Source: Actinomycetota bacterium
GTDB lineage: Bacteria; Actinomycetota; Acidimicrobiia; IMCC26256; PALSA-610
Direction: 5' to 3'
Assembly (NCBI GenBank): GCA_003134555.1
Contig: PLBO01000151.1
Location: 97,817-161,816, forward strand
Length of the DNA: 64,000 bases
The notes beneath the pieces are model-generated. The model was not told the origin of the DNA and did no database searches. It saw nothing but the letters and a program-made list of their open reading frames with translations. Both the position numbers and the translations under genes were made by a program. Shown one piece after another: positions 1-64,000 of the stretch (positions within the stretch are counted from its first letter, which is position 1; every line of letters begins with the position of its first letter).

Positions 1-1168
1 TGCCCACGCGTCGGACGAAGTCCGAGTATCGATCGATCACGTCGCTCCAGGTGTAGTGCCGGTCGACATAGGCCTTCCCGGCACGACCGAGCGCGGCGCG
101 CAGTGTGGCGGAGCCGGCCAGCCGATCGATCTCGACCTCGAGCTCGGCGTAGTTGCCGAACGCGAGACCTCCGCCGGAGCGCAGGGCGTGGTCGCGGGTC
201 ACTTCGCAGCGGCTGTTGACGAGCGCCGGAGTCCCGACCGACCACGCCTCCATCAGGACGATCGAGAAGGATTCGAACGCGCTCGCCGACACGAGCGCGT
301 ACGCGCCGCGCAACAAGCCCCACTTCACGGCTTCGTCGACCGCTCCCGCCGTCACGATGTCGGGATGCACCGGGGGCTCGTTGATCACCGGCCCCGCGAA
401 GACGAGCTGCAGCGGTCCGGGCCGGCGGCTCTTGTAGCGCGCGAAACACTCCGCGAGCAGCCGTGCGCCTTTCCCGTCGTCGACCCGGCCGAGACAGATC
501 AGGTAGGGACGATCGTCGAGTCCGATCGCATTCCGGGCCGCGGTGGTGCGTCCTTCGCCGACGTCGACGCCGAGCCCGACGACGACCGCGGGTTTCGACG
601 CGACCGCGAAGCGCCCCTCGACGAGGCGTCGTTCCGGATCGCTCCAGTACGCGAGGCCGGCCGCGGCGCCGAACACCGACCGGTAGAGCGGCAGCTTCAG
701 TATGGGCTCGTCGTGCGCGGCGGGGTGAAGGACGGCGCGATCCGCGACGCGCGGCAGCCCCGCGACCGTCGGGTGGTACAGAAAGGGGTGGAACGCGATC
801 GCGTCGGCGTCGCACTGCGCGATCGCGTCGATCAATCCGGGCGCGACCGGGCCTTGCTTGTTGATCCACTCACGCTGCTGCGCCTCGGTCACCCGGCGCC
901 CGCGGCGAACGACGAGATCGGTGCTCGCGTCGAAATCGGCCGCCCGCCGGCCCTTGACCGGGAAACGATGTACCTGCACGCCGTCGAGCTCCGTCGTCCC
1001 ACTCGGATACTGATCGTCCCAGGTGGTCGCGTCGAGCGCGCAGGTGGTGAGCGCGGAGACTGCGAAACCGGGGCGCGTCGCGAGCCGCGTCGCGAGGAGA
1101 CGGGCCGCCGTCTCGGCACCGCCGGCGACCTCGCGGCCGTAGCGGGGCGTGACGACGGCGAGCTTCAT
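1..1168 (-). CDS. Glycosyltransferase family 4 (3' end runs off window)
   Basis: ATG at 1168 gives MKLAVVTPRYGREVAGGAE. The frame reads ...HYTWSDVIDRYSDF at the window edge. Paralog of 10952-12154. Not in the ORF track because the stop lies outside the window. Confidence 0.88.
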   Translation of the reverse strand, partial: MKLAVVTPRYGREVAGGAETAARLLATRLATRPGFAVSALTTCALDATTWDDQYPSGTTELDGVQVHRFPVKGRRAADFDASTDLVVRRGRRVTEAQQREWINKQGPVAPGLIDAIAQCDADAIAFHPFLYHPTVAGLPRVADRAVLHPAAHDEPILKLPLYRSVFGAAAGLAYWSDPERRLVEGRFAVASKPAVVVGLGVDVGEGRTTAARNAIGLDDRPYLICLGRVDDGKGARLLAECFARYKSRRPGPLQLVFAGPVINEPPVHPDIVTAGAVDEAVKWGLLRGAYALVSASAFESFSIVLMEAWSVGTPALVNSRCEVTRDHALRSGGGLAFGNYAELEVEIDRLAGSATLRAALGRAGKAYVDRHYTWSDVIDRYSDFVRRVG

Positions 1169-1185
1169 CGCCTGATCTTCGATGT

Positions 1186-2250
1186 TCATGCCGGGCGTGC
1201 CGCCGACGTCACGGCTTCGACGAACGCGGGCCCGGTGTGCGACACGTCGAAATCGTGCACGCGTCGCGCACCGGCATCGACCAGCTGGCGGCGCAGCGCG
1301 GCGTCGCCGACAACGCGATCCACGGCGGCCGCGATGGTGCACGGGTCCTTGACGTCGAAGAGCAAGCCCGCCTCGCCCAGCGTCTCGGGCACCGCGGCCG
1401 CCGAGAACGCGACGATCGGCACGCGGTGGTGCATCGCTTCGAGCAGTGGTACGCAGAAGCCCTCGTGTTCACTGCATACGACGAACACGTCGGCGGCTCG
1501 GTAGTACGCGGCCAGCTCCGATGGCGAGACCCCGCCGGCGAGGGTCACCGCGTCGTCGAGGCCGAGGGCATGGATGAACCGCTGGAGGGTGTGCGCGTAC
1601 CCGTCTTCGCGGCCGCCGCCGACGAGGTGCAGACGCGCGTCGGCGTTGTGGAAGCGACGGTACGCGGCGAACGCCTTGACGATGTCGTGTTGGGCTTTGT
1701 TCGGCGCGAGGCGGCCGACGAACAGCCAGTTGACGACGTCGGTGCGCGCCGGCGCCGGCGCCGGCGCGGGTCCGGGCTCGACGTCGAGCGAGGCGAGATC
1801 GACGAGCACGGGAACGACGGTGGTGCGGGGGAACCCGGCCTCGATCAGGTCGTGTTCGTTGTAGCTCGAGACCGCCACCCCGAGCCGCGCCTGCGCGGCC
1901 AGCTCGCGGAGTTGCCCGCGACCCCACGTCACTCCGTACGCGGCCACGGGTTGCCAGCCGGCGATGTAGCGCATTGGCGTGAGGTTGTGATGGTTGACCA
2001 CTATCGGCTCTTCCCGTGCGAGGACGGCGTCGGCGACGACGGATCCGATCGCCATCTGGTACACGATGACGTCGGCACGACCGCGCGCGTCTCGCAGCAG
2101 GTGAACGCCGCGGTCGGCCCACGCGGGATCGATCTCGGACGCGTAGATCTCGGACGTGTGCCCCGCGGCGCGCAGCACGTCGCGCGCGACCAGCGTGTGT
2201 GCGCCGACCGCCCCGGGCTCGAGGGTCGGGGCGAACTGATGGACGATCAT
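1186..2250 (-). CDS. Glycosyltransferase family 4
   Basis: LFVGRLAPNK and SEHEGFCVPLLEAM (EX7E) GT-B motifs. Confidence 0.92.
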   Translation of the reverse strand: MIVHQFAPTLEPGAVGAHTLVARDVLRAAGHTSEIYASEIDPAWADRGVHLLRDARGRADVIVYQMAIGSVVADAVLAREEPIVVNHHNLTPMRYIAGWQPVAAYGVTWGRGQLRELAAQARLGVAVSSYNEHDLIEAGFPRTTVVPVLVDLASLDVEPGPAPAPAPARTDVVNWLFVGRLAPNKAQHDIVKAFAAYRRFHNADARLHLVGGGREDGYAHTLQRFIHALGLDDAVTLAGGVSPSELAAYYRAADVFVVCSEHEGFCVPLLEAMHHRVPIVAFSAAAVPETLGEAGLLFDVKDPCTIAAAVDRVVGDAALRRQLVDAGARRVHDFDVSHTGPAFVEAVTSAARPA

Positions 2251-3341
2251 GACGCGGGCCCGACCACGCCGTCGATCGCGTCGAGGAGCTTGCGTCGCGA
2301 CTTGGCGATGTCGAACTCGCGCAGCCGTTCGACCCCGGCGCCCACGAGTTGCAACCGCAGGTCGGGATCGGTGACGACGCGATGCACGGCCGTCGCGATC
2401 GTGTATGCGTCCTTCGCGTCGAGGAGGAGACCGGCGTCGCCCAGCGTCTCGGGTACGGCGGCGGCCGAGTAGGCGACGATCGGGACGCGATGGTGCATGG
2501 CCTCGAGGAGGGGGACGCAGAAGCCCTCGTGGTCGCTCGCGATGACGTATACGTCGGCTGTCTCGTAGTGCGCGGTCAGCGCGCCTGCGCTGACGGGTCC
2601 GGTGATCTCGACCGCGTCACCCAGACCGAGGGCGTCGACGAAGTCGCAGAGCGCGGTCTCGTATCGATGCGACGACGAGCCGCCGACCAGATGTAGGCGC
2701 GCCCGTTCGTCGTACAGGCGGCGGTACGCCGCGAATGCTTTCACGATGTCGTGTTGCGCCTTGTTCGGTGCGAGCCGGCCGACGAAGAGCCAGTCGGCTC
2801 CGCCGCGGGCCCGCGCGTCCGCCAGTCGGCCGAGCGTCGCGGGGTCGGGTGGCGCCGCGAACGCTTTCACGACGTCGATCAGGATAGGGACGACCGAGGT
2901 TCGTTCGAATCCGATGTCGGTCAATTCCTGCGCGTTGAACGCGGAATCGGCGATCCCCAGCTGGGCGCGGGTTTCGAGCGCGGCGAGCTGCCGTCGTCCC
3001 TTCATGAGCGCGCCGGCGACCGCGGGCTCCCACCGAGAGAAGAACGGCGCGGGCGTGATGTTGTGATAGTCGACGATGAGCGGTTCGTCGCGAGCGGCGA
3101 CGAAGTCGGCCACGGGCGAGCCGACCGAGGAGTGGTAGAGCAGCCACGTCGGCTCACCGCGCCCGTCGCCCGTGAACGACGTGAACGAGCGGGCGAGACG
3201 CTTGTACTCGTCCTTGGCTTCGTACGAGTAGATGTCGGAGCGGTAGCCGGCTCCGCGCAGCGTCTCCTGCACCGCGAGGTAGTGCCCGCCGACGGCGTCT
3301 CGCGGTGCGAGCGTGGGGACGAATTGGTGAACCGCGGTCAT
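2247..3341 (-). CDS. Glycosyltransferase family 4
   Basis: Start MTAVHQFVP overlaps the upstream stop (ATGA). FVGRLAPNK and SDHEGFCVPLLEAM motifs. Close paralog of 1186-2250. Confidence 0.92.
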   Translation of the reverse strand: MTAVHQFVPTLAPRDAVGGHYLAVQETLRGAGYRSDIYSYEAKDEYKRLARSFTSFTGDGRGEPTWLLYHSSVGSPVADFVAARDEPLIVDYHNITPAPFFSRWEPAVAGALMKGRRQLAALETRAQLGIADSAFNAQELTDIGFERTSVVPILIDVVKAFAAPPDPATLGRLADARARGGADWLFVGRLAPNKAQHDIVKAFAAYRRLYDERARLHLVGGSSSHRYETALCDFVDALGLGDAVEITGPVSAGALTAHYETADVYVIASDHEGFCVPLLEAMHHRVPIVAYSAAAVPETLGDAGLLLDAKDAYTIATAVHRVVTDPDLRLQLVGAGVERLREFDIAKSRRKLLDAIDGVVGPAS

Positions 3342-4291
3342 TCGTCGGCGCGGGTCGCGGTGACGACGTAGGCGTCGGCGCCCGCGGCATGGACCTGTAT
3401 GTCGACGAAACCCTGCTCGGGGAGCACCGCGTTCCAGGTGTCGGGATGCAGTGGACGGCCGGCGACGAGATCGGCTTCGGCCGCGGTGGCGTCGCGTCCC
3501 CATGACTCACGCCGGAGGCTGCAGACGACCAACCGTCCTCCGGGCACGAGCTTGGCTGCGGCCGCGTCGACGAGCAGCAACAGCTCGCCCAGCGGTGCGC
3601 GCTCCACGAGCCCGCGCAGCACCAGACCGCCCAATGCGGCCGCGCCGACGGCGTGGAGGTGCGCAGCGCCGTCATCGATGCGGACCTCGAGCCCGCGCGC
3701 GAGCGCGGCATCGGCAACCGACGCACGCGGCTCGACGCCGTACGCATCGAGGCCGGTGCTCACCAGCGCGTCGAGCAATACACCGTCGCCGCATTCGACG
3801 ACGGCGATTCGACCGGCGCAACCTTGCAACGCGTTCGTCACCGATGTCTGCCACGCGCCGTCGTCGCGACGCGCGGGGATCCGGGCTCCGACACCGCGTG
3901 CCCGAGCGATGTCGCCGGTGACGTGCTCCAGGTCGACGACGCGCCCGCCGAGGAGTCGGAGCGCGGTGTTGATCGCAGTCGCCAGCGCGCTGATCTGTTG
4001 CGCGAGCCAGACGTGATACCACCCGAGCAGCTTCGACATGACCCGCTTGACGGCGCCCAGGACCGGGCTGCGGGACGCGACGGGGATCACCGGGTCGACG
4101 ATGACGAGATCCTCGGAGCGCTCGAGCGCGGCTTCGAAGTCGTTACTCACCTCGGGCGGCGCGAACCGATCGAACATCCGGTCTAGCTCGCGCTCGAAGC
4201 CCGGCGGGTACTCGCCCGCGGCCCGTCGCGCCCGCACCTCCGCTTCGATCTCGGCGGCGAGCTTGTGGATGTCGACGTGGTCGTCCGTCAA
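3338..4291 (-). CDS. Helical N-terminus plus degenerate class I SAM methyltransferase-like domain
   Basis: TTG start at 4291 with GGAGG upstream. Paralogous to 8641-9855 (GEYPPG, KLVPGGRLVV, RPLHP). Motif I is degenerate (VVECGDG). Confidence 0.75.
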   Translation of the reverse strand: MTDDHVDIHKLAAEIEAEVRARRAAGEYPPGFERELDRMFDRFAPPEVSNDFEAALERSEDLVIVDPVIPVASRSPVLGAVKRVMSKLLGWYHVWLAQQISALATAINTALRLLGGRVVDLEHVTGDIARARGVGARIPARRDDGAWQTSVTNALQGCAGRIAVVECGDGVLLDALVSTGLDAYGVEPRASVADAALARGLEVRIDDGAAHLHAVGAAALGGLVLRGLVERAPLGELLLLVDAAAAKLVPGGRLVVCSLRRESWGRDATAAEADLVAGRPLHPDTWNAVLPEQGFVDIQVHAAGADAYVVTATRADE

Positions 4292-4347
4292 GACCGAATC
4301 CTCCGAATGCGGGACAGTATCGCCGTCTCCGAGTTTCGCCGGTGTTG

Positions 4348-6186
4348 CTACTGCGCCAGCTCGACCAGGATGCCACCGGGTAGGCGGTCGACGCGTGCGG
4401 CGACTCCGCGCGGGATCTGCCGCACGAGAAGCTCGGCCGTCGCCGGCGCGTAGCGGCCCGCGCCGTCGCGGGCGATCTGAGGGAGCAATCCGGCGGGGGT
4501 CAGCACGCCGACCAGCGCTGTCCGCATCACGACGTAGCGCACGCGCAGCCGGCGCAGCGCGGTGAGGGCGTCCGGATTCGGGAACTGATCGAGCGCAGCC
4601 GCGAGCGCGTCGAAGCCCTTCGGCTGGAAGCCGGAGTATCCGTTGATCCGGGGGTCGTGGTCGCGCAGGGCCAGCAACTGGCGGGGTGACTCCACGTACG
4701 GCCACATGACTCCACGCGCCGCCGACGCGAGGGGGAGCTCGACCGCGATACCCGGCGGCCGGGCCCGTAACGCGAGGTCGATGCCGCCATCGGCCGCAGA
4801 TGTCGGCACGCGTACGAACACGACGGGGAGCGCCGACTCCGCGATCACGATCGCTATCAAACTGAGGACGAGCCCCATCCGGACGCGCCGGCTCAGCCGT
4901 CGGAGCGCGAACTCGATGCCGACCGCCGCCAACAATGCCAGCGCGAGCTCGAAACCGAGCGCGAGTCGAGCCACCGCTCGGATCCCGGCAAAGCCCGGCA
5001 CGAAATGACGGAACACGACGAACGGCAGGAATATGCGGTGACCGCCGATACGAGTCCAGTCGCCGAACGCCAGCACGAGGCACGCGAGACCGGCCAGTGT
5101 CACGAACAACAACTCCCGGGCCCGACCTGTCCGCCAGGCGCGTCGCCGGATCTCGCGCACCGCGGCGATGGCTCCTACGACACCAAAGGCGAGTCCGACG
5201 AATCCCGGGAAGAGTCGATTCTCGATGAGCCTGCTGCTCGGAAGCGACCGCGACGCGATGAACGGGACATGCGAGAGCACACGACTGCTGCTCCCGGTCG
5301 CAAGGAAGTCCTGGACGTGCGCAGCGCTGTCGCGAGCGAAGCTTCGTCGGAATTCCGGATGACGCTCGAGGCGCAGGTACCGCACGCCGAACGGGGCGAT
5401 GAGCGCCAAAGCGACGATCGCGGCCACAGCGAGCGCGCCGACGACGGGGCGCACGGCCTGTGGTCGCTGCGCGAGCACCCACCCCGTGGCGACGATCGCG
5501 ACGATCACGCCCATCATCGCGCCGTAATAGCTCGCAGTCAGTGTGAGTGCGGCCAGGCTGAGGCTGAGCACTACTGCCCGACTCGCGCTGGGCGAGTCGA
5601 GGCAACGCAGCAGCAGCAGTAGCACGAGCGGGACGAGCGCTCCCCCGACGACCAGCTGGAAATGACCGTGGTGCACGAGCCGCATCGCCGAGTACGTGTA
5701 GACGAGCGCGGCGACGAACGCTGCGCCCCAATGCGTGACGACGCGGCGGGCGAGGCGGTACATGCACCACGACGACCCGACCCACGACCCGAGATAGATC
5801 AGGTTGAACGCGAGGACGTCGCCGAAGAGGGTACGCAGCGGCCAGTGCACGAGCGCCACCGGGAAGAGGGTGTCGCTGTACGCGAGCGTGTCGTGCGCCG
5901 GGACGAAGATCGGCGCGTTCCACAGAACGTGCCATCCGTGGGGCAGGCCGATCTCGACGCGCCGAAGGACCCACATTTCGAGGAGTGAGTCGCCGGAGTC
6001 GCCGGCGATGAATGTGCGCATCCGCGAGATCTGCGGGTAGGTGAGGACGATGGCGATGAGGGTGAACGCCGCCAGCAGCAAGATCGTGGCGGGCTCGCGG
6101 GCAGGAGAGATGACGGTCGAAGCGTCCGAGGGATCCTCGGGCGAGGACGACTCGCCGCCGGACTCGGCCGCCGTCTCGCTGTGCAC
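4348..6186 (-). CDS. Multi-pass membrane protein, putative GT-C (YfhO-like) glycosyltransferase
   Basis: 612 aa with many hydrophobic segments, an acidic GDSGDS loop after TM1, WNAPIF..TLAYSD and a C-terminal INGYSGF. TAGCGT -10 lies 6 nt upstream of the GTG. Confidence 0.7.
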   Translation of the reverse strand: MHSETAAESGGESSSPEDPSDASTVISPAREPATILLLAAFTLIAIVLTYPQISRMRTFIAGDSGDSLLEMWVLRRVEIGLPHGWHVLWNAPIFVPAHDTLAYSDTLFPVALVHWPLRTLFGDVLAFNLIYLGSWVGSSWCMYRLARRVVTHWGAAFVAALVYTYSAMRLVHHGHFQLVVGGALVPLVLLLLLRCLDSPSASRAVVLSLSLAALTLTASYYGAMMGVIVAIVATGWVLAQRPQAVRPVVGALAVAAIVALALIAPFGVRYLRLERHPEFRRSFARDSAAHVQDFLATGSSSRVLSHVPFIASRSLPSSRLIENRLFPGFVGLAFGVVGAIAAVREIRRRAWRTGRARELLFVTLAGLACLVLAFGDWTRIGGHRIFLPFVVFRHFVPGFAGIRAVARLALGFELALALLAAVGIEFALRRLSRRVRMGLVLSLIAIVIAESALPVVFVRVPTSAADGGIDLALRARPPGIAVELPLASAARGVMWPYVESPRQLLALRDHDPRINGYSGFQPKGFDALAAALDQFPNPDALTALRRLRVRYVVMRTALVGVLTPAGLLPQIARDGAGRYAPATAELLVRQIPRGVAARVDRLPGGILVELAQ

Positions 6187-6320
6187 GGGACGACGCTATT
6201 CGCCCGACCGCGGCGGGCCCGGTTTCTTGGGCGACTTCTGGAATGGTTCGTCGGGACGTCAAGTGCTTGCGTGATGGCGCCGATACTCGCTCTGGGCATG
6301 AACAGAGAGGCTCCCGTTCG

Positions 6321-8597
6321 GTGCGTGTTCGACTCTTGCCGTTGGCGACGTCGGTCGCGCTCGCAGTAGGCGCTCTCGTCGTCGCGCCGTCCCCGCCCGC
6401 GAGCGGGTCGACCGTCTCGGCGAAGCCCTCCTGGACCGATGGCTCGAGCGGCTGGGACCGCACCTCGTCGCCCACCATCGCCGACGTCAATGGTGACGGC
6501 CGACGCGAGATCGTCATCGGGCACCAGAACGGTCTCCTTCACGTCATCAACGCCGCCAACGGTCGAGACCTCGCAGGATGGCCGCAGCAGACGGGCTCCG
6601 CGATCGACAGTACGCCGGCCGTTGGTGATCTCTTCAGCAACGGTAGGCAGGAGATCGTCGTCGGCCTCGGCTCCACCTGGGTGCGCAATCAGCAGGGTGG
6701 CGTCGCGGTGTTCAACTCGAACGGCTCCTTGCACTGCGTGTTCCGGACGCTCGACTACGGGAACATCTGGGCCAACACGCCTGGCCCGGATGGCTACGCC
6801 GACGCAGTGTTCTCGTCACCGGCCATCGGCGACATCAACGGCGACGGCTTTCCCGACATCGTGTTCGGCGGCTTCGACCTGCACGTGCACGCGATCGACC
6901 GCAACTGCCACGAGATCATGAGCGACAATACCGAAGACAGCGTCTGGTCGTCGCCGGCGCTGTACGACGTCAACGGTGACGGTCGACTCGACATCCTCAT
7001 CGGCGGCGATCAGTCCGCGGGTGGCGCGATCAACTGGTCGGGTGGCGAGTTCCGTGCGATCGAGTACACGCCCGGCGACTCGGTCGGATGTTCGCATTGC
7101 CACGAGATCTGGAAGCACCAGGTCAACGACACCGTCTGGTCGAGCCCTGCCATCGGCGACATCGACGGCGACGGGCGTCCCGAGGTGATCGTCGGCGGCG
7201 GAAACTTCTATAACCGCTCCGACGGGCACAAGGTCTTCGCCTGGCACGTCGACGACGGCTCGAGCCTGCCCGGTTGGCCGGTTGCGACGGGCGGCTCGAC
7301 CATGCCATCGCCCGCGCTCGGCGATCTCACCGGTGACGGGATCCCCGAGGTCGTCGTTTCCAGCGCCGACGGTTGGGTGCGCGCCTACAACCCCAACGGA
7401 TCACTCCACTGGGCGACGCACCTTTGGGCGTTCAGTCCGCAACAGGGGGGTGGCCCCGTAGCGTCGCCGATCATCGCCGACATGAACGGTGACGGTCGCA
7501 ACGACGTCGGTGCGGGCAACAACTTCGCCTACTTCGTCCTGAACGGTGTGAACGGTGTGATCATGTCGGTCGTCGACGCCTACCAGTCGCACGAGAGTGC
7601 AGCCGCGGTGGGCGACTTCGGTGCCGGAGTCGGTTGGCGCCTGGTCGTCGCCGGGTTCGACACACCGAACCTTCGGAGTCGGCTGCAGTCGTTCCCGATG
7701 CCGGCGCCACGCACCGCGCCGCCGTGGCCCATGTTCCGGCGCGAGGCTTTCCACCACGCGGGGCCCGTTGCGCTGCGCCTGCTGCCGCCGGGACAGTGCC
7801 GGGCCAGCCTGTATCCCGCGGGGCATCCGCTCGCCGCTTCCTCGAAGGGCTACTGGGTCGCGGGCGCGGACGGGGGCGTCTACGCGCTGAAGGGCGCGCC
7901 GTTCTACGGGAGCGCGGCGGGCCGCATTCGCGGCACCGCGGTCGCGATGGCCGCGACACATTCCGGCCTCGGCTACTACCTCCTCGACAACAGCGGCAGC
8001 ATCCTTCCGTTCGGTGATGCTCGGTCCCTCGGCTCGATGGCGGGTTTGCGTCTCAACGCGCCGATCATCGCGCTCGCGCCGACCCCGTCCGGGCGGGGCT
8101 ATTGGCTGCTCGGTTCGGACGGCGGCGTGTTCAGCTTCGGCGACGCGCGCTTCTACGGCTCCATGGGCGGGACGCACCTCAACGCGCCGGTGATCTCGAT
8201 GGCCGCGACGCGCACAGGCCGCGGCTACTGGTTGCTCGCGTCGGACGGCGGCGTGTTCAGCTTCGGTGACGCGCGGTTCCACGGCTCGACCGGCAGCATG
8301 CGACTGAACTCTCCTGTCATCTCGATGGCGACGGCACCATCCGGCCGCGGTTACTGGCTGGTCGCGGGCGACGGTGGCATCTTCAGCTTCGGCGTTCCGT
8401 TCTACGGCAGTCTTCCGGGGCTCGGACTCTGCCAGTTGGCGGCGGGAGTGCAGATCCGGCCGACGCTCACGGGGAACGGCTACTTCGTGCTCGCACGCAA
8501 CGGCCGGGTCTTCGCGTTCGGTGACGCGTTGGCGGGTCCTTCGGCTCCGAACCTGGGTGGTTGGAGTTTCGCGGTCGACCTCGCCGTGCGGCCCTGA
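6321..8597 (+). CDS. Secreted FG-GAP/VCBS repeat protein with C-terminal six-repeat module
   Basis: Signal peptide ([19 protein letters not shown]), repeated SSPAIGDI(N/D)GDG units, PWPMFR, then six GYW repeats. Confidence 0.85.
   Translation: [758 protein letters not shown]
7848..8594 (+). repeat. Six ~43-aa coding repeats ([22 protein letters not shown]..LNAP)
   Basis: Visible in the translation and as 129-bp periodic DNA similarity (e.g. 8097 vs 8223 region). Confidence 0.85.
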
Positions 8598-8640
8598 GCT
8601 GGTCCGCTCCGGAGGGACGTCCCAAGGTACATTCGGCGGT

Positions 8641-9855
8641 GTGGCCGACGCGCAGCCCCCGTCCTCGCCCGAGCAGAGTCCGCCCGATCTCCGGCGCCTC
8701 CTCGCGGCTCTACGCGCTCGAGTAGAAAAGCGGCGCGTCGACGGCGAGTACCCGCCCGGCCTCGAAGCCGAGCTCGACGGGCACTTCGAGCGTTTGACGG
8801 GCGATCGCCCGCCCACCCCTTCGTTCCTGCTCGCCGAGCTCGAACACGCGCTCGACGACCTCGATCACTTCGAGTATCGCCGTGACGCCATCAGCTACGA
8901 CAGCCGCATACCCGGAGGCTCGGCAATGCACCGGGCAATCGCGAAAGGCGTCGGCCGTCAGATCCAGAGCGTGCTGGAGCAGACGCAGGACCAGTCGCAC
9001 CGGGTCGTCCGCACGATCGCGCTGATGGCGCGCGCGACGAACATGCTTGCCGACGCCTACGACACCCGCGTCATCCAACAGCTCGACGACCTACAGCTCC
9101 ATCTCGCGCAGGAGCAGGATCGATTGCAGCAGGTTCTCGCTCGTCTCACCGAGGTCGCGGCGCGCGTCCCGGGCGTGGCCGTCGACAGGTGGTACGAGGA
9201 AGATGCGTTCAACGCGCACTTCCGGGGGGATCCCGGCGACATCGCCGACCGCTACCGCGACCTCGCCGCGCGCTTCGTGGGCTGCGATCCGGTCCTCGAC
9301 ATCGGCTTCGGACGCGGGGAGTTCCTCGAGTTGTTGCGCGAGCTCGACGTGGACGCCCGCGGTATAGAAACCGAGCCGCGCCTCGTCGAGTGGGCACGGT
9401 CCAGGGGCTTGCGGGCCGATGTCGGTCGAGCAGTCGAGTACCTGAGCCAGCTCGACGGTGCGAGCCTCGGCGGCCTGGTGATGATCCAGGTCATCGAGCA
9501 CCTCTCGCCGCAGCACGTCATCGACGTCGTGCGGCTGTCCGCGGAGAAGGTACGGCCGGGCGGCCGTGTCGTCATCGAGACCGTGAACCCCATGTCGCTG
9601 TACACGTTCGCCCACGCGTTCTGGGTCGATCCCGATCACGTTCGGCCGGTACACCCGAACTACCTCGGCTTCTTGTTCGCGGAGGCCGGATTCGCGAACG
9701 TCGAGCGAGTCGACCGCTCACCTGTCCCCGCCGACGAGAGTCTCGAGTTGATGCCCGGCGACGACGAGCTCTCCAAGCGTCTCAACGCGAACTTCGATCG
9801 CATCAACGCGTTGTTGTTCGGCCCGCAGGACTACGCCATCGTCGCAACGCGGTGA
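8641..9855 (+). CDS. Class I SAM-dependent methyltransferase with N-terminal coiled coil (glycan chain-terminating type)
   Basis: LDIGFGRGEFL motif I, QVIEHL, RPGG, FWVDPDHVRP. TACATT -10 lies 7 nt before GTG 8641. Confidence 0.85.
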   Translation: MADAQPPSSPEQSPPDLRRLLAALRARVEKRRVDGEYPPGLEAELDGHFERLTGDRPPTPSFLLAELEHALDDLDHFEYRRDAISYDSRIPGGSAMHRAIAKGVGRQIQSVLEQTQDQSHRVVRTIALMARATNMLADAYDTRVIQQLDDLQLHLAQEQDRLQQVLARLTEVAARVPGVAVDRWYEEDAFNAHFRGDPGDIADRYRDLAARFVGCDPVLDIGFGRGEFLELLRELDVDARGIETEPRLVEWARSRGLRADVGRAVEYLSQLDGASLGGLVMIQVIEHLSPQHVIDVVRLSAEKVRPGGRVVIETVNPMSLYTFAHAFWVDPDHVRPVHPNYLGFLFAEAGFANVERVDRSPVPADESLELMPGDDELSKRLNANFDRINALLFGPQDYAIVATR

Positions 9856-10952
9856 GCACCCCGGCGCTGAGCGAGCCGGCCGGCGTCGGCATCCATCAGG
9901 TGCTGGTCGCGGCGTCGCCGGGCGACGCGATCACGAATATGGCACTCGGTGTTCGGCGCCTCCTGCGCCGCGTCGGCCCCTCGGAGATCTACGCCCGGCA
10001 CATCGCGCCCGCGCTCCACGAGGATGTACTTCCGCTCGAGACCTACGGGTCGCATCAGCCCTCCGGAAGTGTGCTGATCTTCCACGCGTCGATCGGCCAA
10101 GCCGAAGTGCACGAGTTCTTGACGTCTCGGCCGGAACCGCTCGTCCTCGTGTATCACAACGTCACGCCGGGTTGGTACTTCGAACGATACGACCCCGTGT
10201 TCGCGGATCTGCTCGCGCTCGGACGTCGAGAAGTCGAGCGTCTGCGTCCGCGGGTCGTGGGCGCGATCGCCGATTCGCAGTACAACGCGCGCGAGCTCGA
10301 GGAGATGGGCTACTCGGATGTGCGCGTCGTTCCGCCGATCGTCGATCTTCGGCATCTTTCGACGGTCGAACCGCGCGCGTCGACCATGCATCACCTCGCG
10401 TCGCTCGATGGCCCGATCCTGCTCTCGGTCGGCCAGCTGATGCCGCACAAGCGTCCCGACTTCCTCGTGGAGATGATGCACATCGCCGCGACCTACCAAG
10501 AGATGGACGGGTATTTGATGCTCGTCGGACATCAGCGACTCGAGCGTTACGCGCGCGCCATACGGGAGCAGGTCCAAGAGCTCAACCTTTCCGATGTTCA
10601 CGTCGTCGGCGCGGTCGACGAGGCCGACCTGGCCGCGATGTTCCGTTCGGCCGACGCGATCGTGACCGCGAGCGAGCACGAAGGCTTCTGCCTGCCTCTT
10701 CTCGAGGCGATGACGTTCGAGACCCCGATCGTCGCCCGCGCCTGCGCCGCGATACCGGAGACCGTCGGCGCCGCCGCGCTCCTGCTCCCGCCCGATGAGG
10801 GTCCGGTGCTCTTCGCCGAGGCGGTCACGGAGTTGCTTTCCAACGAACCCCTGCAGCGAGAGCTGGTTGCCGGTGGAAGGCGCCGGCTGGCCGAGCTCGA
10901 ACGCTGCCCGCCGGATGCCGCGCTCGTCGAAGCACTGCTCGAGGTCGTCTGA
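9852..10952 (+). CDS. Glycosyltransferase family 4
   Basis: GTGA overlap with the upstream gene. YHNVTP, VGQLMPHK, SEHEGFCLPLLEAM. Confidence 0.9.
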   Translation: MSTPALSEPAGVGIHQVLVAASPGDAITNMALGVRRLLRRVGPSEIYARHIAPALHEDVLPLETYGSHQPSGSVLIFHASIGQAEVHEFLTSRPEPLVLVYHNVTPGWYFERYDPVFADLLALGRREVERLRPRVVGAIADSQYNARELEEMGYSDVRVVPPIVDLRHLSTVEPRASTMHHLASLDGPILLSVGQLMPHKRPDFLVEMMHIAATYQEMDGYLMLVGHQRLERYARAIREQVQELNLSDVHVVGAVDEADLAAMFRSADAIVTASEHEGFCLPLLEAMTFETPIVARACAAIPETVGAAALLLPPDEGPVLFAEAVTELLSNEPLQRELVAGGRRRLAELERCPPDAALVEALLEVV

Positions 10953-12154
10953 TGCGTCTCCTCTATGTCGTGCAGCGCTATGGCGACACGATCGCGGGCG
11001 GCGCCGAGCAACACTGCCGGGAGATGGCCGAGCGGATGGCCCGGCGCGGCCATCACGTCGAGGTCGCCACCACCTGCGCGAAGTCGTACGTCGACTGGGC
11101 CAACGCGTACGAGCCGGGTGAGTCATTCGTCGGTGGCGTGCTCATACATCGGTTCCGCGTCGCGGCGCCGCGCGAGAGCACACGGTTCAACGAGCTGAAT
11201 CGGCGCCTGGTGCGCGGGCGCGGTTCGCGCCCGCTGTTCCTCCAAAAGGAATGGATGCGAGAGCAGGGTCCGTGGTCGCCCGACCTGGTCACCTGGCTCG
11301 AGCGCGACGCCAAGCGATTCGATTGCGTGATCTGCTTCACGTACCTCTACTGGACGACCTGGGCGGCGCTCGACGCCCTGCGCGGCCTCGTTCCTTTGGT
11401 CCTGCATCCGACCGTGCACGACGAACCGCCATTGCGGCTCTCGTTGTTCGACGAGGTGTTCCACGCACCGGACGCATTCGCACTTTCGGCACCCGAGGAG
11501 CTCGACCTCATTCGCTCGCGGTTCGGCTTCGACCCGCCGTGCGAGGTGGTCGGCATCGGAGTCGAGGTGGGTACGGCGGAACCGGAACGATTCCGCGCGG
11601 CCTACGGACTCGGAGCCAAGCCGTATCTGCTCTACGTCGGCCGCATCGACGAAGGCAAGGGTGCGCTCGCGCTCGTCGACTTCTTCGTTGCCTACAAAGA
11701 ACGTCATCCGACCGACGACCTCGCGCTCGTGCTGGTCGGTGACGACCTGATCCAGATTCCCGAACGCGACGACATCGTCGTCACCGGGTTCGTCGACTAC
11801 CAGACTCGCGACGACGCCCTGGCCGGCGCGCTCGCGCTCGCGCAACCGTCGTTCTTCGAGAGCTTCTCGATGATCTTGACCGAAGCCTTCGCGTTCGCGC
11901 GACCCGCGCTCGTGCAAGGCAAGTGCGAGGTGCTCAACGGACACGCGCAGCGCAGCAATGCGGCGATTCCGTACGACAGCTACGCGGAGTTCGAAAGCGC
12001 GGTAGAGATGTTCCGCGACGACCCGGCGCTCGCCGACGCGATGGGCGCCGCCGGACGCGCGTATGTCGAGCGGGAGTACACCTGGGATGCGGTGCTCGAC
12101 CGTTACGAGGCCTTGCTCGAACGCACGGCGAGGCTCGTGAAAGACGACGTCTAG
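10952..12154 (+). CDS. Glycosyltransferase family 4
   Basis: QRYGDTIAGGAE, LYVGRIDEGKG, PSFFESFSMILTEA. Confidence 0.92.
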   Translation: MRLLYVVQRYGDTIAGGAEQHCREMAERMARRGHHVEVATTCAKSYVDWANAYEPGESFVGGVLIHRFRVAAPRESTRFNELNRRLVRGRGSRPLFLQKEWMREQGPWSPDLVTWLERDAKRFDCVICFTYLYWTTWAALDALRGLVPLVLHPTVHDEPPLRLSLFDEVFHAPDAFALSAPEELDLIRSRFGFDPPCEVVGIGVEVGTAEPERFRAAYGLGAKPYLLYVGRIDEGKGALALVDFFVAYKERHPTDDLALVLVGDDLIQIPERDDIVVTGFVDYQTRDDALAGALALAQPSFFESFSMILTEAFAFARPALVQGKCEVLNGHAQRSNAAIPYDSYAEFESAVEMFRDDPALADAMGAAGRAYVEREYTWDAVLDRYEALLERTARLVKDDV

Positions 12155-12184
12155 ATGTAGAGCGCGGTCGCCCGTGTGGACGGT

Positions 12185-13492
12185 CTACAACGTCTCGCCG
12201 CGAAAGCCGGTGCCGCGCAGTCGCCCCCGGGTGTCGAGGACGAGCCGGGCGTGCTCGGCAATGTCGTCGTAAGGCAAGTCGGGATGGTCGACGCACAACA
12301 CGACGAGGTCGGCCGCCGCGATCTCTTCGACCGTGCATTCGACGCGCGGCGTCGGCGGACCGAGGCGGGCGTCGGCCGGGACGTGCGCGTCGTGCGCGCG
12401 CACATCGGCTCCGAGGGCGAGGAGTTGCTCGGCGATGGCCATCGCCGGAGATTCGCGCCAGTCGCTCGTTCCCGGCTTGTAGGCGAGACCGAGCAACAAG
12501 ATGCGGGAGCCGTTGACGGCGCGCCGCTCCTTGTTCAGCAGCGAGATGATGCGGCTGACGACGTACTCGGGCATGCCGCGGTTGACCTCGTTCGCGAGCT
12601 CGACGAAGCGGAAGCGGTGTCCGAGCTGCCGCTCGACCCGCCACGCGAGGTACGAGGGATCGATCGGGAGGCAGTGGCCGCCGACCCCTGGCCCCGGTGT
12701 GAACCGCATGAAGCCGTACGGCTTGGTTGCGGAGGCGTCGATCGCCGACCAGATGTCGACGCCGAGGTCGCGCGCGAACATCGCGAGCTCGTTGACGAGG
12801 GCGATGTTCACGTGGCGGAATGTGTTCTCGAGCAGTTTGGTGAGCTCGGCTTCGCCGGTCGATGCGACCGGAACGATCTTGTCGACGATGCTCTCGTAGA
12901 ACGCTTCGACTGCCGAGAGCGAATTGGGACCGACGCCCGAGACGACCTTCGGGGTGTTCACGAACGTCCAAATGGTGTTACCGGGGTCGATCCGCTCCGG
13001 CGAGTAACCGATGAAGAAGTCGACCTCGGCCCGCAGCCCCCCGGCTTCGAGAATCGGCCGCAGGAGCTCCTCGGTCGTTCCGGGGTACGTGGTCGACTCG
13101 AGCACCACGAGCGCGCCGGGCGACAGGAAGCGGGCGAGGTCGCGCCCGGCCGCCTCGATGAAGGAGAGGTCGGGGGTTCCTTCGTCGAGGGGGGTCTGCA
13201 CGGTGATGACTGCGATATCGAAGTCGCGCAGATCATCGACGTCACACGAGGGCACGTAGCCGGCCCGGAGCGCCTCGGCGAGTTGGGCGTCGGGGACGTC
13301 CTCGACGTACGAACGACCGGCGCGCAACTCGTCGATGCGCGCCGGAGTGACGTCGTAGCCGACGACGGGGAACGCCATCTCCGCCGCGCGTATCGCGACT
13401 GGCAACCCGACGTATCCCTGACCGACCACGACGACCTTGGCCTGACGGTCCTCGATCCGAGACTTCAGCCGGCGCAGCTCCGGCAGCGTCAT
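12185..13492 (-). CDS. Nucleotide-sugar (UDP-N-acetylhexosamine) 6-dehydrogenase, WecC/TviB family
   Basis: GQGYVG Rossmann motif, LESTTYPGTT, YSPERIDPG, catalytic GGHCLPIDP. Confidence 0.93.
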   Translation of the reverse strand: MTLPELRRLKSRIEDRQAKVVVVGQGYVGLPVAIRAAEMAFPVVGYDVTPARIDELRAGRSYVEDVPDAQLAEALRAGYVPSCDVDDLRDFDIAVITVQTPLDEGTPDLSFIEAAGRDLARFLSPGALVVLESTTYPGTTEELLRPILEAGGLRAEVDFFIGYSPERIDPGNTIWTFVNTPKVVSGVGPNSLSAVEAFYESIVDKIVPVASTGEAELTKLLENTFRHVNIALVNELAMFARDLGVDIWSAIDASATKPYGFMRFTPGPGVGGHCLPIDPSYLAWRVERQLGHRFRFVELANEVNRGMPEYVVSRIISLLNKERRAVNGSRILLLGLAYKPGTSDWRESPAMAIAEQLLALGADVRAHDAHVPADARLGPPTPRVECTVEEIAAADLVVLCVDHPDLPYDDIAEHARLVLDTRGRLRGTGFRGETL

Positions 13493-14439
13493 GGCCGGCC
13501 GGGTTGCGTCTCCGTAGCGACCGGTACCTCGTCGCGGTCGCGCGACACGCGCACGACGAGGTCGGCGAGCAAGCCGATCGCGAAGACCTGGAAGGCGGCG
13601 AAGAGAATGAGCAGCGTGTTCGTCGTGACGCGGAGGTCGTACCGGGTGATGTCGTACACGAGTTTGCCGAGCCCGGCGGCCAACAACACGAAGCCGGTCG
13701 GAAGGAAGATGCGAAGCGGGTTGTACGAGAGCACCATGCGGACGACCTGGACGCCGTAGCGACGCGTGTCCTTGATCGGGTGGAACTTGGATTGACCGGC
13801 CCGCTTGCCGTATTCGATGGGGATGTACTTCACCGAGTACCCGCCGGAGAGAAATGTCATGGTCATCGTGGTGACGCACGAGAAGCCCGGAGGTAGATGG
13901 CGAAGGTACTGGCGGGCGACGTCGGTTCGAAACGCGCGGAAGCCGGAGTTGAGATCGGGGATCTTGGTCTTCGTGAGGAAGCTCGCGAGCCGGCGGATCA
14001 ACCATTTGGCGGGAACCCGCAGGCTCTTCATGGTGCCCTGCTCGGTCGTGCGCGCGCCGACGACCTGGTCGTACCCGTCGAGCTCCTTCACGAGCCGAGG
14101 AATGGTGTCGTTGGGGTACGTCATGTCGACGTCGGTCCACACGGTGACCCGGCCGCGCGCAGCCGCGGTTCCGGCCTTGCGCGCCGATCCCGAGCCTCGG
14201 TTCTGCAGGAAGCGGATGACGCGCAGGCCGCCGATCGCTTCGGCGGCCGCGCCCGAACCATCCGACGATCCGTCGTCGACGACGATAATCTCGTAGTCGT
14301 AGTCGGACGCGTTCATGGCAGCCCGAATGCGGTCTACTTCCTGCTTGAGGTGCTCGACCTCGTTGTACACCGGCAGGATGATCGACACGTCGAGTTCGGC
14401 GCTGGCGGCAGGAGCGCCGAGTGACGCGTGCTCAGTCAT
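13489..14439 (-). CDS. Glycosyltransferase family 2 (polyprenyl-phosphate sugar synthase-like, two C-terminal TM helices)
   Basis: ILPVYNE, VDDGSSD, TDVD (DxD), DLNSGFRAF and a hydrophobic C-terminus. Confidence 0.9.
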   Translation of the reverse strand: MTEHASLGAPAASAELDVSIILPVYNEVEHLKQEVDRIRAAMNASDYDYEIIVVDDGSSDGSGAAAEAIGGLRVIRFLQNRGSGSARKAGTAAARGRVTVWTDVDMTYPNDTIPRLVKELDGYDQVVGARTTEQGTMKSLRVPAKWLIRRLASFLTKTKIPDLNSGFRAFRTDVARQYLRHLPPGFSCVTTMTMTFLSGGYSVKYIPIEYGKRAGQSKFHPIKDTRRYGVQVVRMVLSYNPLRIFLPTGFVLLAAGLGKLVYDITRYDLRVTTNTLLILFAAFQVFAIGLLADLVVRVSRDRDEVPVATETQPGRP

Positions 14440-14504
14440 GGACGGCCAGCCTACGCGACGATTTCGCCGGAGGATGGGTTGCGCAGGTGCGAGAAGGTCT
14501 GTCG

Positions 14505-16589
14505 ATGACTCGGGAAGACACTGAGCGCACGGCCGACGACGAGGATTCGGCCGGGAGCTCACCCCCGATCTGGTTGCGATCGTTCGCCTTGGCTTCGGCA
14601 GCGGGCGTCCTGACCTTCGGGTCGGTCGGGTTGCTCCTGGCTGTGAACGGCTGGTACCGGCCCGCGCTGGCCTTTCCGGTCGGTGCGGTTGTGTGGATCG
14701 CGGTGCTCGCGTTGGCGCGGCCTGCGCTCGTGTCCGAGGCGACCGTCTCGCGCGACGCGCACGTATACGCCGCCGTCGGTGTTGCTGCGATCCTCGCGAT
14801 CACGGCATGGAACGCGGCGCACGCGTCGCAACATGTTCTGGTCAATCGTGACGGCGGTTCGTACGCCAACACCGCGCGTTGGATCGCGCGTGACGGTTCA
14901 CTGGCTGTGAAGCCGCGCGTCGGTCCGTTCGCGAACCCGCCGACGGTGGGGTTCGAGTCGTTTGCCGTCTATCAGATGCCCGACGGAACATTGCAGTTCC
15001 AGTTCGCGCATCTCCTCCCGGTCGTAATGGCCGAGGCTTTCGCCATCGGAGGTGACGCCGGCCTCTTCCATGCCCCCGAGGTGCTCGGCGGGATCGCGTT
15101 GCTCGCTTTCTACGTGCTCGCGTGGCGACTCCTTCGCCGTCCCCTCTTCGCGCTCGCGGCCATGCTCGCGCTCGCATTCATCATTCCGCAGGTCTCGTTC
15201 TCCCGCGATTCGTATTCCGAGATCCCGTCGCAGATCCTGTTGTTCACGGCGCTCTGGCTACTCGTCACGCCGCGGTTCTTGCCAACGTGGCGGGTCGCGC
15301 TCGCGAGCGGTCTGTTCCTCGGCGCGCTCGAGGCCACGCGAATCGACGCGATCGTCTTTCTGATCGGCGTCCCCGCGCTGTTGGCCGTCGCGTGGTTGCG
15401 CGCCGATCGCGATGTTCGTCGTCGCGCCGTGCTGCCCGCGATCTGCGCGTTCGTCGCCGGGCTGGTTCCCGGTTTGACACTGGGATTGATCGACCTCACT
15501 CGTCACAGCGGGAAGTACTACGGCGACCTCTCGCACAACGTGCGCACGCTCATCCTGGTCGCGATCGGATCCGCCGTCGTGTGCGCGATCGCGGTCGCGG
15601 CTGGTTCCTGGCCGAACTTGGTTCGCGGCCTGCGCAGACTTCCCTGGCCGGCACTCGCGACCGCGGCCGGGGTGCTGGCCGGGTGCGCGGGATTCTTCGC
15701 TTGGTTCGTACGGCCGCGCATCCAACACTTGCACGGCGCGTCGATCGGGCTCGTCGGCGGTCTCCAGGCCGCCGAGCACGTAGCCGTCGATCCGACGCGT
15801 ACCTACTTCGAGCGTTCGTTGGTCTGGATGAGCTGGTACCTCGGGCCGCTCACGCTGGCCGCGGCCATCGTCGCCGCCGCCCTGCTCGTTCGGCAACTGT
15901 TGCTCGGGCGCATGACCAGGGTCATCGGTGTCCTGGTCGTGCTCGCGCCCGGGAGCGTGTTGTATCTCTACAAGGCCGACGCCGTTCCCGATCACGTATG
16001 GGTCACGCGGCGATTCCTCGTCAGCGCGTTCCCGCTGCTGATCCTCCTCGCGCTCGGTCTGGCCGCGGCGTGCGCCGGTACACGTCTGCGCAATCGGTTC
16101 GGCGCCGCACCTCGATTGGCCGCGGTCGCCTTTGCGGTCCTTGCGGTTGCGTATCCGATGTACACGATCGTCGGACTGCGCTCGATGACCGATGATCGTG
16201 GCTTCCTCGCGGTCGTCCACGACGCGTGCGCCGACGTCGGCGACCATGCTGCCGTGGTCGTGTTGGAGCGAGACGACAAAGATCTCTTCGACGATTGGAT
16301 ACCGCAGGCTTTGCGGAGTTGGTGCGGCGCCGAGGTGGGTGTCACTCGTGGTCCGGCTCGAGCCGACGCGCTCGGCCGTCTCGCCCGTGCATGGAAAGCG
16401 AGCGGACGGCAGCTCTTCGTCGTTGCCGTGTCGCCCGAAACGGTGCACAAGGTGTTTCCGAAAGCCACGATCACGTCGACGCGTGTCGGCATCAACACGA
16501 AGTTCCTCCGACAGACGTTGACGCACCGGCCCGACTCGTACGCGCGTCAGTCGCTCTCCATGGTGGTCGCGCCGGTCCCGACCGGATAG
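14505..16589 (+). CDS. Large multi-pass membrane protein, putative GT-C glycosyltransferase
   Basis: More than 12 hydrophobic segments, NRDGGSY loop, RDSYSE, TRIDA, RRFL. Divergent from the GT2. Confidence 0.7.
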   Translation: MTREDTERTADDEDSAGSSPPIWLRSFALASAAGVLTFGSVGLLLAVNGWYRPALAFPVGAVVWIAVLALARPALVSEATVSRDAHVYAAVGVAAILAITAWNAAHASQHVLVNRDGGSYANTARWIARDGSLAVKPRVGPFANPPTVGFESFAVYQMPDGTLQFQFAHLLPVVMAEAFAIGGDAGLFHAPEVLGGIALLAFYVLAWRLLRRPLFALAAMLALAFIIPQVSFSRDSYSEIPSQILLFTALWLLVTPRFLPTWRVALASGLFLGALEATRIDAIVFLIGVPALLAVAWLRADRDVRRRAVLPAICAFVAGLVPGLTLGLIDLTRHSGKYYGDLSHNVRTLILVAIGSAVVCAIAVAAGSWPNLVRGLRRLPWPALATAAGVLAGCAGFFAWFVRPRIQHLHGASIGLVGGLQAAEHVAVDPTRTYFERSLVWMSWYLGPLTLAAAIVAAALLVRQLLLGRMTRVIGVLVVLAPGSVLYLYKADAVPDHVWVTRRFLVSAFPLLILLALGLAAACAGTRLRNRFGAAPRLAAVAFAVLAVAYPMYTIVGLRSMTDDRGFLAVVHDACADVGDHAAVVVLERDDKDLFDDWIPQALRSWCGAEVGVTRGPARADALGRLARAWKASGRQLFVVAVSPETVHKVFPKATITSTRVGINTKFLRQTLTHRPDSYARQSLSMVVAPVPTG

Positions 16590-16600
16590 CCGGGGTGTCC

Positions 16601-17296
16601 GTGCAGCTGCGCGAGGATCAGTCCTCGATGTCGAGCGGAGCGGAAGACGGGCGGGACGCGCGCGATACGGCCCGCCCGGCTCGTCCGCTTCCGTCCTGGT
16701 TCGTCACCGGTCTCGTCTCGGCGGTCGCGTGGCCTCGGGCGGCGCGCGCCCGCCGACCACGGCGCCGCGCTCGTTGCAGTGGGTCTGTTCGTCGCGTTCT
16801 TCGCCTTCGCGGGCGCGTTCCACTCGGAGCACTTGTTGGCCGACCGCGATCCCGCGATCTATATCGACACCGGACGCTCGATCGCGCGTACGCATGAGCT
16901 GAAGCCGAAGATCCAGCGCGGCGCGTTCACCGACCGCGTCTTCGGAACGACATACGGACGGTACCGGCCGGACTTCTTCCCGATGCTTCCGGCCTGCTCG
17001 CGATGGGTTGGTCGGTCGGCGGTGATACCGGAATGTTGCTCGTCGGTCCGTTGCTCGGCGCGCTGGGTCTCCTCGCGTGCTACGCGCTGGCCTCACGCGT
17101 CGTGGGCCCGCGCGCCGCATTTGCCACGGCCGTGCCGGACGTCGTGCTGAAGCGTGCGCCCGGTGCCACGATCGTCGGTCACGAGGTGATCTCCGACGAC
17201 GACGAACCCGAGCGGGTTTTCGATCGGGCGCCGCGGCGAAACAAGGCGATCCCGGTCGAGATCTGGCTGCTCCAGGTCCCCGCGAACGGGAGCTGA
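16601..17296 (+). pseudogene. Frameshifted, internally deleted paralog of 14505-16589
   Basis: Fragments in three frames align with the upstream gene (HLLADRDPAIYIDTGRSIAR vs HVLVNRDGGSYANTARWIAR; VGGDTG vs IGGDAG), then jump to a C-terminal-like segment. Confidence 0.7.
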
Positions 17297-17363
17297 GCAG
17301 ATGAGTCCTCGAGCCGACGCCGCGAGTTGCCTGCCGTCCGCCACGTGACCTAGACGCTCACCT

Positions 17364-17807
17364 GTGGGGCTCGTGACCGCGTTGTTGGTGATCGGCATCG
17401 CGTGCGCGATCGCGGCGTGGTTCGTCGTACGGGAGGCGGGCCGGATGGCCGCCGAACCGCCGCCGCCGGTGTTCGACCCCGAAGAGGCATACGAGTGGGT
17501 CGTCGAGCACCTGCCCGACGTCGCCGCCGCCACGCTGACGCCCGACGACGTGCGCCGGATTCTCGAGTTCCAGCTCGAGTACTTCCAACGCAAGGGTGTG
17601 ACGGGCAACGGCTCGTCGTCGCACCCGCCGGGCGATGTCGTCGTCGGCGGGGCCGAGACCGTCGAATACATCCTCGAACGGGCCCTGGCCACGGGGGAGG
17701 AGTATCTGCCCGAACAGGTGCACGCCGTCATCGAGACGCAGCTCGCGTACCTCCGGGCGATTGGCGCCATCGGACCTCCTGCCGGCGGCGGCGCCGCGCC
17801 CGCGTGA
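17364..17807 (+). CDS. Hypothetical protein with N-terminal membrane anchor
   Basis: 147-aa ORF with an N-terminal TM helix, an acidic globular part and typical GC3 bias. Confidence 0.75.
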   Translation: MGLVTALLVIGIACAIAAWFVVREAGRMAAEPPPPVFDPEEAYEWVVEHLPDVAAATLTPDDVRRILEFQLEYFQRKGVTGNGSSSHPPGDVVVGGAETVEYILERALATGEEYLPEQVHAVIETQLAYLRAIGAIGPPAGGGAAPA

Positions 17808-17887
17808 TGAGTCCGCTCGCAAAGAGTTCCACCGGCCGGCCGGATCTGCTACAAATTTGCTACCGGAGAAAGGAGGTGGTCCATCAG

Positions 17888-17929
17888 ATGCACGATAAAT
17901 CTGGGACTTCGGAGGTGCACGGCCGCTAG
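17888..17929 (+). CDS. Small ORF MHDKSGTSEVHGR (13 aa)
   Basis: ATG directly behind an exceptionally strong SD. The stop sits within the ACGGCC-GCTA-GGCCGT hairpin. Confidence 0.5.
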   Translation: MHDKSGTSEVHGR

Positions 17930-18042
17930 GCCGTCGTTCTCGACTGGACCACCTTGCGGAATCCAAACCGCTGCACCACCGTCGTAGCTGCCGGCAATGG
18001 TCCCACTGGCACATAGGCGCGACGGGTCCGAATCAGTCGAAC

Positions 18043-18080
18043 GAACGGGGGGTGCTTCGGCGCCCCCCGTTCACCTTTTC
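18043..18080 (+). terminator. Intrinsic terminator
   Basis: GAACGGGGGGTGC-TTCG-GCGCCCCCCGTTC 13-bp stem (one G-U) with a cUUCGg loop, followed by ACCTTTTC. Confidence 0.8.
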
Positions 18081-18109
18081 GGCTTCGGGCAACAGTAGAT
18101 TCCGCGCGC

Positions 18110-18346
18110 ATGGCCCGGCCCGCGCACTTCGAGCATTACCGCTACCTCGGCGACAAGCGTTCGCAGGTCGTGTACGACCTCGATCTCTACGGCGTCGATC
18201 CCGCCGTGACCGCCGCCGTCGACGGAGTGCTCGCCTCCGAGCGCTTCGTCGCGATCTCGCCCCACACCCTTGCCGAGGCGCGCAACCGGGGTTATCGCCC
18301 GCATCGATCGATCCGCGCGCAGGCGGCGACCGACTCCGATTCTTAG
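18110..18346 (+). CDS. Small hypothetical protein
   Basis: 78 aa. TAGATT -10 lies 8 nt upstream. LAEARNRGYRP motif. Confidence 0.75.
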   Translation: MARPAHFEHYRYLGDKRSQVVYDLDLYGVDPAVTAAVDGVLASERFVAISPHTLAEARNRGYRPHRSIRAQAATDSDS

Positions 18347-18972
18347 GGCTCGGTCGGGTTCCAGCACTCCGCGGGCAGCGCGTCGCGGATGCCCTTGTGC
18401 TTGGCCTCGAACGCGACGTCGGAGAGCACCAGCTCGGACGGCAGCGTCGCGGGGTCGTCCGGGAGCTCGTCGTAGGTGACCCACGAGGTGCAACCGCCGT
18501 ACTCGTCCTTCCAGGGCGCGGCGACGGGCTCGGCGAGCCGGTGCGCGCGCAGCACGAGCACCCACAGCGGGTCGCGCCGCTTCCACTTGAACCTCGACTC
18601 CACGTAGTCGCGCGCCCATACGAGCTTGGAATCGAGCGCGTCGAGATGCTCGGGCTCGGTGATCGTCGCGACGTCGACGATGTCGGCCCAGCCGTGGACG
18701 GTGATCGGTTGGCCGACGGGTGATGCGTCGGCCAGATCGACCCAATGGGCGTATGCCGGCTTGAGCAATCCGGCCTGTTGGTGCTCGGCAGTGGGCGAGA
18801 GCCAGAACCGCCGGGACGTGAGACCGAAGTGGCGCCCGTCCTCGTGCAGCCCGCCTTTGCGGATGTCGACGATCTGCTCGCCCTCGAGGAGTGCGTGAAC
18901 GATCGCCGCCCACTCTTTGAGCGCGGGGGACTTCGACGCGGCAGTGCCCTGGTTCGTGGTCGAGGCGGTCAC
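18343..18972 (-). CDS. DUF1802 family protein
   Basis: ALKEWA, IRKGGLHE, F.L.PT.EHQ and YGGCTSW motifs. TATCCT -10 lies 7 nt before GTG 18972. Confidence 0.85.
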   Translation of the reverse strand: MTASTTNQGTAASKSPALKEWAAIVHALLEGEQIVDIRKGGLHEDGRHFGLTSRRFWLSPTAEHQQAGLLKPAYAHWVDLADASPVGQPITVHGWADIVDVATITEPEHLDALDSKLVWARDYVESRFKWKRRDPLWVLVLRAHRLAEPVAAPWKDEYGGCTSWVTYDELPDDPATLPSELVLSDVAFEAKHKGIRDALPAECWNPTEP

Positions 18973-18994
18973 GCGGGCCAGGATAACCACCGAC

Positions 18995-19738
18995 ATGGAA
19001 GAGCTCGTCTCGGAAGGACTGCGCCTCGGAGCGCATTTCGCGCGTCCGGCCGGCGTCACACGGGTGCCCGGACTGCTCGTGCTTCCCGGATTTCCTCGCG
19101 GCACCGGTGGCGCCGCGGCGCTCGGGAACACCGATCAGACCCTGTGCGATCGCATCGCGCGCGAATCGGGCTGGGCCGGCCTCACCTTCACCTTCCGGGG
19201 GACCGGCCCGTCGGCCGGCGATTTCTCGATCGAGGGCTGGCTCGCCGACGTGCGCGCCGCGGTCGACGCCCTGCACGCGCGTACCGACGTCACAGGGGTC
19301 TGGATCGCGGGGTTTCGTCTCGGCGGGACGCTCGCGCTCGTCGTGGCCGCCGACGACGAGCGAGTGCGCGGCATCGCGACCTTCGCCGCGCCCGCGTCGC
19401 TGCGGACCTGGGTGCGCGAGCCCGCGTGGTTCCTCGAGTACGCGCGCCGAACGGGCGTGTTGCGTACGCCGGAATTTCCGACCGATCCCGAAGCGTGGAT
19501 CCGGGCAATCGCGAATCTCGATCCGATCGCGGCCGCGCGACGCATCGGGCCTCGACCCTGGCTGCTCGTGCACGGCAGTGCCGACGACGTCGTCCCGGTC
19601 GACGACGCGCGGCGGCTGGCCGATGCGGGCGGAGACTGCGTCGATCTGCGGATCGTGGCGAACGGTCCGCACCGCCTGCGTCACGACCCCCGAGCGATCG
19701 CGGCACTGCTCGGGTGGCTCGACCGTCAGGAGCCCTGA
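18995..19738 (+). CDS. Alpha/beta hydrolase fold protein (nucleophile position is Arg)
   Basis: FRGTGPSAG, GFRLGG elbow, VHGSADDVV, GPH. Confidence 0.85.
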   Translation: MEELVSEGLRLGAHFARPAGVTRVPGLLVLPGFPRGTGGAAALGNTDQTLCDRIARESGWAGLTFTFRGTGPSAGDFSIEGWLADVRAAVDALHARTDVTGVWIAGFRLGGTLALVVAADDERVRGIATFAAPASLRTWVREPAWFLEYARRTGVLRTPEFPTDPEAWIRAIANLDPIAAARRIGPRPWLLVHGSADDVVPVDDARRLADAGGDCVDLRIVANGPHRLRHDPRAIAALLGWLDRQEP

Positions 19739-20628
19739 GCCCGCGCGTCGGCCAGGACGGCGTCGAGCGTCTCGTCGAGCGTGTGTCGCGGCGACCATCC
19801 GGTTGCGTCGACGAGCTTGGTCGGATCGCCGACGAGGCGCGGTACCTCGACCGCCCGCACCAGTGCCTCGTCGACCACGACGTCGAGACCGCCACCGGCG
19901 CGGGCGATGAGGCGGTCCGCGATCTCGCCGATCGATGTCCCCGCGCCGCTACACACGTTGTACGGCTCGCCCGGTTTCCCATGCTCGACGAGGAGACGGT
20001 AGGCGCGGACGACGTCGCGCACGTCGGAGACATCGCGCACCGGCTCCCGAGCGCCGGCCGTGATGGTCGTCGCGTGCTCGCGCTGTGCGTCGACGATGCG
20101 GCGCGCCAGCGCGGGGACGACGAAGCGCGCGGATTGACCCGCGCCCGTGTGCGAGAAGGCGCGGACGCGCACCGTCTCGAGACCGGCGCCGAGCCAGGCT
20201 TGTAGTGCCAGGAACGACGCCGCGACCTTGCTCGCGCCGTAGGGCGTGATCGGCCGGAGGGGAGCGTCCTCGCTCAGGCGCGGGCTCTCGGCGTCGATCT
20301 TGCCGTACTCCTCGGAGCTCCCCACGACGAGGACGCGTCGCACTCCGGAATCACGAGCGGCGTCGAGGACGTTCGCCGTTCCCTCGACGTTGACGCGCAA
20401 GCACATGGTCGGATCACGCCACGATGCGCCGACGTCCGACCACGCGGCCAGGTGGTAGACGACCTCGGGCCGCGCCGCGTCGAACACTTCCCGAACTGTC
20501 CGCCGGTCGGTGATGTCGAACGCTCCGCTCGCGTCTCCGGGAACTATGACCTCGTCGTCGCATTCGTGGAGATGGGCGAGGAGGTGTGGGCCGACGAAGC
20601 CGGTCGCGCCGGTTATCAGCGCCCTCAT
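19726..20628 (-). CDS. rmd: NAD-dependent epimerase/dehydratase, GDP-4-dehydro-6-deoxy-D-mannose reductase-like
   Basis: ITGATGFVG, GSSEEYG, YGASK, RAFSHTGAGQ, RDVSDVRDVV. Confidence 0.75.
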   Translation of the reverse strand: MRALITGATGFVGPHLLAHLHECDDEVIVPGDASGAFDITDRRTVREVFDAARPEVVYHLAAWSDVGASWRDPTMCLRVNVEGTANVLDAARDSGVRRVLVVGSSEEYGKIDAESPRLSEDAPLRPITPYGASKVAASFLALQAWLGAGLETVRVRAFSHTGAGQSARFVVPALARRIVDAQREHATTITAGAREPVRDVSDVRDVVRAYRLLVEHGKPGEPYNVCSGAGTSIGEIADRLIARAGGGLDVVVDEALVRAVEVPRLVGDPTKLVDATGWSPRHTLDETLDAVLADARAQGS

Positions 20629-21782
20629 CCGGGCACGGCCGCCCGGCGCCCGCGACCGCTCGTCCCGCGACCGATGGCCCGGCGGTAGGCATCGACGTGC
20701 GCGTCGATCGAGCGCTCCCAGGTGAACGTCGCGGCGCGGGCGGGCCCGGCCGCGCGCAACCGCTCCGCGACGTTCGCATCGTCGAGGACGGTCGACAGCG
20801 CGCGGGCGAGCGCATCGGGATCGGCCGGCGGGACGAGCAGCGCCGCATCGCCGACCACCTCTTCGAGGGCCGAACCCGAAGTCGTCACGAGCGGGGTGCC
20901 GCTCGCGAGCGCCTCGAGCGCCGGCATGCCGAAGCCCTCGACGAGCGACGGATACGCGATGACCTCGGCTCGCCGGAAGAGGGCGGCGAGTGTGGCGTCG
21001 TCGACGTAGCCGGGACGCAGGATGCGCGTCGCGACGCCGCTCGACGCGATCGCGGCGCGCGCCTCCGCCACACCCCACCCGTCACCGCCGGCGAGGACGA
21101 GCTGGAGGTCGGGGTGCGCCGGTGCGATACGCGCGAACGCGCGCACGAGAGTGGGAACGTCTTTGCGAGGCTCGATGGTGCTCGCGAACGCGACGTAGGG
21201 GCTCGTGATTCCGTGCTTGGCCAGCGCGGCTCGGTCGGCCGCGTCGTCGCCCGTCGGGGAGAAGCGCAGATGATCGACGCCGTGATGCACGACCACGATC
21301 TCGCCCTGCAGTCGGAAACGTGCGCGCAGGCCCTCGGCGGCGTCGTTGCTCCCGGTGATGATGACGTCGGCGCGGCGGGCGGACGCGGCGATCATGCGGC
21401 GGAAGTAGATGACCTTCGAGCGCTCGTGCCATTCGGGATGATCGAAGAAGGTGAGGTCGTGCATGGCGACCACGGTCGGAACAGTCGAGCGCAGGGGCAT
21501 CGTGTAGTGCGGACCGTGCCAGACGTCGGGTCGGATCCGCTGCGCGACGCGTGGCCCGGCCGCCTGTTCCCAAGCCAACCGGACTGGCCGGTGCTTCGGT
21601 GCGAGCGCGTGCAGTTCGGCCCTCGGCGCGAGGTCGGTCCAGCGTGTGATGTCGTCGCGGCGCGTCAGCAGGTGCACGTCGATGTCGTCGCGCGCCGAGA
21701 TCCCGCGCGCGATGGCGATCGTGTACACACCCGCGCCGACCGGGCGGGCGGGGACGGCCGAGACATCGAGGAGCACGCGCAC
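20625..21782 (-). CDS. Glycosyltransferase family 4 (MtfB/WbpX-like)
   Basis: HDLTF, STIEPRK, YPSLVEGFGMPALEA. Confidence 0.92.
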   Translation of the reverse strand: MRVLLDVSAVPARPVGAGVYTIAIARGISARDDIDVHLLTRRDDITRWTDLAPRAELHALAPKHRPVRLAWEQAAGPRVAQRIRPDVWHGPHYTMPLRSTVPTVVAMHDLTFFDHPEWHERSKVIYFRRMIAASARRADVIITGSNDAAEGLRARFRLQGEIVVVHHGVDHLRFSPTGDDAADRAALAKHGITSPYVAFASTIEPRKDVPTLVRAFARIAPAHPDLQLVLAGGDGWGVAEARAAIASSGVATRILRPGYVDDATLAALFRRAEVIAYPSLVEGFGMPALEALASGTPLVTTSGSALEEVVGDAALLVPPADPDALARALSTVLDDANVAERLRAAGPARAATFTWERSIDAHVDAYRRAIGRGTSGRGRRAAVPG

Positions 21783-21791
21783 GGGCGGAGT

Positions 21792-22877
21792 CTACGAAGC
21801 CGGGTACGTGAGCGCGCGAGCGTAGGCGCGGCTGTGACCCTCGGCCGAGCGGTTCCAGTTGAGCTCGGCCGCGCGGGCGAGCCCGGCGCGTCCGAGGTCG
21901 ATACGAAAGTTGTCGTCGTCGAGCATGCGCCCGATCTGTTCGACGCACGCGTCGACGTCGCCGGGGGCGAAGAGCGCTCCCGCGCCCTCCACGACCTCTT
22001 CGAGCGACGAGCCGGTCGTGACGATCGTCGGAACACCTCGGGCCATAGCCTCCGCCGCCGGGAGTCCGAATCCCTCGTACAGCGACGCCAGGCAGAACGC
22101 GGACGCCCGACGGTAGAGCGCGTCGAGCACCGACCAGGGTTGCGCGCCGATCACGCGCACGAACGATCTGTCGAGACCGTGTACCTCTCCCCAGCCGCGC
22201 GGACCGGCCACGACGAGCGTGAGGTCGGGTCGCGTGCGGCGGAGACGCTCGACGGCGCGCACGATCGTGATGACGTCCTTGCGCGGCTCGACTGTCCCGA
22301 CCGTGAGCACGTACGGAGGTTGCACTCCGGCACGCGCGACGGCCCGGTCGATCTCGTCGGGATCGCGTGGCAACGGCGCGTCGACGCCGAACGGAACGAC
22401 TTCGATTCGGTCGAGGTCGAATCCCTCGCGCGCGAGCTCCTCGCGTGTGAACATCGACGGTACGACGACGATGCTCGCGTGGCGCCGCGCGAGCGTGAGG
22501 CCGCGCGTGTGGAAGTTGACGCCCCGTCTGGTCGTCACCTCCGGCAGCCGGCGGAAGGCGATGTCGTGCACGGTCACTACCAGCGGGCGGTCGCGCACCG
22601 GCGGTATCGCCAGGCTCGGCGCGTGCACCACGTCGGCCTCGATCCGGACGCGCGGTCGTTGCAGGCGGTGCCAGAGCTCGTAGCGCACGCTGCCGTGGGG
22701 AGGTCCGAGGTCGATCCACGGGACGCGCGGAGCGACCCCGCGGGGTCTTTCACCGGCCGCGAAGGCGATCGGCTCGACCCCGAAGTCGGGGAGGTGGCGG
22801 AGAAGCGCGATCTCGTAGCGACCGATGCCGCCGGGCACCGGCTGCAGCAATTGACCTGCGTGCACCGCAACTTTCAC
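21792..22877 (-). CDS. Glycosyltransferase family 4 (MtfB/WbpX-like)
   Basis: GGIGRY, VHDIAF, GTVEPRK, SLYEGFGLPAAEAM. GTGA overlap with the upstream gene. Confidence 0.92.
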   Translation of the reverse strand: MKVAVHAGQLLQPVPGGIGRYEIALLRHLPDFGVEPIAFAAGERPRGVAPRVPWIDLGPPHGSVRYELWHRLQRPRVRIEADVVHAPSLAIPPVRDRPLVVTVHDIAFRRLPEVTTRRGVNFHTRGLTLARRHASIVVVPSMFTREELAREGFDLDRIEVVPFGVDAPLPRDPDEIDRAVARAGVQPPYVLTVGTVEPRKDVITIVRAVERLRRTRPDLTLVVAGPRGWGEVHGLDRSFVRVIGAQPWSVLDALYRRASAFCLASLYEGFGLPAAEAMARGVPTIVTTGSSLEEVVEGAGALFAPGDVDACVEQIGRMLDDDNFRIDLGRAGLARAAELNWNRSAEGHSRAYARALTYPAS

Positions 22878-24016
22878 GCCGGCTGCTCCACGACTCTCCG
22901 GTAGCAGGACGCGAGCGCGCGCGCGGTGTGGTCCCACGAGAAGGCGTGCACTCGATCGCGTCCGCGCGCGACGAGCTCGGACCGGAGCGTTTCGTCGGTC
23001 ATCACGCGATCTATCTCGTCGGCGAGGTTCTGCTCGTTGGTCGGTTCGAACAGCAGCGCGGCATCGCCCGCGACCTCGGGGATCGCCCCCGCGCGCGCGG
23101 CAACGACCGGGACGCCCGCGGTCATCGCCTCGAGTACCGGGAAGCCGAAGCCTTCGTAGATCGACGGGTAAGCGAGCAGCGTTGCGTTCTCCAGGAGCGC
23201 CCGCCGGCCCGCGTCGGAGACTCCGCCGGCCAGCACGACGCGTTCGCGGGCGCCCGGAGGCAGACGAGCGATCGCGGCTTCGATCTCGGGCCGGCCCGGC
23301 CCGTCGTGACCGGCGATGACGAGGCGTACGTCGGCGTGGCGCGCCGCGAGCTCGCCGAACGCGCCGACAAGGTGCGCGAAGTTCTTGCGGGGTTCGAGCG
23401 TGCCGATCGCGACGATGAACGGGGCACCGCCGAGGGCGGCCGCGACGGCAGGAGGCATCTGGGCCGCGTCACCCAGTGACGGAATACCGAGCGGGATCAC
23501 GACGAGCCGCCCGGCCGCGCGCAGGCCCCGACCGAAGATCTCCTCGATCTCGTCGGCCACGAACTCCGATCCGGTGTGAAGCGTCGCGCCGCGTGCGACG
23601 GCCCGCCGGATTGCGGGTTCGAACGCGCGTACTTCCGGAGTACAGAGCTCCGGATAGCGGACGAACGAGCAGTCGTACACGCTGACGACCGTCGGCAACC
23701 GGCTCGGAGGCGCGAGGTAGTTGGTCGCGTGGACGACGTGCGCGGGGCGCAACCATCGATCGATGCTCGGCGCGTCGGCTCGTACCCACGATCTGAGCAG
23801 GATGCGCGCCGGAATCGGTACGAAGCGCGTGTTCGGTGGCACCGCGTCGCGGTGCAGGCGCGCCCGGACGCTGAGTGTGTACGGAACGAGGTCCGGGCCG
23901 GCTTCGAGCGCGCGCAGCGCGTCGATGATCTCCGCGACTGCGGCGCCGATGCCGGAACGCGCGCCGAGCAATGGCGTGACGTCGATCGCAACGGTCGGAC
24001 GCGCCGTCGGAGACAC
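22874..24016 (-). CDS. Glycosyltransferase family 4 (MtfB/WbpX-like)
   Basis: GTLEPRKN, YPSIYEGFGFPVLEAM. Confidence 0.92.
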   Translation of the reverse strand: MSPTARPTVAIDVTPLLGARSGIGAAVAEIIDALRALEAGPDLVPYTLSVRARLHRDAVPPNTRFVPIPARILLRSWVRADAPSIDRWLRPAHVVHATNYLAPPSRLPTVVSVYDCSFVRYPELCTPEVRAFEPAIRRAVARGATLHTGSEFVADEIEEIFGRGLRAAGRLVVIPLGIPSLGDAAQMPPAVAAALGGAPFIVAIGTLEPRKNFAHLVGAFGELAARHADVRLVIAGHDGPGRPEIEAAIARLPPGARERVVLAGGVSDAGRRALLENATLLAYPSIYEGFGFPVLEAMTAGVPVVAARAGAIPEVAGDAALLFEPTNEQNLADEIDRVMTDETLRSELVARGRDRVHAFSWDHTARALASCYRRVVEQPA

Positions 24017-24102
24017 CGCAGGTTGCTACCACACATCGACCGGTACGCTGTAGCTTCGAAGGCGGGCTGAGTTGCCGATGACCCTGGTGGAGAGCTGGAC
24101 CA

Positions 24103-25644
24103 GTGCAGCACGACGACAGCCACGATTCCGTTTCTCGTCGTCTCACTCGCCGCGCCGCGTTGCAGCTCGGCGCCGGAGCAGGCGTCGCCGCAGTAGCGGC
24201 GCCATATGTCGCGCGTCACTCCGGCGGCACTCACGCGGTCGATCTGGGCGATGTGCAGTCGGTGTTCAGCGCCGTACCCAACTGGCCCGTACCGTCGATC
24301 GTGACGCGCCCGCGCTGGGGCGCCAACGAGGGTCTGCGCAAATCCGGCCAGAGTTACGACACGCGGATCACGAAGATCGTCGTGCATCACACGGGAACGC
24401 CGAACGACATCACGGACTACGCCGGGTTGTGCCGCGGGATCCTCGCGAACGAGACATCCGGCGAGTACATCGACATCGCGTACAACTGGCTCATCGATCC
24501 GAACGGTCGGATCTACGAAGGTCGCTGGGCCCAGGATTATCCGTCGGGCGCGGCGCACACCGGAGAGCGCAGCGGTGCCAACGTGCGCGGCGCGCACGCG
24601 ATCTATCACAACACGAGCACCATCGGGATCGCGCTGATGGGCACCTACGACACCGTCGATCCATCACCCGCGATGCTCGATGCCCTCGTCTCGCTGCTCG
24701 CCTGGAAGTGCGCGCGTTGGGGGATCGATCCGCTCGGCCGTGGTTCGTTTCTCGCGACGAACGGCAGGCTCGAGAATCTGTTCAACATCTGCGGCCATCG
24801 CGACACCTCCGCGACCGACTGCCCGGGCCAGCGCGTCGAGCCGATGTTGCCGGCGATCCGCGCGCGGGCGGCGAGCCGCGTCGCCGGTTCCGGCTACTGG
24901 ATCGCGACCGAGCTCGGCGAAGTGCTGGCGTTCGGCGGTGCGCCTCTCGTGAGCACGGCCGGGTTCCGGCTGACGAGCCGGATCGTGGGGATCGCCGGTC
25001 ACCCCTCGGGCACGGCGTACTGGTTGTTCGCGGGTGACGGCAGCGTGTACGCGTTCGGCGGCGCCGGGTTCTACGGCGGCATGAACGGGCGCCACCTCAA
25101 CGCGCCCCTCGTCGGCATGGCTGCGACTCCGTCGGGTCGGGGCTACTGGTTGGTTGCCGGCGACGGCGGCATCTTCAGCTTCGGCGACGCCCGGTTCTTC
25201 GGTTCGACGGGAGGGATGCGACTGAACGCGCCGGTTCTCGGCATGACGCCGACGCGCACCGGACAGGGCTATTGGCTCTACGCGCGAGACGGTGGCGTCT
25301 TCAGCTACGGCGACGCCGTGTTCCACGGCTCGACCGGCGGCATCCGCCTGAATCAGCCCGTCACGTCGATGGCCGCGCGGCCGCAAGGCGACGGTTACTG
25401 GATGATCGCCCGTGACGGCGGCGTCTTCTCGTTCGGACGGGCACCGTTCGAGGGTTCGGCCGCGAGCTCGCGATCGCCGTTGCCGTTCGTCGCGATGCTG
25501 CCGTCGACGACGGGCAAGGGCTACGTCATGTTGCGTGAGGACGGCCGGCTGGCCGCGTTCGGCGACGCACCGATCCTCGGCGACTCGCAGGGAAACGTGT
25601 TCGGACGCGCGGTCGGCATCGCGGGCCGGCTGAGTCCGCTGTAG
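24103..25644 (+). CDS. Tat-exported N-acetylmuramoyl-L-alanine amidase (PGRP/Amidase_2) with C-terminal six-repeat module
   Basis: TRRAAL twin-arginine signal. VHHT, DIAYNWL, YEGR, GAHA, GHRD, TDCPG, then GYW repeats. Confidence 0.9.
   Translation: MQHDDSHDSVSRRLTRRAALQLGAGAGVAAVAAPYVARHSGGTHAVDLGDVQSVFSAVPNWPVPSIVTRPRWGANEGLRKSGQSYDTRITKIVVHHTGTPNDITDYAGLCRGILANETSGEYIDIAYNWLIDPNGRIYEGRWAQDYPSGAAHTGERSGANVRGAHAIYHNTSTIGIALMGTYDTVDPSPAMLDALVSLLAWKCARWGIDPLGRGSFLATNGRLENLFNICGHRDTSATDCPGQRVEPMLPAIRARAASRVAGSGYWIATELGEVLAFGGAPLVSTAGFRLTSRIVGIAGHPSGTAYWLFAGDGSVYAFGGAGFYGGMNGRHLNAPLVGMAATPSGRGYWLVAGDGGIFSFGDARFFGSTGGMRLNAPVLGMTPTRTGQGYWLYARDGGVFSYGDAVFHGSTGGIRLNQPVTSMAARPQGDGYWMIARDGGVFSFGRAPFEGSAASSRSPLPFVAMLPSTTGKGYVMLREDGRLAAFGDAPILGDSQGNVFGRAVGIAGRLSPL
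24892..25641 (+). repeat. Six ~43-aa coding repeats (GYWLVAGDGGIFSFGDARFFGSTGGMRLNAP)
   Basis: Same repeat family as 7848-8594. Confidence 0.85.
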
Positions 25645-25653
25645 TAGCTCGCG

Positions 25654-26802
25654 TCAGGAGGAGCGCCGGCGCAGCAGGTCGCGGGCGCGGCGCCGGGTGC
25701 GCGGAGTGCCTTCCGGCTTCACCGCGACGTACCAGTAGTCGCGCCAGCCCGCGGCCTTGTCGGTCTCTTGCACCGCGACGATCGAGAAGTCGCGCGCGTT
25801 CAGCATCGCCTCGACCTCCGCGCGCGGAATGCCGTGGATCTCCATCACCGGCAGGATCTCGGGCTCATCGCGCGAGGACGCGGTCGTGCGGGGCACGACC
25901 CGGACGGGGATGGTGGTCGTCGGCGACCCGCGATCCGCGAACCAGGCGACGCCCTCGAGCACGAGATCCAACTCCATGAGGTACGCGCCGGGGTCGGTCG
26001 GCGCCTGCATCTCCAGGGTCAGCTGGACCGTGTCGCCGGGCTGCAACGTTGCTCCCATCGAGGCCCGGCCGTCGTCGATCCGCAAGAGCTCGCCGCCGGC
26101 ACTACGCCAATGATTGCCGAGGTTCACGAACCGATCGGCGGGCCAGGGGGCCGTACTCACATTGCGCACGCGGACATCGATCTCACCGATGACACCGGCC
26201 TCGAGCTCGAGCGCGTCGTCGACGGGGAGGATCTCCGCGCGATACGCGTCGTCGGCGATCGATGCAAGCCCCGGAGTGCGTTCGTCGGCTGGCAGCGGAT
26301 GACTCGGCAGCTGGAAGACCATCACGCCCCCGGGCGCGAGCACCCGCGTGAACTCGCGCACGTAGTTCGCGCTGAATTCCGGGGAGATATGTTGCAGGAC
26401 GATGTCGGAGTAGATGAGGTCGAAGACCCCGTCGTCGAAGAGCTTCAGGTCGTCGCGGTCGTTGACGTGGTAGCGGCAAGCATCGCCGAATCTATTCAGC
26501 TCGTGCGCGCGTTCGATCATCGACGGCGCGATGTCGACGCCGTCGCACTCTTCGAACGTGCGCGCGAGCGCCTGGGTGAGGCGGCCGACACCGCAACCGA
26601 AGTCGAGTGCGCGTCCTCGTCGCAACCCGACGTCGAGCTCCTCCAACCAGGCGAACAGCGCGTCGATCTCGTCGATACCCGTGCGGAGGAACTCGTCGAG
26701 ATCCCAGCGGTTCCCGCGTCGATCGGGACGCGAGATGATCGCCCAGTACGGATCACGACGACCCCACTCGTCCCAGTTGCGCTGGAGATCGTCGAGGTCC
26801 AC
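25654..26802 (-). CDS. Class I SAM methyltransferase with inserted Ig-like domain
   Basis: LDFGCGVG, GVDIAPSMI, IVLQH. Beta-rich insert (V.V.N.S..W..LGNHW..APTDPGAY..DLV.EG..WF). Confidence 0.85.
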   Translation of the reverse strand: MDLDDLQRNWDEWGRRDPYWAIISRPDRRGNRWDLDEFLRTGIDEIDALFAWLEELDVGLRRGRALDFGCGVGRLTQALARTFEECDGVDIAPSMIERAHELNRFGDACRYHVNDRDDLKLFDDGVFDLIYSDIVLQHISPEFSANYVREFTRVLAPGGVMVFQLPSHPLPADERTPGLASIADDAYRAEILPVDDALELEAGVIGEIDVRVRNVSTAPWPADRFVNLGNHWRSAGGELLRIDDGRASMGATLQPGDTVQLTLEMQAPTDPGAYLMELDLVLEGVAWFADRGSPTTTIPVRVVPRTTASSRDEPEILPVMEIHGIPRAEVEAMLNARDFSIVAVQETDKAAGWRDYWYVAVKPEGTPRTRRRARDLLRRRSS

Positions 26803-26811
26803 GAGCGGATG

Positions 26812-27423
26812 CTACCGGCGCATCCGGCCGCGTCGAGCTCGGACGGGATGCTGCGCGAGGGCGAGCATCTCGTCGTCGCCGCCGCTGTTGCCGTAGGCCC
26901 ACAACTCGACGTCGTCGTCACCGAGGAGCGCGCGCAACCGCGTTGCTTTCTCGGCGCCGCGGCAGTTCGCGCCCCGCAGCTTTCCGGTGCAGCGGCCGCG
27001 CTCGTCGACGCCGAGACTCGTGCACAGGACGTGCGCGACTCCCAACGTCCGCGCAACCTCGTCGAGGTACACGTCGAGTGAGGCGGAGACGATCACCACC
27101 TCGTGACCTTCGCGCAGGTGCCACGCGATGCGGTCGCGTCCTTCGGTCGTGATCGCAGATCGTGCCAGCTCGGCTCCAAAGAGCCGTCCGGCGGCCGCGA
27201 CCGCGGCGTACGAGCGCCCGGCCAGCACTCGGGTCAGCACCCGCTCCTTCACGACGTCGCGATCGCCGCGACCGGCGCCCGCGAGCGCGAGCCGCGCCGA
27301 TTCAGCCGCGAGGGCGCGGAGCACTGATCCGCGCCCGGCAACGGTCGCGAGGAACGGCGCCAGCGTGTCGCTGCGGGTCAGCGTGCCGTCGAAATCGAAG
27401 GCGGCGAAGGTCCGCCGGCTCAC
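26812..27423 (-). CDS. HAD-IB family phosphatase
   Basis: FDFDGTLT motif I, VSAS, EK, YGNSGGDDEML. Confidence 0.9.
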   Translation of the reverse strand: MSRRTFAAFDFDGTLTRSDTLAPFLATVAGRGSVLRALAAESARLALAGAGRGDRDVVKERVLTRVLAGRSYAAVAAAGRLFGAELARSAITTEGRDRIAWHLREGHEVVIVSASLDVYLDEVARTLGVAHVLCTSLGVDERGRCTGKLRGANCRGAEKATRLRALLGDDDVELWAYGNSGGDDEMLALAQHPVRARRGRMRR

Positions 27424-27441
27424 GAGCTCACGAGCTCACGA
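27418..27441. repeat. Tandem repeat (GCTCACGA)x3 at the dprE2/HAD junction
   Basis: Three exact 8-bp units. Confidence 0.9.
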
Positions 27442-28200
27442 GATGGGCAGGCGTCGGAACACCGCGACGGGCAGGTGCCGGAGCACGGCCATCACGTAGC
27501 GCATCGCGGGCGGCACCCACACGATGCCCCGCCCGAGGGCGAGCCCGCGCACCACTGCGTCGGCGACCTCGTCGGGTGTGACCGAAAGGGGAGCAGCCTT
27601 CAACCCGTCGGTCATCTTCGTGTGCACGAACCCGGGGCGGACGATCATGACGTGCACGCCACTCGACGCGAGCGACGCGGCGAGGCCCTGGTAGTAGCCG
27701 TCGATGCCGGCTTTCGAGGAGCCGTAGACGAAGTTCGATCGGCGCACCCGCTCGCCCGCGACCGACGACAGGAGCACCAGGGCTCCGTGGCCCTGGGCGC
27801 GCAGGCGGGTGACCACCGGCACCGTTACCGACACCGTTCCCGTGAAGTTGGTCTGCACGATCTCGAGCGCGGCGGCCGGATCGCGCTCGGCCCGATCCTG
27901 GTCGCCCAACACGCCGAACGCGACGAGCACGAGGTCGAAGTCGCCGCATCGATCGAACGTCGCGCGCACGAATCCCTCGTGCGACGCGAAGTCGGTGGCA
28001 TCGAACGCGACCGAATGAACCTCTGACGCGCCGGCGGCGCGCAACTCCGCTTCCGCCGCCTCGCAGGCCTCGGGCTTGCGCGCGGCCAGCACGACGCGCG
28101 CGCCGCGCCGCGCAACGATCCTGCGGACGGTCGCGAGCGCGATGTCGGAGGTCCCGCCGAGCACCAGGACCGACTGCATCTCGCCCAACGCGTCTCTCAC
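27436..28200 (-). CDS. dprE2: Decaprenylphospho-beta-D-erythro-pentofuranosid-2-ulose 2-reductase-like SDR
   Basis: LGGTSDIA, FGVLGDQ, SSVAGERVRRSNFVYGSSKAG. Lies downstream of dprE1, with a GGAGG RBS. Confidence 0.9.
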   Translation of the reverse strand: MRDALGEMQSVLVLGGTSDIALATVRRIVARRGARVVLAARKPEACEAAEAELRAAGASEVHSVAFDATDFASHEGFVRATFDRCGDFDLVLVAFGVLGDQDRAERDPAAALEIVQTNFTGTVSVTVPVVTRLRAQGHGALVLLSSVAGERVRRSNFVYGSSKAGIDGYYQGLAASLASSGVHVMIVRPGFVHTKMTDGLKAAPLSVTPDEVADAVVRGLALGRGIVWVPPAMRYVMAVLRHLPVAVFRRLPIS

Positions 28201-28213
28201 GCCAAACCCTCCG

Positions 28214-29581
28214 TCACGAACCTCTCCTTCCCGCGCCGCTGAGATCGAGCCGGCGATCCATGTCGCTGCGAAGCAGGTTGTCAGGGTCGAGGGCGGCACG
28301 GGTGGAGCGCCATTCGTCGAGGCGCGGGTACATCGCGGCCAGCAACTCCGGTCGCAGCCGGGAATCCTTCGTCAGGTACACGCGACCGCCGGCTTCCACC
28401 ACCAACTCGTCGAGGCCGTCGAGCAACGGGGCCAGGCGCGGCGAGGCGGGGATGTCGAGCGCGAGCGTCCAACCCGACATCGGGAACCCGATCAACGAGC
28501 GACTGTCGTGCTCGAAACGCTTGAGCACCGCGAGGAATGTGGGCACCCGGGCCGCGCTGAACCGCTCGAGCGCCGTCCGCACGACTTGCTCCGATCCGAA
28601 AGGCACGACGAACTGGTATTGCACGAATCCGCGCGGGCCGTAGATGCGGTTCCAGTCGCGAACGCTGTCGAGGGGAAAGAAGAAGGGCTTGATGCCCTCA
28701 ACGACGCGGTGCGTCGTGCGCGGAGCCCGGCGGAACCACAGCTCGTTGAATGCGCGCACGGTGACCGGGTTGAGGAGACCGTTCGGGATCCACGGCGGAG
28801 CGGCGAGCAGCGTGCGCGGCACGTACTCACGCGCGGTCGAGCGGTCGGAGACCGGCAGCTCGTCGAAGGTGGCGTGATTACCCCGCGTCAGCACGGCGCG
28901 CCCGAGGTGACCGCCCGACGCCAGGCAGTCGATCCAGGCGACCGAGTAGCGGTACTCGTGATCGCGCTCGAGCATGCGCTCCATGCAGTCGTCGACGTCG
29001 TTGGTGCGTTCGGTGTCGCACACGATGCGCGACGTCTCGACGGATTGGAGCTTGAGCGTGGCCTCCGTGACGACACCGGTCAGGCCCATGCCGCCGCTGG
29101 TCGCCCAGAATCCGTTGGCATCGGCTTCGGGTTCGAGCATGTATGCGCCGCGCGCCGGCGTGACGATCCGCATGCGGTCGACGTAGTCGGCGAAGGAGCC
29201 GTGGCGGAACTTGCCGTGGATGTCGGATGCGATGGCACCGCCGACGGTGACGTAGCTCGTGCCCGGGATGACCATGGGGAACCAGCCGAGCGGCAGGAGC
29301 ACCCGCAGCAGCGTGTCGAGGCTCACGCCACTCTCGACGGTCACCGTGCCCTTCTCGACGTCGATCGCGAGAACCCGATCGAGCTTGCTGCACGACAACA
29401 CGTCGCCACCCGCGTTCTGCGCGGCATCGCCGTACGAGCGACCCAACCCACGTGCGATCACGCCGCGCGGGCTCGGCGCGGTCACCTGCGAGACGATCTG
29501 CTCGAGGTCGTCCGGCCGGTGCACCGTTGCGAGCGTCGGCGAGGTGCGGCCCCATCCCGAGAGCAGTTCCGGGGCAGCCAT
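28214..29581 (-). CDS. dprE1: Decaprenylphospho-beta-D-ribose 2'-oxidase-like FAD oxidoreductase
   Basis: GWGRT, ARGLGRSYGDAAQN, PGTSYVTVGGAIASDIHGK, YSVAWID, GGRVYLTKDSR. Confidence 0.92.
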   Translation of the reverse strand: MAAPELLSGWGRTSPTLATVHRPDDLEQIVSQVTAPSPRGVIARGLGRSYGDAAQNAGGDVLSCSKLDRVLAIDVEKGTVTVESGVSLDTLLRVLLPLGWFPMVIPGTSYVTVGGAIASDIHGKFRHGSFADYVDRMRIVTPARGAYMLEPEADANGFWATSGGMGLTGVVTEATLKLQSVETSRIVCDTERTNDVDDCMERMLERDHEYRYSVAWIDCLASGGHLGRAVLTRGNHATFDELPVSDRSTAREYVPRTLLAAPPWIPNGLLNPVTVRAFNELWFRRAPRTTHRVVEGIKPFFFPLDSVRDWNRIYGPRGFVQYQFVVPFGSEQVVRTALERFSAARVPTFLAVLKRFEHDSRSLIGFPMSGWTLALDIPASPRLAPLLDGLDELVVEAGGRVYLTKDSRLRPELLAAMYPRLDEWRSTRAALDPDNLLRSDMDRRLDLSGAGRRGS

Positions 29582-30501
29582 CAGAAATTGTGCACCGCGA
29601 GCGCGAAGAAAACGGCCCACATCGCGCCCATCGCGAGCAGGACGCGGTCGGAGAGCACGAGCTCTTCCGGCGCTCCGCCCCGCCCCTGCTCCAGGAGCAG
29701 CGCGTAGCGCAGGATACCGAGAACGAACGGCACGATCGACAGCTCGAACCACAAGGGACTACCGACGGTCGACGACTTCTCGAACGCCCACAGGCAGTAC
29801 GCGAGCACCGTGACGCTCGACGCGACCGCGCGTACGTAGCTCAGGAAACCGCGCGAGTACATGTCGAGGGTCAGGCGATGACCGCCCGCCTGGTCACCGA
29901 GCTCCACCATCTCCGCGTGCCGCTTGCCGGTGACCATGAAAAGAGAGGCCGAGCCCGCCACGATGAGGAACCACGGCGAGATCGACACACCGACCGCGAC
30001 GCCACCGGCGATTGTGCGGAGCACGAAGCCCGACGCGACGCACGCGAGATCCAGCACGGCCTCGTGCTTGAGCCACACGCTGTACACGATCGTCTGCAGG
30101 AGGTATCCGCCGACGACGAGCGAGAGTTGCCACCGAGCGGCGAACGAGAGCGCGATCGCACCGGCCAGGAGCACGACTCCGCCGGTCATCGCGGTGCGCG
30201 ACGACACTTCGCCCGACGCGATCGGGCGCAGGCGTTTCGTGGGGTGACGGCGATCGGCGTCGACGTCGAGCGCGTCGTTGAGGAAGTACGTTCCGCTCGC
30301 GGCCAGGCAGAAGCACGCGAACGCGATGCCCGTGCGCGCGAGCGCAGTGCCGTTGCCGAGGACCCCGGCCGCACCGGGTGCCGCGATGACGAGAACGTTC
30401 TTGACCCACTGCTTGGGCCGCGCGAGGCGCACGAGCGCGGGCAGCGCGGGAGGCCCGTGTCGAGGCTCGTCCTCGGGGACGTCGGATCTCAGCGCGCCCA
30501 T
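29581..30501 (-). CDS. ubiA: Decaprenyl-phosphate phosphoribosyltransferase (UbiA family)
   Basis: RPKQWVKN, YFLND..D..DRRHPTKRLRPIASG, KR.AE, GGAPEE. Confidence 0.92.
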   Translation of the reverse strand: MGALRSDVPEDEPRHGPPALPALVRLARPKQWVKNVLVIAAPGAAGVLGNGTALARTGIAFACFCLAASGTYFLNDALDVDADRRHPTKRLRPIASGEVSSRTAMTGGVVLLAGAIALSFAARWQLSLVVGGYLLQTIVYSVWLKHEAVLDLACVASGFVLRTIAGGVAVGVSISPWFLIVAGSASLFMVTGKRHAEMVELGDQAGGHRLTLDMYSRGFLSYVRAVASSVTVLAYCLWAFEKSSTVGSPLWFELSIVPFVLGILRYALLLEQGRGGAPEELVLSDRVLLAMGAMWAVFFALAVHNF

Positions 30502-30515
30502 CGCTCTGCGACCGC

Positions 30516-31847
30516 TCAGATCTCGAGTGGTTCGTGCTCGACGACCTGCACGAGGTCTCGCAGCGACCCGCCACCCGCCCGCATCCGCGGGATCAGGAGC
30601 CCGGCCATGACGATCGCGGCTGCGGTTCCGCCCGCGAGGAAGCCGAGCTCGTTGCGGAGGATCAAGTCGTTACCGAGCGAGACCGCGACGACGAACGAGA
30701 CGATCCCCACGATCCAGGCGAAGGCATTCTCCTTGTAGGCCTTCAGCGCGATGAGACCCTGTGCGAGGGTCAGCGCAAGGATGAAGGTGGTGGCCGCGAG
30801 CGTCAGCAGGAACATGTCGCGGTTGGCGAGATCCCACTTGCTGGCGAACAGCTTCTTGCCGGCCCAGGGGCCGATGAACGTGGCGGCGATCGTTCCGCTC
30901 ACACACAACGTGACCACGACGGCGATCAGCCGACGCATGCCGATCCGGAAGTCGTCGTGCTTTCCTTCGCTCGCGAGGCCGGCGAGCTTCGGCAACAACG
31001 CCGCTTGAACGGCCTGGAACAGGAGCAGCGGGACGCGCGCGATGAACAGACCCGTGATGAAGTGCGAGCTGAGGTCCTTCTGGCTTTCGGTTGCGAGCAG
31101 CTTCACCCCGAACACGCTCGCGTACGAGAGCAGCTGGGCGAGCACCGAACCGAGCAGGAGCCACGCGAGCGCTCCGGACAGCTCCGAGTAGGGGGCTTCC
31201 GGACCCGGCAGCATGAGGTCGCGTTCGCCTCGCAGCGAGATCGCCACCGCGACAATCGGCGGAGCCGCGAGGGCGAAGCCGTAGAGGCCGGCCGATTTGA
31301 CGCCGATCACGTACAGAGCGAGGCAGGCGACGAGGCGCACGGTGCCCTCGGTGCCCTGCATGAGGCCGTACGCGCGGAAACGACCGTTCCCCGACAGCGT
31401 GCCCCGGGTGATGAACGCCACGTAGTAGCAGAACAAAGCGACGAACAGGCCGACGAAGAGTGTTGCCCGGCCCGTGAACAGTTCGTCGACGATCGGCCGG
31501 TACGCGATCGCGGACGCGACGGCGACCGCGAGGGCGAGCATTCCCCCGAGCAGCGCGGCGCGCTTGACGAGCGGGCCGCCGCCCTCGCCGCGGGCTCGCC
31601 GGGCCGAGACCGCGCGGCCCACCTCTTGCTCGAGCGGCTGGAACAGGCCGGGCGTGAGAACGAACACCATCGCCCAGAGCACGTTGAGCGAGTTGAAGTC
31701 GTCGTTCGACAACCGTTTCGCGGCGAAGATCTGGAAGCCGTACGCGCTGAGGCCGACGATGATCAGGCCCGCGCCGATCGCCCAGGTGCCTTCCGGAACG
31801 GGGAGCTTCTTGGCGGCGCCCGTCAGCCGCTGGACACGCTCGACCAC
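30516..31847 (-). CDS. Polysaccharide flippase-like (Wzx/MOP) membrane protein
   Basis: About 12 TM segments, EQEVGR, ARVPLLLFQAVQAALLP. First gene of the operon. Confidence 0.7.
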   Translation of the reverse strand: MVERVQRLTGAAKKLPVPEGTWAIGAGLIIVGLSAYGFQIFAAKRLSNDDFNSLNVLWAMVFVLTPGLFQPLEQEVGRAVSARRARGEGGGPLVKRAALLGGMLALAVAVASAIAYRPIVDELFTGRATLFVGLFVALFCYYVAFITRGTLSGNGRFRAYGLMQGTEGTVRLVACLALYVIGVKSAGLYGFALAAPPIVAVAISLRGERDLMLPGPEAPYSELSGALAWLLLGSVLAQLLSYASVFGVKLLATESQKDLSSHFITGLFIARVPLLLFQAVQAALLPKLAGLASEGKHDDFRIGMRRLIAVVVTLCVSGTIAATFIGPWAGKKLFASKWDLANRDMFLLTLAATTFILALTLAQGLIALKAYKENAFAWIVGIVSFVVAVSLGNDLILRNELGFLAGGTAAAIVMAGLLIPRMRAGGGSLRDLVQVVEHEPLEI

Positions 31848-31973
31848 GAATGTGAAAGGTTACTCGTCTCCTCCGGATGGGCCCGACGCGGACTCGATGC
31901 CGGGGTGGTGGGGATAGCCTCGACGCGTGCGGAAAGCGTGCACGCGAACCGAAGCGAGAGCGCCGAGATTGCC

Positions 31974-32066
31974 GTGAGTACCCGTACGTACATCGTTCTC
32001 GCGGCGCTCACCGGCTTGCTGATCCTGGTCGCGTTCGCCTTCCAGGTCGTGTGGGTGAACCGATGA
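31974..32066 (+). CDS. Putative 30-aa single-TM protein
   Basis: GTG-STRTYIVLAALTGLLILVAFAFQVVWVNR-TGA upstream of lpdA. Confidence 0.5.
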   Translation: MSTRTYIVLAALTGLLILVAFAFQVVWVNR

Positions 32067-32108
32067 CCGCGTACCTCGACGAGACGCCTCACGACGACAG
32101 GAGAGCGC

Positions 32109-33488
32109 ATGGCTGACGACTTCGACCTCGTCGTGCTCGGCGGTGGTCCCGGCGGGTATGCCGCCGCGCTCTACGGCGCGAGCGCGGGGATGAGCATTGC
32201 CATCGTCGAGGAGCAGCGCGTCGGCGGAACGTGCCTGCATCGCGGCTGCATTCCCGCCAAGGAACTGCTGCAGACGGCCGAGGTGCTCCGAACCGTGCGC
32301 GAGGCCGCCGAGTTCGGCGTGCTGACCTCCGATCCCACGCTTCAGCTCTCGACCTCGCAGACGCGCAAGCAAACGGTGGTCGATCGCCTCACCTCGGGCC
32401 TGGAGAGCTTGCTCGGGCGCCGCAAGGTCACGATCGTCGCCGGTACGGGAACACTTGCGCCCGACGGGCGATCGCTGAACGTGTCCGACGGAAGCGTGAT
32501 TCGCGGGCGCAACGTGCTCATCGCGACGGGTTCGTCGGCGCGCACGCTCGCGGTCGACGGCTTCGAATTCGACGGGTCGCGCGTGCTCTCGTCCGACGAG
32601 GTTCTGCAGTTGGACGAGATTCCCGCACGGGTGGCGGTTATCGGCGGCGGCGCGATCGGCTGCGAGTTCGCGTCGTTCCTCGTCGACGCCGGTTCCGAGG
32701 TCACGATCCTCGAAGCTCTGCCGCAGGTGCTCACCGGGGTCGATCAGCAGGTGGCGCAGGTCGTCGTACGCGCGTTCCAAAAGCGCGGGATCAAGACGAA
32801 CACAGGTGTGCGCGTGTTGGGCTTCGACGGCAAGGCTGTGCGCTTCGAGGGCAAGAACGGCGAGGAGTTGCTGCCCGTCGACAAGGTGGTGGTGTCGGTC
32901 GGTCGCCGGCCGCGCTCCGAGAACATCGGCCTCGACGGCGCGGGCGTCAAGGTCGACGAGCGCGGCTTCGTCGCGGTCGACGGGAACATGCGCACCAATG
33001 TCGACGGCGTGTACGCGGCCGGCGACGTGGTGGCCACACCCCAACTCGCGCACGTCGCGTTCGCGGAGGGGATCGTCGCGATCAAGACGATGCTCGGAGA
33101 GTCGCCGGCGCCCGTCGACTACGACAAAGTCCCGTGGTGCATCTACTGCCATCCCGAGGTTGCGTTCTGCGGGCTGACCGAGGCGCAGGCCAAGGAGCGT
33201 GGATACGACGTCGAGACGTCGGTGCACCGGTGGGTAGGTAACGGGCGCGCGATCATCGTGGGCGAGACCGACGGAATGATGAAGATCGTCGCGGAGCGCG
33301 GTGGCGCGATCCTCGGGGTGCACATCGCCGGCCCGTGGGCGACCGAGCTGATCGCCGAGGGGTACATCAGCGTCAACTGGGAGGCCACCCCGGCCGATGT
33401 GGGCCTGTTGATCCACGCTCATCCGACGTTGTCGGAGCTGTTCGGCGAGTCGGTGCTCGCGCTCACCGGACGCTCACTACACGCTTAA
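32109..33488 (+). CDS. lpdA: Dihydrolipoyl dehydrogenase
   Basis: GGGPGGY, GGTCLHRGCIP redox disulfide, HAHPTLSE. Confidence 0.96.
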   Translation: MADDFDLVVLGGGPGGYAAALYGASAGMSIAIVEEQRVGGTCLHRGCIPAKELLQTAEVLRTVREAAEFGVLTSDPTLQLSTSQTRKQTVVDRLTSGLESLLGRRKVTIVAGTGTLAPDGRSLNVSDGSVIRGRNVLIATGSSARTLAVDGFEFDGSRVLSSDEVLQLDEIPARVAVIGGGAIGCEFASFLVDAGSEVTILEALPQVLTGVDQQVAQVVVRAFQKRGIKTNTGVRVLGFDGKAVRFEGKNGEELLPVDKVVVSVGRRPRSENIGLDGAGVKVDERGFVAVDGNMRTNVDGVYAAGDVVATPQLAHVAFAEGIVAIKTMLGESPAPVDYDKVPWCIYCHPEVAFCGLTEAQAKERGYDVETSVHRWVGNGRAIIVGETDGMMKIVAERGGAILGVHIAGPWATELIAEGYISVNWEATPADVGLLIHAHPTLSELFGESVLALTGRSLHA

Positions 33489-33501
33489 AGGGCAGGAGCT
33501 C

Positions 33502-34923
33502 ATGGACGTCACGATGCCGCAACTCGGTGAGACGGTCACCGAAGGCACGATCACGAAGTGGTTCAAGCAGGTCGGCGAGAAGATCGACGCCGACGAGCCG
33601 TTGTTCGAGGTGTCGACCGACAAGGTCGACTCCGAGGTGCCGGCCCCGCAGGCCGGATACGTCACCGAGATCGTCGTACAAGAGGGGGAGACGGTGCCGG
33701 TGGGTGCGCGGCTCGCGGTGATCTCCGAGCAAGCGGGCGCCGGCAGCGCAACGCCTCCCGCCGCGGCCCCCGCCTCGCCGCCCGCATCGTCCGAAGCTCC
33801 TCCCGCCGCGCCGGCAGCGCCTGCCGCGCCGCCCGCGGCCGCGCCTGCTCCGCCCGCACCGGCCCCTCCTGCAGCGGCGCCCGCACCGGCCCCTCCTGCA
33901 GCGGCGCCGGCCCCCGCCGCGCCGGTCGCCGAAGCTGCTCCGGCGGCGCCTGCGCCCGCGCCGACCGTTCGGAATGGCGGCGGCACGGTGACTTCGCCGC
34001 TGGTGCGGCGTCTGATCGAGGAGCAGGGTCTCGACCCGGCCGGGATACGAGGCACCGGAGAAGGAGGCCGCATCACGCGCAACGACGTGCTCGACGCCGC
34101 GCGCGCCCGCGGCCCGGCGCCTGCTCCCGCGACCCGTGCACCTGCTGAACCAGCCGGGACCCCGGCCGCCGCGCCGGCTGCAGCCGAGCCGCAGGTCGCG
34201 CGCACCGAGGGTGACGAGGTCGTGCCGTTCGACAACATCCGCCGGCGAACGGCGGAGCACATGGTGCGATCGCTGGCGACGAGCGCGCACGTCTACACGT
34301 CGGTGCGCGTCGACTTCGAGCGCGTCGAACGCGTCCGTCAGACGCACCAGGCGGAGTGGCGGGCCGAGGAAGGGTTCGCGCTCACGTACCTGCCGTTCAT
34401 CGTCCGCGCGTTTTGTGACGTCGTGCACGACTACCCGCACGTGAACGCGAGTGTCGAAGGCGAGACGCTCATCGTGCATCGCGACATCAACCTCGGGATC
34501 GCCGTCGATCTGCAGTTCAAGGGCTTGATCGCGCCGGTGATCCGCAACGCCGACGGCAAGCGGCTGCGACTGCTCGCGCGGGAGATCCGCGATCTGGCGG
34601 CGCGCGCGAAATCGAAGCAGCTCAGCCCCGACGACATCGTCGGAGGCACGTTCACCATCACGAACATGGGTCCGTTCGGAACCGCGCAGACCTTCCCGAT
34701 CATCAATCAGCCGCAAGTCGCGATCATGGCGACCGACGCGATCCGCAAGGAGCCGGTCGTCGTCGAGGGCCCCGACGGCGACGACGCGATCGCGGTGCAC
34801 CATGTTGGGTTCCTGTCGCTGGCGTGGGATCACCGTGCCTTCGACGGTGCCTACGCGGCGTCGTTCCTGAACGCTTTGCGGGTGGAGCTCGAGACGCACG
34901 ACTGGGAAGCCGAGCTCGCGTGA
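33502..34923 (+). CDS. sucB: Dihydrolipoamide acyltransferase (E2; SucB/DlaT type)
   Basis: Lipoyl domain STDKVDSE, Pro/Ala linker, E3-binding GTGEGGRIT, catalytic DHRAFDG. Confidence 0.9.
   Translation: MDVTMPQLGETVTEGTITKWFKQVGEKIDADEPLFEVSTDKVDSEVPAPQAGYVTEIVVQEGETVPVGARLAVISEQAGAGSATPPAAAPASPPASSEAPPAAPAAPAAPPAAAPAPPAPAPPAAAPAPAPPAAAPAPAAPVAEAAPAAPAPAPTVRNGGGTVTSPLVRRLIEEQGLDPAGIRGTGEGGRITRNDVLDAARARGPAPAPATRAPAEPAGTPAAAPAAAEPQVARTEGDEVVPFDNIRRRTAEHMVRSLATSAHVYTSVRVDFERVERVRQTHQAEWRAEEGFALTYLPFIVRAFCDVVHDYPHVNASVEGETLIVHRDINLGIAVDLQFKGLIAPVIRNADGKRLRLLAREIRDLAARAKSKQLSPDDIVGGTFTITNMGPFGTAQTFPIINQPQVAIMATDAIRKEPVVVEGPDGDDAIAVHHVGFLSLAWDHRAFDGAYAASFLNALRVELETHDWEAELA
33851..33908 (+). repeat. 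27-bp tandem duplication in the E2 Pro/Ala linker
   Basis: CGCCCGCACCGGCCCCTCCTGCAGCGG x2. Confidence 0.9.
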
Positions 34924-36461
34924 GATCCCGTTGGCTCGGGCTCGTGCCCTACGCGGAAGCGGAAGCGTTGCAGCGTGCGATCCACGAGCACGCCGATACC
35001 GACTACCTGCTGCTCCAGGAGCATCCGCACGTGTACACGCTCGGGTCGAGCGCGAAGGTCGAGCACGTGCTCCGCGATCCGGCCACGGTGGGAGCCCAGC
35101 TCGTCGAGGCTGATCGCGGCGGCGACGTGACATACCACGGTCCCGGTCAGCTCGTCGGCTACCCGATCATCTCCCTCGAGGAGTGGCGCGCAGGCCAGCG
35201 CGACGTCGTCGCCTACGTCCGCAAGCTCGAAGCCGTGCTCGTCGCGGTTTGTGCCGACTTCGGGATCGCGGCCGACCGGTCGGCCGGCTACACCGGCGTG
35301 TGGGTCGGCGACGAGAAGATCGCGGCGATCGGCGTGCGAGTGTCGCGGGGGCGGACGCGGCACGGATTCGCGCTCAACGTCGATCCCGACCTTTCGATGT
35401 TCGATCACATCGTCCCGTGCGGTATCCGCGATCGTGGGGTTACCTCGATGGCGCGGCTGCTCGATGGTCCGGTCGAGATGCACGCAGTCGTCGACAGTGT
35501 CGTCGCTCGGTTCGCCGAGGTGTTCGCGGGCGACGAGCGGGAGCGGCAGGATGTCGCCTGGCATCGGCCCGCGCGTGCCGAGGGCGTCGAGGTCGCGCTG
35601 ACGCGCAAGCGCCCCGAGTGGATGCGAGTGCGCGCACGGTTCGACGACGGCTACCTCGAGCTCAAGCAACTTGCCCGGCGGCTCGACCTGCACACCGTGT
35701 GCGAAGAGGCCGGCTGCCCGAACATCTACGAGTGCTGGGCCGACCGCACCGCGACGTTCATGATCAACGGCGATCGCTGCTCGCGCGCGTGCGGCTTCTG
35801 CCAGGTCGACACGCGCAAGCCGCTCGCGCTCGACGTCGAGGAGCCGCAACGGGTTGCCGACGCCGTCGCCGCGCTCGGTCTGGCGCACGCCGTCATCACG
35901 TGCGTCGCGCGCGACGATCTGCCCGACGGAGGTGCCGCCGGCTTCGCGGCGACGGTTCACGCGATCCGCGCGACGAGTCCCGGCACTGCGGTGGAGTTGC
36001 TGATCTCCGACTGCAAGGGCGACGCGGCATCACTCGCGACGATCTTCGACGCGCGCCCCGATGTGCTCAACCACAACCTCGAGACCGTGGCGCGCCTGCA
36101 ACGCGCGGTGCGACCGTCGGCGGGTTATGCACGGTCGCTCGCGGTACTCGGTCGCGCCCGGGCCGCGGGCTTGGTCACCAAGTCGGGCCTGATCCTCGGA
36201 ATGGGCGAGACCGACGCCGAGGTGCGGGCCGCGATGGCCGACCTGCGTGCGGTCGGCGTCGAGCTCCTGACCATCGGTCAGTACCTGCGGCCGTCGGCTG
36301 AGCACCTGCCGGTCGTGAAGTGGTGGCATCCCGACGAGTTCGCCGCGCTGCGTGAGTACGGAGAGTCGCTCGGCTTCGCGCACGTCGAGTCGGGCCCCCT
36401 CGTGCGTTCGAGCTATCACGCTCGCGAAGGCGCGGATCGGCTCCTCTCGGCACCGCACTGA
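34920..36461 (+). CDS. lipA: Fused octanoyltransferase (LipB) - lipoyl synthase (LipA)
   Basis: LipB motifs RGGDVTYHGPGQ, KIAAIG, IVPCG followed in frame by LipA CEEAGCPNIYEC, CSRACGFC and RSSY. Confidence 0.93.
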   Translation: MRSRWLGLVPYAEAEALQRAIHEHADTDYLLLQEHPHVYTLGSSAKVEHVLRDPATVGAQLVEADRGGDVTYHGPGQLVGYPIISLEEWRAGQRDVVAYVRKLEAVLVAVCADFGIAADRSAGYTGVWVGDEKIAAIGVRVSRGRTRHGFALNVDPDLSMFDHIVPCGIRDRGVTSMARLLDGPVEMHAVVDSVVARFAEVFAGDERERQDVAWHRPARAEGVEVALTRKRPEWMRVRARFDDGYLELKQLARRLDLHTVCEEAGCPNIYECWADRTATFMINGDRCSRACGFCQVDTRKPLALDVEEPQRVADAVAALGLAHAVITCVARDDLPDGGAAGFAATVHAIRATSPGTAVELLISDCKGDAASLATIFDARPDVLNHNLETVARLQRAVRPSAGYARSLAVLGRARAAGLVTKSGLILGMGETDAEVRAAMADLRAVGVELLTIGQYLRPSAEHLPVVKWWHPDEFAALREYGESLGFAHVESGPLVRSSYHAREGADRLLSAPH

Positions 36462-36473
36462 GATAATGGGCGC

Positions 36474-37034
36474 ATGGCCGAGCGTTTCTCGTCGCTGAGT
36501 CCCGATCTTGCGCAGTGGTGGCGTGAACAACCGGTGTTCTTCGTCGCAACCGCACCGAGCGGCGATGCGGGCCATGTGAACCTCTCGCCCAAGGGTCTCG
36601 ACACGTTGCGCGTGCTCGCCGGCGACCGTGTCGCCTACCTCGACCTCACCGGCAGTGGAGTAGAGACGATCGCGCACCTGCGCGACAACGGGCGCATCAC
36701 TCTCATGGCGTGCGCGTTCAACGGCAACCCTCGCATCTCGCGCATCTACGGGCGCGGCGTCGTGCACGTCGCGGGTTCGCCGGAATTCGACGAGCTCGCG
36801 CCCGAGTTCCCCGATTTGCCGGGCCGGCGATCGATCGTCGAGGTCGCGGTGGAACGCGTGACCACATCGTGTGGCTACGCGGTGCCGCTCATGGATCTCG
36901 TCGACGACCGCGATCGCCTGGTCGACTGGGCGAAGAACAAGGGCGACGACGGGATCGCGGCCTACTGGGAGAACAAGAACGCACTGAGCATCGACGGCTT
37001 GCCGGGCCTCGACCGGCCCGAGGTCGACGCGTGA
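36474..37034 (+). CDS. Pyridoxamine 5'-phosphate oxidase family protein
   Basis: FFVATAP, VNLSPKG, YLDLTGSG.ET, TSCGYAVP. Confidence 0.85.
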   Translation: MAERFSSLSPDLAQWWREQPVFFVATAPSGDAGHVNLSPKGLDTLRVLAGDRVAYLDLTGSGVETIAHLRDNGRITLMACAFNGNPRISRIYGRGVVHVAGSPEFDELAPEFPDLPGRRSIVEVAVERVTTSCGYAVPLMDLVDDRDRLVDWAKNKGDDGIAAYWENKNALSIDGLPGLDRPEVDA

Positions 37035-38122
37035 GGCTTGCCGCTCGAATCACGCGAGTGCGGGCGCTGATGGCCGAGCTGGGTGTCGACGCGTTGTTGC
37101 TCTCGGTCGGACCCGAGCTGCCGTACCTCACGGGTTACGAGGCCATGCCCCTCGAACGCCTGACGATGTTGGTCCTGCCTCGCACCGGCGACGCCCAGCT
37201 CGTCATCCCTCGCCTGGAGGTTCCGCGTGTCGCGCCCCGACCGGAGCTCTTCGAAGTCGTGCCGTGGGAGGAGACCGACGACCCGATCGCGCTGGTTGCC
37301 GGAATGATCCGACGTTCTGCCCGGCGGGTGGCGATCGGAGACCACACGTGGGCGCGCTTCCTCCTCGAGCTTCAGCACGCGGTTCCGTCGTGCACGTTCG
37401 TGCGCGGTTCCGATGTCGTGGCTCCGATCCGTATGGTCAAGGACGCCGACGAGATCGCCGCGCTCACGCGCGCGGCGCACGCGGTCGACGCCATCGCGCG
37501 CGAGATGCGGTCGGTCCCGTTCGCGGGCCGGACCGAGCTCGACGTGCATCGCGAACTGGTCGATCGGATGCTCGAGGCTGGCCACGAACGCGCGAACTTC
37601 GCGATCGTCGCGGCCGGGGCAAACGCCGCGAGCCCGCACCACGAGCCCACTGCGGCGCGCGTGATCGGCAACGGCGACATCGTCCTCTGCGACTTCGGCG
37701 GCACGATGGACGGCTACTGCTCGGACATCACCCGCATGTTCCACGTCGGCGAGCCGTCAACAGAGGTCGGCGACGTGTATTCGGTTCTCGCCGAGGCGCA
37801 GGAAGCGGGCGTGCGCGCTGCGACCGTCGGCACGCCGTGCGAGGACGTCGACGCGGCGTCGCGGCACGTGATCGCCGGCGCCGGCTTCGGCGAGTACTTC
37901 GTGCATCGGGTCGGCCACGGGATCGGCGCCGAGGCGCACGAGGATCCCTACATGGTCGCGGGGAACAGCAGTCCGCTCGAGGTCGGGCACGCGTTCAGCG
38001 TGGAGCCCGGTATCTACTTTCCCGGACGCTTCGGGATGCGGCTCGAAGACATCGTCGTCGCGACCGCCGACGGACCGTTGCGCCTCAACGACGCGCCGCG
38101 CGACATCGCGATCGTTGCGTGA
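37031..38122 (+). CDS. Xaa-Pro peptidase (M24B)
   Basis: DFGG..GYCSDITR, HRVGHGIG..HE, SVEPGIY, RLED. Confidence 0.92.
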   Translation: MRLAARITRVRALMAELGVDALLLSVGPELPYLTGYEAMPLERLTMLVLPRTGDAQLVIPRLEVPRVAPRPELFEVVPWEETDDPIALVAGMIRRSARRVAIGDHTWARFLLELQHAVPSCTFVRGSDVVAPIRMVKDADEIAALTRAAHAVDAIAREMRSVPFAGRTELDVHRELVDRMLEAGHERANFAIVAAGANAASPHHEPTAARVIGNGDIVLCDFGGTMDGYCSDITRMFHVGEPSTEVGDVYSVLAEAQEAGVRAATVGTPCEDVDAASRHVIAGAGFGEYFVHRVGHGIGAEAHEDPYMVAGNSSPLEVGHAFSVEPGIYFPGRFGMRLEDIVVATADGPLRLNDAPRDIAIVA

Positions 38123-38973
38123 AGCTCGACGCGGCGACCTTCCTCTTGCAGTGGGCGACGGGCGGGCTGTTGTTCGGCTGGGTGACGACGCGCCGCCGCG
38201 AGGTCAGTCTGGGCTACGGCTGGCTGATCCGCATCGTCTTCGCGACGTTCGCCGCGGGTGCAGGTGCCGTGTTTCTCACTGGTGATCTCACCGCCGCGCG
38301 CGCGATCGCGGCGGTGTCCGCGCTCGCGTGCGCCGCGGCAACGGGCGGCGCAACCGTTGTGTCGGTACAGCGTCGCCGCGCCGGGGTACGCGGGCGCGAA
38401 GAAGTGCGCGCGGCCCGGCGCGCCCGCGTCTCGGCGATGATCGGCCGCGCCGGCGAGGAGAACCTCGATCGCGGCCCCGAATTCCCCCCGGCTCTCGATC
38501 TGATCGCGCCCGTCGTCGGTTTCGTCGGCCTGCTCGCGGCTGCCCAGTTCGCGGGCGGGCCTTATCTGCTCGCCGTTGCGCGGCTGATGGTCGGCGCGGT
38601 GTTCCTCGGGAGCGTGAGCGACGCGATGCTGCTCGGGCACTGGTATCTCGTGCAGCCCGGACTCCCGCGCGAACCGCTGAAGGAACTGGTCGTGTGGACC
38701 GCGGTCGCCTGGCCGTTCGAGATCGCGGTGTTCTTGTGGCCGACCGGAATGGTGCAGGTGCTCGACGGCGTCATCGACGACGGCTACCACGGCGTGCTCG
38801 GTTGGATCTGGATCGCGTCCGCAGCCATGACGATCGGACTCGTCGGCCTCACCTGGGCCGCGTTGCGCGAGCGCTATTACTCGGCCGTCATGGCCGCGAC
38901 CGGGCTGCTCTACCTCGCGATCCTCACGGCCTTCGGAACGGACCTCGTCGCGAGGGCCGTCATACGTCCCTAG
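38119..38973 (+). CDS. Hypothetical multi-pass membrane protein (GHWYL motif)
   Basis: GTGA overlap, about 8 TM segments, DAMLLGHWYL, ATGLLY. Confidence 0.75.
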   Translation: MKLDAATFLLQWATGGLLFGWVTTRRREVSLGYGWLIRIVFATFAAGAGAVFLTGDLTAARAIAAVSALACAAATGGATVVSVQRRRAGVRGREEVRAARRARVSAMIGRAGEENLDRGPEFPPALDLIAPVVGFVGLLAAAQFAGGPYLLAVARLMVGAVFLGSVSDAMLLGHWYLVQPGLPREPLKELVVWTAVAWPFEIAVFLWPTGMVQVLDGVIDDGYHGVLGWIWIASAAMTIGLVGLTWAALRERYYSAVMAATGLLYLAILTAFGTDLVARAVIRP

Positions 38974-41900
38974 ACCACGAAATATTTCGCCTCTGGATGG
39001 GGGACGATGATCGCGCTGGTCGACTGCTCGGGTACGAGGTGGAACTCTTCGGTGAGGGCGACGCCGATGCGGTCGATCTCCAGGAGCTCCGCGACTTTCG
39101 TCTGGTCGTCGAGGTCGGGGCACGCGGGGTAGCCCCATGAGTAGCGCGACCCTCGGTACTGCTGCTTGAACAGACCGGTGAGAGTGGGACCGTCCTCGTC
39201 GGCGAAGCCCCACTCCTCGCGGATCCGGCGGTGCCACAACTCCGCCAACGCTTCGGTCATCTCGACCGACAGACCGTGCAACAGCAGATAGTCCTGGTAC
39301 TTGTCCTCCGCGAACAATTCCTTCTCGCGGGCGCTCGCGGCCGTTCCCATCGTGACGACGTGGAAGGCCGCGTAGTCGGTCTCGCCGGACTCGATCGGGC
39401 GGAAGAAGTCGGCGATCGAGAGCCACGGCGCTTTGCGCTGGCGCGGATAGTGGAAGCGCAGCCATTCCTGGGTACGGGTGTCGTCCTTCCACACCACCAG
39501 GTTCTCGCCGTCGCTGTTCACCGCGAAGTAGCCCCACGCGGCCGCGGGTACGAGCAGGCCCTGTTGCTTCGCGATATCGAGTTGGGCGCGCAGGGTCGGA
39601 CGGATGCGCGTTTTGAAGTCGGGGTCGGGCTCGCCCGACTCCGGACGGAACTGCCACTGGTTGCGGAACAGCGCGGTCTCGTTGACGTAGCCGACGATCT
39701 CGTCGAGCGAGATGCCCTTGGCGACCCGGGAACCGACGAACGGCGGCGTGAAAATGGGAACGTCGGTTGCCACGTCGGAGCGTTCCGGGATCTCGATCGT
39801 CTCGTCGATCGGCTGCTGCGACTTCCGGGGCGGCAGGTTGCGTCCACCCGGCTCGCGTCCGAACTTCTCGTCGAGCGTTCCGTCGCGCCGGCCCTTGACG
39901 AGGGCATCCATCGTGCGGAGGCCTTCGAACGCGTCCTTGCCGTAGAAGACGCGGCCGTCGTAGACCTCACGCAGGTCGCGCTCGACGTAGGTACGGGTCA
40001 GGGCCGCGCCGCCGAGCAACACCGGAACGCGGTCGGCCAGCCCGCGCGTGTTCAACTCTTCGAGGTTGTCGCGCATGATCAACGTCGATTTCACGAGGAG
40101 GCCGCTCATGCCGATCGCGTCGGCGTCGACTTCGAGCGCCTTCTCGATCATCTCGTTGATCGCGATCTTGATGCCGAGGTTGTAGACGAGGTACCCGTTG
40201 TTGGTGAGGATGATGTCGACGAGGTTCTTGCCGATGTCGTGGACGTCGCCCTTCACGGTCGCGAGCACGACGGTGCCCTTGCCGGCGGCGTCGGCCTTCT
40301 CCATCATCGGCTCGAGGTAGGCGACCGCGGCCTTCATGGTCTCGGCCGACTGGAGCACGAAGGGCAACTGCATCTGCCCACTGCCAAACAGCTCGCCGAC
40401 GACCTTCATGCCGTCGAGGAGCACGTCGTTCACGATCTCGAGCGGGGTCATCGTCGCGAGTTGCTCTTCGAGGTCGGTTTCCAGCCCGTCGCGCTGGCCG
40501 TCGATGATGCGGTGCTTCAAGCGCTCGGCCACCGGCCAACCCGAGCGGTCTTCCTTCTCGATCGCGCCCGCCTCGACGTTCTCGAACAGCGCCATGAACT
40601 CGGTGAGGGGGTCGTAGTTCTCGCGCCGCCGGTCGTAGATGAGATCGAGCGCCGCCGTTCGCTGCTGCTCGTCGATCCGGTGCAACGGCATGATGCGCGC
40701 CGCGTGCACGATCGCGGCGTCGAGCCCGGCCTCGCGGCACTCGTGCAGGAAGACGCTGTTCAACACGTGGCGGGCGGCGGGCTTCAACCCGAACGACACG
40801 TTCGACAACCCGAGCACGGTGTGCGCGCCGGGAAGCTCGACTTTGATGCGCCGGATGGCTTCGATCGTCTCCATCGCGTCGCGGCGGAGGTCGTCGTCGC
40901 CGGTCGAGAGCGGGAACGTGAGCGCGTCGAAGATCAGGTCGGTCGGTTCCATGCCGTAGCGCTCGATGGCGATGTCGTAGATGCGGCGCGCGACCCGCAG
41001 CTTCCAGTCGGCCGTGCGCGCCTGCCCCTCCTCGTCGATCGTCAGGCAGATGACGGCGGCGCCGTATTCGCGCGCGAGCCGGAAAACCCGATCCATGCGT
41101 TTGCCCTCGTCCTCGCCTTCCTCGAGGTTGGCGGAGTTGAGCAGCGCCTTGCCGCCGTGGTGTTGCAGGCCGGCCTCGAGCACCGGGGGCTCCGTCGAGT
41201 CGAACACGAGCGGCAGCGACGCCTGGGTCGCGAACCGACCGGCGATCTCGTCCATGTCGATCGCGCCGTCGCGACCGACGTAGTCGACGCATACGTCGAG
41301 CACGTGCGCGCCTTCCTTCACCTGCTCGCGCGCCATCTGGACGCAAGAGTCCCAATCGGCTTCGAGCATCGCGTCGCGGAACTTCCTCGAACCGTTCGCG
41401 TTCGTGCGCTCACCGATCGCCAGGTATGCGAGCTCCTGCTCGAACGGCACGTGCGAGTAGATCGACGAGCAACCGGGCTCGAACTCGGGGGTGCGCAGCA
41501 CGGGCGCGCGGCCGTCGAGCCGCTCGACGACCGCTCGCAGGTGCTCCGGCGTGGTGCCGCAGCAACCGCCGACGACGTTGAGCCCGAACTCGGACGCGAA
41601 CCGGTCGTGTGCTTCGGCGAGCGCGGCCGGGGTCAGGTCGTAGTGAGTGTGACCGTCGACGACCGACGGCAGTCCCGCGTTCGGCAGCGCCGACAGGAAC
41701 GTCCGCGCGTGCTGCGCGAGGTAGCGGAGGTGCTCGGTCATCTCGGCGGGGCCGGTCGCGCAGTTCATGCCGATGATGTCGGGTCGCATCGCTTCGAGCG
41801 CGGTGAGCGCGGCGCCGATCTCGGTGCCGACGAGCATGCGTCCCGTCGTCTCGACCGTGACCTGCACCATGATCGGGATCGGCGACGACAGCCCCGCGCG

Positions 41901-42482
41901 CCGCATCGCCGCGCGCGCACCGTTGATCGCCGCCTTTGCCTGGAGAAGGTCGTAGACGGTCTCGACGAGCAGCACGTCGACGCCGCCGGCGATCAGCCCG
42001 TCGACCTGGAGCGCGAAGTCGTCACGCAGCGTCTCGTAGCGAATCTGACCCAGCGACGGAAGCCGCGTACCCGGTCCGATCGAGCCGATCACGAAGCGGG
42101 GCCGGCCGTCGGCGGCGTGGCCGGCGGCAACTTCGCGGGCGATCTCGGCGGCGCGCTTGTTCATCTCGAACGTGTGGTCGGCGAGTCCGTACTCGTTGAG
42201 GACGAGCGGGAATGCGCCGAAAGTGGCGGTCTCGACGCCGTCGACACCGATCGAGAAGAACTCGTCGTGCATCCGGGCGACGAGATCGGGCCGGGTCAGG
42301 ACGAGCTGCTCGTTGCAGCCCTCCAGCGCCTCGCCGCCGAAATCGTCCGGCCCGAGGTCCTCGCCCTGCATCCACGTGCCGAACGCCCCGTCGAGGACGA
42401 GCACGCGCTCGTGGAGCGCGTCGAGGAACGGGTGCACGGCGCCGCTGCCGATCGGCGACGCGATTCCTCTGGGATCGGGCAT
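38970..42482 (-). CDS. metH: B12-dependent methionine synthase
   Basis: MNCATG and GGCCG Zn ligands, IGERTNANGS pterin domain, DVHDIGKN B12 motif, RYSWGYPACP. Confidence 0.97.
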   Translation of the reverse strand: MPDPRGIASPIGSGAVHPFLDALHERVLVLDGAFGTWMQGEDLGPDDFGGEALEGCNEQLVLTRPDLVARMHDEFFSIGVDGVETATFGAFPLVLNEYGLADHTFEMNKRAAEIAREVAAGHAADGRPRFVIGSIGPGTRLPSLGQIRYETLRDDFALQVDGLIAGGVDVLLVETVYDLLQAKAAINGARAAMRRAGLSSPIPIMVQVTVETTGRMLVGTEIGAALTALEAMRPDIIGMNCATGPAEMTEHLRYLAQHARTFLSALPNAGLPSVVDGHTHYDLTPAALAEAHDRFASEFGLNVVGGCCGTTPEHLRAVVERLDGRAPVLRTPEFEPGCSSIYSHVPFEQELAYLAIGERTNANGSRKFRDAMLEADWDSCVQMAREQVKEGAHVLDVCVDYVGRDGAIDMDEIAGRFATQASLPLVFDSTEPPVLEAGLQHHGGKALLNSANLEEGEDEGKRMDRVFRLAREYGAAVICLTIDEEGQARTADWKLRVARRIYDIAIERYGMEPTDLIFDALTFPLSTGDDDLRRDAMETIEAIRRIKVELPGAHTVLGLSNVSFGLKPAARHVLNSVFLHECREAGLDAAIVHAARIMPLHRIDEQQRTAALDLIYDRRRENYDPLTEFMALFENVEAGAIEKEDRSGWPVAERLKHRIIDGQRDGLETDLEEQLATMTPLEIVNDVLLDGMKVVGELFGSGQMQLPFVLQSAETMKAAVAYLEPMMEKADAAGKGTVVLATVKGDVHDIGKNLVDIILTNNGYLVYNLGIKIAINEMIEKALEVDADAIGMSGLLVKSTLIMRDNLEELNTRGLADRVPVLLGGAALTRTYVERDLREVYDGRVFYGKDAFEGLRTMDALVKGRRDGTLDEKFGREPGGRNLPPRKSQQPIDETIEIPERSDVATDVPIFTPPFVGSRVAKGISLDEIVGYVNETALFRNQWQFRPESGEPDPDFKTRIRPTLRAQLDIAKQQGLLVPAAAWGYFAVNSDGENLVVWKDDTRTQEWLRFHYPRQRKAPWLSIADFFRPIESGETDYAAFHVVTMGTAASAREKELFAEDKYQDYLLLHGLSVEMTEALAELWHRRIREEWGFADEDGPTLTGLFKQQYRGSRYSWGYPACPDLDDQTKVAELLEIDRIGVALTEEFHLVPEQSTSAIIVPHPEAKYFVV

Positions 42483-42559
42483 CGCTCCAGGTTACGTGGC
42501 GATTGCGCGGGCTCTCTACCCGTTTCGGCGGGGGCAGGGTCGTAGGCTGCCCCCTCGAC

Positions 42560-43111
42560 ATGAAGGTCTATACGCGCACCGGCGACGATGGCACGACGGG
42601 TCTCCTGTACGGAGGTCGGGTCGGCAAGGACGAGGTCGGGCCCGAGGCTTACGGAGCCGTCGACGAAGCCGTGAGCGCGTTGGGATTGGCCCGGGCCGAG
42701 ATCGACCCCGATTCGGAGTTCCACGAGATGCTCGTGCAGCTACAGCGCGAGCTGTTCGTCGTCGGCGCCGAGCTCGCGACCGCGCCGGAGAATCGCGGGA
42801 AGCTACAGCCCGAGGTGTCACTCGTAACGGCCGACATGGTGACGCGGTTGGAGCCGATCATCGACGATGTCGCCGGGCGTTTCGAACCGCCGCGGGAATT
42901 CGTGCTGCCCGGCCAGAACTCGGTTGCCGCCGCGCTCGACTTCGCCCGGACTGTGATCAGGCGCGCCGAGCGCGTCACGGTCGCGGCGACGCGCGTCGGC
43001 TGGCTCGGCGCCGAGAGTCAGGTCGTTCCGTATCTCAATCGCCTCGCCGACCTCGTCTACACGCTCTCGCGTTGGCAAGAAGGCGACTTCCGGCCCTCGC
43101 GCAAGCGGTAA
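42560..43111 (+). CDS. pduO: ATP:cob(I)alamin adenosyltransferase (PduO type)
   Basis: KVYTRTGDDGTTGL, YGAVDE, RRAER, YLNRLAD. Confidence 0.93.
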   Translation: MKVYTRTGDDGTTGLLYGGRVGKDEVGPEAYGAVDEAVSALGLARAEIDPDSEFHEMLVQLQRELFVVGAELATAPENRGKLQPEVSLVTADMVTRLEPIIDDVAGRFEPPREFVLPGQNSVAAALDFARTVIRRAERVTVAATRVGWLGAESQVVPYLNRLADLVYTLSRWQEGDFRPSRKR

Positions 43112-43121
43112 GGAATCCCTC

Positions 43122-44606
43122 ATGGCACCTACCTTCGAGCTCGTTACACGCGCGCCTGACGCCGACCTGTTCGTCGTACCAGTGTTCTCCGGCGCGCGGC
43201 TCGGTCCGGGCGCGCAGCTCGTCGACGATGCGATCGGCGGAACGCTCGGCGAGTTCATGCAGGAGACCGACTTCGACGGCACGCGCGGTGAGGTCCTCGC
43301 GGTTCCGACCGGCGGCCAGTTGGGTGCGCGCGCCGCGCTCCTCCTCGGGGTGGGCGACGAGGAGACGTTCGACGCGGCCGCTCTCCGCCGGGCCGGGGCC
43401 GTGCTCGCCCGGCGCACGTCGAGGGTCGCCTCGGTCGCGACCACGTTGCTCGATGCGGTCGGTCCCGATGTCGATCGTGGCGTGGCCGCGCAGGCACTGG
43501 CCGAGGGCGTGTGTCTCGGCCGCTACCAGTTCCTGCGCTACAAGTCGGAGGCCAAGGCGTCGCGCCTCGAGCACGTGTTCGTCATCTCCCGCGCCGGCGC
43601 GAAGGCGCGAGCCGGCCTCGCGCGGGGCGCGCGGATCGCGGAAGCGGTCGCGTGGGCCCGAGACCTGGTCAACGAACCGGCCGCGGCGAAGTCGCCCGCG
43701 GAGGTCGTCGATCTCGCGAAGGTCGTGGCGCGCGCGTCCGGCCTCAAGACGAAGGTCTTCGCGGGCGAGCAACTCGAGCGCGAGCGGATGGGCGGGGTGC
43801 TCGGGGTCGGAAAGGGTTCGGAGCGACCGCCGCGGTTCCTGCGCCTCGAGTACTCGCCGCGGAGCCCGCGCGGAACGCTCGCGCTCGTCGGCAAGGGCGT
43901 CGTGTTCGACTCGGGCGGGCTTTCGCTCAAGACCGCGGGCGGCATGGAGGCGATGAAGACCGACATGTCGGGTGCGGCCGCCGTGATCGCGGCGATGTCG
44001 ACGCTGCGCGATCTCGGCGTGAAGGCGCGGGTGATCGGCTACGTGCCACTCGTCGAGAACATGCCGAGTGGCGCGGCGATGCGACCCGGCGACGTGCTCA
44101 CGATGCGCAACGGGAAAACGGTCGAGGTACTCAACACCGACGCCGAGGGCCGGCTGATCCTCGCCGACGCGCTGTCGCTCGCGAGCGAGGAGGGCGCCGA
44201 CGCGATCATCGACCTCGCGACCCTCACAGGCGCGGTGACCGTCGCGCTCGGCGACAAGGTTGCGGGCCTCATGGGCAGCCACGACGGGTGGGTCGCGCAA
44301 GTGAGCGAGGCAGCCGTTCGGTCGGGCGAGCGCGTGTGGCATCTCCCGCTGCCCGACGACTACCGCCGCAATCTCGACTCCGACGTCGCCGACCTTCGCA
44401 ACGTCTCCTCGGGGGGTGGCGCCGGCACGCTGACCGCGGGATTGTTCTTGAAGGAGTTCACCGGTGAAGCACCGTGGGCCCACCTCGACATCGCCGGCAC
44501 CGCCCGGTCGTCGTCCGACGACGCGGAGACGTCCAAAGGCGGCACCGGTTACGGCGTGAGGTTGCTGGTCGACCTCGCCTCGACGTTCCGCAAACCTTCT
44601 CGGTGA
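43122..44606 (+). CDS. pepA: Leucyl aminopeptidase (M17)
   Basis: VGKGVVFDSGG, MKTDMSG, NTDAEGRL, DLATLTGA, HLDIAG. Confidence 0.95.
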   Translation: MAPTFELVTRAPDADLFVVPVFSGARLGPGAQLVDDAIGGTLGEFMQETDFDGTRGEVLAVPTGGQLGARAALLLGVGDEETFDAAALRRAGAVLARRTSRVASVATTLLDAVGPDVDRGVAAQALAEGVCLGRYQFLRYKSEAKASRLEHVFVISRAGAKARAGLARGARIAEAVAWARDLVNEPAAAKSPAEVVDLAKVVARASGLKTKVFAGEQLERERMGGVLGVGKGSERPPRFLRLEYSPRSPRGTLALVGKGVVFDSGGLSLKTAGGMEAMKTDMSGAAAVIAAMSTLRDLGVKARVIGYVPLVENMPSGAAMRPGDVLTMRNGKTVEVLNTDAEGRLILADALSLASEEGADAIIDLATLTGAVTVALGDKVAGLMGSHDGWVAQVSEAAVRSGERVWHLPLPDDYRRNLDSDVADLRNVSSGGGAGTLTAGLFLKEFTGEAPWAHLDIAGTARSSSDDAETSKGGTGYGVRLLVDLASTFRKPSR

Positions 44607-45004
44607 AGCGGTCGGTCGCGGTCGTCGCGCTCGTGGCGTGCGCGCTCGCCGGCGCCGCCTCGTGCGGGTCGTCGAGGCCGAAGGTCACACCGGCTCCGCC
44701 CCCGACCGACCTGCGCGGTCACAAGCAGGTCGCGATCGATGCCGTGCTCGATCAGTTCACGCCGGCCGCCGTCATCGTCGACGTCGGGACGAAGGTGACG
44801 TGGACCAACAAGGATGCGATCGCGCACAACGTGGAGAAGTCGGCGGACGCCCTCGACTTCGGCGCGAAGTTCGGGGCCGACGCGAGCAGGTTCGGCCCGG
44901 CACAGACGTACTCGTTCACTTTCGCCAAGGCCGGCACGTTCTTCTACACGTGCACGATCCATACCTTGATGTCCGGCAAGGTCGAGGTCGTCGCGAAGGC
45001 CTAA
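44603..45004 (+). CDS. Cupredoxin (plastocyanin/amicyanin-like) lipoprotein
   Basis: Signal peptide with AASC lipobox-like site, WTN..AHNV, YTCTIHTLMSG type-1 Cu ligands. Confidence 0.85.
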   Translation: MKRSVAVVALVACALAGAASCGSSRPKVTPAPPPTDLRGHKQVAIDAVLDQFTPAAVIVDVGTKVTWTNKDAIAHNVEKSADALDFGAKFGADASRFGPAQTYSFTFAKAGTFFYTCTIHTLMSGKVEVVAKA

Positions 45005-45007
45005 CGG

Positions 45008-46189
<1,182 letters not shown>

Positions 46190-46242
46190 CACAACTCCCC
46201 AATGACAGCCCCGGAAGGACACTCCCGACGGCTCTGAGGGCT

Positions 46243-46268
46243 AAATCCTACCGCGGCGGTCGGATATT
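46243..46268. promoter_or_regulatory. Palindromic operator overlapping the putative -10 of moeB
   Basis: ATCCTACC-GCGGC-GGTCGGAT inverted repeat (7/8 match). The minus-strand TAGGAT -10 lies within it. Confidence 0.5.
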
Positions 46269-46276
46269 CCCAACGG

Positions 46277-47035
46277 TCACACCAGCGCGACCAGGGCCGG
46301 GAGGGCCTCGCCGAGCCGGTCCCGCACGACGACGTCGGCGAGCGGATCGAACGGTGTCTCCTCGGCATTGAGGATCACGAGTCGAGCCCCGTTGCGCAGC
46401 GCGATCTCGGGCAGGCCCGCCGCGGGATACACGGCGAGCGAGGTGCCGATCGCCAGGAACACGTCGGCGCGCCCGGCCGCGACCTGCGAACGCTGCAGGT
46501 CGGCCGCGACGAGGTTCTCGCCGAAGCTGATCGTCGCCGACTTGAGGATGCCACCGCAGTGCGTGCAGCGCGGGTCGTCCTCGCCGGCGCGGACGCGTTC
46601 GAGCGTCTCGTGCATCGGCCCCCGCCAGTCGCACGACATGCACTTGGCGTCGCGCACGTTGCCGTGGATCTCGATCACGATTTCCTGCGACTGTCCGGCC
46701 GCGTGGTGCAACCCGTCGACGTTCTGGGTCACGAGGGCGTGCAGCTTGTCCTTGTGTTCGAGCGCGACGAGCGCGTGGTGCGCAGCATTGGGCGCGGCCG
46801 TCCACATCTCGCTGTTGACACGGTTCTGCCAGGCCTGGCGGCGGACCGCCGGATCCGACATGTAGTACTGCAGCGTCGCGGTCTTCTCCGCCGCGGGGTT
46901 CTTCGTCCAGATGCCCTGCGGCCCGCGGAAATCGGGGATACCCGACTCGGTGGAGATGCCGGCGCCGGTCAGGACCGTCACGTGGCGCGCGTTGTGCAGC
47001 CAAGTGGCGACCTTGTCGAGCTCGGCCCCGGGCAT
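46277..47035 (-). CDS. cobB: Sir2-family NAD-dependent protein deacylase
   Basis: TGAGISTESGIPDFRG, TQNVDGLH, HG, CxxC..CxxC, GTS. Confidence 0.93.
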   Translation of the reverse strand: MPGAELDKVATWLHNARHVTVLTGAGISTESGIPDFRGPQGIWTKNPAAEKTATLQYYMSDPAVRRQAWQNRVNSEMWTAAPNAAHHALVALEHKDKLHALVTQNVDGLHHAAGQSQEIVIEIHGNVRDAKCMSCDWRGPMHETLERVRAGEDDPRCTHCGGILKSATISFGENLVAADLQRSQVAAGRADVFLAIGTSLAVYPAAGLPEIALRNGARLVILNAEETPFDPLADVVVRDRLGEALPALVALV

Positions 47036-47057
47036 AGGGGTTCGAGGATATTCGCAG

Positions 47058-47094
47058 CGGGGCGGGGCGCACCCCACGGCGGCGCCCCGCCCCG
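47058..47094. terminator. GC-rich hairpin after 47103-47711
   Basis: CGGGGCGGGGCGC / GCGCCCCGCCCCG perfect 13-bp stem. No clear U-tract. Confidence 0.5.
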
Positions 47095-47102
47095 GCGATG
47101 CG

Positions 47103-47711
47103 CTACCGGCGGGGGGCGGGTGCCGGCAACGACTCTTCGTTCGTGGCCAGTGCTTGTTCGCGCGCCCAGCGGACGGCTTCGTGCGCGAGCGCGGGATGGA
47201 ATCCGCCCGCGTGCAGAGCGCGCTCGACCGCGTCGATCGGTTCGTCCTGCGCGAGCAGGGTGAGCGCGAACCGGCGGGCCCGGCGCCGGGCGATGTCGAC
47301 CGGCTTCGTCGCTTGCTCTTCGATCCATTCCGCGTGTTGTGCCTGCAAGCCGGTCGGCAGGCGGCGTACGTGGCGCCGGTGCACGGGCGGCAACGTGCGG
47401 CGAACTGCGACGGTGGTGTCGCCGTCGGAGCAGGCGAGCTCGAACTGCTGGAGACGGGTGAGGCTGCGGATGAGCGGCGACTGCTGTCCCTCACGCGGCC
47501 CGAGCCCGAGGGCCGCCGCGGTGTCGGCCACCGGCAGGTCGACACCCTTGGGATTGCGGTCGAAGCGGTCGGCCAGGTGGCGCAGGAGCAGCAACGCGGT
47601 CGGCCCGAGCGTGGGAAGCCAGAACGTCTCGACGTACCAACTCCGCGGGTCGTGGCCGATCGCGTCGAGGACCGGGTCGGGCCAGGGCATTACCCGGATC
47701 GCACCGGTCAT
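47103..47711 (-). CDS. Hypothetical protein, possible winged-helix DNA-binding protein
   Basis: GGAGG RBS. YVETFWLPTLGPTA, then an HTH-like segment (TAAALGL..LIRSLTRLQQFEL). Confidence 0.75.
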   Translation of the reverse strand: MTGAIRVMPWPDPVLDAIGHDPRSWYVETFWLPTLGPTALLLLRHLADRFDRNPKGVDLPVADTAAALGLGPREGQQSPLIRSLTRLQQFELACSDGDTTVAVRRTLPPVHRRHVRRLPTGLQAQHAEWIEEQATKPVDIARRRARRFALTLLAQDEPIDAVERALHAGGFHPALAHEAVRWAREQALATNEESLPAPAPRR

Positions 47712-47868
47712 CGCATTCCTCCATGGGGTCAGAGATCACGTCAAGTTGTCTAAAGATGTCTAACACGGCTCACGTGAAGTGCGCAAGGGGTCCGAGTCGA
47801 TCCGCGGATTGCGCGACGCCTTCCGTCGCAGTGCGCGGGAAGGCGCTCGACGTGGGTACCGTCAGCAC

Positions 47869-48033
47869 ATGAAAAAGGAACGCGCCACGTACGTCGTGTG
47901 TGACCAGTGCCAGAGCTTGTTCAAGGCGGGCACGTTCAAGGACGGCACGACGCCGACCGCTTGTCCCCCGTGTCGCGTGGGCGTCGACCCCGCCGGGCAG
48001 ACGGTCACCATCGATACCGAGTCGCGCTTCTAG
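47869..48033 (+). CDS. Small zinc-ribbon protein (54 aa)
   Basis: CDQC..CPPC. TACCGT -10 lies 6 nt upstream of the ATG. Confidence 0.7.
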   Translation: MKKERATYVVCDQCQSLFKAGTFKDGTTPTACPPCRVGVDPAGQTVTIDTESRF

Positions 48034-48093
48034 CGGTATCGAACCGGGGCGCGACTTCTCGGCCTGGGTCATGTCCGTGGTTCACTAATCAAC

Positions 48094-50232
<2,139 letters not shown>

Positions 50233-50245
50233 TCACCTCGTTGCC

Positions 50246-51211
50246 GTGACCGCGCTCGCCGACGCGGTGCGCGCCGGCGACCGTCGCTCGCTCGCCCGGG
50301 CGATCACGCTCGTGGAATCGACCCGCGTCGATCACCGCGACGAGGCGGCCGCGCTCCTCGACGAGCTGCTGCCTTCGACCGGCGGCGCGACGCGGGTCGG
50401 GATCAGCGGCGCGCCCGGCGCGGGGAAGTCGACGTTCGTCGAAGCCCTCGGTCTGAATCTCGTCGACGCCGGTCACGAGGTCGCGGTGCTCGCGGTCGAC
50501 CCGTCGAGCACGCTCGGCGGCGGCTCGATCCTCGGGGACAAGACGCGCATGGAGCAGCTGTCGCGCGCGCCGCACGCGTTCATCCGACCGTCGCCGTCGG
50601 GAGGGACCCTCGGCGGTGTGGCGCGGCGTACGCGCGAGGCGATGCTCGTCTGCGAGGCCGCGGGTTTCGACGTCGTGCTCGTCGAGACCGTGGGCGTCGG
50701 GCAATCGGAGGTTGCGGTCGCGGGCATAGTCGACGTCTTCTTGTTGCTGCTCGCGCCGGGCGCGGGCGACGAGCTCCAGGGCGTCAAGCGCGGGATCGTC
50801 GAGCTCGCCGATCTCGTGGTAGTCAACAAGGCCGATGGCGCCCTGGCCGATCTCGCCCGCCATACCGCGAGCGATTACGGGCACGCCCTCCATCTGCTGC
50901 GTCCGCACACCGAAGGTTGGTCGGCGCGCGTCCTGACGTGCTCCGCGCTTCAAGGCGTTGGTATCGACGAAGTGTGGACCGTCGTCGAGGAGTTCATGGC
51001 CGCGGCCCGTGCATCGGGCGGCCTTTCTCGCCGGCGCGGAGAGCAGGCACGGGAATGGATGTGGTCCGAGGTCAGCGAGACGGTGCTCGAGCGATTGCGG
51101 TCTGATGCGCGGGTGCGCGCCGATCTCGACACCCTCGAGGCCGACGTCGTCGCGGGCCGTACGTCGCCGACCGCGGCGGCGCGCCTCCTGCTCGACCGTT
51201 TCTCCGCGTGA
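50246..51211 (+). CDS. meaB: Methylmalonyl-CoA mutase-associated GTPase
   Basis: GAPGAGKST, DPSS..GGSILGDKTRM, ETVGVGQSE, NKAD. Confidence 0.95.
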   Translation: MTALADAVRAGDRRSLARAITLVESTRVDHRDEAAALLDELLPSTGGATRVGISGAPGAGKSTFVEALGLNLVDAGHEVAVLAVDPSSTLGGGSILGDKTRMEQLSRAPHAFIRPSPSGGTLGGVARRTREAMLVCEAAGFDVVLVETVGVGQSEVAVAGIVDVFLLLLAPGAGDELQGVKRGIVELADLVVVNKADGALADLARHTASDYGHALHLLRPHTEGWSARVLTCSALQGVGIDEVWTVVEEFMAAARASGGLSRRRGEQAREWMWSEVSETVLERLRSDARVRADLDTLEADVVAGRTSPTAAARLLLDRFSA

Positions 51212-51221
51212 CCGGCAGCGA

Positions 51222-51626
51222 CTACTCGGATTGCCAGAACGCGTCGAACGCGTACTGATCGGAGTAGTGCCCCCGCACCTCGGCGATGCGTCCGTCCTCC
51301 ATCCGGATGAGCTGGCAACCGGTGACGTCGAGGCGCCGGCCGTCGCGCTCGGCGGTCGCATGTTGGATCGCGACGACGTAGTCGACACCGACCGCCACGT
51401 CGATCAGGCCCGCGCGCAACGTACCGCCCGACAGCGGCCCCACCTTGGCCAGGAAGTCGTCGCGGATCGCGTCCCAACCGCGATGCTCGCCGGCGATCGC
51501 GCCCCGGCCCGGCAAATGCCAGACTGCGTCCGGCGTGAAACATGCCCGGACGGTCTCGAAGTCGCGGTCGGCGAACGCGGCATAGAAACGCCGGACTGTC
51601 TCGACGTCGCTCTCGCTGATGGTCAT
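51222..51626 (-). CDS. SnoaL-like / NTF2-fold protein
   Basis: VRRFYAAF..DAVWH.PG..G.H.G pattern. AAGGAG RBS. Confidence 0.85.
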   Translation of the reverse strand: MTISESDVETVRRFYAAFADRDFETVRACFTPDAVWHLPGRGAIAGEHRGWDAIRDDFLAKVGPLSGGTLRAGLIDVAVGVDYVVAIQHATAERDGRRLDVTGCQLIRMEDGRIAEVRGHYSDQYAFDAFWQSE

Positions 51627-51636
51627 CGATGCTCCT

Positions 51637-52425
51637 TCATTCGAGCGCGTTCCGGAACTTCTCTCGGTGCTCGAGCCACCAGCGGTGGCGCCGGTCGAAG
51701 CGTTCTGCGCCGCCCATCTCGTTCCACATCGTGATGAAGTTGGGGTCGCCGGCGTCGACCCGGCGCCGCACGAAGTCACCACGGCGAGCGATCGTGTCCG
51801 ACAAGATCTCGACGAGACCGCGGCGCGACGTGTCGTCGAGCCCGTACGCGTCGGCTACCAATCGCAGCCGCGCCGGCCGGTCGGCGGGCTGCCAACCGAG
51901 GCGGGCGGCGTTGACGTCGTCGTCGACGGGGACGCACATGCGGGCCATCTGCGCGACGTCGTACACCGTTCGGCCGGGAGCGGCGAAGTCGAAGTCGAGC
52001 AATCCGACCGCGACCCCTTCGCGGAACACGACGTTCTCGAGGCAGACGTCGTTGTGGCAGACGATCGGCCCACCCGCGGGGTCGGCCATCTCGTCGCTCC
52101 ACGTCGATCCGGCGGCGTCGAAAGATCGGGACGCGTCGTGGAACCGTCGCATCAGTACCGCGAGCGACACGAGCGCGGCGTCGAGTTGCACCCAGGCTGG
52201 ATACGGCGGGAGCGGAACGTCGCCTTCGATGAAGACGAGTCGTTCTCGCCCGTCGCCGTCGATGCCGACCGGCGCCGACGCGGCCTCGAACCCGGCGCGG
52301 CGCAGCTCCGACAAGAAGCGATGGATCGAGGGGGAGTGCGGGTTCGACGGCCGCCGGACTTCGTCGCCGACCCTCGTCACGCTCCCGGCGTTCGCGACTC
52401 CACCCGCCAGCGGTTCCTCGTCCAC
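51637..52425 (-). CDS. Aminoglycoside-phosphotransferase-like kinase
   Basis: CHNDVCLENVVF Brenner-type motif and LLDFD. Confidence 0.85.
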   Translation of the reverse strand: MDEEPLAGGVANAGSVTRVGDEVRRPSNPHSPSIHRFLSELRRAGFEAASAPVGIDGDGRERLVFIEGDVPLPPYPAWVQLDAALVSLAVLMRRFHDASRSFDAAGSTWSDEMADPAGGPIVCHNDVCLENVVFREGVAVGLLDFDFAAPGRTVYDVAQMARMCVPVDDDVNAARLGWQPADRPARLRLVADAYGLDDTSRRGLVEILSDTIARRGDFVRRRVDAGDPNFITMWNEMGGAERFDRRHRWWLEHREKFRNALE

Positions 52426-52459
52426 CAGCCCAGTCTGGCTGTTGGTGCGAAGTTACTGG

Positions 52460-52684
52460 TCAGCTGGCCTTGCGGATCGGTTCGGGCTGCTTCGGTTGGG
52501 GCGGGCGCGCCCGCCGGAGCACCTCGCGGGCCTCTGCGACCCCGAGGCGACCGACCGATCGCGTGCGCTCGTCGAGCTGCCAGTCGGGTCGGGCGGACCT
52601 GGATCCGCCGAATCCGCCGGGCAGCAACCGCAGCTGGCTCTCGCCGATCTCCTTCTCGCTGGTTGTCCTACTCCGCGCGCTCAT
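52460..52684 (-). CDS. Small hypothetical protein (74 aa)
   Basis: GAAGGAGA RBS. WQLDERTRSVGRLGVAEAR helix. Confidence 0.6.
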   Translation of the reverse strand: MSARSRTTSEKEIGESQLRLLPGGFGGSRSARPDWQLDERTRSVGRLGVAEAREVLRRARPPQPKQPEPIRKAS

Positions 52685-52786
52685 GATTGAAGTATCTCCT
52701 TCGAGTGTGACAACAACACCCGTCGGAGGTCTCGAACGCCCGGGCCGGAGGTCCTGTTCCCCGGGTCGCCGTCATAGCCTGGTCAC

Positions 52787-53956
52787 GTGCCCGACCGCGC
52801 CGATCACGTCTACCTCGACCACGCGGCCTCGACGCCGATGCGGCCCGAAGCGATCGCCGCGATGGCGCCGTTCCTCGCCGATCACCCGGGGAACCCGTCG
52901 GGCGGCCATGGCGCGGCGCGCGCCACGAAGACCGCGCTCGAAGAGGCGCGTGAGACGGTCGCCGCGGTCTGCGGTTGCCGTCCGCACGAGGTCGTCTTCA
53001 CCGGCGGCGGGAGCGAGGGCGACAACCTGGCGATCAAGGGCGCGGCGTGGGCGGCGCGGGCGAATGATCCGACGCTCGACAGTGTCGTAACGAGCGGGAT
53101 CGAGCACAAGGCGGTGCTCGGCGCGTGCGACCGGCTGGAACGCGAGGGGTTTCGGGTCGTTCGGGTGCCGGCGAACGGTGACGGCGTGGTCGACGTCGAT
53201 GCCCTGGCCGGCGTGCTCGACGAGCACACCGCAGTGGTGTCGGTGATGCTCGTCAACAACGAGACCGGCGTGCGTCAACCCGTCGAGGAGATCGCGCGCC
53301 TCGTGCGCGATCGCGCGCCGCGAGCCGTCGTGCACACCGACGCGGTACAGGCGCCGCAATGGCTCGATCTCGCGGCGGCCACTGCCGATGTCTCGCTGGT
53401 CGCGATCTCGGGACACAAGTTCGGCGGCCCGAAGGGCGTCGGGGCGCTGATCGTGCGCGACGGAACCGAGCTCGTGCCGCTCGTCGAGGGCGGCGGTCAC
53501 GAACGCGGTTTGCGCGCTGGCACGCAGAACGTGCCCGGGATCGTCGCGATCGCCACTGCACTGCTCGTCACGCACAGGCGACGCGCCGACGAGACCGCAC
53601 GCATCGCCACCTTGCGCGACGAGCTCGAAGCCGGACTGGCCGCGCAGGTTTCGGGCTTCTCGGTCAACGGCGCGTCGGCTTCGCGCGTCGCCGGCATCCT
53701 GCATGGCACCTTCGACGGAGTCGAAGCCGAGACGTTGCTCCTCGCCCTCGACCAGCAGGGCGTCATGGCTGCATCGGGATCTGCGTGCAGCTCCGGCGCG
53801 GTCGACCCGTCGCACGTCCTGCTCGCCATGGGCATGCCGCGCGAGCGGGCGCTCTCGTCGGTCCGGTTCTCCCTCGGCTACGCGTCGACGCGCGCCGACG
53901 TCGACGCCGCGCTCGCGATCGTCCCCGAGGTTGTCGCCAAGCTGCGGATCACCTGA
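52787..53956 (+). CDS. iscS: Cysteine desulfurase (IscS/NifS class)
   Basis: YLDHAASTP, HTDAVQ, SGHKFGGPKG, SGSACSS. Confidence 0.93.
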   Translation: MPDRADHVYLDHAASTPMRPEAIAAMAPFLADHPGNPSGGHGAARATKTALEEARETVAAVCGCRPHEVVFTGGGSEGDNLAIKGAAWAARANDPTLDSVVTSGIEHKAVLGACDRLEREGFRVVRVPANGDGVVDVDALAGVLDEHTAVVSVMLVNNETGVRQPVEEIARLVRDRAPRAVVHTDAVQAPQWLDLAAATADVSLVAISGHKFGGPKGVGALIVRDGTELVPLVEGGGHERGLRAGTQNVPGIVAIATALLVTHRRRADETARIATLRDELEAGLAAQVSGFSVNGASASRVAGILHGTFDGVEAETLLLALDQQGVMAASGSACSSGAVDPSHVLLAMGMPRERALSSVRFSLGYASTRADVDAALAIVPEVVAKLRIT

Positions 53957-54981
53957 TGGCGCGCGTCATGGTGATGATGAGCGGAGGTGTCGACTCCTCG
54001 GTCGCAGCCGCGCTGCTCCGCGAGCAGGGTCACGACGTCACCGGCGTCACCCTGAAGCTCTGGGGTGGCGAGAGCGACAGCGGATGTTGCAGCGTCGCCG
54101 ACGTCGAGGACGCGCGCCGGGTGGCGGCGCAGCTCGACATCCCGCACTACGTGTTCAACTTCTCCGACGCGTTCGACGCCGACGTCGTCGAGCCCTACGT
54201 CGGTGCGTATGCGGCCGGCGAGACGCCGAATCCGTGCGTGGAGTGCAACCGCACGATGAAGTTCGGGCGTGTGCTCGAGCGGGCGCGCCGGCTCGACTAC
54301 GACTTCGTCGCGACCGGTCATCACGCGCGCGTCGTGATGACCGACGACGGCCCGGCGCTCGCACGCGCGGTCGATCAGGCGAAAGATCAGTCGTACGTCC
54401 TCTACATGCTCGGCGCCGACGAACTGTCCCGCACTCTGCTGCCCGTCGGTGAGCTGACGAAGACCGACGTGCGCGAGCACGCGCGCACCCTCGGTCTGCG
54501 TACGGCGGAGAAGCGGGAGAGCATGGACGTCTGTTTCATCAAGCGCGGCGGCCGGGAAGCCTTCCTCGGCGCGCGCATCCCTCGACGATCGGGCGCGATC
54601 GTCGACGAGGCGGGAACGGTCGTGGGCGCGCACGACGGGATCGACGCGTTCACGATCGGTCAGCGGCGCGGCCTCGGTGTCGCGGTAGGCGAGCGCCGGT
54701 ACGTGACCGATATCGCGGTCGGTACCGCGACGGTGACCGTCGGGCCGCGGGACGCGCTATTGCAGGACCGCTTGCGGCTGCGCGACGTGCGCTGGTCACG
54801 TTCGCCTCATGATGCGCGCGCGATGCTCGTGCAGTCGCGCGCGCACGGCACTCCCGCGCTCGCGGCGCTCGAAGGCGACGAGGTGGTGTTCGCGTCGCCG
54901 CAGCCTCGTGTAGCACCCGGGCAGGTCGTCGCGTTCTACGACGGCGAGCTCTGCTGCGGCGGTGGCATTGTGACCGACTGA
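53956..54981 (+). CDS. mnmA: tRNA 2-thiouridylase
   Basis: MSGGVDSS, TPNPCVECN, ATGH, KDQSY, TIGQRRG, APGQ. Confidence 0.96.
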   Translation: MARVMVMMSGGVDSSVAAALLREQGHDVTGVTLKLWGGESDSGCCSVADVEDARRVAAQLDIPHYVFNFSDAFDADVVEPYVGAYAAGETPNPCVECNRTMKFGRVLERARRLDYDFVATGHHARVVMTDDGPALARAVDQAKDQSYVLYMLGADELSRTLLPVGELTKTDVREHARTLGLRTAEKRESMDVCFIKRGGREAFLGARIPRRSGAIVDEAGTVVGAHDGIDAFTIGQRRGLGVAVGERRYVTDIAVGTATVTVGPRDALLQDRLRLRDVRWSRSPHDARAMLVQSRAHGTPALAALEGDEVVFASPQPRVAPGQVVAFYDGELCCGGGIVTD

Positions 54982-54991
54982 TCCAAGATCG

Positions 54992-55855
54992 TCACGCGCT
55001 GATCCGCCGCCTCCGAGCCTGTGCGATCGCGGCGTCGGCGCGTACGACGGCCACGGCGACCAGCCTCGGTGCGAGCACCTCGGCGCTCCGGCGGCCGCGC
55101 CGCCGGCCGAACTCGACCGGCTCCGTCAGCTCCATGACGATTGTCCCGGCGAGGGTGCCCAGCCGCAGGTCGAGCGCGTCGCCGGGGAGCGCGGCCCTCG
55201 CGGTGCGCCGCAGGGTTGCGATGTGCTCGCGCCGAACCAGGACCGGGTCGGTGAGCGTGAGCGGATCGGCGATCGCGATGCCGGCGGGAACGAGCACGAA
55301 CCAACGACATGAGAGGGGGTGCAAGGCACGCACGACGAGCACCGCGACCGGCAGCCCGGCGATCGTCGCCAGCGCGCCGACGAGGTAGCGACCGTCGGCG
55401 AGGAGCAGGGGTCCGCTCACTACTCCCAGCGCCACGAGTACGACGGCTACGGGTATCGGCCCGAGCAGCAACGGCATCGGGATGCGCAGCACGAAGCGGT
55501 GCTCGTCGCCATATGCATGCGCGTTTGCGGTCGCCGACGCGGTGGGCTCGGACAAAGCGAGGATTGCGGCGACGCCGCTCGATGCGAGCGCGAGCGTGGC
55601 CGATGCCGCGCTCGTGTATGCCGACGACAACGCGACGCACGCGAATCCGCATGGTGCGACGACGCGCAACAGCGTGAGTCCCCACGGTCGCGGCGCGAAC
55701 AAAGCGAACAATCCCGCCGCCCAGATCGCCCAGAGGAATACGGCTGCGAGACGCGACGGTCCGGTCGACCAACCTTCGATCGCGTCTGCGAACGCGGCAC
55801 CGGTCGTCGCCGGGAGGAGTGCCCAGGCCACGCGGGTGCACCACAGCCAGATCAA
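54992..55855 (-). CDS. Hypothetical membrane protein
   Basis: About 6 TM segments then a soluble domain. AYGDE motif. Confidence 0.7.
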   Translation of the reverse strand: MIWLWCTRVAWALLPATTGAAFADAIEGWSTGPSRLAAVFLWAIWAAGLFALFAPRPWGLTLLRVVAPCGFACVALSSAYTSAASATLALASSGVAAILALSEPTASATANAHAYGDEHRFVLRIPMPLLLGPIPVAVVLVALGVVSGPLLLADGRYLVGALATIAGLPVAVLVVRALHPLSCRWFVLVPAGIAIADPLTLTDPVLVRREHIATLRRTARAALPGDALDLRLGTLAGTIVMELTEPVEFGRRRGRRSAEVLAPRLVAVAVVRADAAIAQARRRRISA

Positions 55856-55908
55856 CGTGCACTCCGCTTCGTCGAGTGTGCCGGCGTCGGCCTATCCTAC
55901 GAATCTTC

Positions 55909-56925
55909 ATGGGCGAACCACTGCTCGGCGGGGCGATCTGCGCGGGTATGGCGACAGCGATCGGCAGCCTTCCTCATCGCGACGCGCACGCCGCCGCGGC
56001 ACTCACCTTGCGTTGCCTGCCGGAACTGCCCGCAGCGCCGCAGCTCCCGTTGCGCTCGGCGCGTGAAGGGGTCGTCGCACAATGGGCCGGCGCGGTACCC
56101 GGCGTCGTGGTGCACGACGACGGTGCGATCGAGATCACTTCCGGCGTCGACCCGTTCGGTCCGCTGCAGCCTTCGTTCGACGCGGTCACCCACGCCGGTC
56201 TGCTGACCTTTCTCGACGTCGCGGCGCGCCTGCCCCGACTACCCAAGCGGGTCAAGGTGCAGATTGCCGGTCCGCTGACCCTGGGTGTCGCGTTCGTCGA
56301 CGCGGGAATGGATGCCGAGCTCGCGTTCCCGCTGGGTGCGCGCGTCGCGCGCGCCTGGGCGGGTGCGATGGCCGAACTGGTATCCGAGCGCCTTCCCGAC
56401 GCGGCGCTCCTGTGCTTCCTCGACGAACCCGCGCTCGTGTGCTGGCGGAACGACGAGGGTCCGATCGAGCGCGAGGTGGCGACCGACCTGCTGTCGACGG
56501 CACTCGCGGCGTGTGGTGGCGTCGCGGGCGTGCACGTCTGCGGGCAGGGCGACCTCCGCCTTGCGCTCGACGCCGGGCCGCAGGTGGCGCACTTCGACGT
56601 CGGCGCGCTCGACCTCGACGATGCGAGCACGCTCTCTCGGTATCTCGACGGCGGTGGTTGGATCGCGTGGGGCGCGATCCCGACGCACCGGCCGGTCGGC
56701 GAGAATGCGCAGCCGCTGTGGAAGGCGCTCCTCGACGCCTGGTGCGAGCTCACCCGGCGCGGTTGCGATCCCGTTCAGCTGCGGGCCCAGGCGCTGGTCG
56801 CGCCCGCGTGCGGGCTCGCGGGCCATGGCGCGAGCCAAGCCGAGCACGCGATGTTGCTCGCGCGCGAGATCGGCAACCGCGTACACGACCACGCGGCCGC
56901 CACGAAGCTCGCCGTCGGCGCGTAG
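55909..56925 (+). CDS. Cobalamin-independent methionine synthase C-terminal-like (core MetE-fold) protein
   Basis: IGSLP, VKVQIAGPLT, DEP, HVC, PACGLAG. Typical actinobacterial position between mnmA and ligA. Confidence 0.8.
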   Translation: MGEPLLGGAICAGMATAIGSLPHRDAHAAAALTLRCLPELPAAPQLPLRSAREGVVAQWAGAVPGVVVHDDGAIEITSGVDPFGPLQPSFDAVTHAGLLTFLDVAARLPRLPKRVKVQIAGPLTLGVAFVDAGMDAELAFPLGARVARAWAGAMAELVSERLPDAALLCFLDEPALVCWRNDEGPIEREVATDLLSTALAACGGVAGVHVCGQGDLRLALDAGPQVAHFDVGALDLDDASTLSRYLDGGGWIAWGAIPTHRPVGENAQPLWKALLDAWCELTRRGCDPVQLRAQALVAPACGLAGHGASQAEHAMLLAREIGNRVHDHAAATKLAVGA

Positions 56926-59423
<2,498 letters not shown>

Positions 59424-59518
59424 GCGGACGAACTTACCGTCGCCGACCCCACTGCCGGGAACGGGCTGCGCCCGGTCGTGACGCGTGTCGCGCGCAACCG
59501 GCCACTACCGTTGAACCC

Positions 59519-61435
59519 ATGCCCGGCAGTGTGGTGAGCGACCTCGCGGGCCGTCTCCTCGCGGGTCGGTACCTGCTCCACGGCGCCGTCGGCACCGGCG
59601 CGAGCGGCCGGGTCTACGTCGCCGAGGACACGCGGCTGCGCCGCCGGGTGGCGGTGAAGGTGCTGCACGCGGCACTGGCCGAGGACTCGGCATTCCTGCG
59701 GCGCTTCCGGGCCGAGGCCCAGCTGGCGGCGTCGTTGCACCACCCGCACATCGTCACCGTGCACGACTGGGGTGACGACGACGTGCCCTTCATGGTTCTC
59801 GAACTGCTCGAGGGTGGTTCGCTGCGATCGATGCTCGACCAGAACGAATTGCTGACGGTCTCGCAGGCGGCGCGGGTAGGCCGCGACGTCGCCTCCGCCC
59901 TCGAATACGCGCACGCGCGAGGCGTCCTGCACCGCGACATCAAGCCCGCGAACCTCTTGTTCGACGAGCACGGAATCGCGCGGGTCGCCGACTTCGGCCT
60001 CGCGCGCGCGCTCGCCGAGGCGAGCTGGACCGAACCCGCGGGCGCGGTGTTCGGCACCGCGCGGTACGCGTCGCCGGAGCAGGCGCGCGGCGCGCAGCTC
60101 GACGCGCGCTCCGACCTCTATTCGCTCGCGCTCGTCCTCGTCGAGAGCGTGACCGGTCGTCTCCCGTTCGCGGCCGACACGACACTCGGGATGCTCACGG
60201 CGCGCACGCTGCAGCCGATCGTCGCGACCGAGGAGCTCGGACCGCTCGAGTCGGTGATCGATCGCGTCGGCGCCATCGACCCGAACGACCGGTATCCCGA
60301 CGCGGCGACGATGCGCCAGGCCATCGCCGATGCCGCCGACACCTTGCCGCCGCCGGGTCCGCTGCTGCTCGCGGGCATGGTCGACCGCGCCGATCCGCAT
60401 CCCACTCGCGCCGCTCCGGAACGCACCGCGCCGCTGTTCGACCAGGACGCCACCGAGGTCGTGCGCGCGCGCGAGTTGACCAGCACCGCCGAACCGATTC
60501 GCACCCGGCGGGATACCGGCGAGCGCCGGCTCGTGCCCTGGATCGTCGCGATCGTGTTGATCCTCACCGTCGGCCTCGCGGCCGCGGCCCTCGCCCAGGT
60601 GAGCAGCGCCAAGGCCGTCTCGATCCCGGGCCTGCGCGGGTTGAGCCTCAAGGAGGCGACCGACGCGGCGCGGCGCGCGGGTCTCAACGTCTCGGTGGGT
60701 GCGACCCGTGCCGCACCCGATCCGAAGGGCACGGTCATCGCGCAGAGCCCGGCGGCCGGCGTTTTCACCGGCGGTCGTCGCGTGACCCTCGTGGTGTCGG
60801 GTGGTCCTGCCGACGTTGCGGTGCCGAAGATCGTCGACACGCCTTGGACCACGGCCAAGCAGGCGCTCGACGCTGCAGGTCTGCTCTACGCGAATCCGCC
60901 GCCGACGCAGTCCAGTGAGACCATCGCCGGCGGAAACGTACTGTCGGTCAATCCGGCGCCGGGCGCGCGCGTCGCGCCCGACGCGAGCGCCACGGTCGTG
61001 CTGAGCTCTGGACACGCGCCGGTGAACGTGCCCGACGTGTCGAAGAAGTCGTTCGACGACGCGACGAAGTTGCTCACCGCGGCACACTTCCGAGTGCAGC
61101 GCGCCAAAACTGACGCGTTCTCGCCGACCGTGAAGAGCGGCGACGTGATCGGCACCGGTCCTCCAAAGGGCGCGAGCGCGCCCTACGGATCGATCGTCAC
61201 GGTTCAGGTGTCGAAGGGCCCCGACCGCGTCGTCGTGCCCGACGTGACGTTCGAGACGATCGAGCAGGCGACCGCCGACCTTGCCGCGGCGGGACTACAG
61301 GTCGGGAACGTCAGGAATTACCGGCCCGGAGGCGTCGTGATGAGTCAGAGCCCGACCGGTGGGAACGGCACCAAGGTGCTGCGAAACTCGCAGGTCGACC
61401 TCGTGCTGAGACAGAACGGGCGCAACGGCCCTTGA
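59519..61435 (+). CDS. Ser/Thr protein kinase with TM and four PASTA domains (PknB/PknL-like)
   Basis: VAVK, HRDIKPAN, DFG, YASPEQ, a TM helix and four V.VP-initiated PASTA repeats. Confidence 0.93.
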   Translation: MPGSVVSDLAGRLLAGRYLLHGAVGTGASGRVYVAEDTRLRRRVAVKVLHAALAEDSAFLRRFRAEAQLAASLHHPHIVTVHDWGDDDVPFMVLELLEGGSLRSMLDQNELLTVSQAARVGRDVASALEYAHARGVLHRDIKPANLLFDEHGIARVADFGLARALAEASWTEPAGAVFGTARYASPEQARGAQLDARSDLYSLALVLVESVTGRLPFAADTTLGMLTARTLQPIVATEELGPLESVIDRVGAIDPNDRYPDAATMRQAIADAADTLPPPGPLLLAGMVDRADPHPTRAAPERTAPLFDQDATEVVRARELTSTAEPIRTRRDTGERRLVPWIVAIVLILTVGLAAAALAQVSSAKAVSIPGLRGLSLKEATDAARRAGLNVSVGATRAAPDPKGTVIAQSPAAGVFTGGRRVTLVVSGGPADVAVPKIVDTPWTTAKQALDAAGLLYANPPPTQSSETIAGGNVLSVNPAPGARVAPDASATVVLSSGHAPVNVPDVSKKSFDDATKLLTAAHFRVQRAKTDAFSPTVKSGDVIGTGPPKGASAPYGSIVTVQVSKGPDRVVVPDVTFETIEQATADLAAAGLQVGNVRNYRPGGVVMSQSPTGGNGTKVLRNSQVDLVLRQNGRNGP

Positions 61436-61498
61436 GCGCAACGGCCCGGCGCTGCGTACCATGCGGCTCCGCCACGAGCCGACGACCAGGAGCCGAAC

Positions 61499-62380
61499 AT
61501 GGGTGCACTCGACGGAAGGGTCGCGATCATCACCGGCGCGGGCCGCGGTCTCGGCCGCGAGCACGCGCTCCTCTTCGCGAGTGAGGGCGCGCGGGTCGTC
61601 GTCAACGACCTCGGCGGCGACATGCACGGCGAGGGCGGCGACCCCAGCGCCGCGATGCAGACCGTCGAGGAGATCAAGGCGCGGGGCGGTGAAGCGGTCG
61701 TCAACGGCGAGAACGTGGCCGACTGGAACGGTGCGCAGCGGCTCGTCCGGCAGGCGATCGACACCTTCGGCGACCTCCACGTGCTCGTCAACAACGCGGG
61801 CATCCTGCGCGATCGCGTCATCATCAACATGACCGAGGCCGAATGGGACGCGGTGGTCACTGTTCACCTGAAGGGTCACTTCGCGCCGACACACCACGCT
61901 GCGGTGTACTGGCGCGAGCAGACGAAAGCCGGCAAGGACGTGCAGGCGTCGATCATCCACACGACGTCGACGTCAGGTCTGTTCGCGAATCCCGGCCAGG
62001 CGAACTACGACTCGGCCAAGAGCGGTATCGCCACCCTCTCGCAGGTCTGCGCGAAGGAGCTGACGCGCTACGGCGTGCGTTCGAACGCGATCGCGCCCGG
62101 TGCGCGTACCCGTCTCACCGAGGCGACGCCCGGTCTCGGCGACGCGGTGAAGGCCCCCGAAGAAGGCTTCGACGTGTGGCACCCGGCGAATGTCTCACCG
62201 TTCGTCGCGTACCTCGCCACCGTGGATTGCCCGATCACGGGCGAGTGCTTCCTGGTCCAGGGGGGCAAGGTGCAGCGCGCGCAATCGTGGAAGGCCGCCG
62301 AAGTCGTCGAGAAGGGCGACCGCTGGACTGTGAAGGAGCTCGCAGTGGTTGCCCCGAAGCTCGTGCCGCCCAAGAAATGA
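61499..62380 (+). CDS. SDR family oxidoreductase
   Basis: TGAGRGLG, NNAGILRD, YDSAK. Confidence 0.92.
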   Translation: MGALDGRVAIITGAGRGLGREHALLFASEGARVVVNDLGGDMHGEGGDPSAAMQTVEEIKARGGEAVVNGENVADWNGAQRLVRQAIDTFGDLHVLVNNAGILRDRVIINMTEAEWDAVVTVHLKGHFAPTHHAAVYWREQTKAGKDVQASIIHTTSTSGLFANPGQANYDSAKSGIATLSQVCAKELTRYGVRSNAIAPGARTRLTEATPGLGDAVKAPEEGFDVWHPANVSPFVAYLATVDCPITGECFLVQGGKVQRAQSWKAAEVVEKGDRWTVKELAVVAPKLVPPKK

Positions 62381-62392
62381 GAACCGCCTCGC

Positions 62393-62779
62393 CTACTCGG
62401 TGATCTCTTGGAGTGCCGCGCTCAGCGCCGCGTTGCCGCCGCCCGAGCCCTGCATCATGAGCTTCGTCATGTCGCCCTGCACCCGCACCTTGCCGGCCAT
62501 GAAGGCCTGCATGCCGGCCTGCTGATCGCCGGAGACGAATACCTGGCGGGCGGTGTCGATGTCGGTCGAAAGCGTCAGGTCGGCGGCGTCGGTCTTGCCC
62601 TTGCCGAACAGCGTCTCGCCGTTCTTCGCACCCATGAAGAATTCGATCGTGCGGTCACCGTCGGCGACCTCGAGGTTCATGACCAGGTTCACCGGCGGCG
62701 CGGTCGTCTCGTGTTCCCGGATGAGCGTCTCGGCCGCGTCGAACCAGGCGTCGGAGAGGAACGGGTACTTCTCGGGCAC
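62393..62779 (-). CDS. SCP2 sterol-binding domain protein
   Basis: FLSDAW, QAFMAGKVRVQGDMTKLM. GAGGAGG RBS. Confidence 0.85.
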   Translation of the reverse strand: MPEKYPFLSDAWFDAAETLIREHETTAPPVNLVMNLEVADGDRTIEFFMGAKNGETLFGKGKTDAADLTLSTDIDTARQVFVSGDQQAGMQAFMAGKVRVQGDMTKLMMQGSGGGNAALSAALQEITE

Positions 62780-62863
62780 GTGTGCCTCCTCGAGCTCGGC
62801 CGCGACGGCTTCCTGCCGCGGCCGGATCGTAGCTGAGGCTCGGCGAGCGCCGTCTAGCCTGAA

Positions 62864-63175
62864 GTGGTGGCCGGAGCGACGAGGCGTGAGCGCATCGCAG
62901 ATCACGAGCGCAACGCGAAGTGGAAGAATCCTCCGCTGCGCATCGAGATGTCGGAGTGCATCAACTGCGACGCGTGTCTGCGTCATTGCCCTTCACAGTT
63001 CGGTGCGATTTTCAATCACGGGGCCGACGTCGTGATCGTTCCGGAGCTCTGCAGCGGTTGCGACAAGTGCCTGCCGGTCTGCCCCGTCGACTGCATCTAT
63101 CCCGATCCCGACTGGACTCCCGCCCCCGGCGAGTGGTGGGAATTGCCCCTCAGCCGCCTCGACCCGTACAAGTAG
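62864..63175 (+). CDS. 4Fe-4S dicluster ferredoxin-like protein
   Basis: CINCDACLRHCP and CSGCDKCLPVCP. Confidence 0.9.
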   Translation: MVAGATRRERIADHERNAKWKNPPLRIEMSECINCDACLRHCPSQFGAIFNHGADVVIVPELCSGCDKCLPVCPVDCIYPDPDWTPAPGEWWELPLSRLDPYK

Positions 63176-63185
63176 CCTCTCGCCG

Positions 63186-63488
63186 ATGGCCGAACGCATC
63201 ACTCGCGCCGACGTCGAACACGTCGCGCAACTCGCCCGCCTTGCGCTCAGCGAGGAGGAGATCGTGTCGCTGTCGGAGGAGCTCGGCGCAATCCTCGACT
63301 ACGCCGCGCAGGTGTCGGCGCTCGACACCCACGACGTACCCCCGACCGCGCATCCCTTGCCGCTCGTGAACGTGTTCCGACCCGACGAAGCGCGCCCCGG
63401 ATTGCCGCGGGACGAGGTGCTCGCCGCCGCGCCCAGCGTGCAGGACAAGCGCTTCCGGGTCCCGCGGATCTTGGGTGAGGAGCCGTGA
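63186..63488 (+). CDS. gatC: Asp/Glu-tRNA amidotransferase subunit C
   Basis: [17 protein letters not shown], directly upstream of gatA. Confidence 0.95.
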
Positions 63489-64000
63489 GTGGCGCGAGCC
63501 GTATCGCCGACGACGTCCGTTCCGGCGCCCGGTCGGCGCGCGACGTGCTCGACGAGCACCTCGAGGCGATCAACCGGCGCGAGCCGGATATCCACGCCTT
63601 CAACGCCGTTTTGGCCGACGAAGCGCGCGCCGCGGCCGATGGCGTCGACGCGGCGGTCGCGCGGGGCGACGATCCGGGGCCGCTGGCGGGGGTGCCGCTC
63701 GCGCTGAAGGACAACATGTGCACGCGTGGCCTTCTCACTACGTGCTCGTCTCGCATTCTCGAGGGCTGGCGCCCGCCTTACGACGCGACTGTGGTCGAGC
63801 GCGTGCGGGCCGCGGGCGCAGTCGTGATCGGCAAGACCAACCTCGACGAATTCGCGATGGGGTCGTCGACCGAGAACTCGGCGTTCGGCCCGACGCGCAA
63901 CCCGCACGATCTCACGCGGGTGCCCGGCGGCTCGAGCGGTGGATCCGCGGCCGCGGTCGCGGCCGGCTTCGCACCGTTGGCATTGGGCTCCGATACCGGA
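63485..64000 (+). CDS. gatA: Asp/Glu-tRNA amidotransferase subunit A (partial)
   Basis: GTG at 63485. [34 protein letters not shown]. Runs off the window. Confidence 0.95.

Follow-up and report, generated by a model that had tools for sequence, protein, structure and literature searches.

Comparative sequence evidence for a diverged Ms_IGR-5 small mRNA with a whole-tail Shine-Dalgarno sequence in Actinomycetota

Described small RNAs with extended Shine-Dalgarno sequences

The closest studied analogue of the RNA analyzed here is rreB of the alpha-proteobacteria, as far as the available text describes it (PMC5711450). This 165-nt mRNA carries a 17-nt Shine-Dalgarno (SD) sequence and a 14-aa ORF (Hahn et al., RNA Biol 2017, PMC5711450). 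It co-sediments with the 30S subunit and is weakly translated, its stability depending on the start codon; the extended SD lowers translation and does not raise it (PMC5711450). Overexpression of rreB had no effect on growth, and in the available portions of the paper its function is given as unknown (PMC5711450). What the analogy offers is thus a mechanism and not a role.

Ms_IGR-5 (RF02471) is an actinobacterial RNA family, reportedly first described in Mycobacterium smegmatis. According to the accessible parts of the sources, two mycobacteria yielded ribosome-protected reads from Ms_IGR-5 (PMC4974804), the transcription unit of this sRNA has been mapped in Streptomyces avermitilis (PMC8780764), and in S. 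lividans it is marked as RNA-seq-validated (PMC8079986). The family occurs in many actinobacterial lineages, mycobacteria and streptomycetes being among the carriers named there. A literature search outside most subscription journals yielded no recorded function for Ms_IGR-5 in the text available, and no publication tying the family to an extended SD, a small ORF or rre; such a link may be printed elsewhere. The part of the PMC9094748 supplements that was searched for the mycobacterial-type peptide ending held no relevant match.

The RNA locus described here lies in a window of 64,000 nt, the whole stretch of DNA analyzed (Table 1). Like rreB and rreR, the window RNA appears as a stand-alone small mRNA with its own promoter and terminator (165 nt in the described case, about 215 nt here), with 16-17 nt complementary to the whole 16S rRNA 3' tail, an SD that a hairpin buries in part while leaving the 5' seed free, and a genomic context conserved only within a family. 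The ORF has 14 or 18 codons in rreB and rreR and 13 in the window RNA. One set of features of the rre mRNAs in the available description, a small stand-alone transcript in which a short ORF comes directly after at least 16 nt of 16S complementarity, is also found in the window RNA. In the rre mRNAs the complementary stretch extends into the GTG start codon, whereas here it ends at 17883 and 4 nt precede the ATG at 17888. The window RNA also belongs to another phylum and, judged by the Caulobacter sRNA CC2171, the one rre-like relative in Rfam, shows no sequence similarity past the SD. It further differs in carrying another SD-like motif, the junction helix P4 and an internal anti-SD. For rreB, the text available demonstrates 30S-subunit binding and weak translation, both of which would be expected of the window RNA by analogy.

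Caulobacterales are among the orders with rre-like genes listed by Hahn et al. (PMC5711450, available portions). The consensus of the Caulobacter sRNA CC2171 (RF01867), like the window RNA, opens with GAAAGGAGGUGAUCCA and closes with a terminator hairpin; in contrast, the match scored 16.7 bits against a cut-off of 75, with only the SD and a G+C-rich hairpin aligned and 105 model positions skipped. Judged from this alignment, CC2171 is an analogue and not a homologue. In leader-peptide attenuators, translation of a short ORF remodels RNA helices further downstream. Translation of the window ORF would likewise unwind the conserved helices P2, P1, P4 and P5; unlike an attenuator, however, the RNA belongs to a family without a shared regulated downstream gene, and its terminator is separate from the switching helices.

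Table 1. Features of the small RNA locus and its downstream gene (window coordinates)
Feature	Coordinates	Strand	Remarks
-10-like hexamer TACAAA	17850..17855	+	TGC before it (extended -10 type); putative, read from the sequence
Whole small RNA	17862..18079	+	from invariant AC to end of terminator tail; putative ends
P1, 5' strand CCGGA	17863..17867	+	partner 17908-17912
Extended SD AGAAAGGAGGTGGTCCA (= AGAAAGGAGGUGGUCCA)	17867..17883	+	complement of last 17 nt of 16S rRNA
P2, 5' strand GUCC	17879..17882	+	3' end of extended SD; partner GGAC 17904-17907
P3	17885-17889 with 17899-17903	+	extends P2 hairpin; includes part of start codon
13-codon ORF MHDKSGTSEVHGR and TAG stop	17888..17929	+	ATG at 17888, TAG at 17927-17929; read from the sequence, frame kept in 60/60 copies
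3' strands of P2 (GGAC 17904-17907) and P1 (UUCGG 17908-17912)	17904..17912	+	inside ORF codons 6-9
Second SD-like motif GGAGGUG (E-V codons)	17911..17919	+	GGUGCA 17914-17919 is P4 5' strand
P5, stop-codon hairpin ACGGCC-GCUA-GGCCGU	17919..17934	+	ACGGCC 17919-17924, GGCCGU 17929-17934
Internal anti-SD TGGACCACCTT (= UGGACCACCUU)	17945..17955	+	pairs with 17873-17883, computed -20.8 kcal/mol
P6 hairpin	17956..17971	+	GCGG 17956-17959/CCGC 17968-17971; loop with GGAAUCC 17958-17964
P4, 3' strand UGCACC (anti-SD-like CACC)	17972..17977	+	pairs with 17914-17919
3' hairpin	17979..18025	+	CCGUCG 17979-17984/CGACGG 18020-18025; UGCCGG 17989-17994/CUGGCA 18006-18011; loop UGGUCC 17998-18003
3' partner of alternative long-range helix, GGUCC..CAGUCGA..GAACG	18025..18047	+	pairs with 17935-17950
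Terminator hairpin	18043..18079	+	13-bp G+C-rich stem 18043-18055/18060-18072, UUCG loop, tail ACCUUUU
Downstream 78-codon gene	18110..18346	+	begins 31 nt past the RNA

Family membership, transcript and neighbourhood

Rfam searched at the gathering threshold gave no match in the whole window. A permissive search returned a full-length match to RF02471 with 19.9 bits against a cut-off of 45 and E-values of 0.014 on 401 bases and 0.039 on the whole genome; model positions 1-184 aligned to 17862-18032, with position 1 at 17862. Among 151 genomes of the phylum, RF02471 matched 49, of which 19 scored above the cut-off, and its scores ran continuously from 186 down to 22 bits. A reciprocal model, R1, was built from 22 of 30 order-level sequences. 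It matched all 30 RF02471 loci at the SD site with 17-50 bits, including all 19 above the cut-off, and gave one 13-bit match on seven control loci. Whole-genome searches with R1 matched 61 of the 151 genomes, and in the 41 genomes matched by both models the hit was the same single locus with an identical 5' end (41/41). At least one of the two models thus finds the family in 69 of the 151 sampled genomes (G000 included). The SD, an ORF with Glu-Val (E-V) and stop, the AAUCC motif and the CACC partner are common to the window and to 30/30 RF02471 loci.

By these alignments the window RNA is a diverged, own-order member of RF02471. An earlier note on this DNA had been unable to assign the RNA to a family; the full-length match and the reciprocal searches overturn that statement, and by the rule the note had set for itself, that a hit to a known family removes novelty, part of the novelty is gone. 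Like other Ms_IGR-5 RNAs, the window RNA is single-copy in its genome, starts with AC at the 5' end and has a 16-17 nt SD and an ORF of 12-14 codons in which E-V precedes the stop by three codons. Helices P1, P2 and P4 are also common to them, as are the AAUCC motif and a 3' hairpin whose loop is of the GUCC type. The window RNA differs from the best-scoring RF02471 copies in its start codon (ATG instead of TTG), in ORF length (13 codons instead of 12) and in having the internal anti-SD and the P6 hairpin, both of which those copies lack; its neighbour genes are also unlike theirs. The GUCC-type loop in the phylum copies was judged by eye and was not counted.

The element was present in 36 of 41 genomes of the order (G000 included), where it is intergenic and has 73-97% DNA identity, so that the conservation in relatives which the earlier note had proposed to check was found. 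Each genome carries one copy, and the window's genome showed no second copy or partner. Within the order the neighbour genes are conserved (29, 27 and 27 of 29 loci). A search for synteny linking the order to other members of the phylum found none (0 of 30 phylum loci), and the Pfam families adjoining the RNA vary from family to family in a comparison of 120 of 150 ORFs, the fifth-longest ORF of each locus being left out. Because neighbouring genes differ between families, the element reads as a stand-alone gene. Neither the 147-aa protein encoded upstream nor the 78-aa protein encoded downstream had a match in Pfam or NCBIfam. The sequence TAGATT (18096-18101) lies 8 nt before the ATG of the downstream gene at 18110 and recurs in many same-genus copies; the proposal that this gene has its own -10 gains from the recurrence, whereas a promoter scan found none there.

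On comparative grounds, the segment 17862-18079 (+) is a genuine small mRNA, stand-alone and about 215 nt in length. Only 1 of 200 shuffles folded as well (z = -3.8), and this value, together with covarying helices and neighbours that differ between families, supports the claim of a stand-alone structured RNA made before. The coordinates given earlier for the SD, ORF, stop hairpin, stems, loop and terminator were each confirmed on the sequence. The first two alignment columns (AC) were invariant in 30 sequences, and the -10-like hexamer would put the transcript start near A17862. At its position the 29 order-level copies read TACAAA, TACAAG, TAGGAA or TATCCA; a consensus promoter scan found no promoter at 17850-17855. 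Four RNA libraries (four studies) supplied contigs 48-279 nt long that fell within 17831-18078 at 90-99% likeness, although such contigs show neither ends nor strand and RNA libraries can also contain DNA. Some of them begin at 17831 and 17838, some 25-30 nt before the start proposed here. The same four libraries had no contigs on 18084-18400 and almost none on 17700-17819, an uncovered stretch being no evidence in itself.

Conservation of the SD, the ORF and the RNA fold

The segment 17867-17883 pairs with the last 17 nt of same-genus 16S rRNA, its complete single-stranded 3' tail, through 16 Watson-Crick pairs and one G.U pair, which bears out the proposal that an extended SD matches the 16S tail. 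The window's own assembly has no 16S gene and relatives' 16S was used; the 3' end reads ...CUGGAUCACCUCCUUUCU in three same-genus genomes and one same-order genome. The computed energy of the duplex was -30.4 kcal/mol, compared with -8.7 kcal/mol for GGAGG alone. The 17-mer occurs once in the window, where 0.07 matches would be expected even with up to 3 mismatches. The 12-nt SD core occurs twice in the 4.6-Mb genome; the second copy sits within a coding frame and was set aside as a chance match. All 60 family copies examined keep a 16-17 nt complement of the 16S tail, with 17/17 positions pairable (Watson-Crick or G.U) in 53 copies and 16/17 in the other 7, the tail having been read in 4 related genomes and taken as identical for the other 56 copies. 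This pattern argues for selection for 16S pairing. The SD substitutions among the 60 copies are mostly purine-for-purine opposite U.

Every one of the 60 copies contains an in-frame ORF, 12-14 codons long, with a common end point, and the stop lies exactly three codons past E-V in every one of them (TAG 50, TGA 6, TAA 4). Since the position of the stop is fixed and varies only among the three stop codons, translation appears to matter. The start codon is ATG in 34 copies, CTG in 10, TTG in 9, GTG in 4, ATT in 2 and ATA in 1; CTG, ATT or ATA is thus the only in-frame start in 13/60 copies, and translation may be absent in the lineages of these copies. The window peptide is hydrophilic, with no hydrophobic stretch among its 13 residues. 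Within the order the peptide is near-constant (MHD..GT.EV.GR), with synonymous CAC/CAT and ACT/ACC changes. Across the phylum, its N-terminal half (residues 2-6) is unconserved, and codon 8 specifies S, L, R, C, P or E and varies jointly with the 5' leader. The second SD-like motif overlaps the E-V codons; its GAGGUG is invariant in the 30 order-level copies, and the motif holds the same ORF position in 60/60 copies.

Covariation was seen phylum-wide (60 copies) for P1, P2 and P4, and within the order for the terminator and the 3' hairpin, and it is on these grounds that the RNA structure appears to matter. Within the order P1 (helix 2-6/47-51) was paired in 96% of alignment cells, both strands having changed at 2 of its pairs; phylum-wide, its three middle pairs show 4-6 standard pair types each and are paired in 57-58 of 60 copies. 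P2 was paired in 30/30 order-level copies and, per position, in 54-58 of 60 across the phylum. P3 is conserved within the genus and its register shifts elsewhere, each pair being formed in 60-97% of cells. In a fold conserved phylum-wide, the initial 11-12 nt of the SD (GAAAGGAGGUG) stay out of P1 and P2 as a one-sided bulge, and the P2/P3 hairpin takes up the last SD bases (GUCC) together with the start codon region. P4 was paired in 99.4% of cells within the order, where pair 58/114 is AU in 18, GU in 6 and GC in 5 sequences, and its partners covary across the phylum, for example as GGUGGCUGC/GCAGCCACC and GGUGACCGG/CCGGUUCACC. An AAUCC-like motif stands directly 5' of the P4 partner in 54/60 copies.

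The stop-codon hairpin P5 was paired in 94.6% of cells with no both-sided changes, and P6 in 100% of cells of the order-level alignment. In the 3' hairpin, helix 135-138/150-153 was 100% paired, and 2 of its pairs showed both-sided changes; the hairpin loop UGGUCC (17998-18003) is invariant, as is GGACCA, the candidate pseudoknot partner. The terminator stem was paired in 98.1% of cells and showed both-sided changes in 5 of 7 counted pairs, in agreement with the claim that a terminator closes the unit. A consensus terminator scan did not flag this hairpin because its U-tract is short.

The competing helices that had been proposed do exist as pairing options. The SD/anti-SD helix was paired in 98.9% of cells (30 sequences); all changes in it are one-sided, giving G.U, and covariation proper is absent because the SD side never varies. 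An internal SD partner that beat all but at most 5 of 100 shuffles was found in 36/60 copies (23/30 in the order, 13/30 elsewhere). No partner better than shuffles was found in 7 copies (L035-L038, L040-L042), of which 4 are best-scoring RF02471 matches. The internal anti-SD is therefore not universal, and self-masking cannot be the core mechanism of the family. The alternative long-range helix (17940-17950/18025-18039) beat all but at most 10 of 200 shuffles in 17/30 sequences. Its partners covary in some lineages (GCUGGA/UCCAGC, GCCGGA/UCCGGU), which speaks for the long-range pairing claimed before, and are lost in others, which speaks against it.

Proposed mechanism and competing readings

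By analogy with rreB, we lean towards reading the window RNA as a 30S-capturing, self-masking mini-mRNA. A free 30S subunit would dock on the bulged SD, as proposed from the rreB case, and the duplex with the 16S tail would then zip through GUCC so that P2 and P3 open. The energies computed are -30 kcal/mol for the duplex and a loss of about 11 kcal/mol in keeping the SD unpaired; the subunit would then be held very tightly by the small RNA. Initiation and clearance would be poor, given the very long SD helix and, in other lineages, the weak start codons. Ribosomes that do translate would have to unwind P2, P1, P4 and P5 and would then stop at the conserved stop codon. In the window's order and several other families the internal anti-SD could cover the SD instead. 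Occupancy of the RNA, its translation and probably its stability would thereby report or use the free 30S pool, and the encoded peptide would be short-lived or secondary.

A different reading takes the locus as an ordinary small protein gene, with the 13-residue peptide as the product and the long SD driving strong translation. The frame and length kept in 60/60 copies, the stop that varies only among stop codons and the near-constant peptide with synonymous changes in the order all suit this reading. We nevertheless consider it unlikely: residues 2-6 are unconserved across the phylum, residue 8 covaries with the 5' leader as expected for an RNA helix, 13/60 copies have CTG, ATT or ATA as their sole start, and the extended SD of rreB lowers translation in the available account (PMC5711450). 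Every conserved codon lies within a conserved helix or SD-like motif, so that selection on the peptide and on the RNA are indistinguishable there. Improbable, in our estimate, is a trans-acting sRNA whose C-rich, 16S-tail-like segments (UGGACCACCUU, UGCACCACC) pair with SDs on other mRNAs and are masked by its own SD and ORF. Two anti-SD-like segments are indeed present (17945-17955 and 17972-17980), and the second is conserved phylum-wide as the P4 3' strand. Use of C-rich loops has been described for the 6C RNA family. However, the most conserved part of the window RNA is the SD and not the anti-SD, and the first anti-SD is absent in several families.

The position of the RNA 31 nt upstream of the 78-codon gene on the same strand, an adjacency kept in 27 of 29 order loci, would be compatible with a cis-acting leader or attenuator of that gene. 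This reading was rejected as very improbable: a strong covarying terminator ends the RNA, the gene has its own conserved TAGATT, and the adjacency holds in 0/30 phylum loci, in several of which the gene after the RNA is convergent. The reading as a type I toxin-like mRNA, suggested by the short ORF, the sequestered SD and the structured stand-alone RNA, has almost no probability left and was also rejected, since the 13-residue peptide is hydrophilic with no hydrophobic stretch and an N-terminal half unconserved across the phylum, and the RNA is a single copy at a syntenic chromosomal site across the order; no antisense partner was seen at the locus. Among the three functions that the earlier note had offered, the toxin-like mRNA accordingly falls away, and 30S binding and a conditionally translated peptide would both match the rreB mRNA as the available text describes it (PMC5711450).

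The rreB parallel turns the reading of a 30S-capturing mini-mRNA into a hypothesis that can be taken to the bench, namely 30S capture through a 17-bp SD helix with translation and fold mutually exclusive, and it suggests that one design arose in two distant phyla. Tentatively, and with less than even confidence, Ms_IGR-5 as a whole, long catalogued simply as an sRNA, may be a phylum-wide clamp on the 30S tail, a whole-tail mini-mRNA that is poorly translated, often self-masked and of an origin independent of rre. If so, a whole-tail SD plus a mini-ORF would be a recurrent bacterial device for sensing or buffering free (or correctly 3'-matured) 30S subunits. The current RF02471 model misses whole families that carry the RNA; in family f30, for example, it matched 0 of 8 genomes, compared with 6 of 8 for the window-derived model.

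Family membership and conservation

The earlier note had described a small RNA that it could assign to no family. Homologues were found by DNA search in 36/41 genomes of the window's order, counting the window's own genome, which holds one copy; identity was 89-97% in 19/20 other genomes of the genus and 73-84% in other families, mostly over 17862-17984. Of 200 shuffles, 1 folded as well as the element's 236-nt stretch or better (z -3.8). Rfam at curated thresholds returned no match for the element. A permissive search gave a full-length match to RF02471 (Ms_IGR-5; 19.9 bits versus a cut-off of 45, E 0.014), while RF01867 (CC2171 of Caulobacter) matched in part, at 16.7 bits; both consensus sequences start with GAAAGGAGGUG.UCC.

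RF02471 was run against a phylum sample of 151 genomes (E <= 0.01) and matched 49, of which 19 exceeded the cut-off; scores ran unbroken from 186 to 22 bits, with four genomes of the window's class at 23-38 bits. A second covariance model, R1, drew on 22 of 30 order-level sequences, with eight near-identical same-genus rows left out. R1 recovered 30/30 RF02471 loci exactly at the Shine-Dalgarno sequence (SD), at 17-50 bits; seven unrelated control loci gave one 13-bit match. On the same 151 whole genomes R1 matched 61. Both models matched 41 genomes, with an identical 5' end in each, while RF02471 alone matched 8 and R1 alone 19. In family f30 of the phylum sample, RF02471 matched 0/8 genomes compared with 6/8 for R1, at up to 80 bits. 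This branch is not represented by the Rfam seed, and the Rfam model under-detects the window's side of the family. The phylum tallies and 30-locus counts include unpublished G041, G058, G088, G160, G122 and G128, and loci L052 and L062. Because both models pick the same loci, reciprocally, sequence homology makes the RNA a diverged member of the Ms_IGR-5 family; by the Rfam score criterion it is a non-member. One genome of family f29, G061, carried two matches with both models (contigs C17, 3902-4104, and C126, 9255-9458); all other genomes carried one.

Pairing with the 16S tail and competing folds

All sequence strings of the earlier note were found at its coordinates. The window's own assembly holds no 16S gene, and the 16S tail was read from three same-genus genomes and one same-order genome, which end in ...CUGGAUCACCUCCUUUCU. 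Against the last 17 nt of this tail, the SD (AGAAAGGAGGUGGUCCA, 17867-17883) forms 16 Watson-Crick pairs and one G.U, bearing out the complementarity proposed earlier. The computed duplex energy was -30.4 kcal/mol, compared with -8.7 for the GGAGG core. The 17-mer occurs once in the window, where 0.07 matches are expected even with three mismatches allowed. A 12-nt SD core has one further copy in the 4.6-Mb genome, a chance match that sits inside a coding frame.

Family comparison drew on 60 copies, made up of the window's own, 29 from order loci and 30 from RF02471 loci. Assuming the tail of the four genomes for all, pairing with 16S is possible at 17/17 positions in 53/60 copies and at 16/17 in 7, and SD variation is mostly purine-for-purine opposite U. 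G17879, which forms the one G.U with 16S, is conserved as G in 57/60 copies and pairs with C both in helix P2 and in the anti-SD, which would be consistent with selection for a base that suits both.

In the conserved fold, whose helices P1, P2 and P4 covary, P1 and P2 flank a one-sided bulge made up of the first 11-12 nt of the SD, the apical hairpin contains the start codon, and four helices are traversed by the ORF. In 54/60 copies an AAUCC-like motif stands immediately 5' of the P4 partner. Within the order, 96.3% of cells are paired and 12 pairs show both-sided changes, versus 6.1 in shuffles and <=4 with partners slid 1-3 columns.

Two other pairings had been proposed. The anti-SD segment UGGACCACCUU (17945-17955) is indeed able to cover the SD, with 98.9% of cells paired in the order; changes in this helix are all one-sided, towards G.U, because the SD never varies. 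The resulting fold has the lowest computed energy for the window's RNA, and an unpaired SD costs ~11 kcal/mol in the model. An internal SD partner beat all but <=5 of 100 shuffles in 36/60 copies (23/30 in the order, 13/30 elsewhere); by this comparison seven copies (L035-L038, L040-L042) had none, four of them being the best-scoring RF02471 matches. The alternative helix of 17940-17950 with 18025-18039 held up in part: it beat shuffles in 17/30 sequences, with some covarying partners.

Conserved helices and flanking genes (window coordinates)
Feature	Coordinates	Strand	Observation
P1	17863-17867 with 17908-17912	+	Wide covariation; three middle pairs with 4-6 standard pair types each, 57-58/60 paired
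P2	GUCC 17879-17882 with GGAC 17904-17907	+	Paired in 54-58/60
P4	GGUGCA 17914-17919 with UGCACC 17972-17977	+	Clear compensatory sets
147-aa protein, hydrophobic N-terminus	17364-17807	+	Directly upstream in 29/29 order loci, 52-92% identity
78-codon ORF	18110-18346	+	Directly downstream in 27/29 order loci
DUF1802 protein gene	18343-19131	-	Convergent with the 78-codon ORF, overlaps its stop by 4 nt; syntenic in 27/29 order loci

Locus and expression

The element occupies a 302-nt gap between the 147-aa and 78-codon ORFs, neither of which has a Pfam or NCBIfam family. Tandem repeats directly follow the RNA terminator at two same-genus loci, with a 12-nt unit present 3-4 times in L004 (~1745-1790) and a unit of ~16 nt in L017 (~1745-1810).

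Expression data came from four studies, with one metatranscriptome library each. Contigs of 48-279 nt fell on 17831-18078 with 90-99% likeness; they establish presence in RNA libraries, a kind that can also carry DNA, rather than transcript ends or strand.

Readings of the RNA and related systems

Comparison of the copies shows the anatomy of the RNA and its conservation, and likewise selection on 16S-tail pairing, on the stop codon and on the helices that translation would have to open. On balance we favour, from sequence and analogy, a 30S-capturing, self-masking mini-mRNA. A 30S subunit would dock on the bulged SD, the 16S-tail duplex would zip into P2, clearance would be slow, and the role would be tied to the free 30S pool. 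In 60/60 copies the SD precedes an in-frame ORF of 12-14 codons, with E-V (GAGGUG) three codons before the stop in all of them; starts are ATG in 34, CTG in 10, TTG in 9, GTG in 4, ATT in 2 and ATA in 1, and the stop is TAG in 50, TGA in 6 and TAA in 4, never a sense codon. A second GGAGG precedes the stop by 11 nt (17911-17929), a spacing equal to that from the first GGAGG to the ATG. The last sense codon would stand 8 nt from this motif, with which the 16S tail of a ribosome at termination might conceivably pair again.

A gene that serves its peptide first is a possible but rather improbable alternative. An sRNA acting in trans through its anti-SD appears unlikely, and a type I toxin scarcely credible. 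Very little speaks for a leader of the next gene: from its sequence context the RNA is a stand-alone gene, with its own terminator, a 3' hairpin with five compensatory pairs in the order alignment, and with neighbours that vary by family. The three genes that flank the RNA in the order were not found beside any of the phylum loci (0/30), where Pfam neighbours include a class IV aminotransferase and THAP4-type domain, GCV_T and LmeA, MDMPI, or DNA ligase and acyl-CoA dehydrogenase. A conserved TAGATT stands 8 nt upstream of the ATG of the next gene (region 18096-18346), pointing to an mRNA that is leaderless or nearly so; the terminator and this separate -10 both agree with the earlier note.

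Ms_IGR-5 homologues are reported with ribosome-protected reads in two mycobacteria (PMC4974804); in Streptomyces avermitilis Ms_IGR-5 has been mapped as an sRNA unit (PMC8780764), and in S. lividans it is marked as RNA-seq validated (PMC8079986). A full-text literature search of incomplete coverage found no link of Ms_IGR-5 to extended-SD mini-mRNAs or rre genes. Neither the RNA family nor the design is new. The closest studied system is rreB of Bradyrhizobiaceae, described by Hahn et al. (PMC5711450) as a 165-nt mRNA with a 17-nt 16S-tail complement and a 14-codon ORF that co-sediments with 30S subunits. It is reported to be weakly translated because of its long SD and GTG start, and to be stabilised by start codon removal; that account places rreB-like genes in alpha-proteobacteria only, Caulobacterales among them. 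Compared with rreB as described there, the window's RNA follows a common design, and sequence similarity is confined to the SD. Its match to the 16S tail ends 4 nt before the ATG, whereas that of rreB runs into the GTG, and it is further set apart by another SD-like motif, the P4 junction and an internal anti-SD.
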